The position numbers and the translations under genes were made by a program. Positions 1-24,000 of a stretch of 24,000 bases of DNA are shown piece after piece (position 1 is the stretch's first letter; every line of letters starts with the position of its first letter). Source of the DNA: Oscillospiraceae bacterium (GTDB lineage: Bacteria; Bacillota; Clostridia; Oscillospirales; Oscillospiraceae); the NCBI GenBank assembly GCA_015067435.1, contig SVMM01000015.1, positions 2,868-26,867 on the forward strand, in the 5' to 3' direction. The notes beneath the pieces were generated by a model. It did no database searches. It saw only the letters and a list, made by a program, of their open reading frames with translations, and was not told the origin of the DNA.

Positions 1-6
1 GATGAG

Positions 7-930
7 GTGCAACAGGAGTTTCAAAAGTTGTTGGAGGCGCTGGCGCGCGGCGAGTGCGCGACGCTGACGCGCGAGGTGGAGCAGGTGCACTATCTGCGGC
101 GCTTTGCCCCGCGCGAGAGATTGATCCTGCTCGGCGGCGGGCACGTCGCGCACGCGCTTGCCCGTATGGCGGCGATGCTGGACTTCGACGTGACCGTCGC
201 GGACGACAGGCCGGAGTTCGCCAACCGCGAGCGATTTCCCGGCGCGACCGTGGTCTGCGACGGCTTTGCGTCCGCGATCCAAACGGTCTCCGTGCGCGGG
301 AGCGACTATGTCTGCGTGCTGACGCGCGGGCACCGCTGGGACGGCGAGTGCCTGCGCGCGCTGCTGCGCGGCACGGAGCCAAGGTATCTCGGCATGATCG
401 GCTCGAAGCGGCGCGTCAGGGGCCTGTTCGGTGCGCTGGCGGAGGAGGGCTTCGATCCGGACGCGCTCGCGCGCATCCACGCGCCCATCGGACTGATGAT
501 CGGCGCGGTGACGCCGGAGGAGATCGCGGTTTCGATCTGCGCCCAGCTGATCGAATGCCGCCGCGCGTCGGCTGTGCCGGAAGGCGAGCCTCAAAGCGGG
601 GAGACGGTTTTGGAGCAGACGAACGCCGATCTCAATATGCTGCGCTTCCTCGCGGGGGAGGAAAAACGCAAGGCGCTGTGCCTCGTGCTGGAGACCCGCG
701 GCTCGACGCCGGTGAAATCCGGCGCGGCGATGGCGGTGGACGCGCTGGGGCGCGGCTACGGCACGGTCGGCGGCGGCTGCGGCGAGGCGGCGGTCATGGC
801 GCGCGCCCGGACGCTGCTCGGCACCGGAAAGACCGCGGTGATGGAGGTCGACATGACGGACGACGCCGCGGCAGAGGATGGACTTACCTGCGGGGGGACC
901 ATGAAAGTCTATTTGGAGGACTGCACATGA
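7..930 (+). CDS. XdhC/CoxI-family molybdoenzyme maturation accessory protein. The frame is open to the window edge, so the true start may lie upstream.
   Basis: 307-aa ORF. A Rossmann-like XdhC_C segment (RLILLGGGHVAHALARMAAMLDFDVTVADDR) lies near the N-terminus. An XdhC_CoxI-like segment (ALCLVLETRGSTPVKSGAAMAV..GTVGGGCGEAAV) lies near the C-terminus. The stop TGA 928-930 overlaps the next ATG (ATGA). Confidence 0.7.
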   Translation: MQQEFQKLLEALARGECATLTREVEQVHYLRRFAPRERLILLGGGHVAHALARMAAMLDFDVTVADDRPEFANRERFPGATVVCDGFASAIQTVSVRGSDYVCVLTRGHRWDGECLRALLRGTEPRYLGMIGSKRRVRGLFGALAEEGFDPDALARIHAPIGLMIGAVTPEEIAVSICAQLIECRRASAVPEGEPQSGETVLEQTNADLNMLRFLAGEEKRKALCLVLETRGSTPVKSGAAMAVDALGRGYGTVGGGCGEAAVMARARTLLGTGKTAVMEVDMTDDAAAEDGLTCGGTMKVYLEDCT

Positions 931-1862
931 ACGGGATCTCGTATTTTGACGCGCATTGCGACACGATCAGCTGCTGCGAAAAGCTGGGCTGGAGCCTGCG
1001 GGAAAACAAAGGACACCTCGATCTGGCGCGGCTGGGAGAATTTGACCGTGCGGCGCAGGTCTTTGCCATCTTCCACGACCTTGAAAAGGCGCCGGCGGAC
1101 GGCATGTTCGCGGAGTGCAGACGGCAGGCGGAGGTATTCCGGCGCGAGCTGGCGGAGAATGCCGCGCTCGCCGCGCCGTGCCGCACGGCGGAGGACGTGC
1201 GCCGCGCCAACGGCGAGGGAAAGGTCGCGGCTCTGCTCTCCTGCGAGGGCTCGGAGCTGCTGGACTGCGATCCGGAGAAGCTGGACTGGGCGCGCGAGGC
1301 GGGCGTCCGTTTCATCAACCTCACGTGGAACCACGCGAACTTCCTCTCCGGCTCCAACGCGAGCGAGCCGGAGCGCGGGCTCAACGATCTGGGGCGCGCC
1401 TTTGTCCGGCGCGCGCAGGAGCTGGACATCCGCATCGACGTATCCCACTGCTCCGACGCGGCGTTCTGGGATCTGATGGACGTGACGCAGGGCAAGGTCG
1501 TGGCGACGCACTCCGACGCCCGCGCCCTCTGCGGCAATGCGCGCAACCTCACGGACGATATGTTCCGCGCCATCGTGGAAAACGGCGGGTTTGTCGGACT
1601 CAACGCCTACGCTGAGTTTGTCCGGGAGGACGGCGAGGCGGGAATGGACGATTTCCTGCGCCATTTTGACCATTTTCTGGAGCTGGGCGGGGCGAAGCAC
1701 GTCGGCTTCGGGCTGGATCTCGACGGCTGCGACGTGCTGGCCGGCGGGATACGCGGCGTGCAGGACGTGCCGACGATCTGCGAGGCGCTGCGCCGACACG
1801 GGTACGACGACGCGCTGCTGGAGGATATCTTCTACAACAATCTGCTTCGCGTCCTTGAATAA
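927..1862 (+). CDS. Membrane-dipeptidase-family (peptidase M19) dipeptidase
   Basis: The internal ATG at 927 of the long 54..1862 ORF gives a 311-aa protein starting MNGISYFDAHCDTI (HxD metal motif). It also has THSDARALC and NLTDD motifs typical of M19. The part upstream of 927 is Arg/Ala-rich junk overlapping the XdhC gene. The ATGA overlap indicates translational coupling. Confidence 0.85.
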   Translation: MNGISYFDAHCDTISCCEKLGWSLRENKGHLDLARLGEFDRAAQVFAIFHDLEKAPADGMFAECRRQAEVFRRELAENAALAAPCRTAEDVRRANGEGKVAALLSCEGSELLDCDPEKLDWAREAGVRFINLTWNHANFLSGSNASEPERGLNDLGRAFVRRAQELDIRIDVSHCSDAAFWDLMDVTQGKVVATHSDARALCGNARNLTDDMFRAIVENGGFVGLNAYAEFVREDGEAGMDDFLRHFDHFLELGGAKHVGFGLDLDGCDVLAGGIRGVQDVPTICEALRRHGYDDALLEDIFYNNLLRVLE

Positions 1863-1871
1863 ACGGAACTG

Positions 1872-1914
1872 AAAAACGCTGCTCCGCGCGGAAAGCGCGG
1901 GGCAGCGTTTTTTG
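1872..1914. terminator. Bidirectional intrinsic terminator between convergent genes
   Basis: A GC-rich hairpin aacgctgctccgcgcg-gaaa-gcgcggggcagcgtt (about 1875-1909) is flanked by an A-run upstream and a T-run (tttttt) downstream. Confidence 0.7.
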
Positions 1915-1921
1915 ACGGAAA

Positions 1922-2467
1922 TTACCCGATCCAGCGGATCAGCTCGCCGACGCTCTTGCGGGCGGGGGCGGCGGGATTCTCGGCGGGATAGCCCATCGTG
2001 ATCAGGGCGGAGACGGTCTGCGTCGAGGGGAGCGCGATCGCCTCCGCGACCTTTTGCTCGTCAAAGACGCCGAGGATACAGGTGCCGACGCCGCAGTCGT
2101 GGGCGGCGAGGCAGAAGGTCTGCGCCGCGATGCCGGCGTCAAAGGACTCCCAGTGCGTCCCCTTGCTCGTGGAGAAGGAGCCGTCGCGCTCGTAGCCGGA
2201 GCGCTTGACGTTGACCGACTGCACGACCAGCACACTGCAGCTTTGCAGGATGGCGGCGTTGTGCGCGAAGCCGAGCACGGCTTCATTCGCGATCTTTTCA
2301 ATGACCGAGCGGTCGGTGACGACGTTGTAGCGCGCGACCTGCGTGTTCTTCCAGGACGGCGCATAGGCGGCGAGCGCCACGATCTGCTCGACGGTCTCTC
2401 TGGTGACGGGCTCGCCCGTGTAGCGGCGAACGCTGCGGCGGCCCCGGATGCTTTCCTTCGTGTCCAT
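1922..2467 (-). CDS. Nitroreductase-family protein
   Basis: 181 aa. The N-terminal IRGRRSVRRYTGEPV and APSWKNTQ motifs are typical of FMN nitroreductases. On the minus strand an aaggag RBS lies 8 nt upstream of the ATG. Confidence 0.85.
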   Translation of the reverse strand: MDTKESIRGRRSVRRYTGEPVTRETVEQIVALAAYAPSWKNTQVARYNVVTDRSVIEKIANEAVLGFAHNAAILQSCSVLVVQSVNVKRSGYERDGSFSTSKGTHWESFDAGIAAQTFCLAAHDCGVGTCILGVFDEQKVAEAIALPSTQTVSALITMGYPAENPAAPARKSVGELIRWIG

Positions 2468-2499
2468 TGCTTGCGCTCCTTCAGGTATTTGATAAAAAG

Positions 2500-2528
2500 A
2501 TTGTAGCGAATAAAGTGCGTTCTGTCAA
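2500..2528 (-). promoter_or_regulatory. Sigma-A-type promoter for the nitroreductase gene
   Basis: Read on the minus strand: TTGACA (2528..2523), a 17-nt spacer, then TACAAT (2505..2500), about 30 nt upstream of the start codon. Confidence 0.55.
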
Positions 2529-2584
2529 CCATCCGCCGCGGCGCGGACGACAAAATATCACACGAAATAACACGGCGGCATGAG

Positions 2585-2613
2585 GCATATGCCTGTCCGG
2601 CGGGGCATAGATT
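2585..2613 (+). promoter_or_regulatory. Candidate mother-cell (sigma-E-like) promoter of the spoIIIA operon
   Basis: gcatatg (2585-2591) and catagatt (2606-2613) loosely resemble the remembered sigma-E consensus (-35 ATATT-like, -10 CATACA-T). The spacing is shorter than ideal and the match is weak. Confidence 0.25.
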
Positions 2614-2637
2614 GAACCAGCAAGGGAGGGACGTGCC

Positions 2638-3588
2638 ATGGAAAAAGATCGCATCCGCCGCTACGAGCAGGCGGCGGAGCTGCTGCCGCCGCGGCTGCGC
2701 CGGCTGGCGCTGGAGCTGCCGGACGAGCGCAAGGCGCGCGCGGAGGAGCTGCGCCTTCGCGTGCGGCAGCCGCTGACGGTGCTCACGGGGGAGGGCGAGC
2801 TCTCCGTCACGCCGGCGGAGCGCGAGACGCTTGTGACCGGCGACGACATTGAGCGGATGATCGCCGGCGTGACGGAGTATTCGCGCTATGCTTCGCTCGA
2901 AACGATGCGGCAGGGCTATCTGACGGTGCGGGGCGGGTTCCGGCTCGGCGTGTGCGGCACGGCTGTGCTGCGCGACGGCGCCGTGTGCAACCTCAAGGAG
3001 CTCTCCGGCGTGGCACTGCGCATCGTCTGTGAGCGGCCGGGAATCGCCGCCGGCGTGGCGCCGCAGCTGTATGACGACGCGGGACGCCTGCAAAGCACGC
3101 TGATCCTCTCGCCGCCCGGCGGCGGAAAGACGACGCTGCTGCGCGACCTGATCCGCTGCGTCTCGCTGGGCGACGGGGAGCACCGCGCGCTGCGCGTCGC
3201 GGTCGTGGACGAGCGCAGCGAGCTGGCGGCGTCGTATCAGGGCTGCCCGCAGACCGAGCTGGGCAACCACACGGACGTGCTGGACGGCTGCCCCAAGGCG
3301 ATCGGGATCACCATGGTGCTGCGCGCCATGTCGCCGCAGGTGATCGCCGTGGACGAGATCGCGGCGCCGGAGGACGTCGAGGCGGTACGCGCGGCGGCAA
3401 ACTGCGGCGTCGCCCTGCTCGCCACGCTGCACGCCTCCAACGTCGGCGAGCTGCCGCGCAAGGCGCTCTGGCGCGAGCTGCTGCGCGCGGAGGTATTCTC
3501 CCGCGCGGTGGTGATCGAGGGGACAGGAGAGAAGCGCGCCTACCGCGTGGAGACGATCCCATGCTGCGATGGCTCGGCGCTGTCCTGA
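2638..3588 (+). CDS. spoIIIAA: Stage III sporulation protein AA (AAA-type ATPase)
   Basis: 316 aa. Walker A LILSPPGGGKTTLLRDL and Walker-B-like VIAVDEI are present. RBS agggaggg lies at 2623-2630. It is the first gene of an eight-gene spoIIIA-ordered cluster. Confidence 0.9.
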   Translation: MEKDRIRRYEQAAELLPPRLRRLALELPDERKARAEELRLRVRQPLTVLTGEGELSVTPAERETLVTGDDIERMIAGVTEYSRYASLETMRQGYLTVRGGFRLGVCGTAVLRDGAVCNLKELSGVALRIVCERPGIAAGVAPQLYDDAGRLQSTLILSPPGGGKTTLLRDLIRCVSLGDGEHRALRVAVVDERSELAASYQGCPQTELGNHTDVLDGCPKAIGITMVLRAMSPQVIAVDEIAAPEDVEAVRAAANCGVALLATLHASNVGELPRKALWRELLRAEVFSRAVVIEGTGEKRAYRVETIPCCDGSALS

Positions 3589-4049
3589 TCCTCACCGGCG
3601 GACTGCTGGCGCGCCGCACGATGATCGAGGGCGGACGCGCGGCGCAGCGGTGCCGCCGGGAGCTCGCGGCGGCGTTCGAGACCATGGAAGCCGAAGTCCG
3701 GCTGCTGCTGACGCCCATCCCCGCGCTGCTGCGCGGAAGCTACGGTGCGGCGGCGGACGTTTTCTTCGCGCGGGCGGCGGAGGCGGCGTCTGACGGGGCG
3801 GCGCCCGCGGAGGCGTGGCGGAGCGCGGCGGAGGCGCTGCCGCTGCCGGAGGAAGAGCGCGCCGCCCTCGGCGCATGGGGAGGACGGTTCGGCGGAGACG
3901 CCGAGAGCGTGTGCGCCGCGCTCTCGCTCGCGGCGAAGTCGATGCGTTCGCGCTATGATGAAAACGAGGCGCAACGCCCCGGACAGGAACGCCTGACATC
4001 ATCGATCTGCATTTGTATCAGTCTATTTATTTGCGTGCTGATGCTGTAA
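3561..4049 (+). CDS. spoIIIAB: Stage III sporulation protein AB
   Basis: 162 aa. It has an N-terminal TM segment (LGAVLILTGGLLA), a soluble helical middle and a hydrophobic C-terminal tail. A ggaga RBS precedes the ATG. It overlaps spoIIIAA by 28 nt and sits second in the cluster. Confidence 0.8.
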   Translation: MLRWLGAVLILTGGLLARRTMIEGGRAAQRCRRELAAAFETMEAEVRLLLTPIPALLRGSYGAAADVFFARAAEAASDGAAPAEAWRSAAEALPLPEEERAALGAWGGRFGGDAESVCAALSLAAKSMRSRYDENEAQRPGQERLTSSICICISLFICVLML

Positions 4050-4102
4050 CGTGTATCGGAATAACCTGTAAGTGATAATACTTTACATAGGTGATAAAAC
4101 CG

Positions 4103-4300
4103 ATGAATATTGATCTGGTTTTTAAGATTGCAGCGGTGGGGATCGTGGTTGCGGTGCTCAATCAGCTGCTGGTTCGCTCCGACCGTCCGGATCAGGCGAT
4201 GCTGGTGAGTCTGGCGGGGCTGGTGACGACGATGATGCTGCTCGTGCGGGAGATCAGCTCCCTGTTCGACCTCATCAAGTCGCTGTTCGGGTTCTCGTGA
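4103..4300 (+). CDS. spoIIIAC: Stage III sporulation protein AC
   Basis: A 65-aa two-TM protein. IAAVGIVVAVLNQLL resembles B. subtilis SpoIIIAC as I recall it. The RBS aggtga at 4089-4094 favours ATG 4103 over the GTG 4091 given in the ORF track. Confidence 0.85.
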   Translation: MNIDLVFKIAAVGIVVAVLNQLLVRSDRPDQAMLVSLAGLVTTMMLLVREISSLFDLIKSLFGFS

Positions 4301-4686
4301 TGGAGACGGTCGCGAGGGTCGCGGGGCTGTGCCTGACGGCTGCCGCCGCCGCGTCTCTGCTGCGGCGCGAGACGCCGGAGCTGTCCCTGCTGCTCGCCGC
4401 GGCGGCGGCGATCGTTGGCGGCGCGCTGCTGTTCGGCGCGGCGGCGGACGTCGCGGCGCTCGGCGGGGAGCTGATGGAGCTGACGGGGCTCTCCCCGGAG
4501 CTGTTCCGCCCGCTGTGGAAGGCGGCCGCCGTCGCATGGATCGCGCGGATCGGCTCCGCGCTGTGCGCCGATGCGGGGCAGGGCGCGCTGGCGCGGATCA
4601 TGGACGCGGCGGGCGCGCTGTGCGCGCTCTGCTGCGCCGTGCCGCTGCTCCGCGCGCTGCTGGAGCTGCTGAAAGGTTGGATCTGA
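4300..4686 (+). CDS. spoIIIAD: Stage III sporulation protein AD
   Basis: About 128 aa and multi-TM. It has a conserved DAGQGALA motif, as in SpoIIIAD. ATG 4300 shares one nucleotide with the spoIIIAC stop (TGATG). GTG 4297 is an alternative start. Confidence 0.85.
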   Translation: METVARVAGLCLTAAAAASLLRRETPELSLLLAAAAAIVGGALLFGAAADVAALGGELMELTGLSPELFRPLWKAAAVAWIARIGSALCADAGQGALARIMDAAGALCALCCAVPLLRALLELLKGWI

Positions 4687-4690
4687 ACGG

Positions 4691-5773
4691 ATGACGAGGG
4701 CATACGCTTCGCTTTTGCGGTTTGCCGCGCTGCTGGCGCTTTTGACGGCGCTTTCGGTTCCGGTTCACGCCGCACAGCTGCCCGAAACGCTGCGCGCTCT
4801 GCTGCCGGAGGAGATAGCCGCGTCGGAGGAGCTGGGCGGCGTGCTCGCCGCGGGGACGGCATGGCTGCGGGACACGGTGACGTCGTCGCTGGGAGCCTTT
4901 GTGCGCGGCGGCGTGCGCAACGCGGCGCTGCTGACGCTTACGGCAATGATCTGCGGTGCGGCGGAGGGGCTGTGCGCTCCCGCCGGGGAGGACGCTGCGC
5001 GCTATGTGCCCTACTGCGGCGTGCTGACGGCGGCGGCGCTCGCCGCGGGCGACCTGCGCGCACTCATCGGACTCGGCGCGCAGACGGTGGAGGAGCTTGC
5101 GACGCTGGGGCGGCTGCTGCTGCCGACGCTTGCCGCCGCGATGGCGGCGGGGGGCTACGTCTCGACCGCGGGCGTCTGGCAGGTGACGACGCTGATGGTC
5201 TGCGGGCTTTTGAACAACGCCGTGTCGTGCCTGCTGCTGCCGCTGGTCTACTGTCACATCGCCGCGTCCGCGGCGGGCGCGGTGCTGGACGGAAGCCGTC
5301 TGGAGCAGCTCGCGGACGGGATCAGGAAGCTCTCGTCCGGCGTGCTGATTGCCTTTACCGCCGCCTTCACCGCGTATCTGTCGATGGCGGGGGTGCTGAC
5401 CGGCTCCGCGGACCGCGCGGCGGTCAAGGCGGCGAAGCTGGCGGTGTCCGGCGCGATCCCGGTGGTGGGCGGCGTGCTCTCCGACGCGGCGGAGGGCGTG
5501 CTCGCGTCCGCCGGCGCGCTGCGCGGCAGCGTCGGCACGCTGAGCGTGTTCGTCCTGCTCGCGGTGTGTCTGACACCGCTGCTGCGCCTCGGCGTGCAGT
5601 TTTTGCTGTATAAGGCGGCGGCGTTCGCGTCCGGGCTGTTCGGACCGAAGCAGCTCACGGGCTTTCTCGACCGTCTGGGCGACGCGTTCGCGCTGGTGTT
5701 CGCCATGACGGCGGCGAGCGCGACGATCCTGCTTGCGGCGCTGCTGACCGCTATGACGGTCGCGGCGGGATAG
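4691..5773 (+). CDS. spoIIIAE: Stage III sporulation protein AE
   Basis: 360 aa. It has a signal-peptide-like N-terminus (LLALLTALSVPVHA) followed by multiple TM helices. The AIPVVGGVLSDAAEGVL region is typical of SpoIIIAE. It sits fifth in the cluster. Confidence 0.85.
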   Translation: MTRAYASLLRFAALLALLTALSVPVHAAQLPETLRALLPEEIAASEELGGVLAAGTAWLRDTVTSSLGAFVRGGVRNAALLTLTAMICGAAEGLCAPAGEDAARYVPYCGVLTAAALAAGDLRALIGLGAQTVEELATLGRLLLPTLAAAMAAGGYVSTAGVWQVTTLMVCGLLNNAVSCLLLPLVYCHIAASAAGAVLDGSRLEQLADGIRKLSSGVLIAFTAAFTAYLSMAGVLTGSADRAAVKAAKLAVSGAIPVVGGVLSDAAEGVLASAGALRGSVGTLSVFVLLAVCLTPLLRLGVQFLLYKAAAFASGLFGPKQLTGFLDRLGDAFALVFAMTAASATILLAALLTAMTVAAG

Positions 5774-5784
5774 GAGGGGATGAA

Positions 5785-6249
5785 ATGGCGGCTTTGCGGC
5801 AATGGCTGCTGGGCGTGATCGCCTGCGCGATGCTGGTGAGCCTTGCGGACCAGCTCTGTCCGAAGGGCACGGCACGCCTGCCGGTGCGCTTTGCGGGCGG
5901 GCTGCTGCTCCTGCTGGCCATGCTGCGCCCGGTCGGACTTGCGGAGGCGGCGGACGGCGCGTGGGCGGACGGCTACCGCGAGGCGGTGTCGCAGCTGGAG
6001 ATCGAGCTGGGCGGCGCGTGGGAGTCGTCCTTTTCCGACGGCATAGCGGAGAGACTGGCGGCATATATTGAGGACAAAGCGGAGGGCATGGGCGCTCCGG
6101 TGCGCGCGGAGGTAACGATGGAGACACGCGGCGGCACGCCCGTGCCGGAGCGCGTGACGCTGTACGGAGCGTACGACGGCGCGCTGTCCGCGTGGATCGC
6201 CGGAGAGCTCGGCGTTGCGAAGGAGAGGCAGCAATGGATCGACGGATGA
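5785..6249 (+). CDS. spoIIIAF: Stage III sporulation protein AF
   Basis: 154 aa. It has two N-terminal TM segments and then a soluble domain. The RBS aggagggg lies at 5773-5779. The call rests mainly on position and architecture. Confidence 0.7.
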   Translation: MAALRQWLLGVIACAMLVSLADQLCPKGTARLPVRFAGGLLLLLAMLRPVGLAEAADGAWADGYREAVSQLEIELGGAWESSFSDGIAERLAAYIEDKAEGMGAPVRAEVTMETRGGTPVPERVTLYGAYDGALSAWIAGELGVAKERQQWIDG

Positions 6250-6623
6250 ACGGCGGCAGGCTCGAACGGCTGCGCGCCGCCGCGGGGAAGTACAAGTACG
6301 CTCTGGCGGTCGTGCTGCTCGGCGCGGCGCTGATGCTGCTGCCCGCCGGGAGCCGGGAACCGCCGCGCGCGGCGGACGCGGACGCCGCCGACAGCCGGAC
6401 GGCGGCGCAGTCGGAGATGGAGGCGGCGCTCTCCGCCTTCGACGGCGTCGGACGGCTGCGGCTGCTGCTCAGCGTCGATCCCGCGACGCAGCGCTGCTCC
6501 GGTGCGCTGGTCGTGTGCGAGGGGGCGGGCAGCGCGGCGGTGCGCTTGCAGCTGACGCAGGCGGTGTCCGCGCTGACGGGACTGTCGTCCGACAAGATTG
6601 CGATTGTGAAAGGAAAGCCGTGA
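6234..6623 (+). CDS. spoIIIAG: Stage III sporulation protein AG (short form)
   Basis: The RBS aggagagg at 6221-6228 favours ATG 6234 (129 aa) over GTG 6192. It has one TM segment (YALAVVLLGAALMLL). Its C-terminal GALVVCEGAGSAAVRLQLTQAVSALTGLSSDKIAIV matches the remembered SpoIIIAG C-terminus (GVLVVAQGV....IIEAVTRVLDVPSHRVAV). Confidence 0.75.
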   Translation: MDRRMNGGRLERLRAAAGKYKYALAVVLLGAALMLLPAGSREPPRAADADAADSRTAAQSEMEAALSAFDGVGRLRLLLSVDPATQRCSGALVVCEGAGSAAVRLQLTQAVSALTGLSSDKIAIVKGKP

Positions 6624-6684
6624 CATGAAGAAGATTCGCGTGAGGATGCCCAAAATTTTCGGATTTTTCAGGAGGGACGATACC

Positions 6685-7269
6685 ATGAAGAAGCTGTGGA
6701 AACGCAATGCCGTCGTCGGCGCGATGCTGGTGCTGGTGATCGCCGCCATCGTGCTCAACGGGCGCTACGCCGAGACGGTGGAGCAGGCGGCGCAGCCGCC
6801 GGAGGGCAAGGTGCTCGGCCAGGCGGCGGAGGTGGTCGCCGGAACGGAGGACGCCGCGGAGGTCGCGGCGGAGGAGCCGGAGGCGGCGCAGGAAACCGCC
6901 GCGGCGCAGGAGCCGTCGGACTACTTCGCCACCGCCCGCCTTTCGCGCCAGCAGGCGCGCGACAGCGCGCTGTCATTGTTGCAGCAGGCGGGGGAGAGCG
7001 AGGAGATGGACGAGAACGTCGCCGATGAGGTCGCGCAGGGCATCGAGGCGCTCGCGGGCTACACGATGACGGAGGCGCAGATCGAGAACATGGTCATGGC
7101 AAAGGGCTACGACGACTGCGTGGTCTTCCTCTCGTCGGACAGCGTCAGCGTTGTCGTCTCGTCGCAGACCGACGGGCTCCAGACCGAGGACATCGCCCGC
7201 ATCACCGACATTGTCAAGCAGGAGACGGGGCTTCCCGCCAGCGCGATCAAGATTTTGGAGGTCAACTGA
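6685..7269 (+). CDS. spoIIIAH: Stage III sporulation protein AH
   Basis: The RBS aggaggg at 6670-6676 sits 8 nt before ATG 6685, giving 194 aa. ATG 6625 is an alternative start. The protein has an N-terminal TM, an acidic Ala/Glu-rich linker, then DYFATARLSRQQARDS and a C-terminal domain typical of SpoIIIAH. Confidence 0.75.
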   Translation: MKKLWKRNAVVGAMLVLVIAAIVLNGRYAETVEQAAQPPEGKVLGQAAEVVAGTEDAAEVAAEEPEAAQETAAAQEPSDYFATARLSRQQARDSALSLLQQAGESEEMDENVADEVAQGIEALAGYTMTEAQIENMVMAKGYDDCVVFLSSDSVSVVVSSQTDGLQTEDIARITDIVKQETGLPASAIKILEVN

Positions 7270-7300
7270 GCGGAAAATGAGCGCGCCGGCAAATTTACAG

Positions 7301-7329
7301 TTGTATTTTCGCGGAATCGATGGTAAAAT
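7301..7329 (+). promoter_or_regulatory. Candidate sigma-A promoter upstream of asp23-nusB
   Basis: TTGTAT (7301-7306), a 17-nt spacer, then TGgTAAAAT (7321-7329, extended -10). Confidence 0.35.
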
Positions 7330-7373
7330 ACCATAGCTAAAGCGAATGTATCCCAATGCAAGGAGTGATTCCC

Positions 7374-7721
7374 ATGGCTGAGTATTTGACCCGGTTCGAG
7401 GACAACGGGACCATCAATATCGCGGAGGACGTCGTCGCCGCCATCGTCGCGGACGCGGTGAAGCAGGTGGAGGGCGTCGGCGCGATGAGCCAGAACGTCA
7501 CCGAGCAGCTTTCGGGCAAGAAGGCTGTGCGCGGCGTGCGCGTGGAGAAGGTGGAGGACGCCATCGTCATCGACCTCTATCTGATGGCGCGCTACGGCTT
7601 CGCGATCCCGGAGGTCGCGCAGCAGGTGCAGGAGAGCGTGTCGAACGCCGTGGGCGGTATGACCGGCTTCCCCGTGAAGGAAGTCAACGTCCATGTCGGC
7701 GGCATCAGCTTCAACGAATGA
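7374..7721 (+). CDS. Asp23/Gls24-family envelope stress (alkaline shock) protein
   Basis: An aggag RBS lies 8 nt before ATG 7374, giving 115 aa. The IAEDVVAAIVADAVKQVEGV and VNVHVGGISF motifs are typical of Asp23/DUF322. Confidence 0.85.
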   Translation: MAEYLTRFEDNGTINIAEDVVAAIVADAVKQVEGVGAMSQNVTEQLSGKKAVRGVRVEKVEDAIVIDLYLMARYGFAIPEVAQQVQESVSNAVGGMTGFPVKEVNVHVGGISFNE

Positions 7722-7749
7722 ACAGACAGAAAGATAAGGGTTTTCGCCT

Positions 7750-8211
7750 ATGACGCGCAATACCGCAAGAGAAATCGCCGTCCATCTCGCCTATGAGCTG
7801 AGCTTTACGGACAAAAGCCCGGAGGAGCTTGTCGACGAACGGCTGAGCAGGGAACGCTTCGAGACGCTTTCGGGCGAGGATGAGCTCTACGAGGAAGCGC
7901 CGGGCCCGACGCAGGCGGAGTACATCCGCTCGCTGGTTTCGGGCGTCGCGGAGCACGCGCCGGAGCTGGACGGCTATATCGCCAAATACGCAAAGGGCTG
8001 GAAGTTCGAGCGCATACCGCTCGTCGCCGGCGCCGTCATGCGCGTGGCGATGTACGAGGTGCTCTACCGGCCCGATATTCCGAACGGCGCCGCCATCAAC
8101 GAGGCGGTGGAGATCGCAAAGAAGTATGAAACGCCGGAGACGGTGAAATTCATCAACGGCATCCTCGGAAGCTTCGTGCGCGAGGAGCTGGGAGAAGAAA
8201 ACAAAGAATAA
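7750..8211 (+). CDS. nusB: Transcription antitermination factor NusB
   Basis: 153 aa. The AREIAVHLAYE N-terminus and the AINEAVEIAKKY...FINGILG C-terminal region are typical of NusB. Synteny with xseA/xseB supports the call. Confidence 0.9.
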   Translation: MTRNTAREIAVHLAYELSFTDKSPEELVDERLSRERFETLSGEDELYEEAPGPTQAEYIRSLVSGVAEHAPELDGYIAKYAKGWKFERIPLVAGAVMRVAMYEVLYRPDIPNGAAINEAVEIAKKYETPETVKFINGILGSFVREELGEENKE

Positions 8212-8214
8212 CCG

Positions 8215-8245
8215 GTCAGCGCCGCGTCAGCGGCGCTGACTTTTG
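8215..8245 (+). terminator. Intrinsic terminator or attenuator hairpin between nusB and xseA
   Basis: A perfect 11-bp stem GTCAGCGCCGC (8215-8225) / GCGGCGCTGAC (8230-8240) with loop GTCA is followed by only TTTT. Termination is likely partial. Confidence 0.5.
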
Positions 8246-8268
8246 CGCATCCGAAGGGGGGAGAGCGT

Positions 8269-9501
8269 ATGCCGGAGCAGCCGCAGACGATCTTCAGCGT
8301 GTCCGAGGCGAACAATTTCATCAAGGCGCTGCTCGACGGCGTGCCGCAGCTGCGGGAGATCTTCGTGCGCGGCGAGATCTCCAACTACAAGGTCTACCCC
8401 TCCGGACACCACTATTTCTCGCTCAAGGACGCGGAGGGGGCGCTGCGCTGCGTCATGTTCCGCGGCAGCGCGTCCTCGCTCCGCTTCCGGCCGGAGAACG
8501 GCATGAAGGTCATCGCCTTCGGGCGCATCTCGGTCTTTCCACGCGATGGCTCGTACCAGCTCTACGTCAGCGAGCTGACCGCCGAGGGCGCGGGCGACCT
8601 GCACGTCGCCTTTGAACAGCTCAAGGCGAAGCTCGACGCAGAGGGGCTGTTCGATCCGGCGCACAAGAAGCCCCTGCCGCGCTATCCGAAGACCATCGCC
8701 ATCGTCACGTCCTCCGCGGGTGCGGCGGTGCACGACATGATCCGCATTCTCGGCGCGCGCTGGCCGCAGAGCAGGATCGTGCTGCTGCCCGTGCGGGTAC
8801 AGGGCGCCGAGGCGCCGCCGGAGATCGCCGGCGCGCTGCGCTACGCGAACAAATGGCGCGTGGCGGACGTCATCATCACCGGGCGCGGCGGCGGCTCGAT
8901 GGAGGATCTGTGGGCGTTCAACGACGAGCGCGTCGCCCGCGCGATCTACGATTCCGTGATCCCGGTCATCAGCGCGGTGGGGCATGAGCCGGACGTCACG
9001 ATTGCCGACTACGTCGCCGACGCGCGCGCATCGACGCCGTCCAACGCCGCGGAGATCGCTGTCCCGGACCAAAACGAGCTGCGGCGCGCGCTCGAGACCC
9101 TTTCCGGACGCATGGAGCAGAGCGAACGGGCTCGGCTGGACGCGCTGCGCAATCGCCTGAATGAGCTTGCGGCGAAGCGCGTGCTGACGGACCCGACGGC
9201 GTTCATCGCGGACAAGCGGCTGCTGCTGGACTACACGCAGAAAACCCTTGCCGCCCTCGCGGAGAAGCAGCTCGCGGAGCGCCAGCGGCGGTTCGCGGCG
9301 CTGTGCGCCTCGCTTGACGCGCTCAGCCCGCTCAAGGTGCTCAGCCGCGGCTACGCCATGGCGCGGGGAGCGGACGGGCAGGTCATCCGCCGGGCGAAGG
9401 ATGTCGCGGTGGGCGAAAAAATAGACTTAACGCTCGGAGAGGGCAGACTCGGCTGTGTGGTGGAATCGCGCGAGACGGGAGGAGGACAGGCAAATGGCTA
9501 A
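8269..9501 (+). CDS. xseA: Exodeoxyribonuclease VII large subunit
   Basis: 410 aa. It has the N-terminal OB-fold signature FSVSEANNFIKALLD...VRGEISNYK and the central IAIVTSSAGAAVHD. It overlaps xseB by 8 nt. Confidence 0.9.
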   Translation: MPEQPQTIFSVSEANNFIKALLDGVPQLREIFVRGEISNYKVYPSGHHYFSLKDAEGALRCVMFRGSASSLRFRPENGMKVIAFGRISVFPRDGSYQLYVSELTAEGAGDLHVAFEQLKAKLDAEGLFDPAHKKPLPRYPKTIAIVTSSAGAAVHDMIRILGARWPQSRIVLLPVRVQGAEAPPEIAGALRYANKWRVADVIITGRGGGSMEDLWAFNDERVARAIYDSVIPVISAVGHEPDVTIADYVADARASTPSNAAEIAVPDQNELRRALETLSGRMEQSERARLDALRNRLNELAAKRVLTDPTAFIADKRLLLDYTQKTLAALAEKQLAERQRRFAALCASLDALSPLKVLSRGYAMARGADGQVIRRAKDVAVGEKIDLTLGEGRLGCVVESRETGGGQANG

Positions 9502-9745
9502 GACGGAGAAGAAAACCTTTGAGGAGAGCATCGCGCGTCTGGAGGAGATCGTCGGCGCGCTCGAAAAGGGCGACGCGAAGCTGGCGGACTCGCTCAAGCT
9601 GTTTGAGGAGGGCACCAAGCTCGCCACGGACTGCGGAAAGATGCTCGACGAGGCGGAGCAGAAGGTGGTCAAGCTGTCCAAGGGCGCGGACGGCGCCCCG
9701 GTGGAGAGCGACTTTACCGGCGAGGCGGAGGGAAATGGAAGATAA
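9494..9745 (+). CDS. xseB: Exodeoxyribonuclease VII small subunit
   Basis: A ggagga RBS lies 7 nt before ATG 9494, giving 83 aa. [30 protein letters not shown] is the typical XseB helix pair. Confidence 0.9.
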
Positions 9746-10616
9746 GCTGTTTCGGGAGCGGTACGACGCGTACCGCGAGGCGGTGGAAGCGTATCTGGAC
9801 AAGCTGTTCACCGGCGATGTTCCATGGCAGGAACTCTATAAGTCTATGCGTTACAGCCTGCTGTCCGGCGGAAAACGCATCCGGCCGGTGCTGACGCTGG
9901 AGTGCGCGCGCCTCGGCGGGATACGCGACTGGAAATACGCGCTGCCCTTCGCCTGCGCGCTGGAGCTGGTGCACACCTACTCCCTGATCCACGACGATCT
10001 GCCGTGCATGGACGACGACGCGCTGCGCCGCGGCAAGCCGACGAACCACGTCGTTTTCGGCGAGACGATGGCGACGCTCGCGGGCGACGCGCTGCAGGCG
10101 GAGGCGTACCGCCTGATCGCCGAGGCGCCGAAGCTCTCCAAAACGGCGAAGCTGGACGCGGTGTGGTCGCTCGCGTGGGCGAGCGGCGCGAACGGCATGG
10201 TGGCGGGGCAGGTGCTCGACCTGACGGACTTCGGCCATGACCGCGAGACGCTGACGACGCTGTGCGACCGCAAGACCTGCTTTATGATTAAGGCCGCGGC
10301 GGAGCTGGGCTGCGCGGCGGCGAACGCGTCGGGCGAGCTGACGGCCGCGCTGGCGCGGTACGCCTCGCTTCTGGGGCTTGCGTTCCAGATTCGGGACGAC
10401 CTGCTCGACGTGATCGGCGACGAGGCGACCTTCGGCAAGCCCATCGGTTCGGACAGGGACGAGGGAAAAACGACCTTTGTCGACCTGCTCGGCGCGGACG
10501 GGTGCGCGTCGGAGGTCGAACGGCTGACGGACGAGGCGGTCGCGGCGCTTGACGGTATACCGGATACGGCGTTCCTGATCGAGTTGGCGCGACGGCTCAC
10601 AACGCGCACGAAATAG
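9735..10616 (+). CDS. ispA: Farnesyl/geranylgeranyl diphosphate synthase (polyprenyl synthetase family)
   Basis: The internal ATG 9735 of ORF 9519..10616 gives 293 aa. The first Asp-rich motif is [17 protein letters not shown] and the second is FQIRDDLLD. It overlaps the xseB stop. Confidence 0.9.
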
Positions 10617-10620
10617 GACA

Positions 10621-10648
10621 AAACGGAGGCTGCCGGCCTCCGTTTTTT
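10621..10648 (+). terminator. Intrinsic terminator after ispA
   Basis: A 9-bp stem aacggaggc (10621-10629) / gcctccgtt (10635-10643) runs directly into TTTTTT. Confidence 0.75.
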
Positions 10649-10682
10649 GTTTGAAATTTTCGTGAATATTCGGATGAATATC

Positions 10683-10711
10683 TTGTATATTTGCAAAAAA
10701 ACATGTATAAT
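10683..10711 (+). promoter_or_regulatory. Sigma-A-type promoter driving the large ncRNA (and probably oapA-dxs)
   Basis: TTGTAT (10683-10688), a 17-nt spacer, then TATAAT (10706-10711) with TG immediately upstream. It sits in an AT-rich island in an otherwise GC-rich sequence. Confidence 0.6.
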
Positions 10712-10717
10712 ACCATA

Positions 10718-11385
10718 CTGCTGAACAGCGGCGCAGTATCCTAGTCAGATCTGCCGTCTCCTAAGAAGGGCCTAAAAATCCTTTAAAGGGCACAACTGTG
10801 AAACCTTTGGTGCCTGCTTCTTACGCCCAGTTTGGGGTGGGTGCTGAAGGGAGGCTATGCCTTTCGTCGTTTCGGAAGCGGAGCCTGCGGATCCCGGGCG
10901 TCCCCTAATGGCATGGGGGATACGACCCTGTTTCCGTGGAGACCCGCCCTCGTGCCGGGCGTAATCCCGCAAGGGTAAAGCGACCCTGGTACGGAGCGGG
11001 CTATGAACCCGTGTTGCGGTGCTAAGCGGCATAAGTGCCGTGAACGCTGTGCGCGGAGTAGCCTGCCTTGCGTGGCGCCGGCGAATCGGAGAATACAACC
11101 AAATCCCCCGGCCAGGGGAGAGGGCGATCGCTCCGTGAAACCGTCGCTGCAAAAGAGGCTAAGAGACGGTTCGACTGCGGCGGAAATCGCCTAGGCTGTC
11201 CTTTGGGGCAGGGCGGGGATTACAGTGCGGACTAAGTGGCAATCGGGTACCGCGCGTCGGCGACGGCGCGGCACGCCCCTCAAAGGGGAACCACCTGACC
11301 GGCAACGGGAGGCGGGGCGTGGGGAAAGCCAACCCGACCAAAGCCGTAGGATTACCTCGCTCTGCTGCCGCTTTTCAGCTCCAAT
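10718..11385 (+). ncRNA. ole: Large structured non-coding RNA, assigned as OLE (ornate, large, extremophilic) RNA. Boundaries are approximate.
   Basis: An 817-nt gap without a credible ORF sits in a tightly packed operon. Nested long-range complementarity is visible: 10753-10760 with 11163-11170; 10743-10746 with 11173-11176; 10762-10768 with 10817-10823; and 10727-10736 with 11362-11372. There are many local GC hairpins. The flanking order ispA | RNA | small 4-TM protein | dxs-tlyA-nadK-argR-recN matches the published OLE/oapA context. The ~650 nt length fits OLE (~610 nt). Confidence 0.75.
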
Positions 11386-11432
11386 TATCAGATTCATTTC
11401 ACGCCTGCGGGTGCGAAATCAAGGAGAGACCC

Positions 11433-11993
11433 ATGAAAAAGGAAGAGGCAAAACCGCGAAGTTATTCCCGCTGGGTGATCCGGATCTTTCTGATGTCCGT
11501 GGCGCTCTCGGCGGTGCTGAGCACCGCGTCGGGCATTGCGCTGGAGGACGCGGGCTATCCGCTGGCGGTGCTGGTGCTGGTTTTGTTCGTGCTGCTCGGC
11601 ATCGTGTTCGACGTGGTCGGCGTCGCGGTGACGGCGGCGGACGCGAAGCCGTTCCACTCCATGGCGGCACACCGGGAAAGGGGCGCGAAGGAAGCGCTTT
11701 TTTTGCTGCGAAACGCCGAGAAGGCGTCCAGCTTCTGCAACGATGTCGTGGGCGACATCTGCGGCATCGTCAGCGGCTCCACCGCGGCGGTGATCGTGCT
11801 GCGCCTGCAAAGCACGTTCGACACGCAGAGCATTTTTATCTCCATCGCCGTCACCGCGCTGATCTCCGGCCTGACCATCGGCGGCAAGGCGATCGGCAAA
11901 AAGCTGGCGCTGGACAGGAGCACGCAGGTGGTATTCACCACGGCGAAGCTGCTGCATTTCCTCCACATCGGCAATCAGGACAACAAGAGGTAG
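11433..11993 (+). CDS. oapA: OLE-associated protein A-like small integral membrane protein
   Basis: The RBS aaggagag at 11421-11428 precedes ATG 11433, giving 186 aa. There are four hydrophobic helices (WVIRIFLMSVALSAVL, LAVLVLVLFVLLGIVFDVVGV, VVGDICGIVSGSTAAVIVL, IFISIAVTALISGLTIGG). It lies immediately between the large ncRNA and dxs, as oapA does. Confidence 0.75.
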   Translation: MKKEEAKPRSYSRWVIRIFLMSVALSAVLSTASGIALEDAGYPLAVLVLVLFVLLGIVFDVVGVAVTAADAKPFHSMAAHRERGAKEALFLLRNAEKASSFCNDVVGDICGIVSGSTAAVIVLRLQSTFDTQSIFISIAVTALISGLTIGGKAIGKKLALDRSTQVVFTTAKLLHFLHIGNQDNKR

Positions 11994-11997
11994 AACA

Positions 11998-13845
11998 TTG
12001 ATTTTGGAGCATATTCAAACCCCGTCGGACGTCAAGGCGCTCAATCGGCAGCAGACGGAGCTTCTGTGCCGGGAGCTTCACACGTTCCTGCTGGAGAGCA
12101 TCGCGGAGACGGGCGGACATCTCGCCTCGAACCTCGGCGCGGTCGAGCTGACGGTCGCGATCCACCGCGTGTTCGACACCGCGCGCGACCGTCTGGTGTT
12201 CGACGTGGGGCACCAGTGCTACGCCCACAAGGCGCTGACCGGGCGCATGGCGCAGTTTCCGACGCTGCGGCAGTACGGCGGGCTTTCGGGCTTCCCGAAG
12301 CCGAACGAGAGCGTGCACGACGCGTTCGTCGCGGGGCACGCGTCCAACTCGGTGTCCGTCGCGCTCGGTATGGCGCGCGCGCGCACGCTGCTGGGCGAGG
12401 ACTATTCCGTGCTGGCGCTCATCGGGGACGGCGCGCTCTCGGGCGGGCTTGCCTACGAGGGGCTGAACAACGCCGGCGCGTCGGGCGAGCCGCTGATCGT
12501 CATTCTCAATGACAACGGGATGTCGATCTCCCGCAACGTCGGCGCGATGAGCGCGCATCTCTCGCGCCTGCGGAGCAAGCCGGCGTACTACGAGTTTAAA
12601 AAGAACTATCGCCGCGTCCTGCTCGGCAGCAAGCCGGGCAAGACGCTCTATGCCTTTAACCACCGGGTCAAGAACACCGTCAAGAACGCGCTGCTGCCCA
12701 ACGCCACCATGTTTGAGGACATGGGCTTCACCTACCTCGGCCCCGTGGACGGTCACGACGAGGAGCAGGTGGAGCATGTGCTGGAATGGGCGAAGGAGCT
12801 CCGCCGCCCCGTGCTCGTGCACGTGCGCACGGTCAAGGGCAAGGGCTATGGGCCCGCGGAGCGCGAACCGGGACGCTGGCACGGCGTGGGACCCTTCGAC
12901 GTCGCGACCGGAGAGATCCGGGAGGGCGGGACGTCGTTCTCGTCCGTGTTCGGCGAGGAGATGTGCGCGCTTGCCGCGGAGGAGCCGCGCCTTTGCGCCA
13001 TCACCGCGGCGATGGCGGACGGAACGGGCCTCACGGAGTTCGCCGAACGCTATCCCAGGCGCTTTTTCGACGTCGGCATCGCGGAGGCTCAGGCCGCGGC
13101 GATGGCGGCGGGCATGGCGAAGCAGGGATTGATCCCCGTGTTCGCCGTGTACTCCACATTTTTGCAGCGCGCCTACGACCAGCTGATCCACGATACGGCG
13201 CTCAGCGGCCTGCACGTCGTGTTCGCCGTGGACCGCTCCGGCTTCGTCGGCGCGGACGGGGAGACGCACCACGGCATCTTCGACGCGACGTTTCTCTCCG
13301 ATATCCCGAACATGACCGTGCTGTGTCCGGCGAGCTTTGCCGAGCTGCGCGCCATGCTGCGCCGCGCCGTGCTTGAGATCGACGGCCCCGTTGCCATCCG
13401 CTACCCGCGCGGCGGGGAGGAGGGCTATACCGACGACCGCAGCGAGGGCGCGTTCGCAACGCTTCGCGAGGGCGCGGACGTCACGCTCTGCGCCTACGGC
13501 ACGATGGTGAACAGCGTGCTCGGCGCGGCGGAGCTGCTGGAAAAGCAGGGCATTTCGGCGAGCGTCGTCAAGGTGAACCGCATCTCGCCGTTTATCGACG
13601 CGGACGTGCGCAAGACCTTCGCGGGGACGAAAAAGCTGATCGTCGCCGAGGAGTGCGCCAGCGTCGGCTGCGTCGGACAGAGACTTGCGGCAATATTGAC
13701 TGAGGAAGGAACACCGCTCGAAAAACTATATTTGTGCAATCTCGGCAAGCGTTTTCCGCCCCACGGCGGCGCGGAACAACTGCGTAAGGCTTTCCAATTG
13801 GACGCTGAGTCTATTGCCAAGCGCACGATCGAGGTGATCCGATGA
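11998..13845 (+). CDS. dxs: 1-deoxy-D-xylulose-5-phosphate synthase
   Basis: 615 aa. The TTG start is preceded by an aagagg RBS. Hallmark motifs are GGHLASNLGAVELTVAIH, DVGHQCYAHKALTGR and the TPP-binging GDGALSGG...NDN. Confidence 0.95.
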   Translation: MILEHIQTPSDVKALNRQQTELLCRELHTFLLESIAETGGHLASNLGAVELTVAIHRVFDTARDRLVFDVGHQCYAHKALTGRMAQFPTLRQYGGLSGFPKPNESVHDAFVAGHASNSVSVALGMARARTLLGEDYSVLALIGDGALSGGLAYEGLNNAGASGEPLIVILNDNGMSISRNVGAMSAHLSRLRSKPAYYEFKKNYRRVLLGSKPGKTLYAFNHRVKNTVKNALLPNATMFEDMGFTYLGPVDGHDEEQVEHVLEWAKELRRPVLVHVRTVKGKGYGPAEREPGRWHGVGPFDVATGEIREGGTSFSSVFGEEMCALAAEEPRLCAITAAMADGTGLTEFAERYPRRFFDVGIAEAQAAAMAAGMAKQGLIPVFAVYSTFLQRAYDQLIHDTALSGLHVVFAVDRSGFVGADGETHHGIFDATFLSDIPNMTVLCPASFAELRAMLRRAVLEIDGPVAIRYPRGGEEGYTDDRSEGAFATLREGADVTLCAYGTMVNSVLGAAELLEKQGISASVVKVNRISPFIDADVRKTFAGTKKLIVAEECASVGCVGQRLAAILTEEGTPLEKLYLCNLGKRFPPHGGAEQLRKAFQLDAESIAKRTIEVIR

Positions 13846-14645
13846 GCGGGAAGAAACGGCTGGATATACTGCTGGTGGAGCGCGGCCTTGCCGAGACGCG
13901 GCAGAAGGCGCAGGCGACCATTATGAGCGGGATCGTGTACGTCAACGGACAGAAGGCGGACAAGGCGGGCTTTCCCACGGCGGAGGACGCGGAGGTCGAG
14001 GTGCGCGGCAACGTGCTGCCCTATGTGAGCCGCGGGGGACTGAAGCTCGAAAAGGCGATGAACGCCTTTGACCTGGCGCTGGACGGCTTTGTCTGCGCGG
14101 ATATCGGTGCCTCGACCGGCGGGTTTACCGACTGCATGCTCCAAAACGGCGCGCAGAAGGTCTACACCGTCGACGTCGGCTACGGGCAGCTTGACTGGAA
14201 GCTGCGAAACGACCCGCGTGTCGTGTGTCTGGAGCGGACGAACGCGCGCTATCTCACGCATGAGCAGGTGCCGGACGAGCTGGACTTTGCCTCGATCGAC
14301 GTCTCGTTCATCTCGCTGCGGCTGATCCTGCCCGCGGTCTGCGGGCTTTTGAAGGACGGCGGGCACGTCGCCTGCCTCGTCAAGCCGCAGTTTGAGGCGG
14401 GACGGGAAAAGGTCGGGAAAAAGGGCGTCGTCCGCGATCCCGCCGTGCATCGGGAGGTGCTGGAGCACTTCCTGGAGCACGCGCGCGAGAGCGGCTTCGG
14501 CGTGTTCGGCCTGACGTGGTCGCCCATCCGCGGACCGGAGGGAAACATCGAATATCTGGGCTTTCTGGAGAAGGGCGCGCAGACGGAGGCGAATTTCGAT
14601 CTGGACGAGCTGGTGCGCCTGTCCCACGCGGAGCTGGACGCGTGA
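13842..14645 (+). CDS. tlyA: TlyA-family rRNA 2'-O-methyltransferase (hemolysin A-like)
   Basis: 267 aa. It has an N-terminal S4 domain (RLDILLVERGLAETRQKAQATIMSG) and an FtsJ-type SAM motif (DIGASTGGFTD). It has an ATGA overlap with the dxs stop. Confidence 0.9.
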   Translation: MSGKKRLDILLVERGLAETRQKAQATIMSGIVYVNGQKADKAGFPTAEDAEVEVRGNVLPYVSRGGLKLEKAMNAFDLALDGFVCADIGASTGGFTDCMLQNGAQKVYTVDVGYGQLDWKLRNDPRVVCLERTNARYLTHEQVPDELDFASIDVSFISLRLILPAVCGLLKDGGHVACLVKPQFEAGREKVGKKGVVRDPAVHREVLEHFLEHARESGFGVFGLTWSPIRGPEGNIEYLGFLEKGAQTEANFDLDELVRLSHAELDA

Positions 14646-14694
14646 CGCGCTGTGCCGCATTCTATATTTCATGGAATCAATTGGAGGGGAAACG

Positions 14695-15564
14695 ATGCTG
14701 AAAAAGGTGATCCTCTGTCCCAATCCCTATCGCGACACGGAATTGAAAGTCGCAAAAGAGGCTAAGTCGATATTGGACGAGGTGGGCTGCCCCAACGTGG
14801 TGTGTATCCCGTTCCGCGGCAGCGAGGAGCCGGAGGGCTACGGTCTGGAGATCCGTCCGCTCCAACAGGAGCTGCGCGGCGCGGACATGCTGATCTCCTT
14901 CGGCGGCGACGGGACGATCCTGCATCTGTCCAAGACTGCCGCGCACCGGGACATTCCGGTGCTGGGCATCAACCTCGGCAGCCTCGGCTTCATGGCGGAG
15001 CTGGAGCAGAAGGAGCTGCACAAGCTGCGCGCGCTGTGCGAGGAGAAGTACATCGTCGAAAGCCGCATGATGCTGGACGTCTGCGTCCGGCGCGACGGAC
15101 GCGTCATCTACTCCGGCCTCGCGCTCAACGAGGCGCTGATCGCCCGCGGCAACGTCTCGCGCGTGATCCGGCTGCACATCTTTACGGAGAGCGGCAAGCT
15201 GGTGGATGTGGCGGGCGACGGCGTGGTGGTCGCCACGCCGACCGGCTCGACGGCGTATTCCCTCAGCGCGGGCGGCCCCGTGGTGGAGCCGACGGCGCGG
15301 AACTTTGTCGTCAGCCCCATCTGCGCGCACAGCATCCACGCGAATTCCTATGTGCTCTCGCCGGAGCGCACGATCACGGTGCAGACGGAGGCGACCGGCT
15401 ACAAGCCCGTCGTGCTGTCGGTGGACGGCGGCCGCGCGTTCTCGCTGCGCCACGGCGACGCGGTGGAGATCACGCGCTCGCGCTACGACACCAAGCTCGT
15501 GCGGCTGGAAAACCGCAGCTTCTGCGAGGTGCTGCAAAGGAAGATGCTGGGGCTCGTCGAGTAG
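14695..15564 (+). CDS. nadK: NAD(+) kinase
   Basis: The RBS ggagggg favours ATG 14695 (289 aa) over ATG 14671. It has the GGDGT motif (FGGDGTILH) and TPTGSTAYSLSAGGP. Confidence 0.9.
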   Translation: MLKKVILCPNPYRDTELKVAKEAKSILDEVGCPNVVCIPFRGSEEPEGYGLEIRPLQQELRGADMLISFGGDGTILHLSKTAAHRDIPVLGINLGSLGFMAELEQKELHKLRALCEEKYIVESRMMLDVCVRRDGRVIYSGLALNEALIARGNVSRVIRLHIFTESGKLVDVAGDGVVVATPTGSTAYSLSAGGPVVEPTARNFVVSPICAHSIHANSYVLSPERTITVQTEATGYKPVVLSVDGGRAFSLRHGDAVEITRSRYDTKLVRLENRSFCEVLQRKMLGLVE

Positions 15565-15605
15565 CGCCGCACAAAGGAAAACCGGTTTGACGGAGAGGTG
15601 CAGGC

Positions 15606-16058
15606 ATGAAAAACAACAGGCAGGAACAGATCCTCGATATCGTTACCAGCGAGTCGGTCGAAACGCAGGAGCAGCTGATCGAGCGGCTGCGGGAGCGCGG
15701 CGTGGAGTGCACGCAGGCGACAGTTTCACGCGACATCAAGCAGCTCCGGCTGGTCAAGGAGCCTGTCGGCGGGGGACACTACCGCTACGCGCTTTCCACC
15801 GAGCGGGAGAAGCTCGGCTACGCCGAGCGGCTGCATACGATCCTGCGCGAGAGCTTTGTCAGCGTGGACAGCGCGCGGAACATCGTCGTGCTCAAGACGA
15901 TGCCGGGGCTTGCCGGCGCGGCGGGCTCGATGTTCGACGGCATGAGCGACCCGCGCATCGTCGGCAGCCTGGCCGGCGATGACACGGTGATGATCGTCAT
16001 GCGCGACGAGAACGGCGCGCAGAACCTCCGCAAGGAGATCGAGGCTATGAGAAAGTAA
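15606..16058 (+). CDS. argR: Arginine repressor
   Basis: 150 aa. It has an N-terminal winged-helix region (QEQLIERLRERGVECTQATVSRDIKQLRLVK) and a C-terminal oligomerisation/arginine-binding region (GSLAGDDTVMIV). Confidence 0.9.
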   Translation: MKNNRQEQILDIVTSESVETQEQLIERLRERGVECTQATVSRDIKQLRLVKEPVGGGHYRYALSTEREKLGYAERLHTILRESFVSVDSARNIVVLKTMPGLAGAAGSMFDGMSDPRIVGSLAGDDTVMIVMRDENGAQNLRKEIEAMRK

Positions 16059-16078
16059 ACGAAACGGAGGCAGCGCGT

Positions 16079-17776
16079 ATGCTGCAGCTGCTGCATATTG
16101 AGAATATTGCCATCATCGAGCGCGCGGACATTGCGTTCGCGCGCGGCTTTAACGCGCTCACCGGCGAGACCGGCGCGGGCAAATCCATCGTCATCGACTC
16201 CCTTGGCGCGGTGCTGGGGCAGCGCACCTCGCGCGACCTGATCCGCACCGGCGCGCCGAAGGCGTTCGTCAGCGCCGCGTTCGACGGCGTGGACGCGGGT
16301 ATACCGGCGCTGGCGGAGAACGGCGTCGCGCCGGAGGAGGACGGGACGCTGCTCCTGCAGCGCGAGCTGTACGGCGACGGGAAGAACGTCTGCCGCGTCA
16401 ACGGACGCCCGATCACGGTCGCGCAGCTCAGGGCGATCGGCGCGAGCCTGCTGAACATCCACGGCCAGCACGAGGGGACGCAGCTGCTCGACGAGACGCA
16501 GCATTTGACGTACCTCGACCGCTTCGGGCACATGGAGGAGCGGTTGGAGCGCTACGCGGCGGTCTACGACGCCATGCATGCGACGCGGCGTGAGATCGAC
16601 GCGCTGCGGATGGACGAGGCGGAAAAGGCGCGCCGCGTCGACACGCTGCGCCACCAGATCGCCGAGCTGGAGCGCGCGGAGCTGCGCGAGGGCGAGGAGG
16701 AAGCGCTGCTCGCGCGGCGCAACATCCTGCGCAACGGCGAGAAGTTCATCGCCGCCGTCACGGAGGCGGACGCCTGCCTGAACGGCGGGGAGGATACGCC
16801 GGGCGCGGCGGGCGCCATCAAGCAGGCGGAGGAGGCGCTGCGCGGCCTGCGCGCCTTCGGCGAGGAGTACGCCGCGCTCTGCGACCGGCTGGAGGCGCTC
16901 TACAGCGAGGCGTACGACCTTGCCTTGACCGTGCGCGACAAGCGCGAGGAGTTCGACTTTTCCCCGGCGGAGCTGGACGCGGTGGAGAGCCGCGCCGACC
17001 TTCTCTACCGCCTCAAAAAAAAGTACGGCGGCACGGTGGAGGAGATGCTGCAATATCTCGCGCGCTCGAAGGACGAGCTGGACCGCATCGAGTACGCGGA
17101 CGACCGCATCGCGCAGCTGGAAAAGAAATTGAAACAGCAGAGCGAAGCCGTCACGGCGGCGGCGCGGGAGCTTTCCGAGGCGCGCAGGGCCGCGGCGGAG
17201 ACGCTGGAGGCGGACATCCTGCGCGAGCTGCGGGAGCTGGATATGCCGAAGGTGCGCTTTGCCATCGACTTTGCGGAGAAGGAGCCGGACGCGACGGGCA
17301 TGGACGAGGTTCGCTTCCTCATGTCCGCCAACGTGGGCGAGGAATTGAAGCCCATCCACAAGATCGCCTCCGGCGGCGAGCTGGCGCGCATCATGCTGGC
17401 GCTCAAAAACGTGTTTGCCGCGCAGGAGAGCATCATGACGATGGTGTTCGACGAGGTCGACACCGGCGTGTCCGGACGGGCGGCGCAGCGCGTGGCGGAA
17501 AAGCTCGCGCGCGTGTCCCGCGAGAAGCAGGTGCTCTGTGTGACGCATCTGCCGCAGCTGGCTGCGATGGCGGACACGCACTTCTCGGTGGAAAAGGGCG
17601 AGGAGAACGGGCGCACCGTGACGCGCGTGACCGAGCTGGATCACGCCGCGCGGAAAAAAGAGCTGGCGCGGCTCACCGGCGGCGAGACGCCCAGCGAGAC
17701 GATGCTGCGCGGAGCGGAGGAGCTGCTTGCCGGCGCGGAGGCGTTCAAGGCCGCGCTGCGGGAGGGCGGCGTATGA
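16079..17776 (+). CDS. recN: DNA repair protein RecN
   Basis: 565 aa. Walker A GETGAGKS, a long coiled-coil middle, the ABC/SMC signature SGGELARIMLALK and Walker B MVFDEVDTG are all present. Confidence 0.95.
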   Translation: MLQLLHIENIAIIERADIAFARGFNALTGETGAGKSIVIDSLGAVLGQRTSRDLIRTGAPKAFVSAAFDGVDAGIPALAENGVAPEEDGTLLLQRELYGDGKNVCRVNGRPITVAQLRAIGASLLNIHGQHEGTQLLDETQHLTYLDRFGHMEERLERYAAVYDAMHATRREIDALRMDEAEKARRVDTLRHQIAELERAELREGEEEALLARRNILRNGEKFIAAVTEADACLNGGEDTPGAAGAIKQAEEALRGLRAFGEEYAALCDRLEALYSEAYDLALTVRDKREEFDFSPAELDAVESRADLLYRLKKKYGGTVEEMLQYLARSKDELDRIEYADDRIAQLEKKLKQQSEAVTAAARELSEARRAAAETLEADILRELRELDMPKVRFAIDFAEKEPDATGMDEVRFLMSANVGEELKPIHKIASGGELARIMLALKNVFAAQESIMTMVFDEVDTGVSGRAAQRVAEKLARVSREKQVLCVTHLPQLAAMADTHFSVEKGEENGRTVTRVTELDHAARKKELARLTGGETPSETMLRGAEELLAGAEAFKAALREGGV

Positions 17777-18717
17777 GCAAGTACGCGGACAAGCTCCTGC
17801 GGGACTTTCCCGTGCGCAACAAGGCGCAGGAGAAGGAGCGCTTCCGCCTTTGGCTGACGGGGGCGCTGCGGGAGATGGGATATCGCGCCGAGCTGCAAAG
17901 CCGGGAAACGGCGCTGCAAATCGGCGGGCGCGTGACCAACGTCGTCGCGGGAGACCCGGAGACGGCGAAGCTGATCTATGCCGCGCACTACGACACGCCG
18001 CTCAGGTCTCTGCTCCCGCCGCTCATCATGCCGACGCGCCCGCTGACGGCGCTGCTGTATCTGGCGGTGACGCCTGTGTGCGTCATGCTGGGGAGCTTTG
18101 TCCTCTCCTTTGCGCTGACCTTTGCCGTCAACGCGCCGCATCTGACGCTGCCGCTTTTTCTGCTGCTGCTGTTCGCGGCGCTGCTGTACCTGCGCTTCGG
18201 CCCCGCCGAGATGCGCAACGCCGCCGACAACACCTCCGGCGTCGCCGCGCTGCTGGAGACCGCCGCCGCGCTGACGCCGGGTTGCCGCGGAAGCGTCGCC
18301 CTCGTCTTCCTCGACGGCGGCTTCGGCGGCATGAGCGGAGCGAAGGCGTTCCGAAAAAAGTATCCGTCGGTGCGGGAGAAGCCGGTCGTCAACGTCAACT
18401 GCGTCGCGCGCGGCGACGAGCTGCTGCTGTTGCCCGGGAAATACGCCCGCTGGAACGGAGATGTGCTGGACGCGCTGCTGGAAAGCTTCGAGAGCGGTGA
18501 AAAGAAGACGGTCTTTCTCAAGACAGACGGGCTGGTGTATTATCCCTCCGACAACCGCGCGTTCCGGAACGGGATCGCCTTCTGCGCCTGCGAAAAGGTG
18601 TCCGGTTTTGGTAGACTGATTCGTCCAAGACGAGCTGAGTCGATTGACGACAGTAACATAACAATTATAAAGGATGGTTTATGTAAACTTCTGGAAAAGT
18701 ATTGTCCCGGGGCTTGA
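17773..18717 (+). CDS. M28-peptidase-like membrane protein (possibly non-catalytic)
   Basis: 314 aa. It has an ATGA overlap with the recN stop. The motifs AAHYDTP and ADNTSGVAALLE resemble M28 metal-ligand motifs, but they are separated by a ~70-aa hydrophobic (2-3 TM) insertion. The expected EE motif position reads LDGGFGG. Confidence 0.6.
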   Translation: MSKYADKLLRDFPVRNKAQEKERFRLWLTGALREMGYRAELQSRETALQIGGRVTNVVAGDPETAKLIYAAHYDTPLRSLLPPLIMPTRPLTALLYLAVTPVCVMLGSFVLSFALTFAVNAPHLTLPLFLLLLFAALLYLRFGPAEMRNAADNTSGVAALLETAAALTPGCRGSVALVFLDGGFGGMSGAKAFRKKYPSVREKPVVNVNCVARGDELLLLPGKYARWNGDVLDALLESFESGEKKTVFLKTDGLVYYPSDNRAFRNGIAFCACEKVSGFGRLIRPRRAESIDDSNITIIKDGLCKLLEKYCPGA

Positions 18718-18742
18718 CTTTTTGGGGAAGATTCGTTACAAT
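18714..18742 (+). promoter_or_regulatory. Sigma-A-type promoter of the tyrS leader
   Basis: TTGACT (18714-18719), a 17-nt spacer, then TACAAT (18737-18742). Confidence 0.6.
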
Positions 18743-18871
18743 ACGCCATACCGACAGCGATGAAGCGGAGAAGTAAGCGGAAGCGCCCTGCCAAGAGAGA
18801 CCCGGTGCGGTGGAACGGGGAGAGGGCGGCCGTTGAAATACACCGCGGAGCTGATACCCGAACGGCGAATG

Positions 18872-18910
18872 CAGCCATGTTTTGCGGTTGCCCCGCAGGG
18901 GCGAGCGAAA
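18872..18910. repeat. Left arm of a 39-bp inverted repeat inside the T-box leader (Stem II region)
   Basis: cagccatgttttgcggttgccccgcaggggcgagcgaaa is complementary to 19107-19145. I counted 35 Watson-Crick pairs, 3 G-U pairs and 1 mismatch by hand. The arm is itself a quasi-palindrome. Confidence 0.8.
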
Positions 18911-19106
18911 CGGCGGTCCAATGGCTGCATCAAACGGCAAAGGAATTGCCGTTTGATGACAAGCCCAGTAGGCGTTATCCGGGTGCGCCCGTTATCGCGC
19001 AGGAGTTTGCAGGAACTCCGTGAGGCCGCCCCCGTGAGGAGGCGGCGAACCAGAGGTGGTACCGCGACATATGCAGTCAGCCACTGGCTGCATATGATGA
19101 TCGTCA

Positions 19107-19145
19107 TTTCGCTTGCCCCTGCGGGGCAACCGCGAAATATGACTG
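19107..19145. repeat. Right arm of the 39-bp inverted repeat, inside the antiterminator apical insertion
   Basis: tttcgcttgcccctgcggggcaaccgcgaaatatgactg is the reverse complement of 18872-18910, apart from one mismatch and three wobble positions. Confidence 0.8.
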
Positions 19146-19151
19146 ATTTCG

Positions 19152-19190
19152 CCCTCTGTCCTACCAAAACGGGGCAGGGGGATTTTCTTT
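19152..19190 (+). terminator. T-box-controlled intrinsic terminator
   Basis: A 10-bp stem ccctctgtcc (19152-19161) / gggcaggggg (19172-19181) is followed by TTTTCTTT (19183-19190). Its 5' strand overlaps the 3' strand of the antiterminator. Confidence 0.7.
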
Positions 19191-19219
19191 GCCCAAGACG
19201 ACAAAAGGAGACGATCAAT

Positions 19220-20443
19220 ATGGGAATCTACGAAGAACTCAAGGCGCGCGGCCTGATCGCACAGGTGACGAACGAGGATGAGATCCGCGAGATGATAAAC
19301 GCCGGCAAGGCGACGTTCTACATCGGCTTCGACTGCACGGCGGACAGCCTGACCGCGGGTCACTTCATGGCGCTGACGCTGATGAAGCGTTTGCAGCAGG
19401 CGGGCAACAAGCCCATCGCGCTCATCGGCGGCGGCACGACGATGATCGGAGACCCGTCGGGCCGCACGGACATGCGCAAGATGCTGACAAAAGAGGACAT
19501 CGAGCACAATGCCGAGTGCTTCAAACGCCAGATGGAGCGCTTCATCGAGTTTGGCCCTGGCAAGGCGATGATGCTTAACAATGCCGAGTGGCTGCTCAGC
19601 CTCAACTATGTCGAGCTGCTGCGCGAGGTCGGCGCGTGCTTCTCGGTGAACAACATGCTGCGCGCCGAGTGCTACAGGCAGCGCATGGAGAAGGGCCTCT
19701 CGTTCCTTGAATTCAACTACATGATCATGCAGTCCTACGACTTCTACTACATGTTCCAGCATTACGGCTGCAACATGCAGTTCGGCGGCGACGACCAGTG
19801 GTCGAACATGCTCGGCGGCACGGAGCTCATCCGCCGCAAGCTCGGCAAGGACGCGCACGCGATGACCATCACGCTGCTCACCGACGCCAACGGCAAGAAG
19901 ATGGGCAAGACCGCGGGCAACGCCGTCTGGCTCGACCCGAACAAGACCAGCCCCTACGACTTTTACCAGTACTGGCGCAACGTCGACGACGCCGACGTGA
20001 TGAAGTGCATCCGGATGCTGACCTTCCTGCCGCTGGAGCAGATCGACGAGATGGACAAGTGGGAGGGCAGCGAGCTCAACCGCGCCAAGGAGGTGCTTGC
20101 CTTCGAGCTCACCAAGCTCGTTCACGGCGAAGAGGAGGCGAACAAGGCGCAGGAGAGCGCCAAGGCGCTTTTCGGCGGCGGCGGCAGCATGGAGAACGTA
20201 CCGGCCACGACGCTCGCCGACGCCGACCTCACCGACGGCAAGATCGACATTTTGAGCCTGCTGGTCAAGACCGGCCTGTGCCCGTCCCGCGGCGAGGCGC
20301 GCCGCCTCGTCCAGCAGGGCGGCGTCACGGTGGACGACCAAAAGGTCGCGTCCATCGACGAGAGCTATGACAAAAATCGTCTCACGGGTGATGGACTTAT
20401 GATTAAGAAAGGCAAGAAAGTCTATCACAAAGTGACGATGTAA
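19220..20443 (+). CDS. tyrS: Tyrosine--tRNA ligase
   Basis: The RBS aaaggag favours ATG 19220 (407 aa). The N-terminus is MGIYEELKARGLIAQVT. It has the class I motifs DCTADSLTAGH and KMGKT (KMSKS-like) and a C-terminal S4 domain (SRGEARRLVQQGGVTVDD). The 129 aa upstream in the ORF track are the T-box leader. Confidence 0.95.
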   Translation: MGIYEELKARGLIAQVTNEDEIREMINAGKATFYIGFDCTADSLTAGHFMALTLMKRLQQAGNKPIALIGGGTTMIGDPSGRTDMRKMLTKEDIEHNAECFKRQMERFIEFGPGKAMMLNNAEWLLSLNYVELLREVGACFSVNNMLRAECYRQRMEKGLSFLEFNYMIMQSYDFYYMFQHYGCNMQFGGDDQWSNMLGGTELIRRKLGKDAHAMTITLLTDANGKKMGKTAGNAVWLDPNKTSPYDFYQYWRNVDDADVMKCIRMLTFLPLEQIDEMDKWEGSELNRAKEVLAFELTKLVHGEEEANKAQESAKALFGGGGSMENVPATTLADADLTDGKIDILSLLVKTGLCPSRGEARRLVQQGGVTVDDQKVASIDESYDKNRLTGDGLMIKKGKKVYHKVTM

Positions 20444-20447
20444 GCAT

Positions 20448-20487
20448 AAAGAAAGAGCGGCGCCGCCGCTCTTTCTTTTTTGCTTTT
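20448..20487. terminator. Bidirectional intrinsic terminator between tyrS and fprA
   Basis: A 14-bp perfect stem aaagaaagagcggc (20448-20461) / gccgctctttcttt (20465-20478) with a 3-nt loop is flanked by A-rich sequence upstream and T-runs downstream. Confidence 0.8.
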
Positions 20488-20502
20488 TGACCCCGTTTTG
20501 TC

Positions 20503-21666
20503 TTACGCAAGCTCCTTTGCCAAGGCATCAAGCTGTGCGCGGGAGTCATCCGTGAGAGCCGCAACTACTTTGACAGAAACATCCGTAAAGGTAATATCCT
20601 TGCATCCTTCGAGCATGGAGCGCATTCCCCTTGCCGCCGCCGGCGCCCACGAGCCGTTCTCGACGAAAGCGACCGTGCGCTTCTGATAACCGCGCTCGAC
20701 CAAATGCTCGATGAACTCGCGCATGATGGGGAACACGCCGCCGTTGTAGGTCGTCGTGCACAGCACCAGCTTGCTGTGGCGGAACGCGTCCTCAACGTTC
20801 TCATACATGTCGCTGCGGGCGAGGTCGGTGACGACGACGCGCTGCACGCCGTTCTCCCTGAGCTTGTCCGCAAGATATTCCGCCGCCGCGCGCGTGTGGC
20901 CGTAGACCGTCGTGTACGCAACGACGACGCCCTCGGTTTCCACGCCGTAGCTCGACCAGGTGTTGTACGTGTTCAGGTAATAGTCGATGTTCTCGGTCAG
21001 CACGGGGCCGTGCAGGGAGCAAATGACCTTGATCTCCCTGTCCGCGAGCTTTTTCAGCACGCCCTGCACCTGTGCGCCGAACTTGCCGACGATGCCGAAG
21101 TAGTAGCGCCGCGCCTCGCACGCCCAGCCCTCCGGATCGTCGTAATCCTGCGCGCCGAACTTGCCGAAGGCGTCGGCGGAGAAAAGCACCTTGTCGGCGC
21201 TGTCGTAGGTCATGATGACCTCCGGCCAGTGCACCATCGGCGCGGTGAAGAACGTGAGCGTGTGCTTGCCCAGCACCAGCGCCGCGCCGTCGGCGGCGAC
21301 GATGCGGCGGTCGGCGTAATCCGTGCCGTAGAAGTTGGCGATCAGCTTGAACGCCTGCTGCGAGGCGACGATCGTCGCGTCCGGATACCTGTCCATGAAC
21401 GCGGTGATGTTGGCGCTGTGATCCGGCTCGACGTGCTGCACGACGAGGTAGTCCGGCGTGCGTCCGCCGAGCGCGGCGTCGAGCTTGCCGAGCCATTCCG
21501 CGCCGAAGTTTACCTCGACGGTGTCCATGACGGCGATCTTTTCGTCAAGGATCACATAGCTGTTGTACGCCATGCCGTTGGGCACGTCGTACAGCCCCTC
21601 AAAGAGGTCGATGTTGTGGTCGTCCACGCCGATGTACTTGATGTCGTTGGTAACGGTGATCTCCAT
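20503..21666 (-). CDS. FprA-type flavodiiron protein (O2/NO reductase)
   Basis: 387 aa. It has a metallo-beta-lactamase-like domain with the diiron motif HVEPDHSANI and a C-terminal flavodoxin-like domain (VVVAYTTVYGHTRAAAEYLA). Confidence 0.9.
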   Translation of the reverse strand: MEITVTNDIKYIGVDDHNIDLFEGLYDVPNGMAYNSYVILDEKIAVMDTVEVNFGAEWLGKLDAALGGRTPDYLVVQHVEPDHSANITAFMDRYPDATIVASQQAFKLIANFYGTDYADRRIVAADGAALVLGKHTLTFFTAPMVHWPEVIMTYDSADKVLFSADAFGKFGAQDYDDPEGWACEARRYYFGIVGKFGAQVQGVLKKLADREIKVICSLHGPVLTENIDYYLNTYNTWSSYGVETEGVVVAYTTVYGHTRAAAEYLADKLRENGVQRVVVTDLARSDMYENVEDAFRHSKLVLCTTTYNGGVFPIMREFIEHLVERGYQKRTVAFVENGSWAPAAARGMRSMLEGCKDITFTDVSVKVVAALTDDSRAQLDALAKELA

Positions 21667-21702
21667 ATGACTGCCTCCGTAACGGTAGATTTTAACTTAA
21701 TA

Positions 21703-21730
21703 ATTCTATCACATTTCGCCCGAAAATCAA
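21703..21730 (-). promoter_or_regulatory. Candidate sigma-A promoter for fprA
   Basis: Read on the minus strand: TTGATT (21730..21725), a 16-nt spacer, then TAGAAT (21708..21703), in an AT-rich intergenic patch. Confidence 0.4.
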
Positions 21731-21736
21731 CCGCTG

Positions 21737-22360
21737 TCAGAGCAATTCGCCGAGGCTGCGCACAAAGCGGTCGCACGCGGCGGGCATGTCCGCCTCCACG
21801 TCGGCGAACACGGCGTCGTAGACGCCGATGACGGAAAGCCCCGCCTCCTTCGCCGCGCGGCAGGAGCGCACCGAGTCGTCCAGCAGGACGCATTCCTCCG
21901 GCGCGACGCCCAAAATCTCCGCGGCGCGGCGGAATGCGCCGGGGGAGGATTTGTTGACGCCGAGGTCATGGGCGTAGACGACGCGCTCGAAAAACGGCGT
22001 GAGGCCGTGGACGGCGAGCGCGGTGTCGCAGTGCTCCGGCACGGCGCTGGTGAAGACCGCCAGACGTTCCCCGTCCGCGCGCAGCTTCATCAGCAGCTCG
22101 CGCGCAAAGGGCTTGAGCGCGACGTGGGCGTAGCTGTCCTTCGCCAGCGCCATCCACTCCGCCATGATGTCCTCGCAGCTCTCTTCCGAATGGCAGTATT
22201 CCTTTGTGAATTCGGCGGCGAGCGGGAAGATCATGTGCGCCATGCCGTCGCGGTATTCCTTCGTGTAGGGGAAGCCGCGGCGCGAGAGGAACGTGCGGTC
22301 GACTTCAGACCAGATGCCGTTGGAATCAATGAGCGTTCCGTCGAGGTCAAAGAGGTACAT
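21737..22360 (-). CDS. HAD-superfamily hydrolase (phosphatase-like)
   Basis: The internal ATG at 22360 is preceded by a ggag RBS and gives 207 aa starting MYLFDLDGTLIDS (HAD motif I DxDGT). LLDDS near the C-terminus is motif-IV-like. The upstream 34 codons of the ORF-track call are unsupported. Confidence 0.8.
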   Translation of the reverse strand: MYLFDLDGTLIDSNGIWSEVDRTFLSRRGFPYTKEYRDGMAHMIFPLAAEFTKEYCHSEESCEDIMAEWMALAKDSYAHVALKPFARELLMKLRADGERLAVFTSAVPEHCDTALAVHGLTPFFERVVYAHDLGVNKSSPGAFRRAAEILGVAPEECVLLDDSVRSCRAAKEAGLSVIGVYDAVFADVEADMPAACDRFVRSLGELL

Positions 22361-22464
22361 TTCAGCGCTCCGTTTCTTTTTTCTCGGTGGGGGACTTGCG
22401 GAAACGAAAAGAATTTGATAGGATACAAGCTGGATTTTAACATGAATTTGACGGGTGGGCAAGT

Positions 22465-23370
22465 ATGAATCGGAAAATGAAGCAGATCGTTCTGCCCCTG
22501 CTGACGGCGCTGATCTGGGGCTCCGCCTTCGTCGCGCAGAAGAGCGGCGGGGAGGTGCTTGGCGCCTTATCTTTTAACTGGACGCGGTATCTGCTGGCGT
22601 CATTGGCGCTGACGGTACTCGTCACCGTCCGCGCCAGACGCGGAGGGGCGTCTGTGCCGCGCCCGGGCGCGGAGCGGAACGCCCTGCTGCGCGGCGGCGC
22701 GGTCATCGGAACGCTGCTGATGATCTCGTCGTATTTGCAGCAGTATGGCGTATCCCTGACGACGGCGGGGAAAGCGGGATTCATCACAGCGCTCTACATC
22801 GTGATCGTGCCGCTGCTGGGACTGCTGTTCGGCAAGCGCGTGCGGCCGGTCGTGTGGTGCGGCGTCGGCGTGGCGGTGGCGGGATTGTACTTTTTGAGCT
22901 TTGCCGCCGGGGGCGTGCCGGTGTTCAGCACCGGCGATCTGCTTGTCATTGCCTGCGCGTTCGGCTTTTCCTTCCACATCCTTGCCGTCGACCACTATAC
23001 GAAGCTGGCGGACGGCGTGATGCTGTCCTGCATTCAGTTTGCCGTCGCGGCGGCGGAATCGCTGGTGTTGGCTTTGGTGTTCGAGGGCTTTCCCGTGCGC
23101 GCGATTGCGGCGGCGCTGCCGTTTATCCTCTACGCCGGTCTCCTTTCGGGCGGCGTGGGCTACACGCTCCAGATCGTGGCGCAGAAGGACGGCGACCCGA
23201 CGGTGGTCTCGCTGCTGCTGAGCCTGGAGGCGTTTTTCGCAGTGGTCAGCGGTGCGATTTTGCTGCACGAACGGCTCACGCCGCGGGAGTATCTCGGATG
23301 CGCGCTGATGCTCTGCGCCGTGGTGCTGGTGCAGCTGCCGGAGAAAAAGAGCGGCGCAACATTGACCTGA
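22465..23370 (+). CDS. EamA/DMT-family transporter
   Basis: 301 aa and about 10 TM helices. The N-terminus LLTALIWGSAFVAQK is typical of EamA domains, and the two-repeat architecture fits the family. Confidence 0.85.
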   Translation: MNRKMKQIVLPLLTALIWGSAFVAQKSGGEVLGALSFNWTRYLLASLALTVLVTVRARRGGASVPRPGAERNALLRGGAVIGTLLMISSYLQQYGVSLTTAGKAGFITALYIVIVPLLGLLFGKRVRPVVWCGVGVAVAGLYFLSFAAGGVPVFSTGDLLVIACAFGFSFHILAVDHYTKLADGVMLSCIQFAVAAAESLVLALVFEGFPVRAIAAALPFILYAGLLSGGVGYTLQIVAQKDGDPTVVSLLLSLEAFFAVVSGAILLHERLTPREYLGCALMLCAVVLVQLPEKKSGATLT

Positions 23371-23440
23371 GCGGAAATTAATGATATAATCATCCGAACG
23401 GCCTCCGGAAGGCCGCTATCACAAAAGATGGGAAACGACT

Positions 23441-24000
23441 ATGAAAATCAATGTCCTTGGCGTCAGCTTTGACAACGTGACCATGGTGGAGGCGCTCTCG
23501 CGCGGCGAGGAATTGCTGCAAGGCGAGGGCGCGCACTATGTCGTCACGCCCAATCCGGAGATTGTCGAGGCGTGCCGCGCGGACGCGGAAGCGATGGCCG
23601 CGGTCAACGGCGCGGACCTCGTGCTGCCGGACGGCATCGGCGTCATCTACGGCGCGAAAATGCTGAAAACCCCGCTGAAAGAGCGGGTTCCGGGAATTGA
23701 GTTCGGCACCGGGATGCTGGAATTCTGTGCGCGGAACAATAAATCGGTCTATTTGCTGGGCGCCAAGCCCGGCGTGGCGGAGCAGGCGGCGGAGAACCTG
23801 CGGAGCCGCTATGATGGACTTATCGTCAGCGGAACGCACGATGGCTATTTCTCAAACGACGAGGAGGCCGCCGGATGGATCCGCGAAAGCGGCGCGGACA
23901 TGGCGCTCATCTGCCTCGGCGCGCCGAAGCAGGAAAAGTTCATGGCGCGCTGGGGCGAGGCGACGGGCGCGAAGCTGTTGCTCGGTCTCGGCGGCGCGAT
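23441..24000 (+). CDS. WecB/TagA/CpsF-family glycosyltransferase, 3'-truncated by the window end
   Basis: This frame is not in the ORF track because it has no stop in the window. I translated it as MKINVLGVSFDNVTMVEALS...VVTPNPEIV...LPDGIGVIYGAK...LGAKPGVAEQAAENL...CLGAPKQEKF, which are family hallmarks. Confidence 0.85.
   Translation, partial: MKINVLGVSFDNVTMVEALSRGEELLQGEGAHYVVTPNPEIVEACRADAEAMAAVNGADLVLPDGIGVIYGAKMLKTPLKERVPGIEFGTGMLEFCARNNKSVYLLGAKPGVAEQAAENLRSRYDGLIVSGTHDGYFSNDEEAAGWIRESGADMALICLGAPKQEKFMARWGEATGAKLLLGLGGA

Follow-up and report, generated by a model that had tools for sequence, protein, structure and literature searches.

OLE, the ornate large extremophilic RNA, is an already known class of large bacterial noncoding RNA that associates with the membrane (Puerta-Fernandez et al., 2006), curated as a family in Rfam since 2006-2010, endowed with a consensus by Fernando and Breaker (2024), and reported with 2,822 representatives in GTDB Bacillota (PMC11332333). 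Its architecture and its partners have been published (PMC12265935, PMC11332333, PMC7936274, PMC9723947, PMC12286853). The molecule is organised into domain 1 (helices P3-P9) and domain 2 (P1, P2 and P10-P15), linked by a stalk of approximately 12 bp made of P3 and P3.1, and cryo-EM displays four RNA-RNA dimer contacts, via the A-rich loops of P4, the kissing loops of P5.1 and P6.1 and the palindromic loops of P9 (PMC12265935). Proteins accompany the RNA. OapA is marked by four transmembrane helices, by a DxxxD motif and by sequences that form the next-best group of matches to the CNNM model (PMC11332333; PMC12265935); OapB binds P13, which has a GNRA cap and a bulged nucleotide and adjoins P12.2 (PMC7936274); and the site of OapC has been described in two ways, as a kink-turn '1a' which uses the junction J5/6 as one strand and was proposed from OapC binding data (PMC9723947), and as a kink-turn '1b' between J4a/5 and J6/7, seen by cryo-EM (PMC12286853). 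Both kink-turns are now treated as possible by the Breaker laboratory.

We analysed a window of 24,000 nucleotides, the whole stretch of DNA presented above, which belongs to an uncultured rumen/gut Oscillospiraceae; positions are those of the window, and the RNA, its transcription signals and the downstream gene all lie on the + strand. In a region where genes follow one another closely, 817 bases separate the stop of ispA (10616) from the next credible start, an ATG at 11433 preceded by AGGAG (11422-11426). A sequence-only reading of this DNA had delimited both ends of the gap in the same way and had placed in it, at 10718-11385, an OLE RNA or else a new analogue in the place of OLE, proposing a cmsearch run with the Rfam model as a check. 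That check was passed decisively: when the whole window was scanned with Rfam 15 at gathering thresholds, a single match was returned, to RF01071 (OLE), at 10712-11387 (+), with 390.6 bits (E 1.2e-111) where the gathering score is 50, and spanning model positions 1-616 of 616 without truncation, in agreement with the coordinates first proposed. The corresponding gene is thus full length (10712-11387, 676 nt, 61% GC), and we hold, with a probability of about 0.97, that the gap contains the ole gene of this uncultured member of the Oscillospiraceae, specifying an RNA of roughly 650 nt. It is an ordinary member of its family, in a known context.

This context is the one that would be expected for the class. 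Scanned with Pfam and NCBIfam, the flanking ORFs gave the order yqhY-like asp23, nusB, xseA, xseB, ispA (encoding FPP synthase), ole, oapA, dxs, tlyA, nadK, argR, recN, so that the classic succession from xseA to recN, recognised beforehand by eye, was recovered by domain content; an M28 peptidase gene and tyrS come 3' of recN. The gene of the Asp23 family (7356-7721) is probably yqhY-like, as suggested by its family match together with its adjacency to nusB, and yqhY ranks high among the neighbours of ole (PMC12265935). The nusB-xseAB-ispA-ole cluster is preceded by a complete spoIIIAA-AH sporulation operon (2638-7269); an association with ole has been reported in the literature for sporulation proteins as well as for yqhY. 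At the other end, a T-box-leader-like element (18751-19087, +) precedes tyrS; it matches RF00230 over its full length with 47 bits, below the gathering score of 93 (E 3.9e-9), and the listed tyrS ORF (18833-20443) therefore over-extends 5' into this leader.

The gene immediately downstream of the RNA, a 186-aa ORF (11433-11993) whose AGGAG lies 7 nt upstream of its ATG, has the hallmarks of OapA as far as these can be predicted. Four hydrophobic segments are discerned by the Kyte-Doolittle scale only, at residues about 11-38, 40-72, 104-127 and 129-155. The DxxxD motif is present as NDVVGD (residues 103-108, with D104 and D108) within a conserved block SFCNDVVGDI, and is kept in at least 90% of 81 homologues. 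A match to CNNM (PF01595) was obtained at 25.6 bits (E 1.1e-5), which is below the cut-off of 28.4 and in the score range where OapA proteins are reported to cluster. This weak similarity is what the protein shares with CNNM Mg2+ transporters such as MpfA and CorB, from which it differs by its length of only 186 residues and by having neither CBS nor CorC domains. A search of PDB sequences with this OapA gave no matches even at E 10. Genomes with an OLE RNA are expected to encode OapB (a KOW protein) and OapC (YbxF/L7Ae) as well, usually without MpfA; within the 24-kb window oapB and oapC are absent, and no match to OapB, OapC or MpfA was found among the ORFs examined there.

The exact OapA sequence was retrieved from 18 metagenome contigs (ENA, JGI, Logan). 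Its nearest genome representatives are uncultured rumen and gut Oscillospiraceae, with an OapA identity of 76-81%, followed by Oscillibacter, Dysosmobacter, Vescimonas, Papillibacter and others; a literature search for OLE in Oscillospiraceae found nothing. Through OapA we gathered 80 genome loci, in 73 of which nhmmer located an OLE RNA just before oapA, matches cut by the end of a locus being counted. Eight loci (L027, L032, L046, L048, L053, L057, L060 and L070) had no OLE within 2.5 kb upstream of oapA by the same search, L046 displaying only the 3' end of one, at the locus edge approximately 2.4 kb upstream; this suggests that genes were inserted between ole and oapA, or that ole was lost. 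Full-length OLE RNAs directly upstream of oapA came from 68 relatives, and these were aligned with that of the window (69 sequences, 57-90% nucleotide identity). Since the alignment was made with MAFFT, which is not structure-aware, and since the sequences are related by descent, significance is overstated by the shuffle counts given below.

When the Rfam consensus was mapped to the window, 138 of its 155 pairs were canonical, and its 17 helices, 63-100% paired in the 69 sequences, all showed compensatory changes. The Rfam model leaves its first 53 nucleotides and their partners unpaired and so contains neither P1, nor P2, nor P3/P3.1 (helix names were assigned here from published text descriptions). 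It is worth emphasizing that covariation in the relatives supports precisely these three long-range helices. P1 joins both ends of the molecule, pairing 10727-10732 with 11367-11372, after which comes UUUU; its 6 bp are 96.5% paired, with compensatory changes at 5 of 6 pairs, and none of 500 shuffles reached the observed values. P2 unites CCUAG (10740-10744), which includes a palindromic CUAG in the region of the published OapA site (PMC12265935), with CUAGG (11191-11195); it is 100% paired, 2 of its 5 pairs are compensatory, and its pairing was reached in 0/500 shuffles. The 5' strands of P3.1 (10746-48 and 10750-51) and P3 (10753-60) follow at 10746-10760 and pair with 11163-11177, making some 13 bp between domains 1 and 2. 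P3 itself (8 bp, 10753-60/11163-70) was 92.9% paired and compensatory at all eight pairs, again with no shuffle in 500 attaining this, and P3.1 (5 bp, CAG/CUG and UC/GA, 10746-51/11173-77) had a pairing that 0/500 shuffles reached. The 3' strands of P3 (11163-70), P3.1 (11173-77) and P2 (11191-95), extending over 11163-11195, enclose a small P10 hairpin (11180-11190).

These helices allow us to evaluate the pairings that had been proposed from the window alone. The 8-bp helix 10753-60/11163-70 can be equated with P3, and the hairpin 11250-55/11266-71 is supported as the stem of P13. Of the helix said to join the two ends, the outer part (10727-32/11367-72) is P1, and the inner part (10733-36/11362-65) had to be abandoned: it did no better than shuffles and competes with the covarying helix 11207-17/11356-66, which is 96% paired with 9 of 11 pairs compensatory. 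The flank AGUC/GACU (10743-46/11173-76) is a mis-register, no better than shuffles either, and the data favour P2 (10740-44/11191-95) together with P3.1; indeed the U10750-A11174 pair switches to G-C in nine sequences, U10750 becoming G as 11174 goes from A to C, with U10745 remaining unchanged opposite C. A 7-bp helix, 10762-68/10817-23, was paired in 79.5% of cases for a shuffle mean of 79.4%, did not truly covary and overlaps P4 and P5, which do, so that it was rejected. The same fate befell the CCCC/GGGG hairpin 11276-79/11285-88, only 50.7% paired, whose 5' strand belongs to 11272-79/11314-21. All four unsupported pairings correspond to complementarity in the window sequence which, across relatives, is no better than in shuffles and clashes with covarying helices. 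A further candidate, GCA 10790-92 with UGC 10886-88, is without support: neither strand varies, apart from one UAC, in L043, for which no change on the other strand compensates.

The rest of the fold is that of the family. P7 (10943-11000) and P8 (11009-11056) are supported both by the Rfam match and by covariation, and so is the multi-helix 3' domain (11207-11366), which comprises the P12 series (11207-17/11356-66, 11226-30/11344-48 and 11243-48/11332-37), P13 (11250-71), P14 (11272-79/11314-21) and an inner hairpin (11293-11313). Three insertions distinguish the window RNA from the Rfam model, at the tips of P7 and P8 and in the J5/6 linker; most aligned relatives likewise have the longer tips of P7 and P8. 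Individual sequences vary beyond this: in L010 (1723-2364) the P9 segment has about half its normal length (26 against 49 nt), in L068 (1638-2431) the P8 tip attains 72 nt, and P13 is expanded by 73-79 nt in two relatives and truncated to 18-19 nt, without the GNRA OapB site, in four others. The lower part of P6 is poorly paired in the window and in its relatives (22-28% for 10892-93/10931-32). In the window, lower P6 (10892-10895/10929-10932) is mostly mismatched; in H. halodurans this is the region of the described SD/anti-SD mimic for bS21.

The loops reported to make the dimer contacts of the published structure are all present, as CCUAAAAA, ACGCCCAGU, UAAUGGCAUG and CCCGGCCAGG, in P4, P5.1/P6.1 and P9. 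By analogy with that structure, the P4 hairpin (10765-10784), with its conserved A-rich loop CCUAAAAA, would provide one contact; the P5/P5.1 hairpin (10804-10850, loop ACGCCCAGU) and the P6/P6.1 hairpin (10889-10935, loop UAAUGGCAUG) would be kissing-loop partners of each other; and the long P9 arm (11065-11159), with its palindromic GGCC loop, would provide another. P13 carries a GCGA tetraloop (11260-63) and a 2-nt bulge, where H. halodurans and most relatives have a bulge of 1 nt. This latter feature, the remodelled J5/6 and the weak lower P6 might evoke a reduced or decaying OLE, of the kind published as variant 1 or 2, that has lost its partner sites. We consider this very improbable: the RNA, at 676 nt, is not reduced, P13 retains both its GNRA cap and a bulge, and the presence of P7, P8 and a full-length P9 assigns the molecule to the full-length OLE type and not to the reduced variants.

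How the RNA is transcribed bears on a second alternative. The xseA-xseB-ispA unit ends, as had been noticed beforehand, with an intrinsic-terminator-like element (10620-10652), a 12-pair stem (10620-10646) followed by a T-run. Behind it stands a putative sigma-A-type promoter (10683-10711), with a -35 box TTGTAT (10683-88), a 17-nt spacer and a -10 box TATAAT (10706-11). It had been called a good promoter, a judgement that is partly borne out: the -10 box is perfect and the position is conserved in relatives; the -35 box is weak, and because it matches only three of six positions, a promoter scanner made no call. A -10-like hexamer is present in 68 of the 69 aligned sequences and ends 13-15 nt before P1 in 56 of them. 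From this conservation of position we infer a dedicated ole promoter, whose start would fall near 10718. The interval from the OLE RNA to oapA has no detected terminator, which makes read-through likely, and transcription probably continues from ole into oapA-dxs. One could then regard the element as a cis-acting leader, a riboswitch or an attenuator controlling oapA-dxs, rather than as a stable trans-acting RNA, as it directly precedes oapA in the same orientation and probably within a single transcript. Against this stand its size, its approximately 25 helices and its dimer-contact loops, which are not those of a leader, the lack of a match to any cis-regulatory Rfam family, and the behaviour of OLE in H. 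halodurans, where it is an abundant RNA, separate from any mRNA, that works as part of an RNP (PMC12265935, PMC9723947). A leader is accordingly very unlikely, and the reading as an OLE RNA proper is retained.

There is hardly any room for the two remaining alternatives. A protein-coding gap would consist of a 126-aa antisense ORF (10772-11152) or of 5' extensions of the frames 11225-12001 and 11319-12001; these ORFs do exist, many relatives have long antisense stretches free of stops (median 113 aa) and there is a slight excess of substitutions at the third codon position. Yet 88% of indels have lengths that 3 does not divide, homology is split over two or three frames in most relatives, with a single HSP of at least 110 aa in only 11 of 69, and amino-acid identity (35-71%) is below nucleotide identity (57-90%). 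The substitution pattern is that of helix covariation, long open stretches are expected in a GC-rich and helix-rich sequence, and a conserved in-frame ORF under purifying selection was not seen across relatives. As genes, the antisense and 5'-extended ORFs were thus rejected, in keeping with their early dismissal as junk, for they are not conserved as protein. As for a novel large noncoding RNA that would merely occupy the OLE locus, a GC content of 61% and three insertions relative to the Rfam consensus speak in its favour, but the full-length match at 390.6 bits, the presence of all conserved blocks and the continuous connection made by nhmmer from the window RNA to the OLE of Clostridium argentinense and 67 others exclude it.

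We are left with an OLE RNA that has a slightly unusual trait, found in the core of domain 1, at J5/6. Where the Rfam consensus has UUAA, the window displays, at 10851-10888, a lineage-specific extra hairpin, made of GA, a stem-loop (10852-10886) and GC. Among the aligned sequences, 51 of 69 (the window and relatives within L007-L071) have replaced the linker in this way, most often by GA, then a covarying hairpin of 19-39 nt and 6-14 bp, then UGC; the other 18 have no hairpin, with UUAA in 16 and a 2-nt linker in two. These inserts comprise 43 distinct sequences with a median folding z-score of -3.6 relative to shuffles, and the version in the window, of 38 nt, is among the longest. In the text of the OLE papers examined, no mention of this hairpin was found, and we do not claim novelty.

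The location of the hairpin is what gives it significance. J4a/5 (ACUGUGAAA, 10795-10803), where G10800 and A10801 are invariant, would be the bulged strand of the OapC kink-turn, and J6/7 (GUGGAGA, 10936-10942, identical in 59 of 69) would be the non-bulged strand of the kink-turn '1b' seen by cryo-EM. In the sequences bearing the hairpin, the GA of J4a/5 (10800-01) and the GUGGAGA of J6/7 are conserved and the AA of J5/6 is lost, a combination compatible with kink-turn 1b and awkward for 1a. We may then propose, tentatively and at somewhat worse than even odds, that in an Oscillospiraceae sub-lineage which includes the window the UUAA of J5/6 was changed into GA, a covarying hairpin and UGC, adding a sixth arm to the five-way junction of the domain 1 core; this would argue that kink-turn '1a' is dispensable there, or has been remodelled. 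If so, the OLE RNAs with a J5/6 hairpin would constitute a ready-made natural test case for the choice between 1a and 1b. The hairpin is in effect a natural perturbation placed beside the region that binds OapC and bS21, where three mutually exclusive structures are debated, and, as J5/6 differs from the consensus, the protein-induced rearrangements described in H. halodurans may not transfer unchanged to this lineage.

A function for the locus can be sketched by homology, the fold, the dimer, the partners and the stresses being those of Halalkalibacterium halodurans and of two Clostridium species studied by cryo-EM. The RNA would be transcribed from its own putative promoter, after the ispA terminator, and would fold into domain 1 (P3-P9) and domain 2 (P1, P2 and P10-P15), joined by the P3/P3.1 stalk of approximately 13 bp. 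If abundant, as OLE is elsewhere, it would dimerise. The four-helix, CNNM-like OapA would hold it at the membrane by binding palindromic sites near P2 and P4a, and the stalk might possibly cross the membrane. OapB would be recruited at the GNRA loop and bulge of P13, OapC would be recruited at a kink-turn in which J4a/5 takes part, and bS21 might be recruited as well. The resulting particle would then help the cell to withstand stresses, among them cold, exposure to short-chain alcohols, an excess of Mg2+ and growth on poor carbon sources.

The identification itself matters little, as Rfam-based annotation would label the locus and thousands of representatives have been catalogued; one more OLE, of 61% GC and from a clade rich in similar sequences, is a minor addition. 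That a structured RNA of this size could be recognised from raw sequence and gene order, along with helices that span long distances, is of some methodological relevance, and the GC-rich Oscillospiraceae sequences, by offering clean covariation for P1, P2 and P3/P3.1, represent a small comparative gain. The lineage-specific J5/6 hairpin is the only lead presented here that deserves the attention of specialists.

It remains to situate this RNA with respect to what is already described. The k-junction, a three-way junction built on a kink-turn and studied by the Lilley laboratory, comes naturally to mind, since the extra hairpin sits in J5/6, the proposed non-bulged strand of kink-turn '1a', right after the conserved GA. 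The register does not fit, however: two extra A residues separate the G.A-forming positions from P5, and the kink-turn observed by cryo-EM uses J6/7, so that a textbook k-junction was rejected and there is only a resemblance. Compared with the ole cluster of H. halodurans, reported to be expressed as one polycistronic transcript (PMC12265935), the window has a gene with its own putative promoter behind a terminator. Variants 1 (TANB77) and 2 (RF39) belong to the same RNA class and are likewise found in uncultured gut Bacillota, yet in them P7-P9 are shortened or gone, as the OapB site frequently is too (PMC11332333), where the window RNA keeps P7-P9 and a GNRA-capped P13 with a bulge, and gains a hairpin. 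It is to the full-length OLE type that the window RNA is closest: it has the same helices P1-P15, as far as these can be tested, the same conserved loops, the same oapA neighbour and the same surroundings, xseA-xseB-ispA on one side and dxs-tlyA-nadK-argR-recN on the other. It departs from that type by its GC content of 61%, by being approximately 60-70 nt longer than the Rfam model, with longer P7 and P8 tips, by its 34-nt hairpin in place of the UUAA linker of J5/6, and by its host, a rumen or gut anaerobe instead of a classical extremophile.
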